Origin: Promethearchaeota archaeon | GTDB lineage: Archaea > Asgardarchaeota > Hermodarchaeia > Hermodarchaeales > Hermodarchaeaceae | Assembly (NCBI GenBank): GCA_048939625.1 | Contig: JBHLPH010000009.1 | Location: 1 to 64,000, forward strand | Reading direction: 5' to 3' | Length of the DNA stretch: 64,000 nt | In this document: one piece after another, positions 1 to 64,000 of the stretch | How positions within the stretch are numbered: the first letter of the stretch is position 1 | Layout: each line of letters begins with the position of its first letter | The notes under the pieces: model-generated | What the model was told of the DNA's origin: nothing | Seen by the model: only the letters and a program-made list of their open reading frames with translations | The model's database searches: none | Position numbers and translations under genes: made by a program

Positions 1-494
1 AATCGGGTTATTCCATCGACTTCTAAAATAAATTCAGCGACAACACTTGGCACTAACGATTTCCATTCTTCTCCTTGACGAATCCTACGGCGGATTTCAG
101 TTCCTGAGTGGCTTTTCTTCTTGAAGAGCACAATTTTTTCAACTGCAATATTTTCTTTTGAAAAGAGAGTTGCACCCGTTTCCGACCCAGTGTAAACAAC
201 ACCAAATGGAGGCACATACTGTTTAACATGATTAACCCAAAGTGTAAAATTATGAACATCAGGAACGGGTATGATAAGATATCGAGAGCAAGGAACATCT
301 AGCTGTTCTAGAACTCGTTGTAGCATAACGATTCGTTCTGCTGTAGTAAACGGATTTTTAGGAGTATACCCTGACTGGGCACTACCGACTACAATATACA
401 GGTATTTTTCCTTTGATAGAATTTTCTTTATGGCCAGCAAATGTCCATTATGAAATGGTTGAAATCTTCCAATGAAAAGAGCTGGTTGCTTCAC
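1..494 (-). CDS. nadM: Nicotinamide-nucleotide adenylyltransferase (3' end outside window)
   Basis: Missing from the ORF track. Manual translation from GTG at 494 gives (M)KQPALFIGRFQPFHNGHL...VVGSAQ...NPFT...SGTEIR, matching archaeal NMNAT motifs; open to the window edge. Confidence 0.9.
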   Translation of the reverse strand, partial: MKQPALFIGRFQPFHNGHLLAIKKILSKEKYLYIVVGSAQSGYTPKNPFTTAERIVMLQRVLEQLDVPCSRYLIIPVPDVHNFTLWVNHVKQYVPPFGVVYTGSETGATLFSKENIAVEKIVLFKKKSHSGTEIRRRIRQGEEWKSLVPSVVAEFILEVDGITR

Positions 495-509
495 CGGATT
501 TCACCACTT

Positions 510-1094
510 CTAAATCAAAAAGCATTTGCGATCAACGGTATTATTATCCCTAACGATTACTCCTTCTGCTCGAAGAATCCGTGATTTTTCTTGTGTACCA
601 CTAGTTGTTCCACCAAGCTTTCCTAAGGTACCATCTGAATGAATCACACGATGGCATGGAACAGCCCAAGGAACTGGGTTACTTCGCATCACTGACCCCA
701 CACCTCTTGGTGAGGAGTTGCTTATTTTAGCGAGACTACCATATGAAATGACTTTACCACGTGGAACCTTTAGCAATTGCTTTGAGATTGATAGACGAGC
801 CCGAGACCAATTCGTTTGTGAAATCTCGTTTAGAGCAAAAGGTTGACCCTTACCTTCAAGAAGTTGGACAAGTCGGCTGCTTACTTGTGAAGATCTTGAA
901 ACCAACTGAGTTTTATCAAATTCATGAAGGCGTCGAAAACGACGAAGGGTTTCTTCCAAATTGGTTCGCGCCTCATTCTCTGATTGGTTCGACGAAGTAC
1001 AGGCAACAAGATTGTTGGTCTCCATTTCGATAGCAAATGCTATCCACCGATTCGCCTTAGCTTGGATTGATCCAATACCAATCACTGTTATCAC
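510..1094 (-). CDS. ogt: Methylated-DNA--protein-cysteine methyltransferase
   Basis: VPRGKVISYG...RGVG...NP..VPCHRV active-site motif. Confidence 0.9.
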   Translation of the reverse strand: MITVIGIGSIQAKANRWIAFAIEMETNNLVACTSSNQSENEARTNLEETLRRFRRLHEFDKTQLVSRSSQVSSRLVQLLEGKGQPFALNEISQTNWSRARLSISKQLLKVPRGKVISYGSLAKISNSSPRGVGSVMRSNPVPWAVPCHRVIHSDGTLGKLGGTTSGTQEKSRILRAEGVIVRDNNTVDRKCFLI

Positions 1095-1141
1095 ATAAGC
1101 ACTTTAATTAAACCTCTATAAAGCAATTGATGTGACGGAAA

Positions 1142-2209
1142 ATGGTTGTTGAAATTGATGGCTCCGTTCTGGAAGGGGGAGGGCAAATCCTTCGGTCTGC
1201 CATAGCTTTTGCTGCTGTTTTAGGTCAACAACTTATTGTCGATAAAATACGTGCAAAACGAACAACCCCTGGACTGCGTCCACAACACCTTCACGGAATA
1301 TTAGCTATCAAAGAGTTAACAAAAGCTCAGGTAAAAGGAACACACGAAGGATCAAAACGAATCGAATTTTTTCCCCAAAAAAAGCAAGGAGGTTCACTAA
1401 TAGTTAATATCGGTACGGCTGGAGCCATTAGCCTTGTTCTACAAGGGTTGATGATTGTAGCCCCATTTTGTAAACACCCAATAACTGCAAAGCTAACTGG
1501 TGGAACAAACGTCGCGTGGAGTCCTCCAATAGATTATCTCAAAAACGTTCTCTTACCCCGACTTGAGCAAATGGGTTTTCTTGGGGAGATTGAAATCTCA
1601 AAACGCGGATACTACCCTCGTGGTGGTGGTCATGTAAAGACCGAACTATCACCAATCAAAAAACTCCAATCACTTTCATTAACTAATGAAAAACTTCTCC
1701 CAATAATTACTGGAATATCTCATTGTGGATCACTTCCCCGGCATATTGCTGAAAGGCAAGCTGGAGCTGCCAAAAACCTACTTACTGAGACTGGACACTC
1801 TGTAGACATAATTTCAATCGAGCATATTCAAAATACTCATTCTCCTGGAAGTGGTATCTCTCTCTTCGCAAAAAATTCGCCGAATCGAATCATTGGAGCT
1901 GATGCATTAGGACGTCGGGGTTTAAAGGCTGAAAAAGTAGGAGAATCTGCGGCTCGATCACTTCTCGACGAGTTGGCTACTCATGCTTCAGTTGACCAAT
2001 TCCAAGCAGATATGTTAATTCCGTATATCGCACTTGCAAATGGCACTTCCACTATCACAATTTCAAAACTTACCCTGCATACAATTACAAACATTCACAT
2101 AGTTGAGCAGTTTCTTGACATAAAGTTCGAGATACAAGGGAAGCTTGGCACTAGGTCAAAAATCAAGGTTAAAGGGATTGGTTTTGAAGGAGAAGTAATT
2201 TCTCAGTAA
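1142..2209 (+). CDS. rtcA: RNA 3'-terminal phosphate cyclase
   Basis: IDGS.LEGGGQILR, PGLRPQH, GYYPRGGG, D...ADML, TLH..TN motifs. Confidence 0.95.
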   Translation: MVVEIDGSVLEGGGQILRSAIAFAAVLGQQLIVDKIRAKRTTPGLRPQHLHGILAIKELTKAQVKGTHEGSKRIEFFPQKKQGGSLIVNIGTAGAISLVLQGLMIVAPFCKHPITAKLTGGTNVAWSPPIDYLKNVLLPRLEQMGFLGEIEISKRGYYPRGGGHVKTELSPIKKLQSLSLTNEKLLPIITGISHCGSLPRHIAERQAGAAKNLLTETGHSVDIISIEHIQNTHSPGSGISLFAKNSPNRIIGADALGRRGLKAEKVGESAARSLLDELATHASVDQFQADMLIPYIALANGTSTITISKLTLHTITNIHIVEQFLDIKFEIQGKLGTRSKIKVKGIGFEGEVISQ

Positions 2210-3206
2210 CTTTCGTTGATTGCTTAATTACATCATGCAATAATTGATCCACACCTTCTTCAGTTACAGTGCTAATTATCGGAACTGCTGCTTCATCAAT
2301 CAGGTTTTTTGCACGATGAACCTCTTCCAGTGAGGCGATATCTATTTTGTTGATAACTGGAAATATTTCAATCTCTGGAAACGATTTTCGGATTTCATTT
2401 AGTAATCCCATTTGGCTAGAAATCTCATAGCCACATGTTAAGGTGGGATCTATTAGAAAGATAATCACGTCTGCAAGGTATTGAATAGCAGCTATTGCGC
2501 GTTGCTCAATTGGGTTCCTTTCTTTCATTGGACGGTCAAGTAATCCAGGCACATCAAGGATTTGGCCTTCGATGGAATCAATGTTAACGTGCCCTACACT
2601 AATTTTTTTCGTTGTAAATGGGTATTCTGCAACTTCCGGAGTAGCTGTAGACATCAGTGCGACAAGTGAGCTTTTCCCCACGTTGGGAGAACCTGCAATC
2701 ACAATCACAGGGAGTTGCAGATTAATTGATGGAAAACGGCGATATTCTAACGCGGCTTTTCGAATGGTAATCAAGCGCGCATCGATTTTTCTCATTACTG
2801 ATGAAATCCGCCCATAGGCTGCACTTCTTAGTTTACGTGCCTCTGCAGTCGTCTTCGCCTTTCGTAAATTTCGATTAGCATCACGAATAATTCCCTTAAT
2901 AATACGAACTGCTGATGTCACTGAGGCTAGAGCCTGTCGAATTTCATCAATTGTTACAACGGTATCAGCTAGTGTTCGATAAAATGGATCTATGTTATCA
3001 AAATTCGGGAATCGCTTGACAACCTCTTCTAATCTAGTTGTGAGTATGTCATCAACCTTGTTAAGTTTAGCAATTTCTTTTTCTCGCGCCCGTATGTAAG
3101 GAGCCTTCTTGGATTTAGGGAGTGACACTTTTGCAGCTCGGGCGAAAGCAACATCGAGTAACTCTTTGGTGTTAGGAATATACTTTAAACCGGTAAATGG
3201 GTTCAC
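2169..3206 (-). CDS. NOG1-family GTP-binding protein
   Basis: GSPNVGKSS, YPFTTK, DVPGLLDRP..ERN.IE, NKID. Confidence 0.92.
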   Translation of the reverse strand: MNPFTGLKYIPNTKELLDVAFARAAKVSLPKSKKAPYIRAREKEIAKLNKVDDILTTRLEEVVKRFPNFDNIDPFYRTLADTVVTIDEIRQALASVTSAVRIIKGIIRDANRNLRKAKTTAEARKLRSAAYGRISSVMRKIDARLITIRKAALEYRRFPSINLQLPVIVIAGSPNVGKSSLVALMSTATPEVAEYPFTTKKISVGHVNIDSIEGQILDVPGLLDRPMKERNPIEQRAIAAIQYLADVIIFLIDPTLTCGYEISSQMGLLNEIRKSFPEIEIFPVINKIDIASLEEVHRAKNLIDEAAVPIISTVTEEGVDQLLHDVIKQSTKVTEKLLLLQNQSL

Positions 3207-3287
3207 TTGAACTCACAACTCTAATGTGAAGCAAGTCACAAAGATTTTTTAACTGCTTTCCTACGTTAGCTGAGAAGGTAAAAGAAA

Positions 3288-3905
3288 ATGTGCAGTCAAT
3301 CTGATCTAACGCCTTTCTTTGGTGCAGCCACCGTTGGCATAACTTTCGAGAATGGGATAGTCATCGGAGCCGAGAAACGGGTACTCTGGGGTTATACCGT
3401 CGTAAGTAAAACAGGTAAGAAAGTATTTTCTATAACTGATAACATCATCGTAGGTAGTGCTGGAGTGAGCGGTGATTACCAAATGCTTTCATCGTTTCTC
3501 ACTGCAGAATCCAGCCTCTTCGAACTTGAAAATCGAAGACCTATCACCGTCAACGCAGCAGCCCAACTCCTGTCAAACATCTTGTTCAGCCGAAAATATA
3601 TGCCCTATCTCACCCAGACACTAATCGGTGGCGTTGACCAGACGGGCTCTCACCTTTACAGTCTTGATCTCGCAGGCTCACTGATTGAAGAGAAATATGC
3701 AGCTGTGGGCACTGCTACATCGTTAGTGTTAGGAGTACTTGAAGCGAATTATCGTGAAAATTTAACGAAAGCTGAAGCAATGGAGCTCGCTGTGAAAGCA
3801 ATTCGATCTGCCACACGGCGTGATGCCATGTCCGGTGACGGAATCGATCTTCTCGTAGTCACAAGAAAGGGCATGGAATCAAAACACATCTCATTAGCGG
3901 ATTGA
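3288..3905 (+). CDS. psmB: Proteasome beta subunit, probably non-catalytic (Ala at Thr1 position)
   Basis: G-AATVGI, AEKR, KKVF, GGVD, RD.MSGDGID Ntn-fold motifs. Confidence 0.9.
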   Translation: MCSQSDLTPFFGAATVGITFENGIVIGAEKRVLWGYTVVSKTGKKVFSITDNIIVGSAGVSGDYQMLSSFLTAESSLFELENRRPITVNAAAQLLSNILFSRKYMPYLTQTLIGGVDQTGSHLYSLDLAGSLIEEKYAAVGTATSLVLGVLEANYRENLTKAEAMELAVKAIRSATRRDAMSGDGIDLLVVTRKGMESKHISLAD

Positions 3906-3916
3906 GACACATACGA

Positions 3917-4873
3917 TTAGTTCTTCGTTAATAGTACGACTCTGCTTACTGTATCTTCATTTACCATCGTATACTCCGATTCATTTGCTAGTTTTTCTGC
4001 AAAATCTCGGATTTCTTTCATACTAGGCATGTTCTCGCGAGATAAGCGTTGCATGCTTCCGCCAACATGCATATACGCCTTACATTCAATGAAATTTGGC
4101 TGAGACGCATCGAGGATTTTTGCATAGTGAGAAACGTTGTGCATGTTGCGTCCAGCAACAAGTGTCATTCGCACGACGCTAGGACAGGAAAATGTTGAAA
4201 GTAGGCTTAGGGAATCTTGGAGGCGGTCCCAAGCCTTGGGAATGGAGGGGCGACAAAGTGCTTGATGTGTTTTTTTATCAGGAGCCACAAAAGAGATGTA
4301 TAATTGAGTCGGTTCTTGAATTTCTTGAAGCACCTGTGGATTTGTACCATTGCTAACTAGATAACTAGTCCAACCACGATGCTTGCACTCTTGAATTAAT
4401 TCTGAAAGGCGCTCATAACCTGTTGGTTCTCCAACAAGACTAATGGCAACATGTCTGGGATTTCGTGCTTCTTCATACATCTTTGGCAGAACTTTAGGAT
4501 GGCAAACTGGATTATATCCATCTAGAATTTTGCGTTGTTCAATTACCGCATTATCTAAGATCTCATCAGGATTATCTGGGATTTCCTTAGGTAACCGGCT
4601 GGGGTATCCCTCATCTCCTGGCATAGAGCGCCAGCAGAATCGGCAGGACTGATTGCATTGAAGAGTGGGTGATAATTGCATGCATCTATGAGTACTAATT
4701 GTGCCATAGAAAGTCTGTTTATAGCATGGCCGTTGCTGGGTTAGTGCTTTGTGGAGGTGGTAACATTTCTTTAGAACGCTATTTCTACCAATGAACCGAT
4801 AGCGTTGCCGGCGATAAATTTTAGCTAAATCGGTAGAAACCACGGGACCAACCGATGATTCAGCCAGAGCCAA
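3917..4873 (-). CDS. taw1: 4-demethylwyosine synthase TYW1/Taw1 (radical SAM)
   Basis: CYKQTFYG..THRCMQ, CNQSCRFCWR, HVAISLVGEPT, FIECKAY..VG.S. Confidence 0.93.
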   Translation of the reverse strand: MALAESSVGPVVSTDLAKIYRRQRYRFIGRNSVLKKCYHLHKALTQQRPCYKQTFYGTISTHRCMQLSPTLQCNQSCRFCWRSMPGDEGYPSRLPKEIPDNPDEILDNAVIEQRKILDGYNPVCHPKVLPKMYEEARNPRHVAISLVGEPTGYERLSELIQECKHRGWTSYLVSNGTNPQVLQEIQEPTQLYISFVAPDKKTHQALCRPSIPKAWDRLQDSLSLLSTFSCPSVVRMTLVAGRNMHNVSHYAKILDASQPNFIECKAYMHVGGSMQRLSRENMPSMKEIRDFAEKLANESEYTMVNEDTVSRVVLLTKN

Positions 4874-4938
4874 TCATTTAAGTATTCTGTTTTCACAGCA
4901 CCAACACAAACCCGAATCTGTGCAAGGAGCTTTCAACT

Positions 4939-5568
4939 TTGAATCTCAAAACCATAGGCGATAGTATATATTCAAATCTAGCATCCCAAAACACATCTCG
5001 CGATTTGCTGATCAATGAAATGCACAAGGTGCTTAAAGAAACTCGAAAAGCGATTTCTGCTATACATCAAAATGAGATGAAGAAGGCTAGGACTTCACTA
5101 GAAGATGCTCAATCTATGTTGAAAGCCGCTCAGAAGCATCTTAAAAAATTGAGTCAACTTCCTGTAATTGGACTTGTTCATGACGCTGAAGGCGAAGTTA
5201 CTGAGGCTACGCTCCTTTTGGCGTTTCGCCATAATGAGGAGCTTCCGAACCCAGAAAAAATCGGTGTTAGTGATATTGGCTATCTTCAAGGACTGGGGGA
5301 CCTTGTAGGCGAACTTCGTCGGTATTCAATTGATTCTCTAAGTCAGGATAATTTAGACGAAGCTAAAAGAGCATTTAGCCAAATGGGACAAATATACGAA
5401 ATACTGATGACCTTTGATTTTCCGCGTGGATTAACACCTGGGATTCGAAGGAAAACAGACGTTGCTCGTGGTCTTATAGAACGAACACGCGCAGATCTCA
5501 GTACAGCAATTGAAAATCGTCGGCTACTTGCAGGAATTACCTCATTACAAAACTCACTTGGAAATTAA
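4939..5568 (+). CDS. Translin/TRAX (C3PO)-like protein
   Basis: All-helical; E..EA, YLQGLGDLVGELRR, RRKTDVAR.LIERT motifs. Confidence 0.85.
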   Translation: MNLKTIGDSIYSNLASQNTSRDLLINEMHKVLKETRKAISAIHQNEMKKARTSLEDAQSMLKAAQKHLKKLSQLPVIGLVHDAEGEVTEATLLLAFRHNEELPNPEKIGVSDIGYLQGLGDLVGELRRYSIDSLSQDNLDEAKRAFSQMGQIYEILMTFDFPRGLTPGIRRKTDVARGLIERTRADLSTAIENRRLLAGITSLQNSLGN

Positions 5569-5583
5569 TGGAGGCTATCTTCC

Positions 5584-6237
5584 CTGCCTACAAAGTTTTC
5601 TACCACAAGGGCACGTGAAGTCCAACTAGATTTAGTTTCGCGACTTATTGAACAGGATGACTTTCATAATCCTCCCCGGACTGTATGCGGGCTAGATGTC
5701 TCTTATTACAAACATACTGCTATTGGCGTTGCTGTTCTACTGACCTTTCCTAAGTTAAAGCAACTTGAACACCAAATCGTCTATGTTCAAACTCAAGTTC
5801 CATACATCCCAACATTTCTGTCTTTTCGAGAGTACCCCCCCTTATCATTAGCTTATAATTCCCTTTCACAAACTCCCGATCTTTGTTTTGTAGATGCACA
5901 TGGTAAGGCACATCCTCGAATGCTTGGAGCCGCTAGCCACTTTGGAATTTTACGGGATACTCCAACAATTGGGGTGGCAAAAAGTCATCTGTGTGGAACA
6001 ATAAAATCTAACCCGAAATCCTATGATACCATTATCCTCAATGATGAAGTTGTTGGTGCACGATATGTATCCAAACCTAGGTGTAACCCAATTTACATCA
6101 GTACGGGGCATCGGGTTTCTCTAAAAGAAGCAGTAAAATTGACAAAAAAGTGTATCACGAAGTATCGCCTACCTGAACCAATCCGTCTTGCACACAATAT
6201 TGCAACTAAGGAACGTCAAAAACTTAAACAAAAATGA
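5584..6237 (+). CDS. nfi: Endonuclease V (probable CTG start)
   Basis: Frame of ORF 5920..6237 is open back to 5569 and contains GLDVSY, PYIPTFLSFRE, VDAHGKAHPR, IGVAK, STGH, PEPIR.AH. No ATG/GTG/TTG before 5920; GGAGG (5570-5574) precedes CTG at 5584. Confidence 0.88.
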   Translation: MPTKFSTTRAREVQLDLVSRLIEQDDFHNPPRTVCGLDVSYYKHTAIGVAVLLTFPKLKQLEHQIVYVQTQVPYIPTFLSFREYPPLSLAYNSLSQTPDLCFVDAHGKAHPRMLGAASHFGILRDTPTIGVAKSHLCGTIKSNPKSYDTIILNDEVVGARYVSKPRCNPIYISTGHRVSLKEAVKLTKKCITKYRLPEPIRLAHNIATKERQKLKQK

Positions 6238-6935
6238 TGATTTTCATGAAAGAACAACTGTGGTTCACGCTTCTAACTTTGGCTCAGTTGGGTGCTGTAA
6301 CAAATAATATCCGCACCTCCACATCTCGGATTGCCCAGCTTTTACAAATCAGTCAGCAGACTGCTTCCCGAAGACTGCTAGAATTGGAAAAACGTGGCTT
6401 AATTCAACGCGTTCTCAACAACCGTGGGCAATTAATCAAAATCCAACAGAAAGGAATCTCTGAATTAACGAAAGTCCAATCCATCTTAGAAATGGCAATG
6501 ACCAAGAAACGATACCGAAGCTTTAGAGGAAGAATCCTAACCGGATTAGGAGAAGGTGCCTATTACATCCAGTTAGAAGGTTATCGAAAACAATTTCGTA
6601 GACTGCTGGGCTACACTCCTTATCCTGGAACTCTTAATATCCAACTACTCACCGAAACAGACGTTAATGAATTTCATCTACTCAAAGCGACCCTTGGTAT
6701 TGAAATTCACGGCTTCTTGACTGGTGATCGAAGCTTTGGGCCTGTTACTTGTTACCCAGCTACGGTAAATGGGGAGCAAACGGCTGCTGTACTCTTGATT
6801 GAGCGCACACATCATCAATCTAATGTTGTAGAAATCATAGCACCAATAAGTTTGAGGCAAAACCTCAATGTCACCGACGGTGATATTATCACTGTGAAAT
6901 TCGATCTTTCTGATTTGACATTGCCTTCTCAATAA
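6234..6935 (+). CDS. ribK: HTH-containing CTP-dependent riboflavin kinase (RbkR type)
   Basis: N-terminal wHTH (SQQTASR), G.GEGAYY, PYPGTLN, RTHH, E.IAP..LR. Confidence 0.92.
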   Translation: MMIFMKEQLWFTLLTLAQLGAVTNNIRTSTSRIAQLLQISQQTASRRLLELEKRGLIQRVLNNRGQLIKIQQKGISELTKVQSILEMAMTKKRYRSFRGRILTGLGEGAYYIQLEGYRKQFRRLLGYTPYPGTLNIQLLTETDVNEFHLLKATLGIEIHGFLTGDRSFGPVTCYPATVNGEQTAAVLLIERTHHQSNVVEIIAPISLRQNLNVTDGDIITVKFDLSDLTLPSQ

Positions 6936-7338
6936 TTCGTGTTGTACTATTCAAGGGAAATTCATCGAATAGTTGGTCTAGTCGGACAACCTTGGTTTTC
7001 ATACCCTTTTCACTAAGTCTGTTCTGGATTTTCTCTAGTGAAATATTTTGGTTTGGACCTAACATTAGAATATCCGGATGTAGCTCCTCAACAATGCTTA
7101 CATAATCATACCCTGGATTACCAAGAACAGCTTTAGTGACTCCTTTCAATGCTTCAACCATAAACAAACGTTGTTTCTCAGGTACAATAACCGGATGTCC
7201 TTTAGTATGGAGCACATTTTCATCTCGGGCTATTACTACAATAACTTCACCAAGCTTTGCAGCCTCGTTTATAAGAAAAACATGGCCCGGATGAAGAATA
7301 TCAAAAGTGCCCGCAATAAGAATTCGCTTTTTCGTCAT
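6889..7338 (-). CDS. ribL: FAD synthase
   Basis: GTFDILHPGH, ARD, LG.NQ, STT.II; adjacent to ribK. Confidence 0.88.
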   Translation of the reverse strand: MTKKRILIAGTFDILHPGHVFLINEAAKLGEVIVVIARDENVLHTKGHPVIVPEKQRLFMVEALKGVTKAVLGNPGYDYVSIVEELHPDILMLGPNQNISLEKIQNRLSEKGMKTKVVRLDQLFDEFPLNSTTRIIEKAMSNQKDRISQ

Positions 7339-7392
7339 GTTATTCGCCTTTCTAGACTTGAAACTATAAAATCTTAGGGCTCATCCCTTTTT

Positions 7393-7407
7393 CAGAAAGT
7401 TTTAAAA
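7393..7407 (+). promoter_or_regulatory. BRE/TATA box for tRNA-Lys
   Basis: CAGAAAG-TTTTAAAA ending 26 nt upstream of the tRNA 5' end. Confidence 0.6.
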
Positions 7408-7433
7408 TGGTAGTAGAAAAATTGCTCAAATAC

Positions 7434-7551
7434 GGGCTCGTAGCTTAGCCAGGCAGAGCGTCGGGCTCTTAAGCCAATTTCATTGGAGAAACCCGATTGT
7501 CGGGGGTTCGAAAGCAAATAATCTTGTCCGAAAATCCCCCCGAGCCCGCCA
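7434..7551 (+). tRNA. tRNA-Lys(CUU) with two BHB introns: 37/38 (7472..7490) and 59/60 (7513..7534); CCA encoded
   Basis: Acceptor GGGCTCG/CGAGCCC-G-CCA; anticodon CTT 7468-7470; BHB helices CUCU/GGAG and UUCG/CGAA with 3-nt bulges; splicing restores the TTCGAAT loop. Confidence 0.93.
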
Positions 7552-7557
7552 TTTCCT

Positions 7558-8556
7558 TTAATCCGAAAAATGTTCATATCCTTTCGGCTCAATTGGTTTT
7601 TCTTTTCCGTCAATCCGTAAGACTTTCTCTGGTTCTTCAAGTATGCTACCAATCCGAATGAGCGATCCTCCAACTTGCTGAACTTTCGTCTCTACCTCAT
7701 TCCATTTCTCAGGTGCCATAGTAACAATTAACTCGAATTCTTCTCCTCCATATAAGGCAAGGTCAACTGGATCTAAATCATTCGCCGATGCGAATTTCTC
7801 ACATATTTCTGGAATAGGAAGATAATCAAGTTGGAATCCGACTCGACTTGCCGAAGACAGCTCATACAAAGACCATGCAAGCCCATCACTACTATCTATC
7901 GAAGCAGAAACAAAACCGCTTTGAGCTAGTATCTGGCCTTCTTTTAATCGAGCTTTCGGATGTAATGCTGACTCACGAATTTGTGCAACGAGTCCAGCGG
8001 GTTCAGAACAACCCCGTAACAAAGCCTCAAATAATGCCCCAGTATACCCAAAGTTGCCTGTGGTAGCAATCAAATCACCCGGTTTAGCCCCACTTCGCCT
8101 AAGAATCTGATTCCGAGGTACCTTTCCAATTGCTGTGCAGTCAATCACCAGGTCCAGGCATTGATTAGTATCCCCTCCGAGATAATATGTATCATGCTCA
8201 CGACACACATAATTTAATCCTCCAACAATTGCCGCAACAAAATTTGTTTCTGTATCTGTTGGTAAACCTAAGGAAAATATCACACCAAGAGGTATGGCTC
8301 CTTTTGCAGCTAGATCGCTTAATCCCATAACTCCAGCTTTCCACGCAATTTCGCTAGCAGACATCCCAGGTAAAACATCAGTTGATCCAACCAGCATATC
8401 ACTATTCGCGATGATGGCTTCATCATTAAGAGGTACAGCTACTGCATCCTCCATTCCAGAGAGAAGCGCTTTATCATAAGGAGTGATTAAATCCTGAAAC
8501 CAACGGATTAATCCTCTTTCGCCAAGATCACGAAGTTTATTCGTCTTTTTCGACAT
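7558..8556 (-). CDS. thiL: Thiamine-monophosphate kinase
   Basis: GE..LI, SDLAAKGA, GGDTN, DSSDGL, GGEEFEL, GYEHF. Confidence 0.93.
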   Translation of the reverse strand: MSKKTNKLRDLGERGLIRWFQDLITPYDKALLSGMEDAVAVPLNDEAIIANSDMLVGSTDVLPGMSASEIAWKAGVMGLSDLAAKGAIPLGVIFSLGLPTDTETNFVAAIVGGLNYVCREHDTYYLGGDTNQCLDLVIDCTAIGKVPRNQILRRSGAKPGDLIATTGNFGYTGALFEALLRGCSEPAGLVAQIRESALHPKARLKEGQILAQSGFVSASIDSSDGLAWSLYELSSASRVGFQLDYLPIPEICEKFASANDLDPVDLALYGGEEFELIVTMAPEKWNEVETKVQQVGGSLIRIGSILEEPEKVLRIDGKEKPIEPKGYEHFSD

Positions 8557-8633
8557 CTACAATCCCTTCAAGTGCTATTATTAACTACTAAGTCGAAATC
8601 TTTTTGGGTCTCCCTATTCAACTCATCTACAGC

Positions 8634-8733
8634 GCCTCGGTAGCTCAGTGGTAGAGCGACAGCCTCGTAAACTTCTTTTCTTTGTGGTCGAGTAAGCTGC
8701 TGGTCGTGGGTTCAATCCCCGCCCGAGGCTCCA
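8634..8733 (+). tRNA. tRNA-Thr(CGU) with BHB intron at 37/38 (8670..8694); CCA encoded
   Basis: Acceptor GCCTCGG/CCGAGGC-T-CCA; anticodon CGT 8666-8668; BHB CUCG-UAA...CGAG-UAA. Confidence 0.93.
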
Positions 8734-8751
8734 TTTTCTTCAAGTGATCAT

Positions 8752-10338
8752 CTAAGCTGGCTTAATGCGGGAATCTACTATTTCCTGGAATTTCAGCCCA
8801 CCAGCCTGCTCCAACAACGTGTCTAAATCCATGAAATTAATTATTGGTGTAATCTCAGTTTCAGTTTTCGTCAATTTTTGAATCATACGTTTGGCTTCAG
8901 TTTGGTTAGCTCCTGACTTCAATACAATATTCAAGGAAAGGACATCCATTGAATAAGGATCATCAGGCTTTGATTTACTCACAATAATCTGAGCCTCATG
9001 AATTTGGCTCATTGCTAACAAAGACTCACGCAATGCTGTCAGGTTAACGGTTGCACCCTTAATTTTCTCTTCAGCAATTCCCATTACATGCATTTGAGCA
9101 CCAATTTCGGATTCTCTGGAGATATTAAAGAAACAAGGCATCTCTAATCCACAATGAGGACATTTACCGGTTGTCACCTTGTCTACATGATCACCCATCA
9201 AATAGCCCTCAAACATCGATGAACGGCCATCGACATGAAAGATGGTAATATAACCTCCTTCTTCCGGACTAGTAAATTCATAGCCACCAGCATCATCTGT
9301 AAATTTGACAAAACGAATAGCGAACGCCAGAGGAGAAAGATTATGATATCCACCTTTTTCTTGACATTGGCAAGCTACTCCAATTTTGGTTTCACTTGCA
9401 GCCCACCCACCAATTACGCGGCTTTCAGTCATACCAACCTCTGCAAAGTTAGCTTTAATGTCATCAATTACTCTGTCATAAATACGCTCACCTGCTAAGA
9501 GGATGATTCCTCGTTTTTCTAATTTCGGTTTTTGGTGAAGTAATTCCCGACAGAAGATATTTCGCAAATATCCGGGCATCGCTGCAAAACCTGTAACTTT
9601 GAATAATTCGGCGAGCTGAACAAGTTTATCCGTAGATATTGCTCCCCCTGCAGTTGAACGAACAATAAAATCTGCCATTTGAAGCAATCCACCATCCACA
9701 CCAAAGAAGCCGAGATGAGGGGCAGATGGAAATAGATTCATAGCACGGAGTTCAAATCCATCTTTCACAAATGGATCAATTGCCATTTTTCCGGATTTAG
9801 CCATATTGTTCAACATTAACTCGTTATCGTAATGTGTAAGAAACACTGGCGAAGGAAGTCCAGACGCACGTCCCGATGAAAACCAGAAGAAACGTGGGGA
9901 ATACTGGTGCTTAACATGGTCAAGGAGTTCATTAGTAGCTTTTTCTTTTCCAATTCGAAGTTTGACTTTTAGTCCACGACGAAAAACGAAACTATGTTCA
10001 TCCTTAAATCCAGCTTCCTTGTAGTAATCCAACAAGTTTCTGATAGCTTCCGCCGAATCCCGTTCTTGTCCATCGACTTGTTGGGGATTTAACACAAATT
10101 CCCGAAGATTGTCTTTGTAATCAGCTTTCCTTACTAGGGGCAGTCCATATTTACCCCAGTCAGTGGGCACTTTGAGATCGAATGGATCAATTCCATTCTC
10201 TTTGAAGAGTCGTCGATAAAATGGGTGATTCGGATAAACCTGATATCGGATAAAAGCACGGAACTTTCGATTTTGTATCGACTCGATTTCTTCATAACTT
10301 AGTGATTTGAGCTCATTAAACGAAAGAAAGCGTTTCAT
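8752..10338 (-). CDS. Phenylacetate-CoA ligase (PaaK/F390 synthetase)-like adenylate-forming enzyme
   Basis: PFYRRLF...G, SSGRASG.P (A3-like), LAGE, WAASE, GD..., CPHCG; start placed at ATG 10338 (ORF track uses TTG 10401). Confidence 0.65.
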   Translation of the reverse strand: MKRFLSFNELKSLSYEEIESIQNRKFRAFIRYQVYPNHPFYRRLFKENGIDPFDLKVPTDWGKYGLPLVRKADYKDNLREFVLNPQQVDGQERDSAEAIRNLLDYYKEAGFKDEHSFVFRRGLKVKLRIGKEKATNELLDHVKHQYSPRFFWFSSGRASGLPSPVFLTHYDNELMLNNMAKSGKMAIDPFVKDGFELRAMNLFPSAPHLGFFGVDGGLLQMADFIVRSTAGGAISTDKLVQLAELFKVTGFAAMPGYLRNIFCRELLHQKPKLEKRGIILLAGERIYDRVIDDIKANFAEVGMTESRVIGGWAASETKIGVACQCQEKGGYHNLSPLAFAIRFVKFTDDAGGYEFTSPEEGGYITIFHVDGRSSMFEGYLMGDHVDKVTTGKCPHCGLEMPCFFNISRESEIGAQMHVMGIAEEKIKGATVNLTALRESLLAMSQIHEAQIIVSKSKPDDPYSMDVLSLNIVLKSGANQTEAKRMIQKLTKTETEITPIINFMDLDTLLEQAGGLKFQEIVDSRIKPA

Positions 10339-10519
10339 TCTCAGCACCGAACTGAAGATGATCTGTTTAATATTAGTACCTAGCCTATTTCTAGTTTGCA
10401 AAAAGGGTTTCGAACATTTAAGAAGCGGGCTACTAGTACAAGGTTTGTACTCTTGCTAATATAGCAGAAAAACTAGCGAATTCAATAACGAAATAAAAGA
10501 AAGGATGAGGACGGAGTAT

Positions 10520-10768
10520 CTAATCGACAAGGTCGACTAGAGCCACGTCTTCGAATGCACCGGAGGGTAATTTCCGTCTAATAGTAATTGGGAGAACTCG
10601 TTTCTGTAGCTCCAATTCTGCAATCCGGATTGGGTCATTAATATCCGAAGTTATTCGTGTTAGTATTGGGGCGCCCATCGATATTTGAAGTGCACGAGAT
10701 CCCACTACCCGGGATTTTTCGTATCGGGTCATTCGTTTAGGACCGATTTCAGGTCCTTTCTTTGGCAC
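10520..10768 (-). CDS. rpo6: DNA-directed RNA polymerase subunit Rpo6 (K)
   Basis: TRYEKSRVVGSRALQISMGAP, LPITIRR. Confidence 0.96.
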   Translation of the reverse strand: MPKKGPEIGPKRMTRYEKSRVVGSRALQISMGAPILTRITSDINDPIRIAELELQKRVLPITIRRKLPSGAFEDVALVDLVD

Positions 10769-10794
10769 ATTTTCCGCCTCTTTTTTATCCGATT

Positions 10795-12420
10795 TTATTC
10801 ATCGAAGTCTTCGCCACCGGGAGGCCCCCCAGGGCCGCCACCGCCTTCCATACCCTTGGATGCGATTACATCATCGATGCGTAGAAGCATTTGCGAAACT
10901 TCGCTTGCAGACTTGACAGCCTGCCGCTTCACAACTAAAGGTTCCCAGACATTAGCTTTTGCAAGATCACCGACTTTGCCTTTAATCCCATCAACACCCG
11001 CGGAAACCTCACCCTTTTCATGTCGGGCTTTAAGGTCTGCAATGATATCAATCGGATCGAGACCTGCGTTTTCAGCCAGTGTCTTAGGAATAATCTCCAT
11101 TGCTTCAGCAAATGCTATGACAGCAAGTTGCTCACGACCAGGAAGACTTTCAGCATACTCTTGAAGTTGTCGGGCAACCTGAATTTCAGGTGAACCTCCA
11201 CCAGCAACAACTCGCCCATCCTCTACGACGTTACGAATCACACAGAGTGCATCATGTAATGCTCGCTCTGCCTCATCAACTGCGAGATCAGTGCTTCCTC
11301 GAAGAAGAATACTAACAGCCTTAGGATTCTTGCAGCCTTCGACAAAGACCATTTTGTCATCCGCAATCTTGCGTTCTTCTAGAAGTTGGGCTGTACCCAA
11401 GTCTTTCTTAGTTAGCTCATCAAGATTTGAAATCAGCTTTCCACCAGTAGCTCGTGCTAGTTTCTCCATGTCACTTTCTTTGATTCGGCGAACAGCCACG
11501 ATACCCTCTTGTGCCATGAAGTGCTGTGCTACGTCATCAATGCCTTTCTGGCAGAGTACAACGTTGGCACCGATTTTTTTGACTTTTGCCACCATTTCTC
11601 GAAGCATTCGTTCCTCTTCATCCAGAAAAGCCTGCATTTGCGAGACTTCTCGGATATCGATTTTTGCTGTGAATTCTGTTTTTTCTACTTCAAAGGCACT
11701 CTGAATAAGAGCGATTTTTGGATTCGAGACGCTTTTTTCCATACCAGGGTGGACAATTTCTTTGTCAAGGACGATGCCCTCAATGAACATCGTATCGCGA
11801 ATTGTTCCACCTTGTTTCTTCTCTACCTTGACATTATCAATATCTGCGCTCTTAGCTCCATCAACGGTGTCTGTGATACGTTGAATGGCTCTTACTGCTA
11901 AATCGGATAGGAATTTCCGAAACTCAGAGACAACCTTGGATTGCATGGATGTCATTGCGACTTTTTTGAGCATTGCATCGCTTGAATCATCCAAGGCAAC
12001 GGAATCCAAAACTTCAAGAGCTTTTTCAGTTGCTTTACGATATCCTTCCACGATTACAGTGGGGTGGATTTTCTGATCAATAAGCATCTCAGCTTGTTTG
12101 AGCAGTTCTCCTGCTAATACAACGGAGGAAGTTGTTCCGTCTCCCACTTCATCATCTTGGGTCTTTGCAACTTCCACAATCATCTTTGCAGCAGGATGTT
12201 CTACATCAATTTCCTTTAGAATAGTAGCACCATCATTAGTAATTGTAACATCTCCGAAGCTGTCGACGAGCATCTTATCTTGTCCCTTGGGACCAAGTGC
12301 TGTACGGATAGCTTCTGCGATTGCTACGGCCGCCATTATGTTATTATGTTGTGCATCACGGCCACGTTCACGCTTTGTACCTTCTTTGAGCAATAGTATT
12401 GGGGTTCCACCCAATGACAT
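10795..12420 (-). CDS. ths: Thermosome (group II chaperonin) subunit
   Basis: [34 protein letters not shown]. Confidence 0.97.
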
Positions 12421-12503
12421 AGTGGGTCACCTCTTTTGCTAAAAGTAAGGATGTTGCACTTTTCGCTTCAATATAAGCGTTTCTCTAGTGCTTACAACAA
12501 ATT

Positions 12504-13628
12504 TCACTCGAGTTCAAGATTTCCACTTAGTAAGCTTATATTTCCAACATGAGGTGGTTTGCCTAATATACGCTTGACCGCATTGTAGCAACGCTGTGCC
12601 TGGTCTAAGGGGGTAATAGGTAGATCTCGCATGAGATGACTTGGATGAAAAACCAGGAGACTGTATTCAATAGATGGTTGATTCAAGCTTTTAAGAAATC
12701 GAGCAATTTCAGTCACTTCATACTCATCAACATAATGGGGAACTAATAATGTAGTTGCCATTAACGGCGTGTACTTTCTTTCTCCAAAGCCGAGTGTATC
12801 CGCTAGCATTGCGAAATTATCAAATATCGTTTCCTTTGAAATGCCGCAAAGTGCTCGATATATCGGATTTGAAAAAGCTTTCAAATCAAACTTTACTATT
12901 CCGCCACTCTCTTCTACCATTTTTCCCATTTTCTTAATCAACGACGGATTACCATGACCGTTCATCTCAACACATTGACGAAGTATTCGCTGTTCAAAAT
13001 GACTCTTACATTCTTCCATGAAGCGTATTGTAAATGGTAGCTGAGGTTCTGGTGATCCACCAAAATAACACACACAGGATATCTTCGAGTTGTTTTCAAT
13101 GACAGATAGAAGGTCCCCTAGTTTTACTAAGGTTCCCTGAGCAATGCGTTTATGGGACACATTTTGACAAAACAAACAATCTAAACTACATCCATAGAAA
13201 AATACCGCAAGATTTGAAAAGCCATATTCTGGACGAGGGTTCATGGACCATTTCGGGTATCCAACTCCGGTTCCTCCTGGACAGAAATATGATGCACAGC
13301 AATTTGTTATGTGAGGGTCCAAATAATAATGTAATAAAGCCCTTGTAGCTGAGACCTTTTGAACAAGTCGTCCGTTCTGATTCAGCCGGAGACCACAATA
13401 CCCTTTTTCACCTTCAGGAATACGACACTCGTTTGCACACACTTTGCACTGAATCCCATCTTTTTCTTCATAGACGATTTCAGGTAATTCAAATAAGTAT
13501 GAACGCCATTTATGAGCACCTTGAATGATTTCGCTTGATTCATCTGGTCTAGATCGTAAACAAGATGCACATACGGGAAGAACTTCAGCTAATCCATCTA
13601 CTTGTTGACAAATCAGACATTTCGGCAT
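12504..13628 (-). CDS. Radical SAM protein (PFL-activase/AmmeMemoRadiSam-like)
   Basis: GCSLDCLFCQN CxxxCxxC motif, N-terminal Cys clusters, GGSPEP, DLKAF. Confidence 0.8.
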   Translation of the reverse strand: MPKCLICQQVDGLAEVLPVCASCLRSRPDESSEIIQGAHKWRSYLFELPEIVYEEKDGIQCKVCANECRIPEGEKGYCGLRLNQNGRLVQKVSATRALLHYYLDPHITNCCASYFCPGGTGVGYPKWSMNPRPEYGFSNLAVFFYGCSLDCLFCQNVSHKRIAQGTLVKLGDLLSVIENNSKISCVCYFGGSPEPQLPFTIRFMEECKSHFEQRILRQCVEMNGHGNPSLIKKMGKMVEESGGIVKFDLKAFSNPIYRALCGISKETIFDNFAMLADTLGFGERKYTPLMATTLLVPHYVDEYEVTEIARFLKSLNQPSIEYSLLVFHPSHLMRDLPITPLDQAQRCYNAVKRILGKPPHVGNISLLSGNLELE

Positions 13629-13736
13629 TGTCTTTTTTAAATACTATATTGAAAGACAAAAGATTTCTGTTACTATCAGATACTCTTGTAACTATCTTTT
13701 TCTTTGATTAGGTATCTGAGTTATGAGAGAGATAAA

Positions 13737-15512
13737 ATGCTGTATCGAGAGATTTGTCAATATTATTACCGAATAGAAAAAACTACGAAACGATTAGAAA
13801 TGACAGACATACTTGGTGAACTCCTAAAGCACTTTGCAATTAACACTAATGCAGAAACAATAGAACAGGTTGCATATCTAACTCAAGGCAAACTCTATCC
13901 TGACTGGACTGGAAAACCAGAAATAGGAATCGCTGAAAAAATGGCAATTAACGCAATTGCAATTGCCCTTGGAATCAGTAATAAAAAAGTAACAGAAACT
14001 GTGAATACTACTGGGGATATCGGTACTGCAATTGAAAAGCTACTTGAATCAAAACGCCAAACTGCTTTATTTCAAACTCCTCTGTCAATACAACAAGTCT
14101 ACGACTCATTAGTGAAAATTGCCTCCGCTCAGGGATCAGGAAGTGCCGACCTTAAGGTTCGCACTCTAGCTGGTCTAATTAACGCATCAACTCCACTTGA
14201 GGCACGTTATTTGCTCCGTACCGTCACTGGCACGTTACGTCTTGGTATCGCTGAGATGACTGTTATCGATGCCCTCGCACAAGCCTTTGCTGGTGGAAAA
14301 GAACATCGCGATGCGATTGAGCGTGCTTACAATATAACAAGTGATTTGGGGTACATTGCTGGTCTTATTGCTTTTGAGGGACTTGAAGGCATTGAAAAGG
14401 TAAAGGTCCAGGTCGGAAAACCAATTCGTATGATGGCTGCCCAAAAACTTTCGACTCCTCAAGAAATTTTCGAGAAATTAGAAGGTAAGTTGGCAAGTGA
14501 ATGGAAACTCGATGGGGAGCGAATGCAGATTCATAAACAAGGTGACGATATCATAATATTCTCTCGTCGGCTTGAACAAATTACTCAGATGTATCCCGAT
14601 GTTGTGCAGCTAATACTCAAAAATATCAAAGCAAAAGATTGTATCATAGAGGGTGAAGCCGTAGCTGTAGACAAGCAAGATCCACAAAAACTCCTTCCAT
14701 TTCAGATCCTGATGCGAAGGAGAAGAAAATATAAGATCGAAGAAATGGTTCAAGAAATCCCGGTTGCAGTATTCTTCTTTGATTGTCTATTTGTCAATGG
14801 AACTGATCTAACACACCAACCATATCCTACTCGGCGAAAACATCTGGTACAAATCATAAATAAGAACGATTATGCTCGACCTGTTCCCGCACAGGTACAA
14901 TCTAGCCCTTTTGAAATTGAAAAGATGTTCCGCGAATCAATTAATCATGGTGGGGAAGGCCTGATTGTGAAATCCACTGGATCTGATTCTATTTATCGTG
15001 CAGGGGCTCGAAGCTGGCTGTGGGTCAAATTAAAAGAATCATACCAGGCCCAGGCAATAGGTCCTGTTGACCTTGTGGTGGTTGGAGCTTTTTGGGGCAG
15101 AGGACGTCGTGCCAAAACCTATGGCGCTTTATTAGCCGCGGTTCGTGATGAGGAGAGTGGCGAATTTAAAACCGTGTGCAAAGTCGGGACAGGTTTTAGT
15201 GACGAAGAACTTGAGCAATTACCAGAACGTTTTGAACCATACGCGCTTAAACAGAAAGATGCTCTGGTTGATTCAAAAATGAAAGCCGACGTTTGGTTTA
15301 GACCTGCCATCGTGTTTCAAGTTGTAGGTGACGAAATCACACGAAGCCCTGTACACACTTGTGCGTTTAACCAAATAGCACCAAATGAAGGGCTAGCCAT
15401 CCGGTTTCCTCGGTTTGATGGTACTTGGCGCTATGATAAATCTCCGGAGGAAGCCACATCTACCGAAGATATAATTAGTTCTTATCAATCGCAAATAAAG
15501 ATCAAAGAGTAA
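13737..15512 (+). CDS. lig: ATP-dependent DNA ligase
   Basis: EWKLDGER motif I, EGE, FD, EGLIVK, W.KLK, RFPRF..R.DK; start at ATG 13737. Confidence 0.97.
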   Translation: MLYREICQYYYRIEKTTKRLEMTDILGELLKHFAINTNAETIEQVAYLTQGKLYPDWTGKPEIGIAEKMAINAIAIALGISNKKVTETVNTTGDIGTAIEKLLESKRQTALFQTPLSIQQVYDSLVKIASAQGSGSADLKVRTLAGLINASTPLEARYLLRTVTGTLRLGIAEMTVIDALAQAFAGGKEHRDAIERAYNITSDLGYIAGLIAFEGLEGIEKVKVQVGKPIRMMAAQKLSTPQEIFEKLEGKLASEWKLDGERMQIHKQGDDIIIFSRRLEQITQMYPDVVQLILKNIKAKDCIIEGEAVAVDKQDPQKLLPFQILMRRRRKYKIEEMVQEIPVAVFFFDCLFVNGTDLTHQPYPTRRKHLVQIINKNDYARPVPAQVQSSPFEIEKMFRESINHGGEGLIVKSTGSDSIYRAGARSWLWVKLKESYQAQAIGPVDLVVVGAFWGRGRRAKTYGALLAAVRDEESGEFKTVCKVGTGFSDEELEQLPERFEPYALKQKDALVDSKMKADVWFRPAIVFQVVGDEITRSPVHTCAFNQIAPNEGLAIRFPRFDGTWRYDKSPEEATSTEDIISSYQSQIKIKE

Positions 15513-15828
15513 GTGAAGAGTTCCTTAATGCTTCTAATACCGATTTCGGATCCATTTCTTCTATTAAGATGATTTTGTTGTAAGCCGCTTTCCCAGAGAT
15601 GAGATGAACTCGACTACTTTGAATGTCTAATGCCTTAGCAATCACTTTTACAACTTCCAGATTCGCTTGTCCACGAGTTGGTACAGCTTTAACATGAACA
15701 GAACACTCCTCATTTAGAATAATGGCTTGTTTTCTTGAACGAGGCTTTACACGAATTCTTAGTAAGGTTCCCTTATTATGCGGTTCAATCATCACTATCT
15801 GCCAGAACCTTTTAGTAAGCGATTTCAA
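15502..15828 (-). CDS. DUF167 (YggU/UPF0235) protein
   Basis: VKPRSR...P..G.AN...LISG....K. Confidence 0.85.
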   Translation of the reverse strand: MKSLTKRFWQIVMIEPHNKGTLLRIRVKPRSRKQAIILNEECSVHVKAVPTRGQANLEVVKVIAKALDIQSSRVHLISGKAAYNKIILIEEMDPKSVLEALRNSSLTL

Positions 15829-15880
15829 AAATGTCTTATTATATTAACTGTACTCTGGCAGTGAGAGGTGTAGGCACTAA

Positions 15881-16252
15881 ATGTCTGAAAATATTCAAGC
15901 CTGGATCAATTATATGCAACAAGTCGACAGTACAATCATGGCAGTTTCTGTTATCAGAAATGACGGAACCGTCCTTTTCACAACTCCCAACTGGACTATA
16001 ACAGGAGCAGAAATTCTTTCAGCAATTCAAAGCAAGCCACCTAGTGTCACAATACAAGGCGTCAAATACAGCACAATTCAAGCGACTGACCACCATTTGG
16101 TCGCTACTAATGTTCGTGGTCAGGGATCAATCGTTATCACAGCAGCTCGAGATAAGGGTTATGTGGTTGCTTATGTCTCTCCTCAAGGCGATGTCCAAGG
16201 CGCCTATGTTGAAATCGCTAAAGCATCAGCTAATATTGGAGGATTCATGTAG
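15881..16252 (+). CDS. Asgard profilin
   Basis: DG..L..T.NW.I, S.TIQGVKY, TN..G.G, Y..P pattern recalled from Lokiarchaeal profilins; 123 aa. Confidence 0.8.
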   Translation: MSENIQAWINYMQQVDSTIMAVSVIRNDGTVLFTTPNWTITGAEILSAIQSKPPSVTIQGVKYSTIQATDHHLVATNVRGQGSIVITAARDKGYVVAYVSPQGDVQGAYVEIAKASANIGGFM

Positions 16253-16325
16253 TGTCCTCCACTTAGCTTCATATCCATGTACAAGACTAACGAAACCAAT
16301 TCTCCAATTTGGGGAGTGCATTTTC

Positions 16326-16757
16326 ATCAATCCATCGTCACGTTCTAAGAAATCTTCTTCGGGTTCGGAAACGAGTAATGAACCACAAACCGATCAATGG
16401 ATGCATGATCTTCGACGAAAACGTGACCTTCTGGTAACAGGAAAACCGAAAGCTACACATGAACGCAACCTCGAAGGACTAAAACAATTACTGAAATCCG
16501 AAGGCTTCAAAATACGGGGAAATCGTATACTCATCCAGCGAGACGAGGCTGCATTCGAAGTAGACCTAAAGATGGGTCACGTTTATGCCTTGCTAGAAGG
16601 CAAAGAACCCATTGTTCTGTGTGTAACTCTTGAATCAAAACCTTGGGCTAATACTGGCAACCTTTCAGATTTTGATCTCTTCCTACTCTCGATAATTTAC
16701 TTACTGACCCGTGAACCTTTACCAAAAAGCATCACAGAACAACTCGATTTTAAATAA
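16326..16757 (+). CDS. Hypothetical protein (start uncertain: ATC 16326 or ATG 16401)
   Basis: 3' part of ORF 16044..16757 that does not overlap profilin; SD-like GGAGTG 7 nt before ATC. Confidence 0.55.
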   Translation: MNPSSRSKKSSSGSETSNEPQTDQWMHDLRRKRDLLVTGKPKATHERNLEGLKQLLKSEGFKIRGNRILIQRDEAAFEVDLKMGHVYALLEGKEPIVLCVTLESKPWANTGNLSDFDLFLLSIIYLLTREPLPKSITEQLDFK

Positions 16758-16869
16758 TAACCATGTACCTCGTACAATTGTAGTTTGATTTGTTTAAACG
16801 CCTTTAGAAGATGCGGAAACACTTATAGCCATAAGACATTGAATCGTCAACCCCGTGGAGGGATACTTT

Positions 16870-17874
16870 ATGGCTGTAAAAGTTGCCATTAACGGTCTTG
16901 GTCGAATCGGTCGAAATTTTCTTCGTGGCATTATTGACAAAAAAGATGTCGAACTCGTTGCTGCAAACGATCTAGGTGGAACTGAAATCTTAGCCCATCT
17001 CCTACGATACGACTCCATTTACGGACGTTATAAAGGAACCATTGAAGCTGCTAACGACGAGTTACATGTTGATAATCATACAATCAAACTATTCCAAGAA
17101 CGAGATCCCGCGATGCTACCTTGGAAAAAACTTGAAGTTGATATTGCTATTGAAGCTACAGGTGTCTTTCGAGAACGAGATAAGGCGGCTCTGCACCTTC
17201 AAGCAGGGGCAAGCAAAGTCATTATTTCCGCTCCTGGAAAGGGCGAGGACGCGATGTTTGTTTTAGGTGTCAATGATGACAGCTATGATCCTAATAATCA
17301 TCATGTCATATCAAACGCTTCCTGCACAACCAATTGCTTTGCACCGGTAATCAAGATACTCCTTGAAAACTATGGAATAAAACATGGATTCATGTCAACA
17401 ATACATGGCTATACTTTAGGTCAAAATCTTCTAGATGCAATCCACAAAGATTATCGTCGGGCTCGCGCTGCCGCAGTTAACATTATACCAACAACTACCG
17501 GTGCCGCAAAAGCAATTATTCGTCTATTTCCACAACTGGAGGGTAAGATGGCGGCAATGGCTTATCGAGTACCTATTCCAGATGGATCCATTATCGATCT
17601 CAGTGTCGAATTGGAAAAGCCAACATCCAAAGATGAACTTAATGAAACTTTCCGAAAAGCTGCAAAAACTCACCTAAAGGGTATCCTCCAATACAATGAA
17701 GATCCCATCGTTTCAAACGATATCATCGGCAATTCCCACTCCTCGATTTTCGATAGTGAACTAACGGAGATTCTTGATGGAAATTTCGCGCATGTGGTCT
17801 CTTGGTATGATAACGAAGCAGGGTTTAGTACACGTTTAATTGAATTAACCCAAATGGTTGCTGCCAAATTATAA
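16870..17874 (+). CDS. gap: Class I glyceraldehyde-3-phosphate dehydrogenase
   Basis: INGLGRIGR, ASCTTNC, RRARAAA.NIIPTTTGAAKA, WYDNE. Confidence 0.95.
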   Translation: MAVKVAINGLGRIGRNFLRGIIDKKDVELVAANDLGGTEILAHLLRYDSIYGRYKGTIEAANDELHVDNHTIKLFQERDPAMLPWKKLEVDIAIEATGVFRERDKAALHLQAGASKVIISAPGKGEDAMFVLGVNDDSYDPNNHHVISNASCTTNCFAPVIKILLENYGIKHGFMSTIHGYTLGQNLLDAIHKDYRRARAAAVNIIPTTTGAAKAIIRLFPQLEGKMAAMAYRVPIPDGSIIDLSVELEKPTSKDELNETFRKAAKTHLKGILQYNEDPIVSNDIIGNSHSSIFDSELTEILDGNFAHVVSWYDNEAGFSTRLIELTQMVAAKL

Positions 17875-17930
17875 CAAAATAGGAAAAGTGAGGACCACTA
17901 ATAGCAGCCCTCAATCCATACTATGGCCTC

Positions 17931-18317
17931 TTATTTCATGTCTAATTCAGAGAGAAGCTGCGTAAGAAGCCAACCACCATAAGAAAGACGTATTCTTGAT
18001 CCTTGATTATTAGACCTTCGAGTGTCTAACAGCCCAGCTCTTTTGAGGATATTCAAGTTGAATTTAGTTGTGCTTAAGGGGAGACCGAATTTTCGGGATA
18101 AATAATCAGCTAGAGCTGTTGGCGATAGCTTTGGATGATACTGGAGTGCTCGTTGGGTCATCAATAATAAAAATCGCTGTTTCTTTGTTAGTCGTGTATA
18201 AGCCAACTTAGCAAAAGTTGCCGCTAGTTGGAGAAATAAGCTCTCTAGTTGCAGTGGTGTACTCAAGTCATCAAAGAAGTTGTCTTTCCTGGAGGATTTC
18301 GCAGCCAACCCCATCAT
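17931..18317 (-). CDS. Winged-helix DNA-binding protein
   Basis: TALADYLSRKFGLPLSTTKFNLNIL..AGLL...LS..G wHTH pattern. Confidence 0.65.
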   Translation of the reverse strand: MMGLAAKSSRKDNFFDDLSTPLQLESLFLQLAATFAKLAYTRLTKKQRFLLLMTQRALQYHPKLSPTALADYLSRKFGLPLSTTKFNLNILKRAGLLDTRRSNNQGSRIRLSYGGWLLTQLLSELDMK

Positions 18318-18791
18318 GATTAGTTGTCATGCATAACACCTCCATTTTAATAGGAATTTGAGTAAAACAGAAAAAGATTCCACAGAGTATTAACGTTTTG
18401 GTCAAAAATAGTTGACCATTCTTAAACCTCATTTTCGCATCATTTAGACTATCTGGTAATCCTTTTATTCGAATTTTTTTAAAACTGAATAGGTGAATTC
18501 TATTTGAAGAACATCGAATTCGAATATATTTGCGTGCAGGTAAATCATCACAAACATATCGCGAAAACAATAGCTGAATACCAAAAAGAGGGTTGGCAGC
18601 TCCATACTTATCAAGCCACGGGAGATCCGAACTTGATTAATCATTACCTCCTCTTCCAACGAGAAATTACTTGGTAGATATTAAGGGGCTATTTGATTTT
18701 CCTACACTTCACTATCGGTATCGTCACAAAACGTTATTATAACGGATGTTGGAGTTAAGAAATTTGAAATCATCCTTGGAGACGACGTTCA

Positions 18792-19976
18792 ATGGTATAC
18801 CTTGTTGGTGAAGCACTCATTGGAAAAGGAAACGAAATCGCACATATCGATCTTATAATTGGGGAAAAGTCAGGTCCTGTTGGAACCGCATTTGCTCAGG
18901 GAATGACTAACGTATCTCATGGGCATTCCCCCTTGTTAGCGGTGATTCGACCGAACCTCCCTCCTAAACCTCATACGCTCATCATTCCCAAAGTAACTGT
19001 CAAAGACATGGGTGACGCAGAAAAAATATTTGGTCCAGCGCAAGCAGCTGTGGCTAAAGCCGTGGCCGATGCTTTAGAGGAGGGAATCATACCAAAAGCC
19101 AAAGCTGATGATTGGGTAATTCTATGCAGCGTATTCATTCATCCTGATGCAAAAGATTACCGACGAATTTACCATTACAATTATGCCGCAACAAAACTTT
19201 CAATTCAACGGGCTTTGTCCAACTATCCACCGGTGGACAAAATTATGTATGATAAGGATCGCGCAACTCATCCCATTATGGGCTTTCGGGTTCCCCGTCT
19301 ATGGCGTCCACCATACCTACAGATTGCATTAGATATTCCTAGTCTTGATAAAACGAAGAAGATTATCGAGGCACTACCTCGAAGTGATAACCTAATCTTA
19401 GAGGCAGGTACACCTCTCATCAAACGTTATGGAACAGCGATTCTCAGTGATATTCGTGAAGTCGCTAAGGATAAGTTCCTGGTTGCTGATCTAAAGACCC
19501 TTGATGTGGGGAAGGTTGAAGTTGATTTAGCCTTCGACGAGTCAGCTGACGCAGTTGTGGTTTCTGGGTTAGCCTCAGTAGATACTGTTGATCAGTTCAT
19601 TTATGAAACCAACCGGCTGGGCATTTATTCTTTTGTAGATATGATGAACGTAGAGGATCCAGTAGCTAAGCTTCAAAGCCTGAAGATGCCACCAAATGTT
19701 GTCATCATGCATCGGGGCATTGACACCGAAGGTCGAGCCGATCACAAATGGGAAATCGTAAAAGCAGTAAAAACTGCATTCAAAGGAAAGCGTCTTCTTG
19801 TATCCGTAGCAGGTGGGATTCGGCCTGACAATATTGATGCGGCTCTTAAGGCAAAAGCTGACATCATAGTTGTTGGTCGGTATATCACTCAATCCCGAGA
19901 TGTTGAAAGATCTACTCGCGAATTCCTGACCCAGATGCAAGGCGATATTGATCTCTTCCGAGTACATACTGAATAA
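18792..19976 (+). CDS. fae-hps: Bifunctional formaldehyde-activating enzyme / 3-hexulose-6-phosphate synthase
   Basis: [45 protein letters not shown]. Confidence 0.95.
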
Positions 19977-20122
19977 GTAACATCTGGTCATTCTGTAGGC
20001 TTCTGAATCATTAGTATTTGATAGGTTCTTGTAGTTCGGTTCAATAGAAAAATTCAAGAACTTACACAAACCTTAGACATCTAAGCAATTACTTCAATAA
20101 TTGCTGGGAGTGTATTCCTAAG

Positions 20123-20422
20123 ATGCCTTCGGGTATCAAAAGACTCGTTCTTGACGTTCTAAAACCTCATGTCCCGAATCTTGTGGACATTGCTACATTG
20201 GTAGGTAAAATTGATGGCGTCGTTGGTGTCAACGTCGCTCTTGTCGAAGTCGACTCTCATACTGAGTCAATTAAGGTTACAGTTGAAGGTGATAATCTCG
20301 GCTTTGAGGAGGTAAAAGCCGCTCTCGAAGCCTGCGGTGCTTCCGTTCACTCAATTGATCAAGTAGTTGCTGGACGCACAGTTGTCGAAGAAGTAAAAAC
20401 CCACATGGAAAATGGCGGTTAA
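20123..20422 (+). CDS. DUF211 family protein
   Basis: IKRLVLDVLKPH.P...G.SVHSIDQV..G. Confidence 0.9.
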   Translation: MPSGIKRLVLDVLKPHVPNLVDIATLVGKIDGVVGVNVALVEVDSHTESIKVTVEGDNLGFEEVKAALEACGASVHSIDQVVAGRTVVEEVKTHMENGG

Positions 20423-21084
20423 ATTCCCAAAGCCCACTTAGTATTTTCAATTAATGATTCTACGTGAGGTGCTAAATGTTCGTAAAGCGAGTTATAGAAC
20501 ACAGTCGGAAGAATTCTAAGAACTTTGAAAATTCTATTTAGTAATGCACTCATCACTGGTTCGAGAAGTTCTGGGCGATTGTTAATTTGAGAGGTTAATA
20601 CTGCATCAATTGCGGCTTCTTCAGCAAGGCCATCAATAAGCCTATAAATTGGTCCATTACATTCAAGAAAATAGGGGAGTCCTTGTTCATCATAGAGGAC
20701 AATGATACCCAATTTATCGACTATTAATTTTGTATACCAATCGATGCTCGAATCTTTAGCCGAGAAAGACTTTTGAAAAAGTGGTTCTGCGGGTTTACGT
20801 TTTGTGGTCTTCGAGGTTTGTGATGAGAAATAACTGCGTGGAACATTATTGGGGTATGTATTAGGGTGGCGGAAAGCAATGTAAGTAGCAGCTGCAAAAA
20901 GGGCTTCCGGTTCTCGACCAATAGCTTGATTTCCCAGGTGACTAGCAAGAATGCGGAGAGAGGGAAGAATCAGATCTTGACGGACTTGTTTAGCGGCATA
21001 TAGACGATACGCTTGCTTGAGATGGACTGCAGGAGTCTTCAAGTCCGGTCGTACAGTTTCATCGGTTCTAGCCTTTGATGCCAA
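20419..21084 (-). CDS. Hypothetical protein with TFB/cyclin-like helix motif
   Basis: 221-aa ORF with GGAG SD and TTG start; GREPEALFAAATYIAFR motif. Confidence 0.65.
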   Translation of the reverse strand: MASKARTDETVRPDLKTPAVHLKQAYRLYAAKQVRQDLILPSLRILASHLGNQAIGREPEALFAAATYIAFRHPNTYPNNVPRSYFSSQTSKTTKRKPAEPLFQKSFSAKDSSIDWYTKLIVDKLGIIVLYDEQGLPYFLECNGPIYRLIDGLAEEAAIDAVLTSQINNRPELLEPVMSALLNRIFKVLRILPTVFYNSLYEHLAPHVESLIENTKWALGI

Positions 21085-21182
21085 GATGGTCGGTCTCCGC
21101 AGGAAACGTCTAACCCATGTATGCGATATAGTCCTAAATATACTTTAGGCGGGTCCTGTGTTATGATTTGTTTTTCGCTCTT

Positions 21183-21560
21183 TTATGTGATATGACCTGC
21201 TTCTTCAAGATACTGCATCTGTTCCACTGATAGTTGAGATTGAACGAAATTGATACCCTTTTCAGTCAGTGAAATCTGTGCTACTGATTCCGTCTTTGTA
21301 AAGACTGTAACGATTCCTCTTTTCTTTAGTCGCTGAAGGGCTGCAAAAATAATTTGGTTTAATTCTTTGTCGGTGACGTTGGGTTTACCATCGGGACGTT
21401 GAAATTCAGGAATATGTTTTAAAACATTTCTTAGAGAAGCCAGAGAGCGTCGGCGAGTTTCATGGGGGTTTGAATAAAGCCAGAGAACGAGAATGTAATC
21501 TATCAGTTCACCTGGTTGCTGGCGATTCAGTTGACGGGCAAGATAATAAACTGCAGGCAA
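21183..21560 (-). CDS. Hypothetical winged-helix protein
   Basis: ALQRLKKRGIV...ISLTEKG wHTH C-terminus. Confidence 0.65.
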   Translation of the reverse strand: MPAVYYLARQLNRQQPGELIDYILVLWLYSNPHETRRRSLASLRNVLKHIPEFQRPDGKPNVTDKELNQIIFAALQRLKKRGIVTVFTKTESVAQISLTEKGINFVQSQLSVEQMQYLEEAGHIT

Positions 21561-21618
21561 GATTCTCGTTTCCTGTAAGTAATATTGATTGTTTAAAACT
21601 TATCAATCAGCGCTCAAA

Positions 21619-22356
21619 CTAGCTTTCAGTCCATCGAAAGGAACCTTCCGAAGTTTTGAGGATATACCCTTGAATTCGTAAACGATTCAACGCTTCATCA
21701 ATCCCTGTACTGGCGATTCCTCTCTCTTCAAGTTGAGAAATAATCTCTTCCTGGCTAATGGCGGTTTTTACCTTACTTAAAATCTCACTTATCGTTCTTG
21801 CTAAATTAATCGTTGAGACAGGTTTTCCCGTGCTACCATTTGGTTGAAATTCATCAGTTACCAGTCGAACCTGCCAAGGTTTGGGAGATATGAGATGCCC
21901 CGTACGAATGAGGGTCTCTATCTGCTGTGCCGCCCAATCCCATGGAATGCCTGCATTTGCACATTCTTTTTCTAACATCTGTAAATCAAGAGCTTCCTTT
22001 CGCGCATTTTGATAGAGAATTCGTTCTAACTCTCGTCGTCTGGTAGAAATGGGTTGGGTTTTTTGTTTAGAGTCTTGAAGCTGCTCTAAATCCACATTCG
22101 CACTTGGGAGTAATGCCTCGATTTTCTCCCGAGATTTTTCAACAGCTTCCATGAATTCTTTATGGTGCTTTCCAGTTTGATAGAGTTTGACACGGACTTG
22201 GGCTGTCTGTGCATCATCAACAAAAACAGCATTTAGTGGATTGATTTTGAAAACTCTTTGACAATATACACATAATCGTGTCTTTTGAGTAGTTGGAGCA
22301 TATGTAAAACGCCCACACCTCGGACAGCGAATGATGTAAAATCCTTGCCGGGACAT
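21619..22356 (-). CDS. Zn-ribbon (DUF1922-like) protein with tandem C-terminal wHTH domains
   Basis: IIRCPRCG...CVYC; IE.L...G.L..P; LNRL...GYI; start at ATG 22356. Confidence 0.7.
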   Translation of the reverse strand: MSRQGFYIIRCPRCGRFTYAPTTQKTRLCVYCQRVFKINPLNAVFVDDAQTAQVRVKLYQTGKHHKEFMEAVEKSREKIEALLPSANVDLEQLQDSKQKTQPISTRRRELERILYQNARKEALDLQMLEKECANAGIPWDWAAQQIETLIRTGHLISPKPWQVRLVTDEFQPNGSTGKPVSTINLARTISEILSKVKTAISQEEIISQLEERGIASTGIDEALNRLRIQGYILKTSEGSFRWTES

Positions 22357-22422
22357 TAAGACCACCAACGCCACAAGCCTAATTAGCCTTTCGTGTTTAC
22401 ATTCCACAATAGGGATAACCCG

Positions 22423-22734
22423 ATGAGCTTTGGTTTAGATCAGTATTTTAAGGAGAAAAAACCTGCTAAGAAAAAAGAGACTGAAACTAAAAAAGATGAC
22501 ACCATTGAGGTTATGGAACAGGATCCATCTGGCGCTCGAAATTGGCCGGTTATCCTGGAAGAAACAGTGAAATCAATGGTACTTTATCCCCATCTTCTCG
22601 ACTATACTCGAACCAGTATTCTCCCAAAACGTCCAACAATAACTGCTGAGGAGCTCTCTATCCAACTTAGAGTACCTTTAGGCGTAGCAATTGTGCTTCT
22701 TGATAAATTACGAAGCGAATCGAAGAAAACATAA
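22423..22734 (+). CDS. Hypothetical protein (Lys-rich N-terminus, possible C-terminal HTH)
   Basis: ORF fills the intergenic gap; ITAEELS..L.VPLG.A..LL. Confidence 0.65.
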   Translation: MSFGLDQYFKEKKPAKKKETETKKDDTIEVMEQDPSGARNWPVILEETVKSMVLYPHLLDYTRTSILPKRPTITAEELSIQLRVPLGVAIVLLDKLRSESKKT

Positions 22735-22741
22735 TAAGATT

Positions 22742-23506
22742 TCAGGTTAGTGGTTCTGCAGATTGATATAGATAAAGAAAATAAATCTTAGCTAACTCAC
22801 CTAACTCGGTGTGGCTTGTCCAGATTGCTAATGATTCTGCTGGTTGAGTCGTTAGCATGATTATTGCCTGTTTTTCATCAATGATTGCCCCTCCACCATA
22901 GATTTCTTTACGTTTCCGTCCTTCTCCAACAGCCGAAATAAGTCTCTGAACTTTGTCTGTAAGAGTCTGTTCGGATACAAGAATTTGAATCTTAACACCT
23001 CGATCACGGAGATGGAAGAGGGTAGGCGAAATAAACTCGATATCTTCTTCGCTAATTATCCCCCAAGAAAGTAGAAGGCTGCGTTCTGCTTGTCCTAGAG
23101 CCACATTCAGCTTTGCCCGGACATTATTTGATCCATGAAGGATGTGCACTTCAGGAGCTGAAATTTTTGTTTTTTCATCAAATAAGGGTTGGAGATTCTC
23201 GATTACTCTTTGTTCCCATTCTGCGAGTCGATCTTGTGCAGAAAGAACAGCAGCTTTAGCTGTTTCACGAGGGCTTTTCGGAATGTAACGCTTCGGACGA
23301 CCTTGCTCTATAGTTATCCATCCACCCTGTTCAAGTGCAGCCAACACATCATATACACGACTGAAGGGAATTCGTGACTGGGCACTGACCTCGCTGGCAG
23401 TTAGTGCTCCATTCTTAACTAATGAAACGTATACTCGCGCTTCGTAGCTACTCAATCCCAAACTTCGGAGTGCTCGTATCGTTCCTTCATCCAAGCGCTC
23501 ACTCAT
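22742..23506 (-). CDS. TrmB family transcriptional regulator
   Basis: LGLSSYEARVY.SL, RVYDVL..LE..G, GRP..Y; start at ATG 23506. Confidence 0.92.
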   Translation of the reverse strand: MSERLDEGTIRALRSLGLSSYEARVYVSLVKNGALTASEVSAQSRIPFSRVYDVLAALEQGGWITIEQGRPKRYIPKSPRETAKAAVLSAQDRLAEWEQRVIENLQPLFDEKTKISAPEVHILHGSNNVRAKLNVALGQAERSLLLSWGIISEEDIEFISPTLFHLRDRGVKIQILVSEQTLTDKVQRLISAVGEGRKRKEIYGGGAIIDEKQAIIMLTTQPAESLAIWTSHTELGELAKIYFLYLYQSAEPLT

Positions 23507-23584
23507 TTTAATCACACACCGACACCCTATACCTTTCGAAAAAACCTTTTTGGTAACCAAGAGAAATATTCTACAGGTGAAAAC

Positions 23585-24508
23585 ATGGGTCTAATACGGA
23601 AACCAGTGGCAATTGGGTACTATCCACCAGATAAAAAATCTCTTGAAGAATCAATTCGCGCTTCATTTTCTGATTCTCATGGCGCAGGTGAGATCCCTCT
23701 AGTTAGTTCCAAACGCAGTAAGAAAATCATCGCAGGAGTTGCTCCCCATGCAGGATTCATATATTCAGGGCCAATCGCTTCTCATCTCTACAGGGCTATT
23801 GCCATAGACGGGTTTCCTGAGACGTTTATACTGATTGGTGTAAAGCATCGACCTTTACGATTTCCTGGAGCTGTCCTAATGGCTGAAGGAGTATGGGAGA
23901 CACCTCTAGGAAAAAGCCAAATCGATTCGGCTTTAGCAAAAAGAATCATAAAACAAAGTCAGGACTCAGGTACAAGTTGTATACTAGATAGTTCTGACGC
24001 CCACTTAGATGAGCATTCAATCGAAGTTCAATTACCATTTATACAATTTCTCGGGAAAAATCAAGATTTCGAAATTTTGCCGATTTTAATCTCTTCACCG
24101 AAATTTGCAATATGTGAAAAAGTTGGAAACACGATTGCTAGCGCTGTTCAGAAAGTGAAACGAGACGTATTCATTGTTGCTAGTACAGATTTCACCCATT
24201 ATGGTCGATTCTTCTATGGCTATGATCCTGTTGGCAGTGGACCAGTTGAAAAGATACTAGAATGGGTCTATGAGACTGATGGTGATTTAATTCATAAAAT
24301 TGAGCAACTAGATGGAAAAGCTCTCTTAGATACAGTTGTGAAGGAAGAGCGAACCATGTGTGGAGCTAGTGCAGTTGCCACAACAATCACTGCAGCAAAA
24401 CAACTGGGTGCCACAAGTGGATCCTGCTTGAAGTATGCAACAAGTTATGATATCCGAGGAAGTTCAGAGGCTATAGTTGGTTACGCATCAATTACTCTCA
24501 ACCGCTAG
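23585..24508 (+). CDS. MEMO1 family protein (AmmeMemoRadiSam protein B)
   Basis: PHAG..YSG, W.TPLG, EHSIEVQLPF, STDFTHYG, CG, VGYAS. Confidence 0.93.
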   Translation: MGLIRKPVAIGYYPPDKKSLEESIRASFSDSHGAGEIPLVSSKRSKKIIAGVAPHAGFIYSGPIASHLYRAIAIDGFPETFILIGVKHRPLRFPGAVLMAEGVWETPLGKSQIDSALAKRIIKQSQDSGTSCILDSSDAHLDEHSIEVQLPFIQFLGKNQDFEILPILISSPKFAICEKVGNTIASAVQKVKRDVFIVASTDFTHYGRFFYGYDPVGSGPVEKILEWVYETDGDLIHKIEQLDGKALLDTVVKEERTMCGASAVATTITAAKQLGATSGSCLKYATSYDIRGSSEAIVGYASITLNR

Positions 24509-25107
24509 AGCTGTATTGTTCTTTTTGATGCACCCTTGCCTTTCTTGAGAGCAGTGATGTTCATTTCATGATAACGACTCGGTAAAATATCTTCTATTGC
24601 TGAAATTATGCTCTCTTCCTTGATGGGAAGCAAATCTAACCCCACGACGGCACCAATAAGGACAGTATTCATCGTCAGAATCCCCCCTGATTCTTGAGCC
24701 AGCTTCGCAGCATCAAACGTAATCACCTTAGCAAATTTTGCCAAATCCTGCAGAATCGCTTCGTCGTCTGGATATTCTGCTCGACCCAGAAGAACTCCTG
24801 TTGGCGTTATTCGATACTCGCCAACAATAATAGTTCCTAAAGGCATTATTCGATCAACATTACGGAGAGCTTCAACGGGTTCAACACTTAGGAGTAAGTC
24901 TGCTTTTCCAGTTGGAATTATCGGACCATGAACGTTGTCTCCAATCCTGACAGTACAATTCACTGCACCGCCTCGTTGGGCCATACCATGAATTTCTCCC
25001 ATTCGAACATTTTCGCCTTCACTGAGGGCTGCTGACGCTAAAATTCGGGCTGCGGTAAGAACGCCAGTTCCACCAACACCAGTAAACACAATATTGAACT
25101 CATTCAT
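24505..25107 (-). CDS. iorB: Indolepyruvate ferredoxin oxidoreductase beta subunit
   Basis: GVGG.G, EIHGMAQRGG.V, E..EALR. Confidence 0.93.
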   Translation of the reverse strand: MNEFNIVFTGVGGTGVLTAARILASAALSEGENVRMGEIHGMAQRGGAVNCTVRIGDNVHGPIIPTGKADLLLSVEPVEALRNVDRIMPLGTIIVGEYRITPTGVLLGRAEYPDDEAILQDLAKFAKVITFDAAKLAQESGGILTMNTVLIGAVVGLDLLPIKEESIISAIEDILPSRYHEMNITALKKGKGASKRTIQL

Positions 25108-26986
25108 TAACCTCTACCTCATGGATTGCCTTGTACGGACAGATTTGGGAACAGACACCACAACCTGAGCATAGATCAGCGTCAATGGCAGCGTGTTCAC
25201 CTGCCCAAATAGCGGCAGCACAACCTAGTTTGTCCGTGCAAACACGGCAGCCCTGGCAGATTTCAGGATCTACTTCATAAGGAATAATAGGTTCATCTGC
25301 ACGGCGCTTCCTCGCTCCTTCGAGTAGAGCACAAGGACTTCGCGATATAATCACAGCGGGGCCATCATAAGCAACTGCTTCTCGGATTACACGAATGGAA
25401 TCTTTCACTTGAAGAGGATCAATAACCTTAACGTATTCGACTCCCACACCTTTTGCTACATCTTCGATGTTAATTTGAGTTACTGGAACGCCCATTCCAG
25501 TTATTCCAGTTCCTGGGTGTGGCTGATGCCCTGTCATTGCAGTGGTGTGGTTATCAACGACTATGATCTTAACCGGATGCTGGTTGTACACAGCATTTAC
25601 TAATCCAGGAATTCCCGAATGGAAAAAGGTTGAGTCTCCTATTGCTCCAACAATGGGTTTGTCTAAAACCGCTGTCAGTCCACACGAGGTTCCGATACTC
25701 GAACCCATGCATAGAAGTAAATCTGCCATCTCTAGAGGAGGTTGAATTACTAATGTATAGCATCCAATATCGGTTGGGTAGACGCCTTTACGTCCCGTAG
25801 CCACAGCCACTTCATAAAAGGTTGCGCGGTGAGGGCAACCTGCACATAGAATTGGTGGTCGTGGGGGCGCTTGTGCATTTGATTCAGATAGTTTATTATC
25901 AACTTCTTCAAAGCCAGGCGGGATCTCCTTGTCCAAAGCTTTTGCAATACCTTCAATTACTGTCCTTGGAGAAAATTCGCCTATCTCAGAGAAGTATCCT
26001 TGACTTTTACCAATTATTGGCGTTGTTATCCCACTTTCTTGGGCAAAAGCACGTGCATGGTTCTCAAGGTATGGTTTCAATTCCTCGATTACGATGACCT
26101 TCTCTTTGGAAGCGATAAACTTCTGAATTTTTTTCTTTGGAAGAGGATAAGTCATTCCTAACTTGAAAACTGCTGCTTTCAGCTGTAGTGTTTCAAGTGC
26201 CTCCATAACATAGTTAAAACTAACACCTGATGTAAGGACTCCAAGTTTTCCTTCTCCGATAATACGGTTCCACTCACTTTTTTCTGAAATTGTAGTAGCC
26301 TGTTTTACCTTTTCAACTAGAATCGGATGACGTAATCTGGCAACCGTTGGTATAGTCACAAACCGAAAGGGGTTGCGTTCAAAGTTCGCCTTCTTTCGTG
26401 GTGGACGTATTTTTCCTAATTCAACACCTGACCGCGTATGACTTACACGAGTCGTTACTCGGAGTAACACCGGTTGTTCAAGCTTCTCTGATAAATCAAA
26501 CGCGGCGATGGTCATATCTTTTGCTTCTTGAGGGTCTGCGGGTTCAAGCATTGTTGTATCGCCTAGCATGGCATACAACCGATTATCCTGTTCATTTTGT
26601 GAGCTCCAACAGCCGGGATCATCTGCAGAGACAATAACGAGTCCTGCTCGAACGCCGATGTAATTTAAAGTCATGAAGGCGTCAGATGCGACATTGAGAC
26701 CAACATGTTTCATAATAACGAGTGCGCGTGCGTTGGCTACGGCTGCCGCTCCGGCTACTTCCATTGCAACTTTTTCGTTAGTGCAGTATTCAAAGAAATA
26801 ATTGCCTTTCTTAGCCGCATGAGAAAGACTATCACCGATTTCCGACGAAGGAGTACCAGGATAGGTTGCTGCAAGTTCCAATCCCGCTTCTATTGCTCCA
26901 CGCGCAATAGCTTCATTTCCTAATAGCAGATAATGTTTACCGGGACTACCCTTTGTTAGAATCTCAGACATGTCCATCGAAATCAC
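25100..26986 (-). CDS. iorA: Indolepyruvate ferredoxin oxidoreductase alpha subunit
   Basis: GNEAIARGA, YPGTPSSE, KHVGLNVA, C.GCPH, GDSTFFHSG, C-terminal ferredoxin. Confidence 0.96.
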   Translation of the reverse strand: MISMDMSEILTKGSPGKHYLLLGNEAIARGAIEAGLELAATYPGTPSSEIGDSLSHAAKKGNYFFEYCTNEKVAMEVAGAAAVANARALVIMKHVGLNVASDAFMTLNYIGVRAGLVIVSADDPGCWSSQNEQDNRLYAMLGDTTMLEPADPQEAKDMTIAAFDLSEKLEQPVLLRVTTRVSHTRSGVELGKIRPPRKKANFERNPFRFVTIPTVARLRHPILVEKVKQATTISEKSEWNRIIGEGKLGVLTSGVSFNYVMEALETLQLKAAVFKLGMTYPLPKKKIQKFIASKEKVIVIEELKPYLENHARAFAQESGITTPIIGKSQGYFSEIGEFSPRTVIEGIAKALDKEIPPGFEEVDNKLSESNAQAPPRPPILCAGCPHRATFYEVAVATGRKGVYPTDIGCYTLVIQPPLEMADLLLCMGSSIGTSCGLTAVLDKPIVGAIGDSTFFHSGIPGLVNAVYNQHPVKIIVVDNHTTAMTGHQPHPGTGITGMGVPVTQINIEDVAKGVGVEYVKVIDPLQVKDSIRVIREAVAYDGPAVIISRSPCALLEGARKRRADEPIIPYEVDPEICQGCRVCTDKLGCAAAIWAGEHAAIDADLCSGCGVCSQICPYKAIHEVEVNE

Positions 26987-27035
26987 CTGTTGGCAAACCG
27001 TTTAAACGGAGTTACAATACACTATTTTACAGTTT

Positions 27036-27458
27036 GTGATTTATGGTAAAAGCTGGTGGCATCTAGTGGACCAATGGCACATTATTCTCGAATCGAAAGA
27101 GTTGGCATTTAGTGATGTACTAGATAAAACTGGGGCACTAATGATTCGTCCAAGATACATCAATGAATTAAAGGCGATATCACAAAATCATAGGGTACCA
27201 TTTCAGGTAAAATCTCCTGAAGGCATTAACAAACTCCCTTCAAGTTATTTTGTTGTCGAGTTAATTAGCTCCGATAATCATGTTCATTCAGTAATGGGGC
27301 TTTTTGAGTATGCTTATGGGGCCATTAGACTGGTCGGTCTAAATAGCGAAGAACTCACGAATAAAAGTGGGGACGACATGGTTGCATTCTTTGAAGCTCC
27401 TCTTCAAAAGAAAACTAAACTGACTATTCGTGTTTTTGAAGCCAGAAGTGATTCCTAA
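27036..27458 (+). CDS. Hypothetical protein
   Basis: 140-aa ORF filling the gap between iorA and cca. Confidence 0.6.
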   Translation: MIYGKSWWHLVDQWHIILESKELAFSDVLDKTGALMIRPRYINELKAISQNHRVPFQVKSPEGINKLPSSYFVVELISSDNHVHSVMGLFEYAYGAIRLVGLNSEELTNKSGDDMVAFFEAPLQKKTKLTIRVFEARSDS

Positions 27459-27475
27459 TTCGAAGGGATATTAAT

Positions 27476-28900
27476 TTATTCAAGTTTGGAAAATGGCTGT
27501 ACTGCATGAATAAGGATCCATAGTGCCTGCTTTCCAATATCTAAGAATCCTGTCTTACTAATTCTAATAATCCGAAGTTTTGGGGAGATTTGGTTCTGAA
27601 ATAGAAAATATCGGATTGCCTTCTCTACATCCGTAAACTCTCTTTTGATTGTGACATAATACTGTCCGTTTTTCAAAAATGCACGAGGATGTCTTTTTAG
27701 AAATTGTTTAGAACCTTCAATGTAATCCTGTTTGGGCCCTTCTCTTGTGTACGAACGGCTTATCTGATTTTTCTCAACATAGAGTGACACTGCAAAGATA
27801 TTCTTCTGAAAAAGCTCTTCGAAAATCACTTTTCCAAATCGTGATTCCCCCGTTGGTTCTTGTTTAAGAAATTTTGAAAGTTTAGTAAAATACCTGTAAA
27901 GTTTATCCCGAGTTTTTGTGTAATGCCACCCTGTGGAATCTTCAAACTCTATAACAACATAATTTGGTTCTATCTGTTTCATTTCCGCAGATGATAAGAT
28001 CGGTACTGGTTTTCTTTCAAAGAACTTCAATGTGGGAGCGTTCAAGAACTCCTCTGCCTTGTATGTTGTGTACCGATAAGCACGTTTTGAAACACTAGCA
28101 ACAACATTCCGGTTAGGATCTGTCGGATCTGATATGACAAAGAAGTCCTGTGGAAATTTCCGTTGGATTAATTCAGAGCTTCGATTGAAGTAATCAAGTG
28201 GTTGCGGGTTATGTTGCGTTAAGTATTTCAAAGCAGATTCAAGCGATTGCATATGGAAGATTAGCATTTCCGTGCTTAAACCCGTGAATCCGCTTCGTCC
28301 TACTGGGCTTGAATCTCCGTAAACAAATACTGATTGAAAGAAGGCTTTTAGAAGACGCACTTCATCGCGTTGATTTTTGGTCAGATGTTCGTCCACAAAT
28401 TTCGAGTGATGTGGTGTACGATCAACAGCGGTGATTGGACCATTGGTGAAGATATACTCTTGAGTTAAATCAAAACAAAATACGATATCGACCTTGTAAT
28501 CACCGATTTGCGCTATAAGATAAGGATGCTCTGCGTATGCCACATGTAACTCTGTTGGATTTAATCGTTTCATTGCTGGAAGCGCAATGGTCTTAACCAT
28601 TTTTTTCAAATATCGACGGATTACAGATTTCGAGTGACTATTTTTTTCTGTTAATTTCGATATATTCGAAACTGCTAATCCTACGAATATATCCAGTTCA
28701 TTCCAATCTCTAAGTTGAGTTTGTTTTCGTCCGGATGACCCTTCTAGTTCAATATATTCAGCATCAACTTTCTTTGTTTTAATTTCTTGACCTAGAGCTC
28801 TACGCACTCGATTAAAAACCTCGTATGTCTTTTTCACTTCAGGCTCAGTTGGTCGGATTTTACGTAGACTTTCAATGCGAATTTTATCAAGAATAGACAT
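27476..28900 (-). CDS. cca: Class I CCA-adding tRNA nucleotidyltransferase
   Basis: GS....T.L...ELDIF, YAEHPY, VDIV, AVDRTP.H, RLLK.F...VYG, DP.DP.RNV. Confidence 0.88.
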   Translation of the reverse strand: MSILDKIRIESLRKIRPTEPEVKKTYEVFNRVRRALGQEIKTKKVDAEYIELEGSSGRKQTQLRDWNELDIFVGLAVSNISKLTEKNSHSKSVIRRYLKKMVKTIALPAMKRLNPTELHVAYAEHPYLIAQIGDYKVDIVFCFDLTQEYIFTNGPITAVDRTPHHSKFVDEHLTKNQRDEVRLLKAFFQSVFVYGDSSPVGRSGFTGLSTEMLIFHMQSLESALKYLTQHNPQPLDYFNRSSELIQRKFPQDFFVISDPTDPNRNVVASVSKRAYRYTTYKAEEFLNAPTLKFFERKPVPILSSAEMKQIEPNYVVIEFEDSTGWHYTKTRDKLYRYFTKLSKFLKQEPTGESRFGKVIFEELFQKNIFAVSLYVEKNQISRSYTREGPKQDYIEGSKQFLKRHPRAFLKNGQYYVTIKREFTDVEKAIRYFLFQNQISPKLRIIRISKTGFLDIGKQALWILIHAVQPFSKLE

Positions 28901-28970
28901 CTATTGGTTTGTTGGCGACTAGGCTTTTAAGTCATAAAGCCTAAGCCCTATTTCGAGGGAGCCCCTCCAT

Positions 28971-29426
28971 ATGTTAGACGAAGTGGATTTACAGATTCTC
29001 CAGGTTCTCCAATCTAACTCTCGAATATCATTTTCTGAGCTTGGTCGTAGTGTTAGCCTCAGTGCAACTGCAGCACGCAATCGAATTAACAGTCTTGTTT
29101 CCCGAGGAATCATCACAAAGCTTGGAGCTGAACTAGATTGGGTGAAAATCGGGTGGCCAATCCAATCTCTCCTACTTATTCGAACCGAACATGGGAGAGC
29201 TGAAGCCGTTACAAAACAACTTCAAAAAATTCCCCAAATCCTATCTATAACAAAAACAGCTGGTAATGTTGATTTGGTTGTACGTTTATTAGCAAGCGGA
29301 GTTTCTGACTTTACCAATCTCTTACATAAATCACTATCAAAAATCTCTGATATCACGAGTATTAACACTCTCATGATATTAGACGAAGTCAATAATACTC
29401 CACCACTATTATCAGAGTCCAAATAA
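28971..29426 (+). CDS. Lrp/AsnC family regulator
   Basis: LDEVD..IL..LQ.N.R.S..ELG. Confidence 0.9.
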   Translation: MLDEVDLQILQVLQSNSRISFSELGRSVSLSATAARNRINSLVSRGIITKLGAELDWVKIGWPIQSLLLIRTEHGRAEAVTKQLQKIPQILSITKTAGNVDLVVRLLASGVSDFTNLLHKSLSKISDITSINTLMILDEVNNTPPLLSESK

Positions 29427-29427
29427 T

Positions 29428-30093
29428 CTAGAATTTTCGTTCTATGATTTCACCATTAGGTGCAGTTTCAGCAAAAATCTGTGCTTGAAACTTGAAAATT
29501 TTAACATCTAAATCCAGAAAACAGGAAGATGGTAATCCTGCTTTCTGACAACAACCTTGTAAAAACTCTTCAGCATTCCAGTCTTGCTCAGGAGCTACTT
29601 GCGGAAGAAGAAGGCCTCGATGCCAACCTTTTCCATGAACGATTAGACCGTCCCTACCGATGATAACATGCTGTGAAAGTTTTGTTCTATCTTCAATTAC
29701 GATTTCTTCAGGTTGTGTTAGAACACTAATTTCAATCAAGATCGAGTTAAATTCATTCTCGTGAACAGGAGGAAACCGCGGGTCATCAAAGGCGGAGCTT
29801 AATGCTGCTCTCCGAGTAGCCTCGATCAGAGATAATGGCTGTTGGTGACTACTTGGGCTGGGTTGTAGGTGACCGATACATCCTCTTAGATCCCACTCGG
29901 TTCTTTTAATGGATCCACGTTTTTTCAAGGTAACAAAAACGCCACGAGGTTCAAGCAAAGTGTCTGGCAGCCTTTCGGGAAGGTCTTCTAGTTGCTTTCC
30001 ACGGAAAGAGCTTTCAATCACCTTTCGTGCATATTGAATCAGGGTGGTTCCTTCATCCAAACTGAGTAGTCGTGACAATTCATGAGCCTCCAA
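29428..30093 (-). CDS. AMMECR1 family protein (AmmeMemoRadiSam protein A)
   Basis: GVFVTL, LRGCIG, DPRF, LLLPQVA.E, KAGL. Confidence 0.93.
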   Translation of the reverse strand: MEAHELSRLLSLDEGTTLIQYARKVIESSFRGKQLEDLPERLPDTLLEPRGVFVTLKKRGSIKRTEWDLRGCIGHLQPSPSSHQQPLSLIEATRRAALSSAFDDPRFPPVHENEFNSILIEISVLTQPEEIVIEDRTKLSQHVIIGRDGLIVHGKGWHRGLLLPQVAPEQDWNAEEFLQGCCQKAGLPSSCFLDLDVKIFKFQAQIFAETAPNGEIIERKF

Positions 30094-30098
30094 ATGGC

Positions 30099-30917
30099 TC
30101 AGGTTTTTTTCTGAGGTATAAATCGATTGGCCACCAATTGGACGAGATTACGTCTTATCAAAATATTCTCCATCATTCCCTTTTTCATCACGGGTAAAAG
30201 ATGCTGATGCTCTTTAAGAAGTAGATTAGCTGCTTTACTGACTTTCATGTTAGGTTTAGTTGTCAGTTCAGTTCGAGTAAGTATGTTGGAAACAAGAAAA
30301 TCGCGCAATCTCGTACTTTGATATTTAGCGGGGGTTTCGCGCCGAAATGCCACGAAGCCCAAGGCTAAACGTTTCTTCGTAACCAATCCAACAACCTTTC
30401 CTTCGTCAAAAACAGGTAATCCTGGCAAATTCTCCGTTAATAATACTTGACGCGCGTGAACTACACGGTCAGTTAGAGCCACGCTAATTGGGTTTTCTAA
30501 TTGGAGGTCACCCACACTTATGTTATCAACATCCAGACATTGCCGCACAAAATGTGTATTTGTAATGATTCCTATGATCTCCTCATCTTTCACAACTGGC
30601 AAGGCGCGTTCCTTACGTTTATAGAGCCTTTCAGCGGCATGAAACATGTCTGTTGTTGGTTCAACGAATTCGGGGTTTAGCTCCATAACTGAACTGATGT
30701 GGATACTTGCGGGTGATAATTTTCCAGCTCGCGCGGATCCTAATCGGTCAACAATATCCATTTCTGTAATCAATCCGATCAGACGATTTTCTTCGGTTAC
30801 TGGAATCGCAGATATACCTAATTTTTCCATTACGTCCAATGCGACAGGTATTGTTTGATCCTTATCGATGGTCTTTACTGGGGCAGCCATAACTTTCTCT
30901 ACTTGCACCAACCTCAC
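30099..30917 (-). CDS. Tandem CBS-domain protein
   Basis: Four CBS-like repeats (IPV..LIGLIT, LPV..IGIIT, etc.). Confidence 0.88.
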   Translation of the reverse strand: MRLVQVEKVMAAPVKTIDKDQTIPVALDVMEKLGISAIPVTEENRLIGLITEMDIVDRLGSARAGKLSPASIHISSVMELNPEFVEPTTDMFHAAERLYKRKERALPVVKDEEIIGIITNTHFVRQCLDVDNISVGDLQLENPISVALTDRVVHARQVLLTENLPGLPVFDEGKVVGLVTKKRLALGFVAFRRETPAKYQSTRLRDFLVSNILTRTELTTKPNMKVSKAANLLLKEHQHLLPVMKKGMMENILIRRNLVQLVANRFIPQKKT

Positions 30918-30988
30918 CTTAGTATTTATTATAACTAATTCACTTCAAAATAGTTTGGCTCTTACATGGGATGAATAAAATCTGCTGT

Positions 30989-32998
30989 TTATTCGCTTAC
31001 AAAGGCTACAGGACCAGGAGGTAAGACTGCGATAATTTCATCAATACTCAAAGCTTGGATTTGCACTCTCATCGACTCGGGGAATTGATTTGCAAACTGC
31101 GAGCGTAAATGTTTTGCAGCATCCGAGACTTTCATTCTTCCAGGAATCAGATTCACCAACACTTCTGTTTGCCCTTGAATTGGTGGCTTCGGGCCTGCAA
31201 TAATAATCGGAAAACCTTCTTCAACAATAACTCCCACCGCAATTTCTACTGGTGCATTCCGCACATAGTTTCTCTCTCCACGCACCATAACTGAACCTTT
31301 TGGTAGAAACTCTCCAGATGGTGCACTTAAAGAAACTTGATCACTGTTAACCCAATAAGTATCAGCTGCACTCCATCCTGCTTTCCAAGCCCGAGAATAG
31401 CTGACTGCAAAGGTAGCAATCTCTTGCAACTCAGTCTCTGTAACCTTTTGTCCTTCAGTTTTTGCAATCACAACAGGAGCCCCAGCAAAATCTGCGTGAA
31501 AAAGCAAATCAGGCTCATCAAGATATTTGCGGATTAATTGCTGATTACTTCCAGCATCGCGTCCTCCAAGAACTAGTATACCTTTTGATGTTCTAAACCA
31601 TCGAAACTTCTCATACCAACGTTTTTTACGCCGAAGAACCGGTTTCTCTGTCACCACTTGTTCTAAATCTTCTTCGTGTTTCTCTCGAAGTTTGGTGATT
31701 TTTGTTTCTGTGTCTTCAATGGCTATTGCTGCACCTTTGACTTTCTTCTCTAGTTGCTTGCTGCGTTGAAATAATTGGTTAGCGTTATCAGTAGCAGATA
31801 ATCGAATATCTAATGTTATTGATTGCTCTCTGAACTGAATATGAACTCGTCCTGCATGCTGCTCGATTTTTCGAAAAATCATCGCTGCGGGGATTTCTTT
31901 GCGCTTTCCCTCTTCAAGTCGTTTAGAGATTTCATTCCATGAGAGATTCTGTTGACGTGCTTCTTGAATTGTGGATAGAAGTTCTTCTACAATTGGGAGG
32001 TTTTGGTAGATGGTATTAGCTGATTCGCGGCTTTGGACAGCCCGGGATTGCATAGTATTCAGGTGTTCTTGTTGCTGATTTCGTAACCGTTGAAGTTTTA
32101 CCAGCTCCTGTTGATATTTTTGCTCTACGTGATCTACGGCAATGTCCTCAGTATGTGATGAATAGAACTCATCCAGGGCCTCATTGAAGTTGGCAAAATT
32201 CTTCCTCTTAGCTTTTGGATGCAAAGCACTTGTCAGAGGAACAACCCGAACCGGTTCCTCCTCCTCATTGAAAATAATTTGTGGACTTAAAGCTTCTTCA
32301 GCCAGCGTCTGGAAATATCTCTTCAATTCGGTATGGAGGGTTTTCCTTTTTTTCGCATCTAGACTAGACGCTATTGCTGTTGGTTCTAGTTTAGCAGTTG
32401 CCAGGATCTCCTCAACAGTTGTTCCACTCATATTCAAGTTCCGTGCTAATGTGCGAATTAGCTCATGATCAGATTGGTCCAGTATCTCATTCAAGTTTTT
32501 TAGTGAAATCTTTCGTGGGTCCATGGCTCTGAGTGGAGGAAACTGAAATGGGGCTCCACGTACTATATCCCGGTCTCTCATACGCCGAAAGGTCATCGCT
32601 GAAATAATTCGGTTCTGGGGATCGAGTAAAATGGCATTTCCACCACCAAAGAGCTCAATGACTAAAGTAAAACGTTTTTCTGGGGGTCCAGCTCGAAGAT
32701 ATACTACCCTATCAAAATCGTGTTGCTCGATTTCTGAAATTTTATGATCACGTAGTTGCTTTCGGAGTGCTTTGCAAAACGCGCGAAGTTTCGCCTCCCT
32801 CTCATAGGTTAAAGCTGTAAGGTGCATGCGCTTGCCAGGTTCAATTAATAACCAAATTTTATTAGGTGAATCAGAACTGAGCTTAAAAAGCAGCGTACCG
32901 TTAAGTTGATAAATATTCAGAATCCATCTCCCGACTACTATATCCTTGATTTCGCGCAACATGACGAAAACATCGGAAGCAGACATACTTGAATTCAC
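30989..32998 (-). CDS. rqcH: Ribosome rescue protein RqcH/NEMF (Rqc2)
   Basis: DR, ELFGGGN.IL, WYEKFRWF, GGRDA..N, FHAD..GAP, PSGE.LPKGS. Confidence 0.93.
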   Translation of the reverse strand: MNSSMSASDVFVMLREIKDIVVGRWILNIYQLNGTLLFKLSSDSPNKIWLLIEPGKRMHLTALTYEREAKLRAFCKALRKQLRDHKISEIEQHDFDRVVYLRAGPPEKRFTLVIELFGGGNAILLDPQNRIISAMTFRRMRDRDIVRGAPFQFPPLRAMDPRKISLKNLNEILDQSDHELIRTLARNLNMSGTTVEEILATAKLEPTAIASSLDAKKRKTLHTELKRYFQTLAEEALSPQIIFNEEEEPVRVVPLTSALHPKAKRKNFANFNEALDEFYSSHTEDIAVDHVEQKYQQELVKLQRLRNQQQEHLNTMQSRAVQSRESANTIYQNLPIVEELLSTIQEARQQNLSWNEISKRLEEGKRKEIPAAMIFRKIEQHAGRVHIQFREQSITLDIRLSATDNANQLFQRSKQLEKKVKGAAIAIEDTETKITKLREKHEEDLEQVVTEKPVLRRKKRWYEKFRWFRTSKGILVLGGRDAGSNQQLIRKYLDEPDLLFHADFAGAPVVIAKTEGQKVTETELQEIATFAVSYSRAWKAGWSAADTYWVNSDQVSLSAPSGEFLPKGSVMVRGERNYVRNAPVEIAVGVIVEEGFPIIIAGPKPPIQGQTEVLVNLIPGRMKVSDAAKHLRSQFANQFPESMRVQIQALSIDEIIAVLPPGPVAFVSE

Positions 32999-33010
32999 GG
33001 AGGCTCACCA

Positions 33011-33367
33011 TTGTCTAAAAAATATCTTCCCGACGAACCCTTACCTTGGAACCAATTTTGGCGTAATCGCATTACTCCTGAAGATTTGATTTATTATACC
33101 AGGCTAATTTTTGGTCTTATTGGAGCAGCAATTGCATCAGCCTTTAACTTTTCGGGTCTCTTAGGGCTGGTAGGCTTCTTTGTAGGTATCATCTTGGTTG
33201 TTGTATCATATTTAATTCCAATCTACATTCTAGGCGTGGATCCCCAAGAAATCGGTGGGCACGGAAAGGGACTCATGAAAGGTCTGGGAACAGGAGCATT
33301 GATTTTCCTCGTAGTTTGGTTCTTAGTATTTAATTTCATTTATTATTATTCAGCAATAACTCCTTGA
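33011..33367 (+). CDS. EMC6-like three-TM membrane protein
   Basis: Y.R...G..G.....G..G.F and G......L..W....N pattern resembling EMC6/Rab5ip. Confidence 0.65.
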   Translation: MSKKYLPDEPLPWNQFWRNRITPEDLIYYTRLIFGLIGAAIASAFNFSGLLGLVGFFVGIILVVVSYLIPIYILGVDPQEIGGHGKGLMKGLGTGALIFLVVWFLVFNFIYYYSAITP

Positions 33368-33471
33368 ACTTCATTAAGGATTTCGTCTAAAAAACTGGGG
33401 TCTTTTGAGGAAACCTTAATAGGTTACCTTTCCTAGTGGCGTTTTATACATTATATCCTTGAGGGAATTAA

Positions 33472-33999
33472 GTGAAACTGGATGACAAGGATTTACACAT
33501 TCTCTCTCTACTCCAAAAAGATGGTCGTGCAAAGTACACGCAAATCGCTAGAACCTTATCCAAAGCGATGAATCAAAACATTCCAGATACTACCATTTTA
33601 TTTCGTATTCGAAAACTCCAACAGGCTGGAGTGATAAAACGGTTTACTGTTAGCATAGACCCAGAGATGCTAGACTATACTGTCTCGGGTGTGATGTTCA
33701 TTGAAATTGGTGGACATATTCTCCGAGATATTACAATAGAGCACACACAGAAAATTAAAGCTGAACTTGAAAGCCGATCAAATGTGATATTTCTTGCTCT
33801 CAATGAAACAGAAACCGGACTTTTTGCGATTATTCTCGGAAAACAGACAACGGATCTTGAAGAAATTTTTGATAAATTGAAAGACAACCCTGATGTTGTT
33901 GATGCAAAACTATGGTTCTTAAAACAACCAACAAAAGGTGACAGCCTAATTGGCACAGGCTTACCTATAATTGAATCGGAGGAAATAGATGATGTCTGA
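33472..33999 (+). CDS. Lrp/AsnC family regulator
   Basis: LDDKD..IL..LQ.DGR...RI.KL...GVI. Confidence 0.88.
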   Translation: MKLDDKDLHILSLLQKDGRAKYTQIARTLSKAMNQNIPDTTILFRIRKLQQAGVIKRFTVSIDPEMLDYTVSGVMFIEIGGHILRDITIEHTQKIKAELESRSNVIFLALNETETGLFAIILGKQTTDLEEIFDKLKDNPDVVDAKLWFLKQPTKGDSLIGTGLPIIESEEIDDV

Positions 34000-34729
34000 G
34001 ACATCAGAAAGGGTGAAGACAGGAATTCCTGGGTTAGACGGAATCCTACATGGAGGGTTCATTCCTGGAAGTAACGTGCTTGTCTCTGGAGGGGCCGGCA
34101 CTGGAAAGACGATCTTCTGTATGCAGTTTCTGTATTCGGGAGCGATGAAATATGGTGACAACGGTGTGTTTGTCACCTTAGAAGAGCGACCAAAAGAGTT
34201 GCGCCATGAAGCAACGCGTTTTGGATGGAACTTTGAGAAATTGCAGGAAGAGGAAAAACTCATCATCGTGGATGCGGCTTCAAGCAAAGCGGGACTACCA
34301 ACCACAGAACCACACGCAATTCGAACGGGACTTGACATCAATGCGCTTGCACAAGAAATCTATCGAGTAACAAAGCGAATCAATGCACGACGTATCGTCA
34401 TCGATTCAGTGTCTGGTCTTGGTATCCGCTTTGAAGGAATAGCCGCGGTACGAAATGCGATTTTCAAGTTATCTAGTTTGTTACGAGAGCTTGGAGCAAC
34501 ATCAATCATGACTTCTGAGGTTGCAGAAGGCTCAACTGGATTTAGCAGGTATGGCGTTGAAGAATTCATTGCCCAAGGCCTTATCATTCTCTCACTTACA
34601 GAGCAAGATAGGGAATTACGTCGCAGTCTTGTTGTTCGAAAAATGCGACAAACTGGACATAGCCTTAAGCGGTTTCCTTTCGAAATTAGTAGTTCTGGGC
34701 TTGTCGTAATGCCCGGTGGCGAATTATAA
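33989..34729 (+). CDS. KaiC-like RecA-family ATPase
   Basis: TGIPGLD, GGAGTGKT, EE, IDS, KMR, FEI...G. Confidence 0.92.
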   Translation: MMSETSERVKTGIPGLDGILHGGFIPGSNVLVSGGAGTGKTIFCMQFLYSGAMKYGDNGVFVTLEERPKELRHEATRFGWNFEKLQEEEKLIIVDAASSKAGLPTTEPHAIRTGLDINALAQEIYRVTKRINARRIVIDSVSGLGIRFEGIAAVRNAIFKLSSLLRELGATSIMTSEVAEGSTGFSRYGVEEFIAQGLIILSLTEQDRELRRSLVVRKMRQTGHSLKRFPFEISSSGLVVMPGGEL

Positions 34730-34744
34730 ACCCTAGAAGGCCTC

Positions 34745-35323
34745 TCACAATAAAGTAGTCAGAATCAGCAAAGTAGTGAATACTATGCAAAAATAGACTA
34801 TCAACGGAACTTCAACCACTTGCCATTGTTCGTTTTGTGAATGCGCTTTAGAAAGGGATCGTGTCAGCCAATATGTTTTCTTTTTTGGTTTGTGGACGAT
34901 GTCTATAGTCTTCGATAACTGGTTCCATTTCACTATGTTTCGAATTAAAAGCCATAGGCTATGAGCTCCAAGTAAAATGTATCCTCCGATTAGAATGCTG
35001 AAAGGCGCTACTATGATCCAAAAGGAGTCAAGAATTATCCATGGGTATAGTACTGAAACTATCAGTATTACTTTCCCATCTGCGCCTCCTAGTAATCCAA
35101 CTTGGAAAGCAACTATTACTATTATGAATACAACCAAAATCTGAATTAAATACACAAACCATAATCCGGTGAATGATATACGAATAATCGTGATTGGTGA
35201 AGCTAAAAGTCCTACGAGCCACACCCAATTGGAAACTTCTTTTGTTTGATAGTCCTGAATTGATGCAATCACTAGAAGAAGAAAGACGAAAGTAGCTGTA
35301 GCGATTCCGAGGTAAAGGTCCAA
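34745..35323 (-). CDS. A24 prepilin/preflagellin peptidase-like protein
   Basis: AS.QD...EV.N and GGADGK aspartate motifs; multiple TM helices. Confidence 0.85.
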   Translation of the reverse strand: MDLYLGIATATFVFLLLVIASIQDYQTKEVSNWVWLVGLLASPITIIRISFTGLWFVYLIQILVVFIIVIVAFQVGLLGGADGKVILIVSVLYPWIILDSFWIIVAPFSILIGGYILLGAHSLWLLIRNIVKWNQLSKTIDIVHKPKKKTYWLTRSLSKAHSQNEQWQVVEVPLIVYFCIVFTTLLILTTLL

Positions 35324-35381
35324 TGACTACCCTCAAGCATATTGTGTACTCGATACTTAAAGCACTAACAAATATTGAAAA

Positions 35382-35627
35382 CTATTCTGCTATGATTCCA
35401 CTTCGTAAAAATCGTATATAGATGTATATTCCAAGAATTATGAAGGCAATTATTTGGACTGCAAGCCCAACGGAGAGAAGGGCTATTCCAGCTTCAAGAA
35501 AACCCGTGATTTTTCCAATAAAGATAACGCTAATACCACTAAGTAACAAGATGAAGATAAAGATCGATTCTAACAACGTTCCAAACCGACTAAGTAAGGT
35601 TCGAAAACGAGAGTTAACAGTTGACAC
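35382..35627 (-). CDS. Small two-TM membrane protein
   Basis: GGTG SD plus GTG; two hydrophobic helices. Confidence 0.55.
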   Translation of the reverse strand: MSTVNSRFRTLLSRFGTLLESIFIFILLLSGISVIFIGKITGFLEAGIALLSVGLAVQIIAFIILGIYIYIRFLRSGIIAE

Positions 35628-35757
35628 GCTTCTATCACCAGCTATTAGGTTACCAAATTATTCACGGGGAGGATTTGAGCAGTATTCAGATTAGAATATA
35701 AATGTACGCCCAGCGGCTAGAAAATTAATGGTTTAAAATTGATGTGAGGTAGTAACT

Positions 35758-36036
35758 CTAGATTGCGTTAATAATGACCTGCTTAACAGCAGGTTCGCAA
35801 ACCTTCCGGACTCCGTGTTCGCCTGGTTCATAGTGGCTCTTAATCAGTCCTGCTTGTTCAAGAATTTTAACCTGAGCTGAAATATTCGCCTCAGTTTGTT
35901 TTAGTGCCTTTGCGATACGACTTACATCCATACTCTTTTCACGAAGAAGAGAAATGATGTCCCACCTTGTTTTACTGGAAAGCGCCTTAGCCACACGTGG
36001 CACCTCTTCATCAGGTACTTCGAATCGTTCATTCAA
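35758..36036 (-). CDS. ArsR-family HTH regulator
   Basis: KALSS.TR..I..LL, N.S..V..LE.AGLI, G.RK.C; start placed at TTG 36036 after GGTGGGAG. Confidence 0.85.
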   Translation of the reverse strand: MNERFEVPDEEVPRVAKALSSKTRWDIISLLREKSMDVSRIAKALKQTEANISAQVKILEQAGLIKSHYEPGEHGVRKVCEPAVKQVIINAI

Positions 36037-36275
36037 TTTATTGGGCTCCCACCGCAGCAATATGATGAAACAGTAGGCAATTCATAGGCTCTCCCTAATA
36101 TACGTTTCCCAATTTAATTAAGCGGAGAGTTATCTAAACATTTAATCACCTTAACGAAGATTTCTCCCTTAGATTCGGATGCGAATTATCAGGACTCGTT
36201 AAAGTCGCTTGAAAATAAACGCCAGCCACATCAGAATGTGCCAATAGTTTTTTTCGTGGTGGTAAAGAACTTCAT

Positions 36276-37184
36276 GTGATTAATGTGCATCGTCTAGCTA
36301 AGATTCTCCCCAAGATTCAATTGGATGAAATTCAGGTTCTTCAAACACTTGAAGAAATAACTCACCGTTTTGAATATGTTCCACCCGAGGAGATTCAGAA
36401 ACGAATAGCAATTGATGCTGAAGAAGTTCTGTTCATTCTTAGCAAACTGAATAAACGAGGTTTGATTCAAAGAACAAAGAAACGGTATCTTGGTTATCGA
36501 CTCTCTCAAATGGGATTCGACGCTCTAGCGCTTTATGAATTGGCCCAAAAAGATGTCATCCTCTCTATAGGACAACCTTATGGAGAAGGCAAAGAGGCAA
36601 CGGTCTATCGCGCACTTGATGCAATGGAAAAGGAAGTCGCTGTGAAGTTTCTCCGATGGGGTCGATCAAGCTTTCGAAGTGTTCGTCGATTAAGAACCCT
36701 AAAAGACGAGGGAACCTTTTCATGGATGGATTTGAGTAAACGAGCCGCAAACCGAGAATTTCGCGCTCTTAGGAAACTTCAGAAGGTAGGAGCACAGGTT
36801 CCCCACCCTATCGCGGTTAACCGCCATGTAATTGTGATGTCAAAAATATCAGGTCAACTTCTTCTAGATATTATGGATTTTAAAAAACCACAAAATGTCT
36901 TCGAAAGAATAATCCAACAAGTAAAACTTGCATATGAAAAAGCTGAAATCGTTCATGGCGATTTAAGCGAGTATAATATCTTTGTAGATGAAGAAGACCA
37001 AATAATTCTCTTTGATTGGCCACAATGGCAGCCTTTAACACATCCCAATGCTTTATGGTTGCTCAAGCGAGACATCACAAATGTAGCTACCTTCTTCAGA
37101 CGCAGATTTCGTCTTCAATATGACGTTAATGAAATTCTTGAGACAATAATTGCTAGTTCCGAAAGGAAGAGAAAGAATGACTAA
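36276..37184 (+). CDS. rio2: Rio2 atypical protein kinase
   Basis: N-terminal wHTH, G.D.LAL, GEGKEA.V, HGDLSEYNI, DWPQ. Confidence 0.93.
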   Translation: MINVHRLAKILPKIQLDEIQVLQTLEEITHRFEYVPPEEIQKRIAIDAEEVLFILSKLNKRGLIQRTKKRYLGYRLSQMGFDALALYELAQKDVILSIGQPYGEGKEATVYRALDAMEKEVAVKFLRWGRSSFRSVRRLRTLKDEGTFSWMDLSKRAANREFRALRKLQKVGAQVPHPIAVNRHVIVMSKISGQLLLDIMDFKKPQNVFERIIQQVKLAYEKAEIVHGDLSEYNIFVDEEDQIILFDWPQWQPLTHPNALWLLKRDITNVATFFRRRFRLQYDVNEILETIIASSERKRKND

Positions 37185-39252
37185 AACAAATCAGCCAGTA
37201 ATAATAGGATTCGACATTCTTCCAAAAAGCTCCCCTTCCGCACGAAGATCACCTCGCTATGCTTTGGCTACAATAAATGAGGAGGGGCAATTAGTGGTTA
37301 ACAGCCCAATAACACGCACAGAAATGCTAAAGCAAATTCGTCGAACCAAACCGGAAATACTTGCTACTGATAATCTCTTTGAGCTAGCTTCCACTGAGAA
37401 AGAGGTTATCGATTTTCTCTCGAAAATTCCTTCAAAAACCCGAATTATGCAGGTAACAGGATCCCCGATACATGGCCTGACATCACTAACAAAGCTAGCA
37501 AAAAGACAGGGACTCAAAGTACACAGTCACCCAGAACCCGTAGAATCTGCAAAACTAATTGTACAACTTGCTGCATTAGGGATTGGAACCGAAGTTTCAG
37601 TCTTAGCACGAGAAACTCGTGTTATTGTTTCACGAGCTCGTAATATTGGTCCTGGTGGTTTTTCTCAGGCGCGTTTTCAAAGACGAATGCATGGAGCAAT
37701 TCAACAAGTTTCACGAAGTATAATTGAAAAAATCGGGAAAGCCCAGATCGATTATGATCAATTCGAGACACGAACAACCCATGGGCTATCTCGTTGTTTA
37801 ATTCATGTTTATGAGTCCTATGACAATGTGAGTAAAATTATTCAATCGGAAATTAATCGAATTGCAGGTGTTGCCGTTCGAATTTCTCCCGTTAAACATC
37901 GTACAATTTTGTATCAACAAAAGAAAGATATCAATGGCCATTATGATGCTCGTCGTTTACTTGTAATCGGTGTGGATGCTGGAACCACAGTTGGAATTGC
38001 GATTGCTGATATTAATGGGCGATTACTAGCACTCAATAGTGGTCGCGGGTTATCTCGGGGAGATGTTATTCGATATCTGGTCGAGTATGGAAAGCCAGTA
38101 CTAATAGCTGCTGATGTGTCTCCCGCACCCAGCTTTGTTGAGAAACTTACTACAACTCTGCAAACTCATCTGTTTGTTCCCGAACGACTATTATCAGTGG
38201 CAGAAAAACGAAAGCTCGCAAAATCCTTTGGTAAAGACTCGGATATTCAACCACGTAACGCTCATCAGCGTGATGCTTTAGCAGCTATAGCTAGTGCTTT
38301 CCAAGTTTATGGGCAAAGAATTGACTTGTTAAAAGCTAGAATTGCTAGCCTAGAACAAAAACACGATTTAACAGAAGCGGTGAAGATAGTGATACAGAAC
38401 GGGTCAATTCAGGAGGCCCTAGAAAAATCAGTTATTTCAGAAAAAGAAACAGTAACTGAAAAGGCAACAATACCACCTCCTTCAGACAGAATTACAGAAC
38501 CAACACTAGAACGTCTTCAGACCACAATTTCTCAATTACGCCGCCAAATCGAATCTCTTCAGCGTCAGCTCGGGTTTGAAAAATCAAAGTTTCTTCAATC
38601 TCAAGAAGCATTAGAAGAGCTTAAGAAAGAATACCAACAAGCCAAACGCCAGTTGAATCGAATACTCACCGTTGAAAGACGAGAACAACGACGAGACGAA
38701 TTGATTCAAAGAAGAAATGCAGAGATCACACGATTACAGACATCAATGCAGAAAACAAATGCAAGATTACAAGTTGCAGAACAAATAATCTCAAACCTGA
38801 AACTAATGCGACAGCTTGAAAATCGGGGAGAAGTTCAACCACTCCTAGTTCTACAACATTTCTCTCAAGTAGAGATTAGACAATTAAAGACCCGGTATAC
38901 AAGAAAGAGAAGAAAACTTGTCTTAATACATGATCCAAGTGGAGGTGGGAGCTCAACAGCTGATCAATTAATCCAGTTCGGTGTTCAAGTTATCATCTCA
39001 AAAGGCATCATGTCGCATCTAGCCCTCGAGAAATTTACATCTGCTCAAATTCCGGTTCTTGATGCATCAAAACTTCGAATCACGATGGTAGATGAGTTTG
39101 CAGTAGTAAATATTGAGGAATTGGAAAAGGAAATTAGTCGTTGGCAAAAACTTCACAAGATTTCAGAACACGAAGAAGCTGCAGACTCTTTAGAACGTCT
39201 TATTGACGAATACCGAGAAGAAAGACGGAATCAGGAATCTAAAAGAAAATAG
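37177..39252 (+). CDS. DUF460 domain protein (RNase H-like domain plus coiled coil)
   Basis: LA.DN..EL, GG.SQ.R..R, IGVDAGTTVGIA, H.RDALAA; start at ATG 37177. Confidence 0.85.
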   Translation: MTKTNQPVIIGFDILPKSSPSARRSPRYALATINEEGQLVVNSPITRTEMLKQIRRTKPEILATDNLFELASTEKEVIDFLSKIPSKTRIMQVTGSPIHGLTSLTKLAKRQGLKVHSHPEPVESAKLIVQLAALGIGTEVSVLARETRVIVSRARNIGPGGFSQARFQRRMHGAIQQVSRSIIEKIGKAQIDYDQFETRTTHGLSRCLIHVYESYDNVSKIIQSEINRIAGVAVRISPVKHRTILYQQKKDINGHYDARRLLVIGVDAGTTVGIAIADINGRLLALNSGRGLSRGDVIRYLVEYGKPVLIAADVSPAPSFVEKLTTTLQTHLFVPERLLSVAEKRKLAKSFGKDSDIQPRNAHQRDALAAIASAFQVYGQRIDLLKARIASLEQKHDLTEAVKIVIQNGSIQEALEKSVISEKETVTEKATIPPPSDRITEPTLERLQTTISQLRRQIESLQRQLGFEKSKFLQSQEALEELKKEYQQAKRQLNRILTVERREQRRDELIQRRNAEITRLQTSMQKTNARLQVAEQIISNLKLMRQLENRGEVQPLLVLQHFSQVEIRQLKTRYTRKRRKLVLIHDPSGGGSSTADQLIQFGVQVIISKGIMSHLALEKFTSAQIPVLDASKLRITMVDEFAVVNIEELEKEISRWQKLHKISEHEEAADSLERLIDEYREERRNQESKRK

Positions 39253-39257
39253 AAGTT

Positions 39258-39509
39258 CTATTCTTTGTTTTCCCAGATGATTTGTGTGAGATCTGGTTTT
39301 ATGTATAGGATGTTATTCCCTCGGATTAAAACCTCACCAAATTTAGCAGTTGGATTGCCATCCATTAGTTCCTCAGCCCCTTCCAATACGAGATTCATGT
39401 ACATGTCAATTTCTTTAAGGCGTCCTCGGTATTCTTTCCCGTCTTTAAGTTTGATTAGAACTAGGTTACTAGCTGCTTTTTGTAAAATCTTGATGGGCTG
39501 GTTCTCCAC
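39258..39509 (-). CDS. Sm-like (Lsm/SmAP) protein
   Basis: LKDG.EYRG.L...D.YMNLVL, IRGNNI. Confidence 0.93.
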   Translation of the reverse strand: MENQPIKILQKAASNLVLIKLKDGKEYRGRLKEIDMYMNLVLEGAEELMDGNPTAKFGEVLIRGNNILYIKPDLTQIIWENKE

Positions 39510-39603
39510 GGTTTTCAACCTCGAGAGTAGTTCTGCTAATTGTTGAATGCCACTTAAAGCTAACGGTCGAATAGACAGTTACATAGAGCTGAATAGATTT
39601 AAC

Positions 39604-40137
39604 TCACGAGAGCTGTACAAGCACCCCATCATCTTCCTCGGCGAGGCCTTCAAACCTTCTAATTATGGTATAATTCATCTTAAGAAGGGCTTCAATTTCT
39701 TGGACAGGAAGAATTCTCGATAGGCTGGTCACTGCAAGCGTTCCGTCTTTTTGGAGGACTCGGGTGAGTTCTTCAATGCCCAAACGCACATCTAGTAGGT
39801 TTTGAAGCATTGTTATACTAATCACAGTAGGCATACAATGTGCCCTAAAAGGTAAAGCTTCGGCAACAGCACACACAAAACATACCAAAGACGAACGATG
39901 TTTCCACTCCTCGTTTCGTCTCATGGCTTCTCCAAGCATTTCAATCGATCCATCGACACCTACAACAGGAGAAAGTCCTATCAATGAGGGCAATCCGATT
40001 CCGGTTCCCACACCAACATCAAGAATGGGTCCTTGTTGTAGAAATGGCATAATTGCTTGATATTTTTGCTTTTGAATCTTCAGATACCGCTTATGGTATG
40101 TAAGCGCCGATTCGTTATACAATCGAACTTTTCGCAC
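39604..40137 (-). CDS. Class I SAM-dependent methyltransferase
   Basis: ILDVGVGTG, GVD.S..ML, AE.LPF. Confidence 0.85.
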   Translation of the reverse strand: MRKVRLYNESALTYHKRYLKIQKQKYQAIMPFLQQGPILDVGVGTGIGLPSLIGLSPVVGVDGSIEMLGEAMRRNEEWKHRSSLVCFVCAVAEALPFRAHCMPTVISITMLQNLLDVRLGIEELTRVLQKDGTLAVTSLSRILPVQEIEALLKMNYTIIRRFEGLAEEDDGVLVQLS

Positions 40138-40177
40138 AATCTCTATCTTCGAGTGAATACTTATTTAGAATTATGGA

Positions 40178-41014
40178 ATGACTTCGACGGGAAAGACTTT
40201 GTCAAAACCACGATTCTCTATTGATGATAAGATATGGCTCCGCCAATCCCCTTCTCTCGAAGAGGCCAGTGTATTAATTCAAAATGCAATTTCACAAAAA
40301 CGTTTCATCCTAATTATTGGAGTTTGTTTTGTTGAGTACCAGGGGCGAGCCCGTTCAATTCTAACTGAAGGGGAACGCCTTGTTCTCATAAAACGGGATG
40401 GCACGATACTTGTGCATAAGGAAAGTGGGGTTGAACCATTAAATTGGCAACCGCCTGGTGCAACAATGAAAGTCACATACGAGGAGGATACTCTCATTCT
40501 TTATGCTAATCGTGCTAAACCCCGTGAAACTGTTCGTATTGAATTTTCCTCCCTCACAATGCTAAGTGCTAGCCTGTTAGATGATCCAGGTGAATTCAGT
40601 ATGTATCTAACTGAAGATGAAATGCAACAGGTTCTTAGCACCCACCCCGAACTTATTGAGCCTGGTCTCCGGACCATTGGTCGAGAGCGTCAAGTCGCTC
40701 CCGGGTTCATTGATATATTTGCTCGCGATAGTGACGGACGTTTAGTGATTATTGAGGTGAAGCGCCGTCGAGCTGACAGCGAAGCAGTGCACCAACTTCA
40801 TGGCTATCTCAAAAGCTTTCAGAGTGAAGAGGGTACAGATATCCGAGGAATACTTGTTGCTCCAAGTCTTACTAAAGGTACTTTCACACTCTTAGAACAA
40901 CTTGGTTTGGAATATCGCAAAATTGAACCACAACAATGTGCAGCATATCTGCTTCAGAATAGTTCACATAAACTAACCGATTTCATTGCAAATTCGGAAC
41001 CAGACGAAGGCTAG
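40178..41014 (+). CDS. nucS: Mismatch-specific endonuclease NucS/EndoMS
   Basis: Y.GRA.S.L, K.DG...H, P.NWQPP, ID, E.KR, QL..Y. Confidence 0.95.
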   Translation: MTSTGKTLSKPRFSIDDKIWLRQSPSLEEASVLIQNAISQKRFILIIGVCFVEYQGRARSILTEGERLVLIKRDGTILVHKESGVEPLNWQPPGATMKVTYEEDTLILYANRAKPRETVRIEFSSLTMLSASLLDDPGEFSMYLTEDEMQQVLSTHPELIEPGLRTIGRERQVAPGFIDIFARDSDGRLVIIEVKRRRADSEAVHQLHGYLKSFQSEEGTDIRGILVAPSLTKGTFTLLEQLGLEYRKIEPQQCAAYLLQNSSHKLTDFIANSEPDEG

Positions 41015-41556
41015 CTAATACATGACCAGGCGATTTGTCTAAAGGCATCAGTAACACCCTGCCCTTCCTTCGCACTAGTCTCAAAATATCCCCAACCAAG
41101 CTGTTGTGCGTACGCCATTCCTTCATCAGTTGTAATCTGGCGTTCAACAGTTAAATCCACTTTGTTAGCCAACAACACAGTTGGTACAGCACCGGTAACC
41201 TGAGACACTTCGGTATACCACGCGGGGAGAGCATCAAATGTCTGACGGCGAGTCACATCATATACTAAAATCACACCTGCTGCTCCCCGATAAAATACCG
41301 GACGAACCGAACTAAAATGTGGTTGTCCAGCAAGATCCCATAACTGTAATCTGACTAGCGTATCTCCAAAATCGAGTTCTTTGACCGCGAAACTCGTACC
41401 AACTTTCATGTCCCATCTGAATTACAGATGGAATGTCATGATGTACGATTCGCGGAAATGTCCTTCAGTGTAACGGATGATAAGGCTGGTTTTTCCAACA
41501 GCCCCATCACCGACAACACAGACTTTGAGAACATACTGGCGTTGTTGTACACTCAT
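41011..41556 (-). CDS. Rab/Ras-like small GTPase, 171 aa after removal of a predicted 30-nt BHB intron: join(41556..41435, 41404..41011)
   Basis: AGGAG SD then ATG 41556; G1 GDGAVGKTS, G2 YIMT|VG restored by splicing, G3 WDLAGQ, G4 NKVD, G5 TSAK. The ORF track shows only the 3' part (41011..41409). Confidence 0.9.
41405..41434 (-). other. Predicted bulge-helix-bulge intron in mRNA (ATTCCATCTGTAATTCAGATGGGACATGAA)
   Basis: CAUG-AC^A-[UUCCAUCUG-uaauu-CAGAUGGGA]-CAUG-AA^A with exon-exon helix UCGUAC/GUACGA; contains in-frame TAA. Confidence 0.85.
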
Positions 41557-41726
41557 GTAGCCTTGCTCCTAGCGAGGGCTCAGTTTGTTTGACTTTCGTT
41601 TGTAAGCATATATTGGTTTCGTTCATCATGGGCATTTAGGGGTAGGTAATTAATTTCGCCCAATGATTTTTATGCTGTTGAAGATTCGTAGCCTTACGAT
41701 AGGAATTTATGGAGTAGCGTTTTACA

Positions 41727-44699
41727 ATGCCGGTTTCAGAGCTCCCAAAGAAATTCGATATTCCTTCCTTAGAACAGGAGATACTGCAGTTCTGGAAGAA
41801 ACACCAAGTGTATGAAAAAGTCACTGAACTACTTCGTGATCGTCCTATCTTCCAATTCCTGGATGGTCCACCCTATACAACTGGTGCCATTCACCTTGGA
41901 ACAGCTTGGAACAAGATCATGAAAGATTTAATTCTAAGGTATCACCGAATGCGAGGTTTTCGAGTTATCGATACACCGGGATATGACATGCATGGATTAC
42001 CCATAGAGGTTCATGTTGAGAAAGAGCTGGGAGTTAAATCGAAACTTGATATTGAAAAGACAATTGGAGTTGACAAATTCATCCAAAGGTGTCAAGAATT
42101 TGCGCTCTCAAATTTAGATACTATGACGAAGCAATTTCAGCGATTAGGAGTTTGGATGGATTGGAATCGTCCTTACCGAACAATAGATAATCCCTACATT
42201 GAAGGAACTTGGTACTTGATGAAAAAGGCCCATGAACGCGGTTTCCTGTACCGGGGGTTGCGTTCTATTGATTGTTGTGTTCGGTGTGAAACAGCCATTG
42301 CGAAACGAGAACATGAGTATCATACCATTGAAGATTATTCAATTTGGGTTAAGTTCCCGATTGTTGATCGACCAAACGAATTCATAGTCATTTGGACCAC
42401 AACGCCTTGGACGTTACCGGCTAATATGGGCGTAATGGTCAATCCCGACTTCGAATATGTCAGAATTCGTGTGGATGATGAAGTATGGATTCTCGCAAAA
42501 GGACTTGCAAATGTTATTCTCCAAGCACTCTTAGACAAATCTTACGAAGTTCTTGAAGTAGTAAAAGGCTCAGATCTTCTCGGTCTCCGCTATAAACATC
42601 CCTTGACAGAGGAAGTTCCTCGTCAAGCAGAATTCCATCAAGAATATACTAAAGTGCATTCTATTGTTCTAAGCGATGAATATGTTACTCTAGAACAAGG
42701 AACAGGTCTAGTTCACATGGCGCCTGGACATGGTCCCCAAGACTTTGAAGTGGGTGAACGGGAAGAAATTCCTATTTTCTGTCCAGTTACGCTTTCTGGT
42801 GTTTTTTCAAAGGATGGTGGAAAATACGCAGGGATGAAGGTTCAAGAAGCCAATGAAGTAATTCTTACTGATCTACGAAAGAAAGGCCTGCTAGTTCACC
42901 AAGATACCATTGAGCACGAATACGCTCACTGCTGGCGATGTGGTAGCCCATTAGTCTATCTCGCTACAGATCAATGGTTCTTACGGGTGAGCGACCTTCG
43001 TAACGAGATAATCAAAAAGAATGAGGGTGTCCGATGGATACCTGATTGGGCAGGGCATACATGGTTTCGAAACTGGGTGCAAAATCTTCGGGATTGGTGT
43101 ATATCACGACAACGTTATTGGGGCTCACCTCTACCCATTTGGACCTGCGATAAATGCGATCATATCGAAGTTATCGGTAGTGCAGACGAATTAGCTGAAA
43201 AAAGTGGAAAGGTTGTTGAAAACCTTCATAAACCCTGGATTGATGAACCAACCTGGGGCTGTCCAAAATGTAAGGGTACAATGTCCCGGGTTCGCGATGT
43301 TTTAGATGTGTGGTTAGAAAGTGGATCTGCACCTTGGGCCACACGGTGGGCAACATATGGCACGAAAGATTTTGACAATTGGGAAACAGCGGAATTTATC
43401 ATTGAAGGCAAGGATCAAGTTAGCAGTTGGTTCAACACGCTCTTCAACTCAACTATGCTAGTTTCAGATCGAGAACCTTACAGAAACGTGTATATGCATG
43501 GATTCACCACCGATGAACATGGGCGACCGATGTCAAAATCAAAGGGTGTTGGAGTATTACCCGATGAAATAGTAGAGAAAGTAGGCGCAGAGACTCTCCG
43601 AATCTACAGCATCAAAAGTACCAGTCCCGGTGAAGACATGCATTTTCTATGGAAAGATGTTGAGGATACACGACGAAGCCTATCGATTTTATGGAACGTC
43701 TACGTTTTTGCTACTACTTTCATGAAAGCTGCGAACTACGATCCCAAGAAGCACAAATTTGAACCTAATAAGTTCCAGGATGAGGATCGTTGGATTCTTT
43801 CTCAGCTAAATCACCTCATCGAACAAGTAAGTGAGCGATTGGATAATTACGAATTACCATATGTCCCTCGGTTGATGGAAGACTTCATAGTCCGTGATCT
43901 TAGTCGATGGTATATCAAACTCATTCGTCCGAGAACTTGGATAAGCTCTAAAGATGAAACCAAAACTGCTGCATTCACAACGTTATACCATGTATTACGT
44001 ACGCTTCTGAGAGTTCTTGCTCCAGTTTTACCGTTTTTAACAGAGAAGATGTATCAGACACTTGTTCGTTCTGTCGAACCTGATGCACCAATTAGTGTTC
44101 ATATGCTCTCTTGGCCGTCTTCGGATTCGAAATTAATTGATCCCGAATTAAGCCAAGAAATGGAGTGGGTATCTGAAATCGTTGAAACCACACAGTATAT
44201 TCGCCAAGAAGAAGGGATAAAACTGCGGTGGCCTTGTCAACGCCTAATAATAGTACCATCAAAGAAGGAATTTCAATTAGACCACTTTAGCGAAGTTGTC
44301 GCCAATCAAACTAATGTTAAAACCGTAGATATTCAGAAAAGCGCAAAGGGGAAATCATTGAAAGAGAAGGAACTTTCCTTTGCTACATTATATCTTGATA
44401 TATCAGAATCTCCTGAACTCCGCGCCGAACGCCTTTCCCGAGATTTAATCCGTCAAATCCAAGCCACTAGAAAAAGGGAAGGTCTTCACGTGACACAAAA
44501 CATCGAGCTCTATGTAGCATCTCCTTCAGAGGATATTAGACAGGCGATAAAGGATATGAGTGAAGCCATCTCAACGAAAGTAGGAGCAATTAAGTTGAGT
44601 ATTAATGAAAGTATACCTGAGATAGCAAAAGCTGCTAAAGGAAAACTAACATTCAATGACCTTGAAATTAGCTTCACCTTTATCGTACAAAAGGAATAG
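41727..44699 (+). CDS. ileS: Isoleucine--tRNA ligase
   Basis: DGPPY, HLGT (HIGH), WTTTPWTLP.N, GTGLVH.APGHG, WCISRQRYWG, PMSKS. Confidence 0.97.
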   Translation: MPVSELPKKFDIPSLEQEILQFWKKHQVYEKVTELLRDRPIFQFLDGPPYTTGAIHLGTAWNKIMKDLILRYHRMRGFRVIDTPGYDMHGLPIEVHVEKELGVKSKLDIEKTIGVDKFIQRCQEFALSNLDTMTKQFQRLGVWMDWNRPYRTIDNPYIEGTWYLMKKAHERGFLYRGLRSIDCCVRCETAIAKREHEYHTIEDYSIWVKFPIVDRPNEFIVIWTTTPWTLPANMGVMVNPDFEYVRIRVDDEVWILAKGLANVILQALLDKSYEVLEVVKGSDLLGLRYKHPLTEEVPRQAEFHQEYTKVHSIVLSDEYVTLEQGTGLVHMAPGHGPQDFEVGEREEIPIFCPVTLSGVFSKDGGKYAGMKVQEANEVILTDLRKKGLLVHQDTIEHEYAHCWRCGSPLVYLATDQWFLRVSDLRNEIIKKNEGVRWIPDWAGHTWFRNWVQNLRDWCISRQRYWGSPLPIWTCDKCDHIEVIGSADELAEKSGKVVENLHKPWIDEPTWGCPKCKGTMSRVRDVLDVWLESGSAPWATRWATYGTKDFDNWETAEFIIEGKDQVSSWFNTLFNSTMLVSDREPYRNVYMHGFTTDEHGRPMSKSKGVGVLPDEIVEKVGAETLRIYSIKSTSPGEDMHFLWKDVEDTRRSLSILWNVYVFATTFMKAANYDPKKHKFEPNKFQDEDRWILSQLNHLIEQVSERLDNYELPYVPRLMEDFIVRDLSRWYIKLIRPRTWISSKDETKTAAFTTLYHVLRTLLRVLAPVLPFLTEKMYQTLVRSVEPDAPISVHMLSWPSSDSKLIDPELSQEMEWVSEIVETTQYIRQEEGIKLRWPCQRLIIVPSKKEFQLDHFSEVVANQTNVKTVDIQKSAKGKSLKEKELSFATLYLDISESPELRAERLSRDLIRQIQATRKREGLHVTQNIELYVASPSEDIRQAIKDMSEAISTKVGAIKLSINESIPEIAKAAKGKLTFNDLEISFTFIVQKE

Positions 44700-44746
44700 G
44701 TGTGCCAATACATTTAAGCTAAGGGAAATTATCTCAACTTCCATAA

Positions 44747-44892
44747 GGGCACGTGGCTTAGCCTGATGGAGCGCCGAACTACCGCGCTTAACGCGTGGAG
44801 TGTGTATGCCTTATATGGAGTCGCTCCGAACATTCGTTTGCGAAACCTAGGTAAGCCGGAGGTCGCGGGTTTGAATCCCGCCGTGCCCACCA
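44747..44892 (+). tRNA. tRNA-Ile(UAU) with two BHB introns: 29/30 (44777..44807) and 37/38 (44816..44853); CCA encoded
   Basis: Acceptor GGGCACG/CGTGCCC-A-CCA; spliced anticodon arm CCGGC-CT-TAT-AA-GCCGG; BHB helices GCGC/GUGU and CUUA/UAGG. Confidence 0.87.
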
Positions 44893-44895
44893 CTC

Positions 44896-46428
44896 TTATT
44901 TGGATTTTCCTTTTCTTCTCTGTTCAAATTTCTTAGCCACTGTTTCGAAGTCTTCACCGAAAGCAGTTTCTTTGGTTTTCCGTTCACGCACTTGAATAAA
45001 GACAGGGTATCGCGTAGCTTGCCCTACTACTAATGCTTCTCCTACACTGAGGCTTGAAATCGATGTTAAGGTTGCTTTAGTGATTTTTTCAGAAGTAGCT
45101 CTTATGTGATCTAAGTCATATGGATTAGTAATTCGAAGAAAAATATTCGAACCACATTGTGAAAGAACCGTTGTTGAGAGTCGAACAGGTCGTTGGGAAA
45201 TTACACACAAGGAGAGGCTGTATTTTCGACCCTCCCGAGCAATGGTTTCAAGAATACCCTTTGAAAAAGCAAGAGCCCGTCGAGCCTCTGGGCAGAATTG
45301 ATGGCTTTCTTCAAGAAATACAATTGTAGGGGGAATTTCTTCATCTCGTCGTAAGTCAAAAAGATGACGAAGAATAGCATCCACGATAATCTGCTTCTTT
45401 TGCAAACTCACTGTCTCGCTCATATCGAGAATCACCCCATGACCAGGCTTCATGAGCTTCTTCCATTCCGGGGTTGAAGTCTTTCCGAATAGATTGAGAC
45501 TTTGCAGATTGTCTAACCATCCAAGAAGCGCTTCCCTTGTACGGGTATTAATTGAAGGATCTTTTTCTAAGGCTGATATCAAATCGCTTAAATCATAAGG
45601 TTGTCCTTTTCGGACAGACCGTAGAGTTCTAATTACTCTAGTTAACTCACGAACTTGGATAGTACCCATTTCAGGTGAATAGGTAGCAAAGGCTTTTGCG
45701 TTCATCGCTGGTGTGGCAAGTTCAATTAATGGACTCCGAATTACTACTAACCGTTCCTCAGCATCTTTTCCCCTTATCTCTTGAGATTCTGTTAAACCGG
45801 TATATTCACCATGAACATCAATTACTAAAACTGCTGGACGTCCTTGGCTGGCTTTCCTGGAAAAGAGCTCTTCTAGCATAACAGCAGCAGCATAACTTTT
45901 ACCTGCTCCACTCATGGCTAAGAGGGCAACGTGTTTCTGATATAACTTAGTTAAATTGAACAAAGCGGGAACATTATGAAAAAGTAACTGACCAAGATGA
46001 AGGCCATCCTTTTCAAATCCCAGGAAATCAGATAGCAGTTTTGAGTCTGGTGTAGAAACAACTGCACCGGGTGAGGGTGGGTAAGTAATACGTTGAATAC
46101 GCCCTTTCTCAAAAATCCCCAACGGTTTAGCTTGTGCTAAGACATATTCCCACCGATCGATAGGAAAAATTGCTCCAAAGGGTTTTCCTTGGCGCGTAAA
46201 CTCGTGCACGGCATCAACTTGCGAGAAATAACGATTTGTCTTGAAAACCTGTTCGACATGGGCAATTACCACTCCCTCTTCAGTTTCAACTGAAACGTAC
46301 TGTCCAACATGAACGGGTATCTTTCTATCATTATTTAGTTCATCACGTTTTCCGATGACAAAGGATATCTTCTCTGTCGACGGGCCATCTTCTGTGCATA
46401 CAACAGTTCCAAGTGTTTCCTGGGTCAT
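44896..46428 (-). CDS. herA: HerA DNA helicase/translocase
   Basis: HAS barrel, H.A.LA.SGAGKS, D.HGEY, EESH.F.P, IAREGRKY, SQRP. Confidence 0.92.
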   Translation of the reverse strand: MTQETLGTVVCTEDGPSTEKISFVIGKRDELNNDRKIPVHVGQYVSVETEEGVVIAHVEQVFKTNRYFSQVDAVHEFTRQGKPFGAIFPIDRWEYVLAQAKPLGIFEKGRIQRITYPPSPGAVVSTPDSKLLSDFLGFEKDGLHLGQLLFHNVPALFNLTKLYQKHVALLAMSGAGKSYAAAVMLEELFSRKASQGRPAVLVIDVHGEYTGLTESQEIRGKDAEERLVVIRSPLIELATPAMNAKAFATYSPEMGTIQVRELTRVIRTLRSVRKGQPYDLSDLISALEKDPSINTRTREALLGWLDNLQSLNLFGKTSTPEWKKLMKPGHGVILDMSETVSLQKKQIIVDAILRHLFDLRRDEEIPPTIVFLEESHQFCPEARRALAFSKGILETIAREGRKYSLSLCVISQRPVRLSTTVLSQCGSNIFLRITNPYDLDHIRATSEKITKATLTSISSLSVGEALVVGQATRYPVFIQVRERKTKETAFGEDFETVAKKFEQRRKGKSK

Positions 46429-46445
46429 TTGATGTTCACCTTCTC

Positions 46446-47618
46446 TTAATGAAACGGCATTCTTTCCCGACGGAGTTTCAACAGACTCTGAGGATAACCT
46501 ATTCGATTTGCTAATTGCGTAAATAGAAAGTCAAGATCACGTTCAATTAACCGCGCCTGAGAATCTGCGTCAATGAGCACAGTGGGAAGAGCAAATCCTT
46601 CATTCTCAGAGGACATTGGAAGTAGTATCGAACTTACTTTTTCTACAATCCGCGCTGGATCAAAGGAACCTGTAAAAATCTCAATTCTTAGAGGATAATC
46701 AAATTGCGCGGTTCGCAGATAAATACAGACAAGATTTCTATTGTTTAAGACATCCTCAGCATCCACCTCAAGTGAGTCATCGAATTTTTCTCCATTTAAT
46801 CGCATTATTGGTGATCGTTCACCAACATCAAGTGTTCTGAAAAAGAAATCAGTATCGTAACTGGTTCGTAATATTGTTCGATAATCCATCTGTAACAAGG
46901 ATTTCAAACCTGCATGTTGTTTTATCAGATGTGGTAGAATCTCGCCAAATATCTTAATGAATAGTTGGCTTCGACTATCTTTCACAACTCCAGCTAGCAA
47001 CGTTCCTGTTTCACGAGTTTTTTCATAAAGTTCATCAAAGAGTGCTGTAATCCGTTCATATTTTGCCGAGAATACTGATTGATTGGAAGGCCGATCACTG
47101 ATATGTGGCCTTAGTGACCCATCTAGTAAAAGCAGTTCTACAGGATGATGATCTTGAACGCGGATTGCCAATTCAAGTTCAGCCCTGAGTCTTTCGAGAG
47201 AAGCACTCACCTCTGCTTCACGCCAAGATATGGGATTTAATTCTGCTTTCACCGTCGGGGGCGTCGATTTTTCAGGAAAATAGATTGCTGATACCCGATT
47301 TGATGGTGTAAACTCAAAAATTGTAGCACAAGCACGGGTAATTACAAGTTCGATACCTCGCAGGGTCTTCTTAAGGAGTCCTCCATCAACACCACCCACG
47401 CGCAGTCCAGTAAGATCAATTGGTTTCACGGTTTGTGCAAGTTGAGCATCACATAGATACTGTTGGGCTAACGGAATGTTTTCATGTAAATTCAGCCTTT
47501 GACGTTCACCTCGAATTATCGATGCAAACGAATTTCTTTTTTCTTCAATGACCTGAATTTTATCTGCAATCTTCTGTATCGTCTCATCGAGCGCCCAAAG
47601 CTCCCTAATTGTTTTCAT
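46446..47618 (-). CDS. nurA: NurA nuclease
   Basis: GVDG, LLDGSL, GVVK.S, P..L..AD; paired with herA. Confidence 0.9.
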   Translation of the reverse strand: MKTIRELWALDETIQKIADKIQVIEEKRNSFASIIRGERQRLNLHENIPLAQQYLCDAQLAQTVKPIDLTGLRVGGVDGGLLKKTLRGIELVITRACATIFEFTPSNRVSAIYFPEKSTPPTVKAELNPISWREAEVSASLERLRAELELAIRVQDHHPVELLLLDGSLRPHISDRPSNQSVFSAKYERITALFDELYEKTRETGTLLAGVVKDSRSQLFIKIFGEILPHLIKQHAGLKSLLQMDYRTILRTSYDTDFFFRTLDVGERSPIMRLNGEKFDDSLEVDAEDVLNNRNLVCIYLRTAQFDYPLRIEIFTGSFDPARIVEKVSSILLPMSSENEGFALPTVLIDADSQARLIERDLDFLFTQLANRIGYPQSLLKLRRERMPFH

Positions 47619-47702
47619 TTAGGCTAGCCCCTTCTACATTTTCACAGTTTAACTAGTCAATGTCTAAAATTAAATCGTGGTAACACTCTATAAACGCAAC
47701 CA

Positions 47703-48290
47703 ATGTCATCCCTTATCCCCCCTCTAGAAGATGCCCGGAAGCTGCTTTATGAAATCATTTCCGATCCTCAGATACGACGGCATTGTGAAGCAACTCGGAT
47801 TAAGGCAGTACAAATTGCAAATATGATAGCAACAAAGGTCCAATGTGATATAGATTTAGTAGAAATTGGTGGGCTGCTGCATGATATCGGTCGAGCTAAG
47901 AAACATGATGTGACACACGGGTATGTTGGGGGACAGTTATTACTCAAACATCAATATCCCAAAGGCATTAGAAAGATAGTTGAAAAACACGTTTTGGGCG
48001 GATTTACAAAATTTGAAGCAGAAACCTTGGGATTGCCAAACCGGGACTTTATTCCCGAAACCTGGGAAGAAAAAATTGTATGTGTTGCTGATAAACTAAG
48101 AATATATGAGTGGGATGGAATATCTCAACCCCAAGATTGGCTAACTGAGGTCAATAAACGTTTTTCAAAACTAACTCAACATTTTGGCTCAGGAGAACCT
48201 TATCATTCATCGATGGAACGGGCTAGGCAGTTCACACAGGAATTGGCAGTTCAAGCTGGGTCTAGCTTAAACATTAAGGAACCAAAATAA
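47703..48290 (+). CDS. HD-domain phosphohydrolase (TIGR00295-like)
   Basis: H...LLHDIGR...H...G, EKH, P.T.EEKIV..ADKL. Confidence 0.85.
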   Translation: MSSLIPPLEDARKLLYEIISDPQIRRHCEATRIKAVQIANMIATKVQCDIDLVEIGGLLHDIGRAKKHDVTHGYVGGQLLLKHQYPKGIRKIVEKHVLGGFTKFEAETLGLPNRDFIPETWEEKIVCVADKLRIYEWDGISQPQDWLTEVNKRFSKLTQHFGSGEPYHSSMERARQFTQELAVQAGSSLNIKEPK

Positions 48291-49065
48291 TGGAAAAAAG
48301 TGGTGGATAAATCACCAATGCCAAAACAAAGACGATTACTGTGGTCAGAAGTGGAACCGTAAGATTATCAGCACCAGCGGGGCTAAAAGCTTCGATTATA
48401 GTTGCAGACAAAGCACAGATGAAGCTGAGAATGAGTATTTGTAATATATTGAAAATTGGGAAACCACCTGTGGCAAAATAATCCAGAAACAACCAACAAA
48501 TCCAGCTGCCAAAGAAGGATCCGAAAAATACAGCTATGGATCCCTCAACACTTCGAGTTGCTTTCCAGATTGTATACTTATGTTTGCCGAACTTCATTCC
48601 CACTATGGGGGCGATTCCGTCTCCAAGATACATGGCCGTTAGAGCCATTGCCGCAAGCACATAAACGGGAGTCAATGGGGGAATAAGTGTGAAAATTGAT
48701 ACTAGAATCGTTATTGAAATTGCATATAGAAAAGGTCCCCAAATATGTCCTGAGAGATAATCTTCTTCGCGCGCCATTACCTCGAACATGGTTTTGAGAC
48801 TCTTAATAGGGCTTTTGGGGGATGCAAGGAAAATCAGAATGACAAAAGAAACGGCCACGATAATTGCTGCCCAAGCATGTGTGTAAAATGGGATTGTGAA
48901 AACAGAGAACCCAGCAAATAGGTGAATAAATTTTCGAGTCATTGCAGGAGGGTAATTACGCCATCTTCGCAAGCCTTCCCCGATAACCAGAACACCAATA
49001 ACCCAAATGAATGCAATAGCCAGAACGATTAAATCAGTTGAAGTGGGGAACGCTGGTTGCATCAT
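48274..49065 (-). CDS. Phytol/dolichol kinase-like membrane protein (CTP-dependent)
   Basis: RKFIH, GDG.A..VG..FG, RS.EGS, DNL.VP. Confidence 0.85.
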   Translation of the reverse strand: MMQPAFPTSTDLIVLAIAFIWVIGVLVIGEGLRRWRNYPPAMTRKFIHLFAGFSVFTIPFYTHAWAAIIVAVSFVILIFLASPKSPIKSLKTMFEVMAREEDYLSGHIWGPFLYAISITILVSIFTLIPPLTPVYVLAAMALTAMYLGDGIAPIVGMKFGKHKYTIWKATRSVEGSIAVFFGSFFGSWICWLFLDYFATGGFPIFNILQILILSFICALSATIIEAFSPAGADNLTVPLLTTVIVFVLALVIYPPLFSIILVP

Positions 49066-49159
49066 ACACCACCTACTTCATTCGTTTCGCGTCTTATACT
49101 TTCAACTATTTATACTGGGTGGGAGCCATCAAAGATTCTTTAAGGTGAGAAGTATTTCT

Positions 49160-49906
49160 ATGGATAGAATGGACCAAGGTGCACGCGACAATCTACTCCG
49201 CAGTATAGCTGGTGAAATTACTTTAGCTGAGAATCCTGGGCGAATCATGCGCAAATGGCGGGAACAATTTGGCGTCGCCCAGCATGAATTAGCCGATCAC
49301 CTTGGGATTTCTCCTTCAGTGATAAGTGATTATGAAAGTGGTCGGAGAAAATCACCACGAGTTGAAACAATTCGAAAATTTGCTGAAAGTCTTATATCAA
49401 TTGATGAAAGCCGGGGAAGCCAAATTGTAAAGGCTTTCATCCGGCTACTTGGCCAGGAGATTCCTTCGGATATTTTATTAGACATACGAGAGTTTCCTGC
49501 TGCAATTCCTGTAAAACTGCTTACCGATCACTTAGAGTGCAAAACGGTTGTTGAAGATATTATTCAAGATCGTGAAATTTTTGGTTACACGACTATTGAT
49601 AGTCTCCGAGCCATTCTCCAACTCTCTCCTGAGCAAATGTTGAAACTATATGGAGCGACTCCACACCGTGCCGCAATCTTTACTCGCGTTAGTACAGGTC
49701 GGTCGCCAATGGTTGCTATTCGAACATCACAAATGGGATTGGGACCTGCAGTACGCCCCTCAGTTGTCATTCTTCATGGACCTAAAAAAGTAGATTCTGT
49801 TGCCTGTAAAATTGCGGAAGTTGAAAAGATTCCTCTATACCTTTCTTCTATCAAAGAAACCGAAGACCTAGTAAAAAGGCTGCGAAACTTTAAGCCCGGG
49901 GTGTAA
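49160..49906 (+). CDS. XRE/HTH transcriptional regulator (archaeal)
   Basis: IAGEITL, KWRE.F...Q.ELA, SPSVISDYESGRRKSP, VSTGRSPMVA; start at ATG 49160. Confidence 0.88.
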   Translation: MDRMDQGARDNLLRSIAGEITLAENPGRIMRKWREQFGVAQHELADHLGISPSVISDYESGRRKSPRVETIRKFAESLISIDESRGSQIVKAFIRLLGQEIPSDILLDIREFPAAIPVKLLTDHLECKTVVEDIIQDREIFGYTTIDSLRAILQLSPEQMLKLYGATPHRAAIFTRVSTGRSPMVAIRTSQMGLGPAVRPSVVILHGPKKVDSVACKIAEVEKIPLYLSSIKETEDLVKRLRNFKPGV

Positions 49907-49914
49907 ACCAAGAA

Positions 49915-50682
49915 GTGCATGCCATTTATTTTGTTGGTACAGCAGGATCAGGAAAATCAACTCTAACGGATCAGTTCGCTCGTTGGTTACGGGATTCTAA
50001 AATCAGTGTAGGTACCGTAAATCTAGACCCGGGTGTCTTACAACTTCCTTATGGGCCGGATATCGACGTTAGAGATTTTGTCTCACTTCAAGGAACTATG
50101 GAAAAATACAACTTGGGTCCTAATGGTGGGCTAATCGCTTCTATCGATTTAATAAGCTCCCACTTAGAAACTCTTCAAGATGAAATCAAAGACCTTGGCG
50201 TCGATTTCTTATTATTTGATACTCCAGGGCAAATTGAATTGTTTGCATTTCGAGAGACCGGACCAATTATTGTATCGAGTCTTGGTGAAAAAAGCAAAAT
50301 GCTCATTTATCTAGTCGATGCCGCATTAGGGAAAACCCCTGCCGGAATGATTTCATCGCTTTTGCTTTCCGCTTCTGTACTAGTTCGTTTTAATTTACCT
50401 CAACTGAATGTATTATCTAGAGCTGACCTTCTTAGTGAGGAGCAATTAGAGCAATTAACAAGCTGGCTTGATGATAGTGCTCAGCTAATTTTCGCGCTTC
50501 AGGAAACAAGAAACGAATTACAAATTGAGCTTTCGAGCGACCTAGTCAATGCCATTCAGCGTATCTTTTCTGGGTTAGATGTAGTCCCTGTGTCTGCCTT
50601 GAATCTGGAAAATTTAGATCTTCTATTTTCTCACGTCTCGAATGTCTTAACTGGCGGAGAAGGATTTGAAGTCTTTAGATAA
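49915..50682 (+). CDS. GPN-loop GTPase
   Basis: GTAGSGKST, NLDP, LGPNG, DTPGQIELF. Confidence 0.93.
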   Translation: MHAIYFVGTAGSGKSTLTDQFARWLRDSKISVGTVNLDPGVLQLPYGPDIDVRDFVSLQGTMEKYNLGPNGGLIASIDLISSHLETLQDEIKDLGVDFLLFDTPGQIELFAFRETGPIIVSSLGEKSKMLIYLVDAALGKTPAGMISSLLLSASVLVRFNLPQLNVLSRADLLSEEQLEQLTSWLDDSAQLIFALQETRNELQIELSSDLVNAIQRIFSGLDVVPVSALNLENLDLLFSHVSNVLTGGEGFEVFR

Positions 50683-50745
50683 TGTTATTCGACTAAAAGG
50701 TTTTAATTTGGCATCGCTTGATGTATGAGCTACCCGGTGAAGTGT

Positions 50746-51459
50746 ATGTCGAAAGTCGATGATATCATCTCAACTGCTCGTTCAGAAAATCGTACTTATC
50801 TCCTCGAACATGAATCAAAGAAAATATTGCAAATCTACAAATTACCTGTAACTACCTTTCAAATCGCCGAAACTCAGGAGGCTGCGGTCAAAGCCGCGGA
50901 CACAATTGGTTATCCTGTGGTTCTTAAAATTCTAAGCCCAGATGTCATTCACAAAAGTGACGTTGGCGGAGTTCTAATTAATCTTAAAGATGCCGATGCA
51001 GTCCGCGACGGTTATCAGAAGATAATCTCTAGTGTTAAGAAGCACAAAAAAGATGCAAGAATCCGGGGCATATTTGTTGAAGAATTTGCAGCCAAGGGCG
51101 TTGAAGTTATTATAGGCGCAATAAAAGATCCCCAATTTGGACCTGCTCTTATGTTTGGTTTAGGGGGAATTTTTGTCGAGGTTCTTAAGGATGTAAGCTT
51201 TCGAGTTGCACCAATCACCAAGTATGATGCTCAAGAAATGATCCAAGACATCAAGGGCTATCCTATACTTACTGGTATTCGTGGACAGGAACCTCGTGAC
51301 ATTAACGCTTTGATGAATATCTTGTTACAGGTCTCAAAATTAGTCATAGACTACCCAGTTATCAATCAGCTTGATCTAAATCCCGTCTTTTCATATGCTA
51401 AAGGCGCGAAGTGTGTGGATGCACGGATAATCTTAGAAGACCTCGACCAATCTCAATAG
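50746..51459 (+). CDS. ADP-forming acyl-CoA synthetase beta subunit (ATP-grasp)
   Basis: LLE.E.K, GYPVVLK, HKSDVGGV, DPQFGP..MFGLGG, DLNP, DARI. Confidence 0.9.
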   Translation: MSKVDDIISTARSENRTYLLEHESKKILQIYKLPVTTFQIAETQEAAVKAADTIGYPVVLKILSPDVIHKSDVGGVLINLKDADAVRDGYQKIISSVKKHKKDARIRGIFVEEFAAKGVEVIIGAIKDPQFGPALMFGLGGIFVEVLKDVSFRVAPITKYDAQEMIQDIKGYPILTGIRGQEPRDINALMNILLQVSKLVIDYPVINQLDLNPVFSYAKGAKCVDARIILEDLDQSQ

Positions 51460-51513
51460 ATTCTTTCCTTTTTGTTGACGTATTACCAATCTTGGTGTAA
51501 AGCTCCGTTAGTT

Positions 51514-51972
51514 GTGAACTGCCCCTACATCACTGTAGAGGCTTCCATCGAGTCCACTCCCAAGTGTAAGCGTGGGAAAGCTGTGTGTCGATGCAAACCA
51601 CGCAAGAATGCTTGTAATGGCTCCCCGTTCACAGGGGGTTGCTGCAATAGGAACCGCACCATGATATTAACTGCCGCGTTCTGGTCTCGGTCTAGGACGG
51701 TTCCACAATTGCATTGAATGGTGCGCTCCGATAGTCGCCGCGGTCGTACCTTGCCACAAACACAACATTTCTGAGTAGTTCCGGCTTCGTCAATTCTTAT
51801 TAGACTTTTCCCTACTTTCTTGGTTTTGTAGGTTAGTTTTCCAATGGTATAGTCTTTCAGCAAGGGCAAAGTTGTAGAGAAGACGACATTTTTCAGAGAG
51901 AGCCCATAAGATGCGGGCTTGAGCTTTCGTGGGTTTGATGGGGATTTTGTAAGTAAGCAACATCGAAGGCAT
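51514..51972 (-). mobile_element. tnpB: Internally deleted IS200/IS605 (IS1341-like) tnpB remnant
   Basis: N-terminal frame TYKIPIKPT.AQ...CR.LYN.AL joined out of frame to C-terminal LTYK...TTQKCC.CG...C.CG..LDRD.NAA.NI; ends ...GGGGCAGTTCAC. Left end not defined. Confidence 0.85.
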
Positions 51973-52158
51973 ATTAAGGAAATATGGGTTTACGGTGAAT
52001 TTTCAGTCTCTAGGGGAGAGGGGTGCGGATAGCTATTCAGATAATTACTCCCCACGTTGAAAAAAGGGAAAAGTTTAACAAAAAGATTAAAAATCCCTTT
52101 TCTATACACCCTCCCCCTCCAAAATCCCATGATATGTTTTCTTAAATAAGGTGGTCTA

Positions 52159-53028
52159 GTGTCGGAGGACGCTGTTCTTCAGCTAGCCGAAATAAATCGG
52201 CTTGCAGCAACATTGCGAGAGAAACGAGATGAGCTGAATAACGAAGCTCAAAAACTAGTTAAAGAAAGGGATAAGCTCAATGCCCAAGTTGCAGAGTGGC
52301 TATCTAAGGCTCGCGACCACCGCGAAAAGCGTGATGAGTATAACCAAAAGGTAGCTGAGTTCAAAGTCAAACGGGATGAAATCTATACGAAACTCAAAGA
52401 AAAGGTTGATGAGAGACAAGGAAATGAAGATGACGCTGAAGAAATTCAGAAAAAAACTTCTGCTCCTTCTCATGTTATCCGGCGAAAAATCCGTGAACTA
52501 GATTGGTCCTTACAGACACAGGTTTTAGACTTGAAAAGAGAACGCGAAATCATCGAACAAATTGCTGAGCTCGAAGCTGAGTTGAAAGTCGCTGAAGACG
52601 CAGCAGCAAAACGCAAAGAAAGTGCAAAGGCTCGAACAGAAATTGAGGATTTAAGACTACTAATGAATGCTCATCATAATTCAGTTCTCGAATTTGCACG
52701 CCTTTCGCAAGAAGAAAATCAACTTATGATAGAAGCTTATGCAGAAGTAGATGCTCTTAGAAAGAGAGCTGACGAATCCCATCGTCGGTATTTAGAGACT
52801 CGCCGTGAGGCGGATGAGACGCATCGACGCTATATTGAAGCCAGACAGGAGAATAGTCGACTCAGAAAGGAATTGGGTGAGTTTCGCGTCCGACAACGTG
52901 TAGAGAAGATTCAAGCCATGGAAGAGCGCCTCGAGGAGAAAACTACGGTTGCTCTTGAAAAACATAAGCGTGGAGAACGGCTTACCATGGAAGAATTTTC
53001 TTTGCTTATGAAACGTGGGCTTTTATAG
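52159..53028 (+). CDS. Archaeal coiled-coil protein (COG1340-like)
   Basis: Repeated RDELN motifs, LQT..L...E, C-terminal KRGE.LT.EE. Confidence 0.82.
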   Translation: MSEDAVLQLAEINRLAATLREKRDELNNEAQKLVKERDKLNAQVAEWLSKARDHREKRDEYNQKVAEFKVKRDEIYTKLKEKVDERQGNEDDAEEIQKKTSAPSHVIRRKIRELDWSLQTQVLDLKREREIIEQIAELEAELKVAEDAAAKRKESAKARTEIEDLRLLMNAHHNSVLEFARLSQEENQLMIEAYAEVDALRKRADESHRRYLETRREADETHRRYIEARQENSRLRKELGEFRVRQRVEKIQAMEERLEEKTTVALEKHKRGERLTMEEFSLLMKRGLL

Positions 53029-53033
53029 GAACT

Positions 53034-53453
53034 TCAATTGGCGATTGGAAGCACGACATCTGCAGCATTCTGTAATCCTGTGTTTAGCTTTTCTGCGGTA
53101 TAGAGTAGAATCACTTCTTTACCGAGTTCTCGGGCACGGCTAAATAGGGGTAGAAGTTTTTCATTTTCCGTTGCAAAAGCGATGGTTTGAATTTTTTCGT
53201 TATAAATAAACTCCATCGCTTCTAAGGCAAAATGAATATCGAGATCATCATGAACTATAACAGGGATGAAGCCTTCCTGTGAAATAAGCTTAGAATATTC
53301 AGTAGCTTGTTTTTGAAGAATAACAACTTTGCCTACTTTTATGTCGCCAAGTTCGTCTAATAATGGTCGAAGCTTAAGTAATATCTCTGAAAGGTCTGAT
53401 GAAAAACTGCTATCGACTAACAAAGCTACTGCATTTTTCTTTTTTCGTCTCAT
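53034..53453 (-). CDS. NYN/PIN-domain protein (TIGR00288-like, degenerate)
   Basis: VALLVD, D.D...A.EA, PL....RELGKEVI, LQNAAD. Confidence 0.75.
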   Translation of the reverse strand: MRRKKKNAVALLVDSSFSSDLSEILLKLRPLLDELGDIKVGKVVILQKQATEYSKLISQEGFIPVIVHDDLDIHFALEAMEFIYNEKIQTIAFATENEKLLPLFSRARELGKEVILLYTAEKLNTGLQNAADVVLPIAN

Positions 53454-53464
53454 TTGGCTCTCTC

Positions 53465-54256
53465 CTAGTTACCGAACCTTCGATCTCTTCGTTGGTAAGT
53501 ACGTAAGGCACGCCAAAAATCGATTTTCCTTATATCTGGCCAATACACATCTGCAAAATAGAGTTCAGAATATGCTGACTGCCATAATAAGAACCCTGAC
53601 AGTCTCTCCTCTCCAGAGGTCCGAATGATTAACTCTGGATCAGCAATTCCTGCCGTGTAGAGGTGTTTTTCTATAGTGGAATCTGAAATTTCTGAGGGAT
53701 CCAAAGTTCCATTTTGAACCTTTTTTGCTATACTTTTTACTGCATCAACAATCTCCATTCGTCCGCCATACCCTATTGCCACATTCAACTGAAATTTATC
53801 ATAGTTAGTAGTCACTGATTCTGCTTCTTGAATGGCATCAAGTACAGAAGGAGGAAGAAGCGCTAATTGACCTATTGCACGAACTCGAACCTTGTGACGA
53901 TGGACAACCTCTGAGCGCGCAACAGTCTCGAATCTTTGTTGGGCTAAATCCATAATATGTTGAACTTCTTCTTCCTTTCGTGAAAAATTCTCAGTTGAAA
54001 ACACATAAATGGTTACGACTTTGACCCCAGCTTCAAAACACCAGTCAAGGACCTCATCAATTCGTTGAGCTCCTATGGTGTGCCCAAAGCTGCTATCCTG
54101 ATTTTGCTGTTTTGCAAATCGCCTATTCCCATCTAATATTATCCCGACATGGGTTGGCATCGGATTATCTTTGATTTGGCGCCAAAGATACCATGAATAA
54201 AGGTGATAGATAGGTCCAATAAGATTTGTCAAAGTCAGTTCTCCGGTTAAAGGCAA
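53465..54256 (-). CDS. uppS: cis-polyprenyl diphosphate synthase
   Basis: HVGIILDGNRR, FSTENF.R, YGGR.EI, IRTSGE.RLSGFL.WQ, RRFG. Confidence 0.95.
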   Translation of the reverse strand: MPLTGELTLTNLIGPIYHLYSWYLWRQIKDNPMPTHVGIILDGNRRFAKQQNQDSSFGHTIGAQRIDEVLDWCFEAGVKVVTIYVFSTENFSRKEEEVQHIMDLAQQRFETVARSEVVHRHKVRVRAIGQLALLPPSVLDAIQEAESVTTNYDKFQLNVAIGYGGRMEIVDAVKSIAKKVQNGTLDPSEISDSTIEKHLYTAGIADPELIIRTSGEERLSGFLLWQSAYSELYFADVYWPDIRKIDFWRALRTYQRRDRRFGN

Positions 54257-54301
54257 AAGCCCAGGATATTTAATCTTTCTTTTTAGAAACTATCTAAGCA
54301 A

Positions 54302-54685
54302 TTATCGGTCTAATTTCTTTGCAATTTTCTTAGCAGCTCGTTCCATATTGATAAAAACCAAGCCAAGACCCGCAAGAGATTCGGTTTTTGTACTAACCAT
54401 TAGAACCGAATCAGATCCCGCGGCAACCATGATCACTGCTCCTGTTCCCCCTTGCGCAAATACCTGATGTAATGCTCCTTTCCCCAAATCGGAGGCTGCC
54501 CTTTCGCCAACCGTCAGTAAAGCCGCGCTCATTGCAGCTAATAACGTTTCGTCGTATCCTTCTGGCAGTTTCGCCGCAATTGGTAAACCATCAACACCTA
54601 CAACTACCGCTGCTTCAATTTCCTCAACCGTATCAGTTAGACTCTCTAAAATTTTCTCAATTTCGGGTGAACTCGGAATCATCAA
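54302..54685 (-). CDS. Roadblock/LC7 (MglB-like) protein
   Basis: AAVVV..DGLPIA, AAMSAA...GE. Confidence 0.88.
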   Translation of the reverse strand: MMIPSSPEIEKILESLTDTVEEIEAAVVVGVDGLPIAAKLPEGYDETLLAAMSAALLTVGERAASDLGKGALHQVFAQGGTGAVIMVAAGSDSVLMVSTKTESLAGLGLVFINMERAAKKIAKKLDR

Positions 54686-54692
54686 CGTTCTT

Positions 54693-55280
54693 CTAACTCG
54701 CGGATGCTTTTGCAGACGTCTTAGGGTACAAATGGTACATCAAGATATCGCGAGTTACTTGGCGAAACGCGCGTTTAACATTTTCACCTGTTAAGGCGCA
54801 AGTGGTAAAGTTTGGCGCGTTTCCCAATCCCAGCTTCGCAAGCATGACATTCTTTTTCATTGCACTGGGTAAATCCTGCTTATTCAACATAACTACAAGA
54901 CTTATGGAGTGCCCAAGATCTTCACTAACGAAGGAACGCAACTCTGCCATACTTTCGATGTTTGCTTCCATCTGATCCGGAGATGAATCTGCAACAAAAA
55001 TAATGCCATCAACACCGCTTAAGATGACCTTTCGCTGTCCCCGATGACGTCGCTGTCCAGCAACTGTGTAAACATCAAAAACTACCTGCGCTGTTGCCTG
55101 CATTGGTGTATAATCAAAAAAGAGAGTTCTTCCTGTATGATCTGCAACCGACGTGAAGCCACCTTTATTTAACCCTTCAATGTTATCATATATCCATCGA
55201 AGCGCTGTTGTCTTGCCCGATAACGAGGGTCCCCAGAAGACGATTTTAAAATGTATTCTTCCCTGTGTGTCTTTCTTCAA
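54693..55280 (-). CDS. MglA-like small GTPase
   Basis: KIVFWGPSLSGKTT, RTLFFD, YTVAGQ, GVDGIIFVADS, NKQD. Confidence 0.9.
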   Translation of the reverse strand: MKKDTQGRIHFKIVFWGPSLSGKTTALRWIYDNIEGLNKGGFTSVADHTGRTLFFDYTPMQATAQVVFDVYTVAGQRRHRGQRKVILSGVDGIIFVADSSPDQMEANIESMAELRSFVSEDLGHSISLVVMLNKQDLPSAMKKNVMLAKLGLGNAPNFTTCALTGENVKRAFRQVTRDILMYHLYPKTSAKASAS

Positions 55281-55327
55281 AGTAGGACGGCTCCTTCTAT
55301 GTTCGCGTTGCTCTTATCCCGTCCCCA

Positions 55328-55798
55328 CTAACCCTTCTCGAGTTCTCCTAAGGCGGCTTTAAGCTCTTCCCGCTCGGCGTCTGTCTTTCCAGCTGCCACT
55401 GCGGGTTTTTCGGCCATAAACTCGTCAAGTACCTTTGCAAGTTCAGCTGCTGCTTTCATCATTGTTAGGCGTATCATACCGATATTAACTTCCTTATCGG
55501 TAATCACACACAAAACACCTTTTCCTGCACCAGCTGCAAAGATCTTACCATCACCAAACTCCGATGTCACGATTGTCAAATCACCTACATCCAAGCTCTT
55601 TCCCTGTTCTTCACTTGCACAAAAAACAGCACTAGCAATTGCACCAATGCCGTCCACGTCAACAGGGTAGTATGAGAATTTGGAAACGTGGGCTATAGTT
55701 AATCCTGTTCGGTCGACCAGAATTGTTTTTTTGATTCCTGGTTCAGATTTGATGACATCAGAGAGGATTTCATCAAATTGTCGTACGGTTATGGACAC
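55328..55798 (-). CDS. Roadblock/LC7 (MglB-like) protein
   Basis: LVDRTGL.IA, GA.AS..F, E...GKI, N.G.IR. Confidence 0.85.
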   Translation of the reverse strand: MSITVRQFDEILSDVIKSEPGIKKTILVDRTGLTIAHVSKFSYYPVDVDGIGAIASAVFCASEEQGKSLDVGDLTIVTSEFGDGKIFAAGAGKGVLCVITDKEVNIGMIRLTMMKAAAELAKVLDEFMAEKPAVAAGKTDAEREELKAALGELEKG

Positions 55799-55878
55799 GG
55801 TTCATCCCTTTCCATGGGGCTAGCCGAGCTTATCTTAGGGAGATGACTTTTAATTCTTGTGTGGAGAACGTGGGGTCC

Positions 55879-56178
55879 TCATCCTCGCATGACGATGAGA
55901 ATGTAGTCTTCTTCGGGGGCGACCATGACTTCTCCTCGAGGTGTTGAGATGGTGAGAAAATTCATACCGCCCTCTCCTAGTTCATCTACAACACGTTTGG
56001 CTTTGCCTACAAGTGAAGTAACCAGTGCTGCGATGACTTCAGTTTTTTCTGCGTTCAAATTGGAGCTGATTGGTAGACCTTCCATATTTGTGATGATCAC
56101 ACCCCGAACACCTTCATGAGCGCCGAGGCGTTTGAGTGAGTCTTTTAGTGCTTTTCCGCCAATCATTGTACTCCACAC
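55879..56178 (-). CDS. Roadblock/LC7 (dynein light chain-like) protein
   Basis: GV.G.II.N.EG.PI.S, FL.I.T...EV.VAP...Y.LIV. Confidence 0.88.
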
Positions 56179-56351
56179 TCTCTAGCCACTGACTAGTGGT
56201 CTCTTATTGAAGTTATAAAAGTTCCCTCTTGTTCGGAGATAATGGCGAAGTTTTGAAAAAATCTACTCTTTCTGTCTTTCTGACGGACAGTTTTTAAACC
56301 AAGGAAACCCAATTCTTTTTATCGCAACCATATTGCCAAGATTCTCTGGCG

Positions 56352-56732
56352 ATGGGTGTGGCTTTCATGCTCGGAAAGAAAGAAGTTGAACAGATTCTTG
56401 CAGAAATAATGGACACTATACCCGAACTTGAAGGGCTTATTGCAGCCTCTCAAACAGGTAAGGTAATTGCTGGACAAACTCTGCGAGATATGGACCATAG
56501 TGCAATTACTTCAAGCGTCACTACTCTCTTGAAGGAAACAAAAACTGTAAGCAAAGCTGTCGATCAAGGTCCAGTACAATCGATGTATCTGGAAACAGAC
56601 AAAGGTTATACCGTGGCCGTCACCGCTTCGAAAACTCTTGTCATCGCCATCGCCGGAAAAGATGCAGCTCCTAGCCTAGGTCTAATTATTCGAAGCCTTC
56701 GTTCTGCTGTTGAAAAGATTGGCACTAGCTAA
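56352..56732 (+). CDS. Roadblock/LC7 domain protein
   Basis: IPELEG.I.....G..IA...G......E...G...LGLI. Confidence 0.75.
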   Translation: MGVAFMLGKKEVEQILAEIMDTIPELEGLIAASQTGKVIAGQTLRDMDHSAITSSVTTLLKETKTVSKAVDQGPVQSMYLETDKGYTVAVTASKTLVIAIAGKDAAPSLGLIIRSLRSAVEKIGTS

Positions 56733-56870
56733 CCTGTTTCCAATGAAATCCAAGCCAATCTTTTACTCCTTTCTAATTCAGGAGTAGATTCGAGACCTTT
56801 TTGTATGAGAAATGTCTCTCTCAGGGGCGTTTGACCAAACTATAAAAGTAAGAGTGTAGGCGTTTTTCAC

Positions 56871-59800
56871 GTGGCTTACTTACAACAAATCGTAATTCAA
56901 GGGTTCAAGAGTTTCAGTTCAAGAAAAATCGCAATTGATCTCAGTAGGGGATTTACCGCAATTGTTGGTGAAAATGGTTGTGGCAAAAGCAATATCTTGG
57001 ATGCAGTCTGTTTCGTACTTGGACGTCTAAGTAGTAAATCTTTACGTGCAGAAAATTTTGCTTCTTTACTTTTCAATGGTGGAGCAAATAATTCCCCTGC
57101 CAAATTAACTCGAGTCAGTTTGGTTTTCAATAATGTTGATAGACATTTTCCTATTGATTCTGATGAAATAACCATTAGCCGAGAGGTAGATGAAACGGGA
57201 ATCAGTGCCTACCGAATCGGAGGTAAACGGGTTACACGAACTGAAATGATTGATACAATTGCCGTTGCTGGACTACACCCAGAAGGTCACAACATAGTAA
57301 TGCAAAACGAGTTGGCCAACGTCATCACAATGACCCCAACTGAAATCCGTCAAATAGTTGAAGGAGTGGCAGGAATTTCAGTTTTTGATGAAAAGAAGCA
57401 ACAAATTGAAAGCGAATTGGTGAAGGTTGATCAAAATCTGCACATGGTACAACTCCGTACTGAAGAAATCCGCTTGGAATATTCTCGATTAGAAAGAGAT
57501 CGAAAGGATGCGCTCCGATGGCGAGAAATCACAGACAAGCTAACCAAACTCGAAAGAGATTTGGTTTTTGCCGAATTAGCCCGGATTGAAGAACGCTTGA
57601 ATGCTATGAAAGAAGAATTTGAAACATATTCCTCAAATATCAAGGAACTAGAAAAGCGACGTAAAGAAGCAAAAGATCGGAAACTTGAATTAGAACAAAA
57701 TGTGCTCGCTGATGAAAAGCACATCAAGGACTTGGATCAAAAGCAACGAAAAAATGAGCTTGAAGAAATACGTGCACGTGAAATTCTAAATAATCTCCAG
57801 CATACCTCTGACAAACTCACTCAAGAAAATGCACTCCTCTCAGCAAGCGTCAACCATCTTTCCTCTAAGGAATTAGAAGAACAGACTCGTTACTCAGAAT
57901 TGAATGAAGAAATTAAGACACTTAAAGCAGACGAAGATGCGTTGAAAGCTCAAATTGTGCCTATTCGTACCCGCCTCTCAGAGCTCTCGAAAGACACTGT
58001 TTCTCCAGACGCGGAGTATCTCTCACTGAGAGAAAAGATACTTGAACTAACTCAAGTCATCGAAACTAAAAAAAGTCAACTTGGAGAAACATCTGCTCTG
58101 ATTCAAGTTACCGAAAAGAGTGTCTCGGATCTGAAAACACAAATTGAAAAAAGTTATGCACTTCTTCCTGAGCAAGAATACGCAAGGGATGAAGCACAAA
58201 CTGAATGCCAAAATCTCGAAACCCAGCTTAAGAATCAAGAATCAGAAGTAGCAGAGTTATTTGATCAGAAAGCTGCTTTCCAAAAATCGATGCAAGAAAA
58301 ATTGGACAAACAGGAAGAACTCAATAATCTAATTCAAAACTCAAAAGAGGAACTCCTTGAAGTACAAACACGGTTGAAAACAATTCGTGAATTCAAGAAG
58401 TATGGATTAACAAGGAAAGCAGCAACTGAAGCGACGTTGAAATTTGCAAAGGAGAACAAAATCCCTGGTATATATGGGACACTTGGCAGCCTAGGAAAGA
58501 CTTCGACAAAACATGCCACTGCACTTGAGGTCGCAGGTGGTGGTCGACTTGATTTTATCGTTGTAGATACTGAAGAAACGGCAACAAAATGCATTGAACA
58601 CCTGAAAAAGAGTCGAATAGGACGTGCGACCTTCATTCCGCTTGATACAATTAAAACAAATCCATATTCATACAAAGGTGATCAGAAAGGAGTTGTCGGA
58701 AATGCGATTGATTTACTGACCTTTGATGAGAAATATCGTCCTGCATTTGACTATGTTTTTGGTCGCACACTCATTGTCAAGGATTTGAAAGTTGCACGAA
58801 ATATCAAAGCTTCAGGTGTCCGAAAAATCACTATTGATGGAGATGTTGTCGAACCTAATCGGACTCTAACAGGCGGATTCTATAAAGGGCTCTCGTCTTT
58901 GTCTCTCGAAGAAGAGACACGTATCCCGGAATTACAGAAAAAGCTCAAAGAATTACGTGCACTTCAAACCAAAGCCGCTGCTGAATACAAGGAATGGGTT
59001 GACAAAAATAACGAATTAGATGGTCAGGTTAGCCAGAAACAACAACAGCTTGAAGAATTGAAAAGTAAAGTTACCAAAGCAAATGAACTTGCAACCGTTC
59101 AAGAAGAAGCACTTATTGATTTTAAAGAAAGCATTTCAAAAATACGTGAATCATTAAAAGACAAACAAGAAACTCAACAAACATTAATCAATAAATTCCA
59201 AAAAGAAGAAGTCGTAATTGATGAGCTCATTAACAATCGAAAAGAACTACAAGATCACTTATCGTTACTAGAAAGAAGCAGTTTAGATCCGAATCTCACT
59301 GGGCTCCGCAAACAGCTAGACGACTATGAATCGCAACTTCAGCAAACACAACTCAGCTTAACCGAAAAAAATAGCGAGGCTCGCTTCTCACAAAGTGAAA
59401 TTAAAAGATTATCTACTGAATCATCTAATGCGAAAGCGGAATTGAAACAGAAAGAAAAAGAATTAGCGACTACCACTGAACAAATCCAGCAACACCAGAG
59501 CAAAATAGATGCCCTTGAAGCTGAAATAAATAAGCTGAACGAGCAAATTAGCACAATAGAAGAAAGAATTCTAGAAAGCGGAAAAGAATCGCGGCAATTA
59601 GAAACAACAATTGACGAAGTTTTTGATAAAATCAATGAAGTACAATTGAACCAATCAAAAATCGAAGGACGAATAGAACACTGGCAAGAACGCTATGATG
59701 CCCAAATGGAAAAAACCCAGGGCTTAGAACCTCCATTGCTTCCGCTAGAACCCAGTCAGGTACATAGCTTCCGCCGACAAATTTCAGAACTCCAACAGGA

Positions 59801-60434
59801 GAGAGATCAGTTAGGTCTTATTAATCAAAAAGCCGTTGAACGCTTTGAAGAAATCCGCCATGCCTATGATGAGATATTAGAAAAAGAAACCCGAATACGT
59901 GATGAACGTGAAGCAATTCTGGATGCAATGCGGAAGGCAGAAGAAGAGAAGTTTCGCGTGTTTATGGCGGCGTTTAATAGTATTTCACAGAATTTTACTG
60001 ACGTTTATCAACAACTCACTCAGGGAGAGGGACAGCTCGAATTAGAGAATCCTGAGAATCCGTTCTTAGGTGGAATACGAATGAAGATCCGTCCTGCAGG
60101 TAAACGTGTTCAATACCTCGACGCCCTTTCCGGAGGAGAAAAGGCACTTACAGCATTAACCTTTATGTTCGCTCTGCAACTCCACCAGCCGGCTCCTTTC
60201 TACTTCCTTGATGAGATCGACGAAGCATTAGACCCAAATAATACCGATCGAGTTGCTCGACTAATCGCTAGTCTTTCAGAAAATTCACAATTTTTCATCA
60301 TTTCACACAATGAGATTACCATCCGATTGGCTAATACAATACTCGGTGTTGCACTAGTTGATGGCGTATCCCAGGTATTTTCGGTTCAATTCGAAGAAGG
60401 CCTTCTTATGATTGAAGGAACAAGTAAAACCTAG
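56871..60434 (+). CDS. smc: Chromosome partition protein SMC
   Basis: GFKSF, GENGCGKSN, hinge GRATFIPL/GG, LSGGEK, LDEID, ISH. Confidence 0.97.
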   Translation: MAYLQQIVIQGFKSFSSRKIAIDLSRGFTAIVGENGCGKSNILDAVCFVLGRLSSKSLRAENFASLLFNGGANNSPAKLTRVSLVFNNVDRHFPIDSDEITISREVDETGISAYRIGGKRVTRTEMIDTIAVAGLHPEGHNIVMQNELANVITMTPTEIRQIVEGVAGISVFDEKKQQIESELVKVDQNLHMVQLRTEEIRLEYSRLERDRKDALRWREITDKLTKLERDLVFAELARIEERLNAMKEEFETYSSNIKELEKRRKEAKDRKLELEQNVLADEKHIKDLDQKQRKNELEEIRAREILNNLQHTSDKLTQENALLSASVNHLSSKELEEQTRYSELNEEIKTLKADEDALKAQIVPIRTRLSELSKDTVSPDAEYLSLREKILELTQVIETKKSQLGETSALIQVTEKSVSDLKTQIEKSYALLPEQEYARDEAQTECQNLETQLKNQESEVAELFDQKAAFQKSMQEKLDKQEELNNLIQNSKEELLEVQTRLKTIREFKKYGLTRKAATEATLKFAKENKIPGIYGTLGSLGKTSTKHATALEVAGGGRLDFIVVDTEETATKCIEHLKKSRIGRATFIPLDTIKTNPYSYKGDQKGVVGNAIDLLTFDEKYRPAFDYVFGRTLIVKDLKVARNIKASGVRKITIDGDVVEPNRTLTGGFYKGLSSLSLEEETRIPELQKKLKELRALQTKAAAEYKEWVDKNNELDGQVSQKQQQLEELKSKVTKANELATVQEEALIDFKESISKIRESLKDKQETQQTLINKFQKEEVVIDELINNRKELQDHLSLLERSSLDPNLTGLRKQLDDYESQLQQTQLSLTEKNSEARFSQSEIKRLSTESSNAKAELKQKEKELATTTEQIQQHQSKIDALEAEINKLNEQISTIEERILESGKESRQLETTIDEVFDKINEVQLNQSKIEGRIEHWQERYDAQMEKTQGLEPPLLPLEPSQVHSFRRQISELQQERDQLGLINQKAVERFEEIRHAYDEILEKETRIRDEREAILDAMRKAEEEKFRVFMAAFNSISQNFTDVYQQLTQGEGQLELENPENPFLGGIRMKIRPAGKRVQYLDALSGGEKALTALTFMFALQLHQPAPFYFLDEIDEALDPNNTDRVARLIASLSENSQFFIISHNEITIRLANTILGVALVDGVSQVFSVQFEEGLLMIEGTSKT

Positions 60435-60501
60435 TGAAAAGCTGATAATACATCAGGTTATATAGGATGCATTTATCAAGTACTACAAAATTGCAAAGAA
60501 A

Positions 60502-61209
60502 TTGGAGAACGATAAACCATTGACAGAAAGTAGCCCTGAACCATTCTGGTTTCATCAACCATGGCGAGTTTTAACTGATATCTTAGAACTCCAAAGGATC
60601 AGTCCATGGGAACTCGACTTGGCTGAGCTAGTCAATGGTTTTATTGGTCGGTTACTAACAGCTGAATATATTGACTTTCGTATTTGTGGCCGTGCACTTC
60701 TTTCTGCAGCAATCCTTCTCCGATTAAAGACAGAATATCTACTTGAGTTTGGTCGCGAAGAAGAAGAAATCATCAAGGTTATCGAAGATGATATTTTTCT
60801 ACCTCCGATTCGTCCACCTTTTCGACAAAATATTCGTCCCACATCATCAGCAGAATTCATCGAGGCATTACGTGAACTTGTCTTTCCACCTAAGACGCGG
60901 CTCCGAAAACAGACAAAGATTCTTGATTCTTCACCCACGATTCCCCAATTTGATGGATCTCAAGTTGAACTGGCCAAATCCTTGAAACGATTATATACCA
61001 AGCTGCTTGAAACAAGCCTTGAAAGTAACCCAATCTCTTTTGTTGACTTTGTTCACGGAATGTCACATATTGATATTATTCGTGTTTTTCTTACTCTCCT
61101 CTACTTATTAGGCGAAGGCAAAATTCACATTTCGCAGAATCTCCAATATGGAGACATCATGATTTCAGTGCAAGAGCCAAGCGGTGAGGAGGGAATTAAT
61201 AGTGGATGA
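60502..61209 (+). CDS. scpA: Segregation/condensation protein A (kleisin)
   Basis: PW..DL..L, G.AL..AA.LL..K, FL.LL.L...G...Q...G.I; follows smc. Confidence 0.88.
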   Translation: MENDKPLTESSPEPFWFHQPWRVLTDILELQRISPWELDLAELVNGFIGRLLTAEYIDFRICGRALLSAAILLRLKTEYLLEFGREEEEIIKVIEDDIFLPPIRPPFRQNIRPTSSAEFIEALRELVFPPKTRLRKQTKILDSSPTIPQFDGSQVELAKSLKRLYTKLLETSLESNPISFVDFVHGMSHIDIIRVFLTLLYLLGEGKIHISQNLQYGDIMISVQEPSGEEGINSG

Positions 61210-61750
61210 GGCAACTCGATTAGTTGAAGCAGCCCTCTACATCTCTGGACGTCCTCTCACCATCCATGAAATCCAACAAGTGACACAAATACCTACTTTG
61301 AAGCAAGTCCGAGAGTGTGTCCAAGAGCTAATAGATGAATATGATAATCGATCAGGGGCTTTAGAGATTGTTAGGCTTCCTCGTCAACGTTTTGTTCTCC
61401 AATTAGACCCTGAACTCAGTGAACATGTAGGTGAATTAGCTCCCCAAGGATTACTCTCCCTGGGTGAACTGAAAACTCTGATTTATATCGCACTCTCCCA
61501 ACCCATACTTCAATCAGATGTTGTAGTATATCGTGGTTCTCATTGTTATAAACACATCAAAGCGCTCGAATCACATGGTTTCATCGAATCTAAACCAGCT
61601 GGACGAACAAAAGAACTCACAACCACTGAAATGTTTGCAGATTATTTCGGTTTTGATTACGATACTGACAAACTCAAAGGTCAACTACGAAGAATGATTA
61701 AACAAATCCGAATAGAACAATCGGAGCTAGCGTCAGCAGCAGAACAATAG
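61202..61750 (+). CDS. scpB: Segregation/condensation protein B
   Basis: VEAALY....P, L.TL..IA..QP, RG, GR.....TT..F..YFG; GTG 61202. Confidence 0.92.
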   Translation: MDEATRLVEAALYISGRPLTIHEIQQVTQIPTLKQVRECVQELIDEYDNRSGALEIVRLPRQRFVLQLDPELSEHVGELAPQGLLSLGELKTLIYIALSQPILQSDVVVYRGSHCYKHIKALESHGFIESKPAGRTKELTTTEMFADYFGFDYDTDKLKGQLRRMIKQIRIEQSELASAAEQ

Positions 61751-61850
61751 CAAACTCTACTTATTCAGATGCGAAGCATAGCCCTAACTTTGTTAGTTTA
61801 TATCTACTTCTACATACTCAAGGAAAGCTAATTATCTCGAGGCTCCAAGT

Positions 61851-62336
61851 GTGGCAAGAATCCCTCAAGAATCTGTAACTTCTCAGTCATATAATAAGAC
61901 TTCACGCATCAAACCTCCTGAAGGACTCTATTCCCTATTTATTCTGAAAGAATCGGGGTGTCCATTTTATTATCAGATTTTTACTTCAGACGAAAATCAT
62001 CCTGATCCAGCAATTCTTGGAGGCTTTTTCATTGCCTTATCTCTATTTGCGAAAGAGGTTACATCTGGTCACATTGAGACGGTGACAACTGAACCTTGTA
62101 GGTATACCTTTCATCCACTGCAAAATGGACTCTTAGTCATCAGTAGTTCAAAAACATCTAATCCCATTATTATCGAAACAATCGCAAAACGAATTGTGAA
62201 ATTATTTCTCACAAAATATCGTGATCGACTTATCACGCCTCAATCTGCAGCCGTCTGCGCACCTGAGCTAAACGAACAAATTGCTCAGATACTTGATGAA
62301 ACCAATCTCAGAATAACACAGGAGTCTGCAATATAA
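61851..62336 (+). CDS. Longin-like domain protein
   Basis: LFI...SG.P.Y...DP.L.GGF..AL..FA.EV pattern typical of Asgard longin domains. Confidence 0.65.
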   Translation: MARIPQESVTSQSYNKTSRIKPPEGLYSLFILKESGCPFYYQIFTSDENHPDPAILGGFFIALSLFAKEVTSGHIETVTTEPCRYTFHPLQNGLLVISSSKTSNPIIIETIAKRIVKLFLTKYRDRLITPQSAAVCAPELNEQIAQILDETNLRITQESAI

Positions 62337-62343
62337 AACTAAA

Positions 62344-63384
62344 CTAGCACACACGTGGAATAGCCTCTGCCCAGGGATGTTGGATTACCCGAGAACCACC
62401 AACCTCTGTTTTCATGACAACTAAACCCGTGCGCTCATTCGTAGCCTCTCCAATAATTTGAGCCTGCCTTCCATATTTTGTGCTACGAATTGCCTGTAGA
62501 ACTGCTTCTGCTTTACTAGCTTCTACAGAAATCAGGGCCTTTCCTTCACATGTTACTTGAAGCGGATCAAGTCCAAGCATCTGGCTGGCAGCAAGCACTT
62601 CACGCTGGAATGGAAGATCGGACTCATTGATTACCAAGCTAACACTTGCCTTCTTAGCAAACTCATTCAATGTGGCTGAAAGTCCCCCGCGTGTAGGGTC
62701 TTTCATTGCGTGAATTCCGCCAACCTGCAAAGCCTCTTGAATTAAGGACCATAAAGGAGCCACATCAGATACTAAATCGGTTTCAAAAGTAAGCCCTTCA
62801 CGACTAGCTAACAAAGCGATACCATGATCACCAATTGTACCGGTAATTATTAGCTTATCACCTGCTTTTACCCCATCATCTGTAATTGCCTGTCCCTTTT
62901 CAACAATACCAAATCCAGTTGTGCAGATAATCATCTGATCAACTCCTCCTCTTGGCATAACTTTGGTGTCCCCTGCAATAATTGCCACTTGATCTTCTGC
63001 GGCTGTCGTTGCCATCGACTCTAAAATCGTATCAAGGGATTCAATTGCAAAGCCTTCTTCAATCACAAGTGCACTGGTGAGTGCTAATGGTTGTGCTCCC
63101 ATCATCGCTACATCATTTATTGTTCCTGCTACCGCAAGTCTTCCAATGTCACCTCCAGGGAAAAACAACGGGGATACCGTATGACTATCGGTTGAAACCA
63201 CTACCTCACGTTTTCCAATCGGAATCGTTGCTCCGTCGTCTGCTTCAGGTAATCCGATTCCCGTTTTATATCGATTAAGCTTAAAATGAGGAAAAACCAC
63301 CTCAGACAGAAATTGAGTCATAGCCTGTCCACCTGCACCATGAGCCAGCTCGACAAATGATTTGTCTTCAACCATAAAAATCAC
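62344..63384 (-). CDS. hypE: Hydrogenase maturation protein HypE
   Basis: HGAGG, DS..V.PLFFPGGDIG.LAV.GT.ND, GDTKV, DPTRGGL, C-terminal PRVC. Confidence 0.96.
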   Translation of the reverse strand: MIFMVEDKSFVELAHGAGGQAMTQFLSEVVFPHFKLNRYKTGIGLPEADDGATIPIGKREVVVSTDSHTVSPLFFPGGDIGRLAVAGTINDVAMMGAQPLALTSALVIEEGFAIESLDTILESMATTAAEDQVAIIAGDTKVMPRGGVDQMIICTTGFGIVEKGQAITDDGVKAGDKLIITGTIGDHGIALLASREGLTFETDLVSDVAPLWSLIQEALQVGGIHAMKDPTRGGLSATLNEFAKKASVSLVINESDLPFQREVLAASQMLGLDPLQVTCEGKALISVEASKAEAVLQAIRSTKYGRQAQIIGEATNERTGLVVMKTEVGGSRVIQHPWAEAIPRVC

Positions 63385-63502
63385 AACCGACTTGACCTAT
63401 GAAGCTCAAAGCCCACGAACCTAAAGTTCTTTGCCATTATCGGGTTGGCGAAATGTTTATAGCTCTTTGTCTGTGTCTCGTGTCAAATCCGAGGTTACTG
63501 AA

Positions 63503-63883
63503 ATGCCCCTATGGCAAGGAAAATCAAAACGCTATCATAGTGGTGCCAGACGTCACTCCTCTCGTAAGCATCGGAAATTCGAACGAGGGAGCCAAGCAAC
63601 AGAAACAATCATGGGTGAGAAGAAGCTACGCATAAAACGAGTCCTCGGTGGAAATATTAAGCATCGTTTACTTGCAGTTTCTTACGCCAATGTAACTGAT
63701 AAAGCCGCAGGGACATCCGAGAAAGCCAAGATAATCCAAGTCCTTCAGAATCCTGCGAATGTTGATTTTGATCGACGGGGAATTATAACCAAAGGCAGCA
63801 TAATTGAAACAGAGAAAGGCAAGGCTGTCGTAACAAGTCGTCCTGGCCAAACAGGCGTTGTTAACGCGATAAAAATTGAATAA
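63503..63883 (+). CDS. rps8e: 30S ribosomal protein S8e
   Basis: WQG.S.R..SG, RKFE.G, GGN.K.R, NPAN, ITKG.II.T..G.A.VTSRPGQ.G.VNA; ATG 63503. Confidence 0.96.
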   Translation: MPLWQGKSKRYHSGARRHSSRKHRKFERGSQATETIMGEKKLRIKRVLGGNIKHRLLAVSYANVTDKAAGTSEKAKIIQVLQNPANVDFDRRGIITKGSIIETEKGKAVVTSRPGQTGVVNAIKIE

Positions 63884-63892
63884 TGCTTTTCG

Positions 63893-64000
63893 CTATTCTT
63901 GTTCTACCTCTGCTTGAATATCCTTAATGATGCATTCTCTTCCCTGGATTACTTCAACATCTTTCGTATTACAATTAGAACACGCTAGAGAAGATAGAAT
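63893..64000 (-). CDS. hypA: Hydrogenase nickel chaperone HypA (C-terminal fragment; 5' end outside window)
   Basis: Manual translation ...LACSNCNTKDVEVIQGRECIIKDIQAEVEQE*; hypE nearby. Confidence 0.75.
   Translation of the reverse strand: MLSSLACSNCNTKDVEVIQGRECIIKDIQAEVEQE

What the first reader, a model, noticed from the sequence alone, without database searches (positions are those of the whole stretch)
41011..41556. tRNA-type (BHB) intron inside the mRNA of an Asgard Rab-like GTPase, at the switch-I threonine
Seen: from a good SD and ATG (41556) the gene reads MSVQQRQYVLKVCVVGDGAVGKTSLIIRYTEGHFRESYIMT, then FHL*FRWDMK, then VGTSF...WDLAGQ...NKVD...TSAK. The extra 30 nt fold into a 3-4-3 bulge-helix-bulge: exon helix UCGUAC/GUACGA, central 4-bp CAUG/CAUG, bulges ACA and AAA, and a 9-bp intron stem UUCCAUCUG/CAGAUGGGA. 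Established: archaeal splicing endonuclease EndA cuts after the second nucleotide of each bulge, and RtcB ligates. Applying this rule joins ATG-AC to A-GTT, giving M-T-V-G, which restores the frame and the conserved G2 Thr and removes the stop (171 aa). Treating the insert instead as a transposon-like insertion with a CATGA target duplication would give MKVG and lose the Thr, so the BHB reading fits better. The well-known archaeal protein-gene BHB intron is in crenarchaeal cbf5; I know of none in an Asgard eukaryotic-signature gene. Inference: splicing gates expression (unspliced RNA yields a 44-aa P-loop stub), mechanistically reminiscent of endonuclease/ligase splicing of HAC1/XBP1 mRNA. Annotation pipelines would call this a pseudogene or a truncated 132-aa protein.
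Basis: partly seen in the sequence, partly recalled or inferred. Interest (0 to 1): 0.96.

Follow-up and report, generated by a model that had tools for sequence, protein, structure and literature searches.

The report
tRNA-type intron in Asgard Rab GTPase
A Rab-like GTPase gene of an Asgard (Hermodarchaeia) archaeon is interrupted by a 30-base hairpin shaped like a tRNA intron, and comparison with relatives indicates the messenger RNA must be cut and rejoined by the tRNA-splicing enzymes, a kind of splicing published inside an archaeal coding sequence only for the gene cbf5.

Summary
On the minus strand, a 171-codon Ras/Rab-family gene (41556..41011) carries a 30-nt insert (41434..41405) with an in-frame TAA. 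It folds as a bulge-helix-bulge: central helix CAUG/CAUG, bulges ACA and AAA, a 9-bp inner stem (z = -5.8).

- **Splice product:** thirteen complete intron-less orthologues (plus a partial one) read ESY(I/L)MTVGTSF, the product predicted by the EndA cutting rule.
- **Other carriers:** five distinct intron alleles occupy the same site (three species genomes plus independent JGI, ENA and Logan assemblies), so it is not an assembly artefact.
- **Structure conserved:** central helix and bulges are invariant; three inner-stem pairs change compensatorily.
- **Gene still functional:** dN/dS among carriers is 0.02-0.06 at near-saturated synonymous divergence, so it is not a pseudogene.
- **Exon constraint:** synonymous sites in the exon codons forming the outer helix are frozen only in carriers (p = 9e-8).
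- **Patchy distribution:** carriers are not one clade (AU p = 3e-6).
- **Machinery and company:** the genome encodes a two-subunit EndA and RtcB. I verified similar inserts in its cbf5, dnaG and an EF-2 paralogue.

No RNA evidence was obtainable, and "gating" of expression is untested. This scan has already noted similar introns in Rab-like genes of other Asgard genomes. No held paper describes a BHB intron in an Asgard protein-coding gene.

The parts
41435..41556 (-). Exon 1 (122 nt). It runs from ATG 41556 to the first two bases (AC) of the switch-I Thr codon and encodes the P-loop GDGAVGKT and ...FRESYIM(T).
   Evidence: Pfam Ras profile 1-32. pN is 0-0.015 at pS 0.45-0.59 among intron-bearing alleles.
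41405..41434 (-). 30-nt BHB intron, assuming cuts after the 2nd nucleotide of each bulge. It comprises the third bulge base A, the 9-bp stem h' (41433..41425 with 41419..41411), the loop UAAUU (41424..41420) holding the in-frame TAA (41424..41422), the 3' strand of the central helix CAUG (41410..41407) and AA.
   Evidence: Absent from the 13 complete intron-less orthologues (and the partial G004 allele), which are otherwise collinear. Single copy in the genome. Recovered by a motif-free tblastn census as a 10-residue block containing a stop.
41011..41404 (-). Exon 2 (394 nt including TAG 41013..41011). It starts with the third base of the Thr codon, then VGTSF...WDLAGQ...NKVD...TSAK.
   Evidence: Pfam Ras profile 32-158, E = 2e-35. 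Orthologues.
41437..41440 (-). 5' strand of the central 4-bp helix H (CAUG, exon 1). It pairs with 41410..41407 and is followed by the 5' bulge ACA (41436..41434).
   Evidence: Invariant in all five alleles.
41404..41406 (-). 3' bulge AAA. The predicted cut lies between 41405 and 41404.
   Evidence: Invariant in all five alleles. The cut position gives the junction seen in intron-less orthologues.
41441..41455 (-). 5' strand of the exon-exon outer helix (CCGCGAA-UCGUAC-AU), within codons F-R-E-S-Y-I.
   Evidence: 96% of cells paired; changes are G-C to G.U or A-U to G.U. Synonymous sites are frozen only in intron-bearing alleles.
41385..41403 (-). 3' strand of the exon-exon outer helix (GU-[UG]-GUACGA-[GU]-UUCGCGG), within codons V-G-T-S-F-A-V.
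41566..41570 (-). Shine-Dalgarno-like AGGAG, 9 nt upstream of the ATG.
   Evidence: Read directly.

Best explanation
The 30 nt at 41434..41405 (minus strand) are an archaeal bulge-helix-bulge intron in the pre-mRNA of a Rab-like small GTPase of a Hermodarchaeia (Asgard) archaeon.

Proposed mechanism: after transcription, exon codons on both sides pair with each other (2 + 6 + 7 bp) and the intron forms a 9-bp hairpin. This presents two 3-nt bulges (ACA, AAA) on opposite strands of the 4-bp helix CAUG/CAUG. The cell's two-subunit (alpha-beta)2-type splicing endonuclease EndA cuts after the second base of each bulge. RtcB then joins ...AUGAC to AGUUGG..., which recreates the codon ACA for the switch-I (G2) threonine and yields a 171-aa GTPase. 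Unspliced RNA would give only a 44-aa peptide, because every allele carries a stop codon (TAA or TGA) at the same place in the intron loop.

Shown here: the structure, its conservation and covariation, the exact match of the predicted junction to intron-less orthologues, purifying selection on both exons, structure-linked synonymous constraint, and the presence of EndA (two paralogues) and RtcB.

Inferred: that cleavage and ligation actually happen and that these enzymes carry them out.

The intron is patchily distributed (3 of 15 species of the genus, plus two further alleles from metagenomes, one of sister-genus type). It has therefore been precisely lost several times, or has moved between alleles by recombination together with its flanking helix-forming codons.
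For: 1. Geometry and stability: z = -5.84; strict BHB within 1.2-2.2 kcal/mol of the MFE in four alleles, 3.0 or more in allele E.
2. Predicted junction equals the natural sequence: 13 complete intron-less orthologues (plus the partial G004 allele) read ...ESY(I/L)MTVGTSFAVK with ATGAC(N)GT(N)GG.
3. Real DNA, not an artefact: the same 30-nt insert at the same codon in G000, G007 and G012 and in independent JGI, ENA and Logan assemblies, giving five distinct alleles.
4. Structure conservation: H and both bulges are invariant; three h' pairs have changes on both sides (C-G/U-A, U.G/U-A/C-G); 95% of cells are paired against 27-42% when partners are slid.
5. The gene is functional in carriers: pS 0.62-0.73, pN 0.046-0.077, dN/dS 0.02-0.06, with exon 1 pN 0-0.015.
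6. Exon codons -8..+2 are fixed at synonymous sites only in carriers, while intron-less alleles use 3-6 codons there. Junction versus rest of gene: 10/60 vs 282/539, p = 9e-8 in carriers; p = 0.78 in intron-less pairs.
7. Machinery: an alpha-like EndA (186 aa, 5e-47 to 3p1z_B), a divergent second EndA (198 aa, also hitting 3p1z_A and 3iey_B), and RtcB (570 bits). Asgard EndA is described as (alpha-beta)2 with the L1 loop linked to broad specificity (PMC5829648).
8. Precedent within the same genome: BHB-rule excision restores conserved motifs in dnaG (28 nt), an EF-2 paralogue (31 nt) and cbf5 (40 nt). A motif-free tblastn census against a distant complete relative finds only Rab, the EF-2 paralogue and dnaG interrupted.
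Against: - Splicing has not been observed. No spliced junction or exact spliced product was found in the metagenome contigs or the protein collection, although these hold mostly DNA assemblies.
- The 3' half of the motif is relaxed. The helix closing the 3' bulge has only 2 bp (A-U, U.G), reduced to 1 in allele E. The unconstrained MFE prefers a 5-bp central helix with an internal loop.
- Covariation rests on five alleles only: 9 of 500 shuffles reach the observed score.
- Genome-wide, BHB geometry combined with ORF-joining is no more frequent than a decoy pairing rule. Geometry alone carries little weight; the case rests on comparative data.
Confidence: 0.8

Rival explanations
1. The gene is functional and the 30 nt are removed or skipped, but not by EndA/RtcB. 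One possibility is programmed translational bypassing (phage T4 gene 60 type), in which the hairpin and the stop codon make the ribosome hop. Another is cleavage by a different nuclease.
For: There is a hairpin with a stop codon shortly after the break, and a repeat CAUGA(C/A)A at both ends. Purifying selection requires only that the protein is made, not a particular mechanism.
Against: - Hopping between matched codons would have to go AUG to AUG and give M-K-V-G. That loses the switch-I Thr that every intron-less orthologue has. The codon before the landing point (AAA) does not match the take-off codon ACA.
- Bypassing does not explain the 15 conserved exon-exon pairs or the frozen synonymous sites on the 3' side.
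- The cuts predicted by the EndA rule give exactly the natural junction.
- From general knowledge, no bypassing is known in archaea.
Confidence: 0.08
2. The insert is a DNA-level insertion (a miniature inverted-repeat element with a CATGA target duplication, or a replication slip) that has inactivated the gene, making it a pseudogene.
For: The insert has terminal inverted repeats and a flanking 5-nt direct repeat CATGA. Gene callers report truncated proteins.
Against: - The element is single-copy in the genome even allowing 3 mismatches, and the covariance model finds it only in this gene.
- Carriers have diverged to near synonymous saturation, yet dN/dS is 0.02-0.06 in both exons and the frame is intact.
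- The insert itself is conserved with compensatory changes.
- Precise excision at the duplication would give MKVG, which is not the MTVG of the orthologues.
Confidence: 0.03
3. The two pieces are translated separately (a 44-aa P-loop peptide and a 132-aa protein starting at the ATG of CATGAAA) and assemble into a split GTPase.
For: An ATG lies at the start of the 132-aa ORF in all alleles.
Against: - That ATG is part of the invariant central helix, so its conservation is explained without invoking translation.
- No conserved Shine-Dalgarno precedes it: the upstream bases differ among alleles (GGGAC, GGAAC, AAGAC, GAGAC).
- The split would fall inside switch I.
- This reading does not explain the BHB geometry, the exon-exon helix, or the intron-less orthologues.
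Confidence: 0.03

Closest known systems
BHB intron in the cbf5 (pseudouridine synthase) pre-mRNA of Crenarchaeota (Watanabe 2002; Yoshinari 2006; Yokobori 2009, PMC2738675)
   Same: A short intron inside a protein-coding sequence, bounded by a (partly relaxed) bulge-helix-bulge. It is cut between the 2nd and 3rd bulge residues by a hetero-oligomeric EndA, shows presence/absence polymorphism among related species, and is routinely mis-annotated as a split or frameshifted gene.
   Different: The host gene is a Rab-like small GTPase, a eukaryotic signature protein, rather than an RNA-modification enzyme. The lineage is Asgard/Hermodarchaeia, not Crenarchaeota. The length is a multiple of three with a conserved stop in the loop. 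There is a long exon-exon helix with measurable synonymous constraint. Splicing has been shown experimentally for cbf5 but not here.
Archaeal tRNA introns (hBHBh' motif; Marck and Grosjean 2003) and their EndA/RtcB pathway
   Same: The same motif geometry (3-4-3), the same predicted cut positions, a similar size (tRNA introns are 11-175 nt per PMC2738675), and the same enzymes, which this genome encodes. The genome is rich in tRNA introns: two intron-bearing tRNAs lie in this window alone.
   Different: The exons are coding sequence. The outer helix is built from codons instead of a tRNA stem, so the protein sequence and the RNA structure constrain the same bases.
BHB intron in the 5' UTR of Haloferax volcanii HVO_1309 mRNA (Schwarz 2020, PMC7714728)
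   Same: An mRNA substrate of the archaeal splicing endonuclease, shown in vivo and in vitro.
   Different: That intron lies in the untranslated leader and the enzyme is the homodimeric type. Here the intron interrupts the reading frame.
HAC1/XBP1 unconventional mRNA splicing in eukaryotes
   Same: Protein-only endonuclease plus RNA-ligase splicing of an mRNA at stem-loop sites, which changes the protein that is made. RtcB is the ligase for XBP1 in animals (general knowledge; PMC5829648 cites RtcB acting on HAC1).
   Different: The endonuclease there is Ire1 rather than EndA/TSEN, the recognition motif differs, and the splicing is a regulated stress response. No regulation is shown here, so this is an analogy only.

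Membership tests
Archaeal BHB (EndA-type) intron | [quoted passage not shown] | tested here: met
   CAUG/CAUG with ACA and AAA, invariant in five alleles. The strict form lies 1.2-2.2 kcal/mol above the MFE in four alleles and 3.0 or more in allele E.
Archaeal BHB (EndA-type) intron | Flanking helices h (exon-exon) and h' (intron) | tested here: met
   h' is 9 bp, with 3 covarying pairs. h is 2 bp next to the bulge, then a 2-nt bulge and 13 further bp. The proximal h is weak, so the 3' side is relaxed.
Archaeal BHB (EndA-type) intron | Cutting after the 2nd base of each bulge yields a functional mature RNA | tested here: met
   The predicted junction ATGAC|AGTTGG equals the sequence of intron-less orthologues and restores MTVG.
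Archaeal BHB (EndA-type) intron | The host encodes the splicing endonuclease and an RtcB-type ligase | tested here: met
   Two PF01974 genes (106 and 69 bits) and one PF01139 gene (570 bits). PDB matches suggest one alpha-like and one beta-like subunit.
Archaeal BHB (EndA-type) intron | The intron is actually excised and the exons ligated in RNA | not testable with these tools
   No transcript data were available. Searches for the spliced junction or product found nothing.
Ras-superfamily (Rab-like) small GTPase | G1-G5 motifs in order and a match to the family profile | tested here: met
   GDGAVGKT, T (restored at the junction), WDLAGQ, NKVD and TSAK are all present. PF00071 covers positions 1-32 plus 32-158 of 162. 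Sources name the orthologues 'Rab family GTPase'.
Programmed translational bypass (T4 gene 60 type) | Matched take-off and landing codons that give the conserved protein sequence | tested here: not met
   ACA and AAA do not match. AUG to AUG would give MKVG and lose the conserved Thr.
Miniature transposable element insertion | Multiple copies in the genome, with decay of the disrupted gene | tested here: not met
   Single copy. dN/dS is 0.02-0.06.

The most novel reading that the evidence does not exclude
The intron and its helix-forming flanking codons behave as a mobile cassette that spreads, or is erased, between alleles of Asgard small-GTPase genes by recombination. Its splicing would be conditional, so that EndA/RtcB activity controls how much active GTPase is made, with the conserved loop stop codon ensuring that unspliced RNA gives no GTPase. 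On this reading, Asgard archaea would have a regulated, protein-enzyme-based mRNA splicing layer acting on eukaryotic signature genes, a prokaryotic counterpart of HAC1/XBP1-type splicing.
Probability: 0.1. Interest if true: 0.92.

Novelty: new member of a known kind. Interest (0 to 1): 0.75.

Why it matters
- **How rare this is in print:** in the papers I could search, splicing of a coding sequence by the tRNA-splicing enzymes is documented in archaea only for crenarchaeal cbf5, plus one 5'-UTR case in Haloferax.
- **What this case adds:** the same kind of intron sits in a Rab-like GTPase, one of the proteins that link Asgard archaea to eukaryotes. At least three other genes of the same genome (cbf5, dnaG, an EF-2 paralogue) carry similar inserts.
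- **Implication for Asgard biology:** the closest prokaryotic relatives of eukaryotes appear to interrupt protein genes routinely and to depend on RNA cutting and rejoining to express them.
- **Practical consequence:** gene callers split or truncate these genes (114-, 132- and 44-aa fragments here), so counts of Asgard GTPases and other proteins are biased.
- **A clean evolutionary case:** the carrier versus non-carrier comparison shows an RNA structure imposing selection on synonymous codon positions, and an intron with a patchy, possibly recombination-driven distribution.

Tried and rejected
1. **Structure-only genome census.** Three scans combined BHB geometry, ORF joining and, later, coding potential. 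They recover the Rab and dnaG introns, but a decoy (mirror) pairing rule gives as many hits at every stringency (for example 9 real vs 11 decoy at h' >= 9). No new introns are claimed from them. The first coding threshold was too strict and had to be recalibrated on the verified cases.
2. **Search for a spliced transcript.** Two pattern scans of metagenome contigs that allowed a 0-30 nt gap found only the unspliced allele D contig. The protein search found no 171-aa product identical to this allele.
3. **Motif-free census.** tblastn of 1,776 ORFs of a complete distant relative (G019) against this genome found only Rab, the EF-2 paralogue and dnaG interrupted. It missed cbf5, so it is a lower bound limited to conserved genes.
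4. **Covariance-model search of the class** (19 genomes). No carriers beyond G000, G007 and G012. Weak 46-nt hits in G002, G004 and G005 are intron-less alleles that keep part of the exon complementarity.
5. **L120 paralogue insert** (32 nt). The fold is no better than shuffles (z = -0.7) and the central helix has only 3 bp, so it is not used as support.
6. **ARAGORN** found no tRNA in the window, although Rfam finds two intron-bearing ones.
7. **Rejected readings:** pseudogene, MITE insertion, translational bypass and split protein (see rival explanations). An intein or a group I/II intron is excluded by the size (30 nt) and the in-frame stop.
Full report
**What is there.** On the minus strand, an ORF starts at ATG 41556, 9 nt after an AGGAG. 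It reads MSVQQRQYVLKVCVVGDGAVGKTSLIIRYTEGHFRESYIMT and then FHL-stop. A second ORF in the same frame (41409..41011) reads MKVGTSF...WDLAGQ...NKVD...TSAK. Pfam's Ras family matches the first piece at profile positions 1-32 and the second at 32-158. One small-GTPase gene is therefore interrupted by 30 nt exactly at the switch-I threonine.

**The fold.** The 76 nt around the insert fold at -31.6 kcal/mol, against -15.6 +/- 2.7 for dinucleotide shuffles (z = -5.84). In the bulge-helix-bulge reading the parts are:
- central helix CAUG/CAUG;
- bulges ACA (41436..41434) and AAA (41406..41404) on opposite strands;
- a 9-bp intron stem with loop UAAUU, which holds the in-frame TAA;
- an exon-exon helix of 2 bp (A-U, U.G), a 2-nt bulge, 6 bp (UCGUAC/GUACGA), a 2-nt bulge and 7 bp (CCGCGAA/UUCGCGG).

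The strict 3-4-3 form lies 1.2-2.2 kcal/mol above the unconstrained optimum in four alleles and 3.0 or more in allele E. The optimum extends the central helix by one U-A pair and opens the 3' bulge into an internal loop. The motif is thus canonical on its 5' side and somewhat relaxed on its 3' side. Cutting after the second base of each bulge removes 41434..41405 and joins ...ATGAC to AGTTGG..., giving a 171-aa protein.

**Orthologues give the answer the splicing rule predicts.** All 14 other species genomes of the same genus, and two of the sister genus, have one clear orthologue in the same neighbourhood (IleRS - Rab - NucS). Thirteen complete orthologues, plus the partial G004 allele at a contig end, have no insert and read ...ESY(I/L)MTVGTSFAVK, with ATGAC(N)GT(N)GG across the site. 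Two of the genus genomes (G007, G012) carry a 30-nt insert at exactly the same place.

Further carriers came from independent assemblies. One JGI, one ENA and one Logan contig share a fourth allele. A Logan contig repeats the G007 allele. Two Logan contigs carry a fifth allele in a sister-genus-type gene only 65% identical in exon 2. The insert is therefore real DNA and not an assembly artefact. Gene callers render these genes as 114-, 132-, 136- or 44-aa fragments.

**Structure is what is conserved.** Across the five alleles the central helix and both bulges never change. Three pairs of the inner stem change on both sides (C-G/U-A twice; U.G/U-A/C-G). Changes in the exon helix are wobble-compatible (G-C to G.U, A-U to G.U) or fall in unpaired positions. 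Overall, 95% of pair cells are standard pairs, against 27-42% when partners are slid by 1-3 columns. With five sequences the shuffle control is only moderately strong (9 of 500). Every allele has a stop codon (TAA or TGA) at the same loop codon.

**The gene is alive.** Intron-bearing alleles differ at 62-73% of synonymous sites but at only 4.6-7.7% of non-synonymous sites, giving dN/dS of 0.02-0.06. Exon 1 alone has pN 0-0.015. A gene broken since before these lineages split could not look like this, so the full-length protein must be made.

**The exons carry the imprint of the RNA structure.** In carriers, codons -8 to +2 around the junction are fixed at synonymous positions (TTC CGC GAA/G TCG TAC/T ATC/CTC ATG ACA | GTT GGT ACG). 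The 13 intron-less alleles use 3-6 different codons for the same Arg, Ser, Thr, Val and Gly residues. A few codons further out, carriers vary as freely as the others. The counts are:
- carriers: synonymous-codon differences at the junction 10/60, against 282/539 elsewhere (p = 9e-8);
- intron-less pairs: 22/60 against 193/558 (p = 0.78).

**Distribution.** A maximum-likelihood tree of the coding sequence, built without the junction codons, does not group the carriers.
- G007 (intron) is sister to G001 (none) at 100/99 support.
- The metagenome allele E is sister to G016 (none) at 100/97.
- Forcing the carriers into one clade costs 197 log-likelihood units (AU p = 3e-6).

In the three sister pairs that differ in intron state, the junction codons are more diverged than the rest of the gene (28/45 vs 160/425, p = 0.002). 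That is more than loss followed by relaxed constraint would produce. It hints that the junction segment has been exchanged by recombination, although the direction (gain or loss) cannot be told. Three intron-less alleles (G002, G004, G005) keep part of the exon complementarity, which may be a footprint of loss.

**Machinery and host.** The genome (2.31 Mb, 83 contigs, 88% complete) encodes two EndA-domain proteins. One (186 aa) aligns end to end with 3p1z_B and 3ajv_B, which I recall as the catalytic chains of the crenarchaeal heterotetramer (5e-47). The other (198 aa) is more divergent and also matches the partner chains 3p1z_A/3ajv_A and NEQ261. There is also one RtcB. This fits the published statement that Asgard archaea have the (alpha-beta)2 EndA with the L1 insert associated with broad specificity (PMC5829648). 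Orthologues of 81-92% identity come from MAGs named Candidatus Hermodarchaeota, Hermodarchaeum yapensis and Promethearchaeota, so the Asgard assignment holds.

**Not alone in the genome.** Following unverified leads from earlier notes of this scan, I located three further interrupted genes and checked each one myself:
- dnaG (C63): 28 nt, 9-bp inner stem. Excision restores GALFGQTEG|LLGEDL.
- An EF-2 paralogue (C28): 31 nt, GAGG/CCUC. Excision restores EEQRRG|ITIKSAN.
- cbf5 (C19): 40 nt, CUGG/CCAG with bulges AUA and AAA. Excision restores GIINLD|KPPGPTSHEV.

A motif-free census aligned 1,776 ORFs of a complete, distant relative (G019, 1.42 Mb) to this genome. It found only three genes with a short interrupting insert: the EF-2 paralogue (query residues 15-69 and 70-715 abut, 31 extra nt), dnaG (28 extra nt) and the Rab gene (a 10-residue block with a stop, seen by nine paralogous queries). 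Such interruptions are therefore rare, and each of these three folds as a BHB or a relaxed BHB. In contrast, scans based on BHB geometry plus ORF joining gave as many hits with a decoy pairing rule as with real pairing. Geometry alone proves nothing, and I claim no further introns from those scans.

**Rivals.**
- A pseudogene or transposon insertion is excluded by purifying selection, single-copy status and the wrong product (MKVG).
- Ribosomal bypassing would need matched take-off and landing codons. The only matched pair (AUG/AUG) loses the conserved Thr, and bypassing does not explain the exon-exon helix.
- Separate translation of two pieces lacks a conserved ribosome-binding site and would split switch I.
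- I cannot exclude that an enzyme other than EndA does the cutting.

**What is missing.** There is no RNA evidence. Two scans of metagenome contigs for the spliced junction, and a protein search for the exact spliced product, found only unspliced DNA. The idea that splicing gates expression has no support beyond the conserved loop stop codon.

**Novelty.** Papers in the searched library report coding-sequence BHB introns in archaea only for crenarchaeal cbf5 (PMC2738675), plus one 5'-UTR intron in Haloferax (PMC7714728, which says so explicitly). In a recent preprint on Asgard tRNA introns, the words mRNA and cbf5 do not occur. I found no paper on BHB introns in Asgard protein genes. Within this scan, however, similar introns in Rab-like genes of other Asgard genomes, and apparently this same intron in a congener, have already been noted. 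Those are unchecked AI notes and I did not use them as evidence. I file this as a new member of a known kind: the mechanism is the known EndA/RtcB pathway, while the host gene, the lineage and the documented exon-structure co-constraint are new.

Noticed in passing
G000 contig C63, + strand, about 5084-5111 (outside the window): dnaG is interrupted by a 28-nt insert with H GCCU/GGGC and a 9-bp inner stem. BHB-rule excision restores GALFGQTEG|LLGEDL. G019 lacks the 28 nt.
   Followed up: partly
G000 contig C28, - strand (plus-strand coordinates about 25996-26026): An EF-2 paralogue is interrupted by a 31-nt insert (GAGG/CCUC, bulges AAA and AAU) next to its own switch-I RGITI motif. Against G019, tblastn residues 15-69 and 70-715 abut, with 31 extra nt in G000.
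   Followed up: partly
G000 contig C19, + strand, about 22759-22798: cbf5 is interrupted by a 40-nt insert with CUGG/CCAG and bulges AUA and AAA but weak flanking helices. Excision restores GIINLD|KPPGPTSHEV. The G019 census did not detect it.
   Followed up: partly
L120:563-594 (JAEOTO010000005.1, Ca. Hermodarchaeota isolate YT2_032): A paralogous long Rab-like GTPase has a 32-nt frame-shifting hairpin insert at TY|KMTIG, three codons upstream of the site studied here. Its orthologues in other genomes lack it. The central helix has only 3 bp and the fold is no better than shuffles (z = -0.7), so it may be a relaxed intron or a broken gene.
   Followed up: partly
window 8634-8730 (+) and 44747-44889 (+): Rfam finds two tRNA genes of 97 and 143 nt, so both are intron-bearing, the second probably with more than one intron. 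ARAGORN finds no tRNA in the window.
   Followed up: no
L169-L171 (G004, G005, G002 orthologues): These intron-less alleles still have CCGCGAA...GTTGGTAC...TTTGCGG and score weakly with the intron covariance model. This may be a footprint of a precisely lost intron.
   Followed up: no
window 40178-41014 (+) and 41011-41013 (-): The NucS endonuclease gene converges on the GTPase gene, and their ends overlap by 4 nt. The neighbourhood IleRS - Rab - NucS - methyltransferase is conserved in the metagenome contigs.
   Followed up: no

What the first reader, a model, noticed from the sequence alone, without database searches (positions are those of the whole stretch)
44747..44892. Rare tRNA-Ile(UAU), hidden by two introns, directly downstream of ileS
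Seen: removing BHB introns 44777..44807 and 44816..44853 gives a perfect anticodon arm CCGGC-CU-UAU-AA-GCCGG, discriminator A73 and encoded CCA; the gene starts 47 nt after the ileS stop. Established: most archaea read AUA with agmatidine-modified tRNA-Ile(CAU) made by TiaS. UAU anticodons are exceptional in archaea (reported for Nanoarchaeum and Korarchaeum) but standard, and intron-containing, in eukaryotes. Inference: eukaryote-like AUA decoding, possibly with intron-dependent U34/U36 modification, and an IleRS adapted to it.
Basis: partly seen in the sequence, partly recalled or inferred. Interest (0 to 1): 0.78.

Follow-up and report, generated by a model that had tools for sequence, protein, structure and literature searches.

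The report
Two-intron Asgard tRNA-Ile(UAU) behind ileS
This is a real isoleucine tRNA gene with a UAU anticodon, hidden by two introns, that very probably reads the AUA codon in a Hermod-type Asgard archaeon lacking the usual archaeal enzyme TiaS. A few other archaea are known to read AUA this way, but its anticodon-side intron carries a conserved, unexplained element.

Summary
Removing 44777-44807 (position 29/30) and 44816-44853 (37/38) gives a complete cloverleaf with loop CU-UAU-AA, A73 and an encoded CCA, 47 nt after the ileS stop.

An ortholog that lacks intron 1 reads the spliced junction contiguously. Intron 1's inner helix has compensatory changes at 8 of 9 pairs.

TiaS is missing from this genome and from all 18 other genomes of its family. 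It is missing from 216 of 400 Asgard genomes, family by family. My own search found 35 tRNA genes here, only two with CAU (an initiator and one elongator-like). AUA makes up 14.5% of Ile codons.

So the tRNA most likely replaces the TiaS/tRNA-Ile2(CAU) route, as published for Nanoarchaeum, Korarchaeum and ARMAN. "Rare" is overstated within Asgard. The same gene follows ileS in five Asgard lineages and one DPANN genome. This scan has also found it on other Asgard DNA.

Nothing suggests a specially adapted IleRS.

The part that may be new is in the 37/38 intron. It pairs with D-arm positions 21-26, with covariation, and carries ACA at intron positions 15-17 in every Asgard copy examined. This may mean intron-dependent modification, but that is untested.

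The parts
41727..44699 (+). ileS, isoleucyl-tRNA synthetase (990 aa)
   Evidence: ORF. Pfam tRNA-synt_1 (2e-116), Anticodon_1 and DUF5915. Orthologs of 68-87% identity in Hermodarchaeota MAGs.
44705..44719 (+). Conserved promoter-like motif CCAAYACATTTAAGC (TATA-like ATTTAAG about 32 nt before the tRNA 5' end)
   Evidence: Nearly invariant in 12 Hermod orthologs while the flanking spacer varies. Its function as a BRE/TATA promoter element is inferred.
44747..44776 (+). tRNA-Ile(UAU) exon 1: acceptor 5' strand, D arm and positions 26-29
   Evidence: Identical in 11 orthologs.
44777..44807 (+). Intron 1 at position 29/30, relaxed BHB motif (central helix plus inner helix, no outer helix)
   Evidence: BHB score: H 4 bp, h' 3 bp, h 0. 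Inner helix has 8 of 9 pairs with double changes. Absent exactly at these boundaries in L008. The 3' end GUGUGUAW is conserved.
44808..44815 (+). Exon 2 (8 nt, positions 30-37); anticodon UAU at 44812-44814
   Evidence: Invariant in all orthologs.
44816..44853 (+). Intron 2 at the canonical position 37/38, strict hBHBh' motif (central helix CUUA/UAGG, bulges UA^U and UA^A)
   Evidence: BHB score: H 4 bp, h' 2 bp, h 2 bp. A 37/38 intron is present in every lineage examined.
44822..44832 (+). Conserved element inside intron 2: CGCTCC(G) complementary to tRNA positions (20)21-26 (44767-44773), then A, then ACA at 44830-44832
   Evidence: 54 of 54 cells paired in 9 lineages, with double changes; other registers give 7-35 of 54. 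The helix is part of the RNAfold minimum-free-energy (MFE) structure. ACA at intron positions 15-17 in 7 lineages and in 9 of 9 hits of a pattern that did not specify it.
44854..44892 (+). Exon 3: positions 38-76, T arm with U56 (TTTGAAT), A73 and encoded CCA
   Evidence: All 29 confidently called tRNA 3' ends of this genome also encode CCA.

Best explanation
The locus encodes a functional pre-tRNA-Ile(UAU). It is probably transcribed from its own conserved promoter in the 47-nt spacer after ileS.

The archaeal splicing endonuclease cuts two bulge-helix-bulge motifs: a strict one at 37/38 and a relaxed one at 29/30. Two EndA paralogs are encoded, which fits a broad-specificity two-subunit enzyme. 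Ligation of the 30-nt, 8-nt and 39-nt exons gives a 77-nt tRNA that already carries CCA.

The mature tRNA is charged by the neighbouring IleRS and reads AUA. In this lineage it replaces the usual archaeal pair of TiaS and tRNA-Ile2(CAU).

Shown: gene anatomy, intron boundaries, conservation and covariation, lack of a detectable TiaS gene in the family, AUA usage.

Inferred: splicing in vivo, charging with Ile, restriction of U34 to A-ending codons by some modification.
For: Gene and anatomy:
- Rfam tRNA match.
- A unique cloverleaf solution with BHB motifs.
- L008 lacks intron 1 at exactly the predicted junction.
- Compensatory changes in intron 1's helix.
- Exons invariant across orthologs whose IleRS proteins have diverged to 75-83% identity.
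- A19/U56 in place of the usual G19/C56 elbow pair, seen in the D and T loops.

TiaS:
- TiaS_FLD is absent here and in 0 of 18 other genomes of the family, while all 4 archaeal control genomes match.
- 0 of 5 genomes from other lineages that carry this tRNA behind ileS have TiaS.

tRNA set and codon use:
- Only two CAU tRNAs among the 35 tRNA genes found in my own search.
- AUA is 11.1 per 1000 codons in 850 long ORFs. ileS itself contains 17 AUA codons.

Processing and precedent:
- Two EndA catalytic-domain genes.
- Published precedent in ARMAN, including in vitro splicing of a pre-tRNA-Ile(UAU) (PMC3239211).
Against: - There are no expression, splicing, charging or modification data.
- The genome is 87.6% complete and about 11 expected anticodons were not found. 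A third CAU tRNA or a tiaS gene on unassembled DNA cannot be excluded for this one genome, though the family-wide absence makes it unlikely.
- Intron 1's BHB lacks an outer helix, and its central helix competes with the D stem.
- An unmodified U34 would be expected to misread AUG, so an unknown modification has to be assumed.
Confidence: 0.87

Rival explanations
1. The true product has another anticodon, because the introns are placed differently. Examples are the single-intron models that give Gly(ACC), Met(CAU), Asp or Thr.
Against: The isotype changes from ortholog to ortholog for identical exons. The models need long variable arms and have poor or no BHB. L008 carries the UAU arm contiguously. 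No TCAT occurs in the region.
Confidence: 0.02
2. The gene is a decaying or non-functional tRNA-like relic, and AUA is read by an undetected TiaS/tRNA-Ile2(CAU) pair. One candidate for tRNA-Ile2 would be the CAU tRNA at contig C46:4125-4308.
For: The genome is incomplete. The C46 CAU tRNA shares its D arm, variable loop and T stem with the UAU tRNA.
Against: Exons are invariant, intron changes are compensatory and the promoter motif is conserved. TiaS is absent in 0 of 18 other family genomes of 72-91% completeness, and in whole other families such as 0 of 135. A Met elongator tRNA is needed anyway, and only one elongator-like CAU gene was found.
Confidence: 0.04
3. The tRNA is functional, but its position after ileS reflects a regulatory link rather than simple synteny. 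The pre-tRNA, or its conserved intron element, would be sensed by IleRS or would control ileS expression.
For: The ileS-tRNA(UAU) order is kept in five Asgard lineages and one DPANN genome, 15-220 nt apart.
Against: The tRNA has its own conserved promoter-like motif. A Loki-type genome keeps the tRNA elsewhere. No attenuator-like structure was looked for or seen.
Confidence: 0.07

Closest known systems
tRNA-Ile(UAU) ('tRNA-Ile3') of Nanoarchaeum equitans and Ca. Korarchaeum cryptofilum (PMC6000648; tRNAscan-SE 2.0 preprint 10.1101/614032)
   Same: An archaeal UAU-anticodon tRNA stands in for tRNA-Ile2(CAU). The Korarchaeum gene has an intron.
   Different: This one is in Asgard archaea (Hermod type), has two introns including one in the anticodon stem at 29/30, lies directly behind ileS, and carries a conserved intron element. 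I found no paper in the searchable library that holds both TiaS and Asgard, or both TiaS and Lokiarchaeota.
pre-tRNA-Ile(UAU) of ARMAN-2, -4 and -5 (Fujishima et al. 2011, PMC3239211)
   Same: UAU anticodon, no TiaS and no tRNA-Ile(CAU). A canonical 37/38 intron with a strict hBHBh' motif, cut in vitro by a broad-specificity endonuclease.
   Different: ARMAN has a single 25-nt intron and an epsilon2-type endonuclease. Here there are two introns and two separate EndA paralogs. Whether the ARMAN intron has the D-arm complement or the ACA is not known to me.
Eukaryotic tRNA-Ile(UAU) with intron-dependent pseudouridines 34 and 36 (Szweykowska-Kulinska 1994, as cited in PMC11685878; the three-intron gene of Cyanidioschyzon merolae, PMC9602550)
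   Same: UAU anticodon, an obligatory intron next to the anticodon and, in C. merolae, several BHB-type introns. IleRS is of the shared archaeal/eukaryotic type.
   Different: No modification has been shown here. The eukaryotic enzyme is Pus1, and no counterpart was tested. The similarity may be ancestral or convergent.
Multi-intron tRNA genes of Thermoproteales and other archaea with relaxed BHB motifs at non-canonical positions (reviewed in PMC4090602)
   Same: Several introns per gene, relaxed motifs in stems and a two-subunit endonuclease.
   Different: A different phylum. Within Hermodarchaeota the intron set varies between orthologs: 29/30 is lost in L008, and D-loop or T-arm introns are gained in L008, L011 and L018.

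Membership tests
Archaeal tRNA-Ile(UAU) AUA decoder of TiaS-less archaea | Complete cloverleaf with anticodon UAU after intron removal | tested here: met
   Contiguous arm in L008.
Archaeal tRNA-Ile(UAU) AUA decoder of TiaS-less archaea | No tiaS gene | tested here: met
   PF08489 gives 0 matches in this genome (87.6% complete) and in 0 of 18 other family genomes. All 4 archaeal controls match.
Archaeal tRNA-Ile(UAU) AUA decoder of TiaS-less archaea | No tRNA-Ile2(CAU) | tested here: inconclusive
   Only an initiator (C36:50592-50669) and one elongator-like CAU tRNA (C46:4125-4308) were found among 35 tRNA genes. About 11 expected anticodons were not found and the genome is incomplete.
Archaeal tRNA-Ile(UAU) AUA decoder of TiaS-less archaea | Charged with isoleucine and reads AUA | not testable with these tools
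   Indirect only: A73, C4:G69 and U12:A23 are present, AUA is 14.5% of Ile codons, and IleRS keeps the Arg-containing C-terminal motif.
BHB-intron pre-tRNA cut by the archaeal splicing endonuclease | Two 3-nt bulges separated by a 4-bp helix, flanked by at least one further helix, at each intron | tested here: met
   Intron 2 is strict (H 4 bp, h' 2 bp, h 2 bp). Intron 1 is relaxed (H 4 bp, h' 3 bp, h 0).
BHB-intron pre-tRNA cut by the archaeal splicing endonuclease | The endonuclease is encoded in the genome | tested here: met
   Two PF01974 matches of 106 and 69 bits. The subunit type is inferred, not shown.
Box H/ACA guide RNA (considered for the intron 2 element) | Hairpin with a pseudouridylation pocket, a K-turn or K-loop, and ACA 3' of the lower stem | tested here: not met
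   Only the helix-plus-ACA part is present. No pocket or K-turn is visible in the 38 nt. No Rfam family other than tRNA matches on this strand at E up to 1.
Box C/D guide inside a tRNA intron (Haloferax tRNA-Trp type) | Box C (RUGAUGA) and box D (CUGA) | tested here: not met
   Neither motif occurs in 44816-44853.

The most novel reading that the evidence does not exclude
The 37/38 intron would be a cis-acting docking element rather than a passive insert. Its positions 7-13 pair with D-arm positions 20-26 and are followed by one nucleotide and ACA.

This presents the anticodon loop on a hairpin with the same count as a tRNA acceptor/T-arm minihelix: a 7-nt loop, a 12-nt strand, N, then CCA or ACA. 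A PUA-domain enzyme such as Cbf5 could then dock on the precursor. That would allow modification of the anticodon loop, for example pseudouridine at 34 or 36, before splicing.

If so, it would be an archaeal counterpart, possibly the forerunner, of the intron-dependent pseudouridine-A-pseudouridine anticodon of eukaryotic tRNA-Ile(UAU).
Probability: 0.15. Interest if true: 0.8.

Novelty: new member of a known kind. Interest (0 to 1): 0.52.

Why it matters
AUA decoding is one of the few places where the three domains use different chemistry: lysidine, agmatidine and pseudouridine-A-pseudouridine or inosine.

This locus adds a Hermod-type case to a pattern that covers about half of the sampled Asgard genomes. 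These are the closest archaeal relatives of eukaryotes. In that half there is no TiaS, and wherever I looked there is instead an intron-bearing tRNA-Ile(UAU), as in eukaryotes.

A 2022 review (PMC8879553) still states that the UAU anticodon was "rescued" in Eukarya. These data suggest that the switch may predate eukaryotes.

The conserved intron element gives a concrete, testable handle on whether the intron is needed for an anticodon modification.

Practically, standard tRNA finders miss or mislabel this gene, so AUA appears to have no decoder in such genomes.

Tried and rejected
- Default ARAGORN found nothing.
- The whole-genome Rfam tRNA search missed this gene at E<=0.001 and listed only 18 tRNAs. 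At E<=10 it gave 28. It is therefore unusable for a full tRNA inventory.
- My intron-aware finder resolves the window gene and 22 others. With relaxed BHB rules it produces many false models. An anticodon-first search and a relaxed acceptor+CCA search gave only noise. The tRNA set therefore stays incomplete at 35 genes.
- The finder failed to resolve fully the four- to five-intron orthologs L008, L011, L016, L017, L018 and L020. I read these by eye.
- The 14-nt pattern GCGCCGGCCTTATA returned mostly chance hits in bacterial coding DNA from metagenomes. Only L149, L190 and L202 were tRNAs.
- The same pattern with one mismatch gave no tRNA-Ile in five Loki, Baldr and Sif genomes. The Loki-type gene was found instead through Rfam hits.
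- Box C/D and classical H/ACA readings of intron 2 were rejected because the boxes, pocket and K-turn are missing.
- A GGAG-UCG-CUCC hairpin in intron 2 was rejected because most orthologs have a U.U mismatch there.
- An IleRS specially adapted to U34 was considered and not supported (PMC11685878).

Full report
**What is there.** The window comes from a Hermodarchaeota-type Asgard MAG of 2.31 Mb in 83 contigs, 87.6% complete. The ORF at 41727-44699 is ileS. A tRNA gene starts 47 nt later and runs from 44747 to 44892.

Rfam's tRNA model matches 44747-44889 at 39.6 bits, with 80 nt looped out of the anticodon arm. Default ARAGORN misses the gene. Its one-intron mode gives a poor Gly(ACC) model. 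On orthologs with identical exons that mode calls Met, Asp, Ile or Thr, so those models are artefacts.

**Intron boundaries.** I enumerated every one- and two-intron way of building a 5-bp stem with a 7-nt loop from the insert. Only one solution contains a full bulge-helix-bulge (BHB) motif: introns at 44777-44807 and 44816-44853, loop CU-UAU-AA.

- Intron 2 lies at the canonical 37/38 site. Its central helix is CUUA/UAGG, its bulges are UA^U and UA^A, and it has two flanking helices.
- Intron 1 lies at 29/30 in the anticodon stem. It is relaxed: central helix GCGC/GUGU, a 3-bp inner helix and no outer helix.

An intron-aware finder that I wrote returns this same solution as its best model.

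**Comparative proof.** Fourteen Hermod-type loci carry the gene in the same place behind ileS. In eleven of them the exon stretches tested match without a mismatch, although their IleRS proteins are only 75-83% identical.

L008 lacks intron 1 and reads GCGCCGGCCTTATA without interruption. That fixes both boundaries of intron 1. L008 carries extra introns in the D loop and the T arm, and L011 and L018 each carry an extra intron in the T arm. Introns therefore come and go while the mature sequence stays the same.

On a 14-sequence alignment, intron 1's inner helix has double compensatory changes at 8 of 9 pairs. 97.7% of cells are paired, against 27-48% when the partner columns are slid. None of 500 shuffles reaches the observed covariation.

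The Hermod tRNA also has A19 with U56 where this genome's other tRNAs have G19 with C56. This reads as a compensated change in the elbow pair.

**Does it replace TiaS?**

- The TiaS_FLD family finds nothing in this genome, while all four archaeal control genomes match.
- Across 400 Asgard genomes, 184 have it, and the split follows families. Examples are 0 of 18 in the window's own family, 0 of 135 and 0 of 14 in two others, and 22 of 22 or 12 of 12 elsewhere.
- Five genomes from other lineages have tRNA-Ile(UAU) right behind ileS: LC30, a complete Atabeyarchaeum chromosome, an Odin MAG, Borrarchaeum and an Undinarchaeota MAG. All five lack TiaS.
- Three Loki-type genomes also lack it, while Baldrarchaeum has it.
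- In the single-contig Loki-type genome of Harpocratesius I found a one-intron tRNA-Ile(UAU) far from ileS.
- A pattern for the UAU arm hit 9 of 400 genomes, all in TiaS-less families.

In the window's own genome I could identify 35 tRNA genes by combining Rfam, ARAGORN, my finder and reading by eye. Every one encodes CCA. Only two have CAU. One is an initiator (AGCGGGG...CCCCGCU). The other is a three-intron, elongator-like gene at C46:4125-4308, which I take to be tRNA-Met. tRNA-Ile(GAU) is at C36:45954-46058.

About 11 expected anticodons are missing from this set, so the absence of a third CAU gene is only suggestive. AUA is 11.1 per 1000 codons and 14.5% of Ile codons in 850 long ORFs. 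ileS itself has 17 AUA codons, so a decoder is needed.

**Processing and expression.** Two genes carry the EndA catalytic domain. From published work on Crenarchaeota and ARMAN (PMC3239211), this fits a two-subunit, broad-specificity enzyme that can cut relaxed motifs. The spacer holds a motif, CCAAYACATTTAAGC, that is nearly invariant in 12 orthologs while its flanks vary. I read it as the tRNA's own BRE/TATA promoter, which is an inference.

**IleRS.** The C-terminal motif RDLIRQIQATRKR aligns with yeast IleRS, with Arg opposite chain residue 999 of 8wnd_A. The alignment is weak and I did not verify the numbering. PMC11685878 reports that archaeal and eukaryotic IleRS recognise all N34 variants through one conserved Arg. 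I therefore see no sign of, and no need for, a special adaptation.

**What is known.** tRNA-Ile(UAU) without TiaS is published for Nanoarchaeum and Korarchaeum and for ARMAN, where the intron-bearing precursor was spliced in vitro. No paper in the searchable library holds both TiaS and Asgard or Lokiarchaeota. A 2022 review places the return of UAU in Eukarya.

Earlier notes of this scan report the same gene on other Asgard DNA. I used them as leads only and re-tested what I cite.

**The unexplained part.** Intron 2 is far more conserved than intron 1.

- Its positions 7-12 (CGCUCC) are complementary to tRNA positions 21-26 (GGAGCG). In nine lineages all 54 cells pair in this register, against 7-35 in other registers. 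The double changes include A23:U to G23:C, G22:C to A:U, and G21:C to A:U.
- RNAfold places this helix in the minimum-free-energy structure of the whole precursor.
- One nucleotide further on, ACA occupies intron positions 15-17 in every Asgard copy. That covers seven lineages, and 9 of 9 hits of a search whose pattern did not specify those bases. The flanking bases vary.
- The D-arm pairing is not kept in the Loki-type gene, but the ACA is.
- The Undinarchaeota intron and an 18-nt metagenome intron keep the pairing but not the ACA.

Counting from the anticodon loop gives 7 loop nucleotides (32-37 plus intron position 1), then 12 nucleotides, then one, then ACA. These are the same numbers as the T loop, positions 61-72, N73 and CCA. 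However, the upper five positions pair only at 31 with intron position 2, and mostly at 29 with intron position 4.

There is no box C/D, no K-turn, no pseudouridylation pocket, and no Rfam hit other than tRNA on this strand. [quoted passage not shown] A Cbf5-like gene is present.

The idea that the intron recruits such an enzyme to the anticodon loop is attractive, but it is entirely untested. I give it about 15%.

**Verdict.** It overstates rarity within Asgard, and it is unsupported on IleRS adaptation. This is a sound new member of a known kind, with one conserved intron feature that deserves an experiment.

Noticed in passing
window 7434-7551 (+): A second hidden tRNA gene, tRNA-Lys(CUU), with two introns: one at 37/38 and one in the T loop near 59/60. 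Rfam at gathering threshold and default ARAGORN both missed it.
   Followed up: partly
window 8634-8733 (+): tRNA-Thr(CGU) with a 25-nt canonical intron. Rfam scores it at 54.7 bits. Default ARAGORN misses it; the intron mode finds it.
   Followed up: partly
window 44767-44779 versus 44816-44831: The tail of exon 1 plus the start of intron 1 (TGGAGCGCCGAAC) resembles the start of intron 2 (TGGAGTCGCTCCGAAC). The motif CCGAAC therefore occurs both at the 5' splice site of intron 1 and inside intron 2. This may reflect an old duplication or competing pairings.
   Followed up: no
window 41011-41409 (-) and 40178-41014 (+): A Ras/Roc-family small GTPase (a typical Asgard eukaryotic signature protein) lies upstream of ileS on the opposite strand, overlapping the end of a NucS endonuclease gene.
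   Followed up: no
window 44896-46428 (-) and 46446-47618 (-): A HerA helicase gene and a NurA nuclease gene converge on the tRNA. The HerA stop lies 4 nt from the tRNA's CCA.
   Followed up: no
genome contig C46:4125-4308 (-): An elongator-like tRNA(CAU), probably Met, with three introns: two in the anticodon arm and one in the T loop. Its D arm, variable loop and T stem closely resemble those of the UAU tRNA.
   Followed up: partly
genome-wide (G000): All 29 confidently called tRNA 3' ends listed encode CCA, and well over half of the tRNA genes found carry one to three introns. Default tools therefore report only 18-26 tRNAs for this genome.
   Followed up: partly
L022-L062 (Loki-type ileS loci): Loki-type IleRS genes continue past the region aligned to the window's IleRS into a Cys-rich, zinc-finger-like stretch (CP..C...C.YC) that is absent from the Hermod enzyme. 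They have no tRNA downstream.
   Followed up: no
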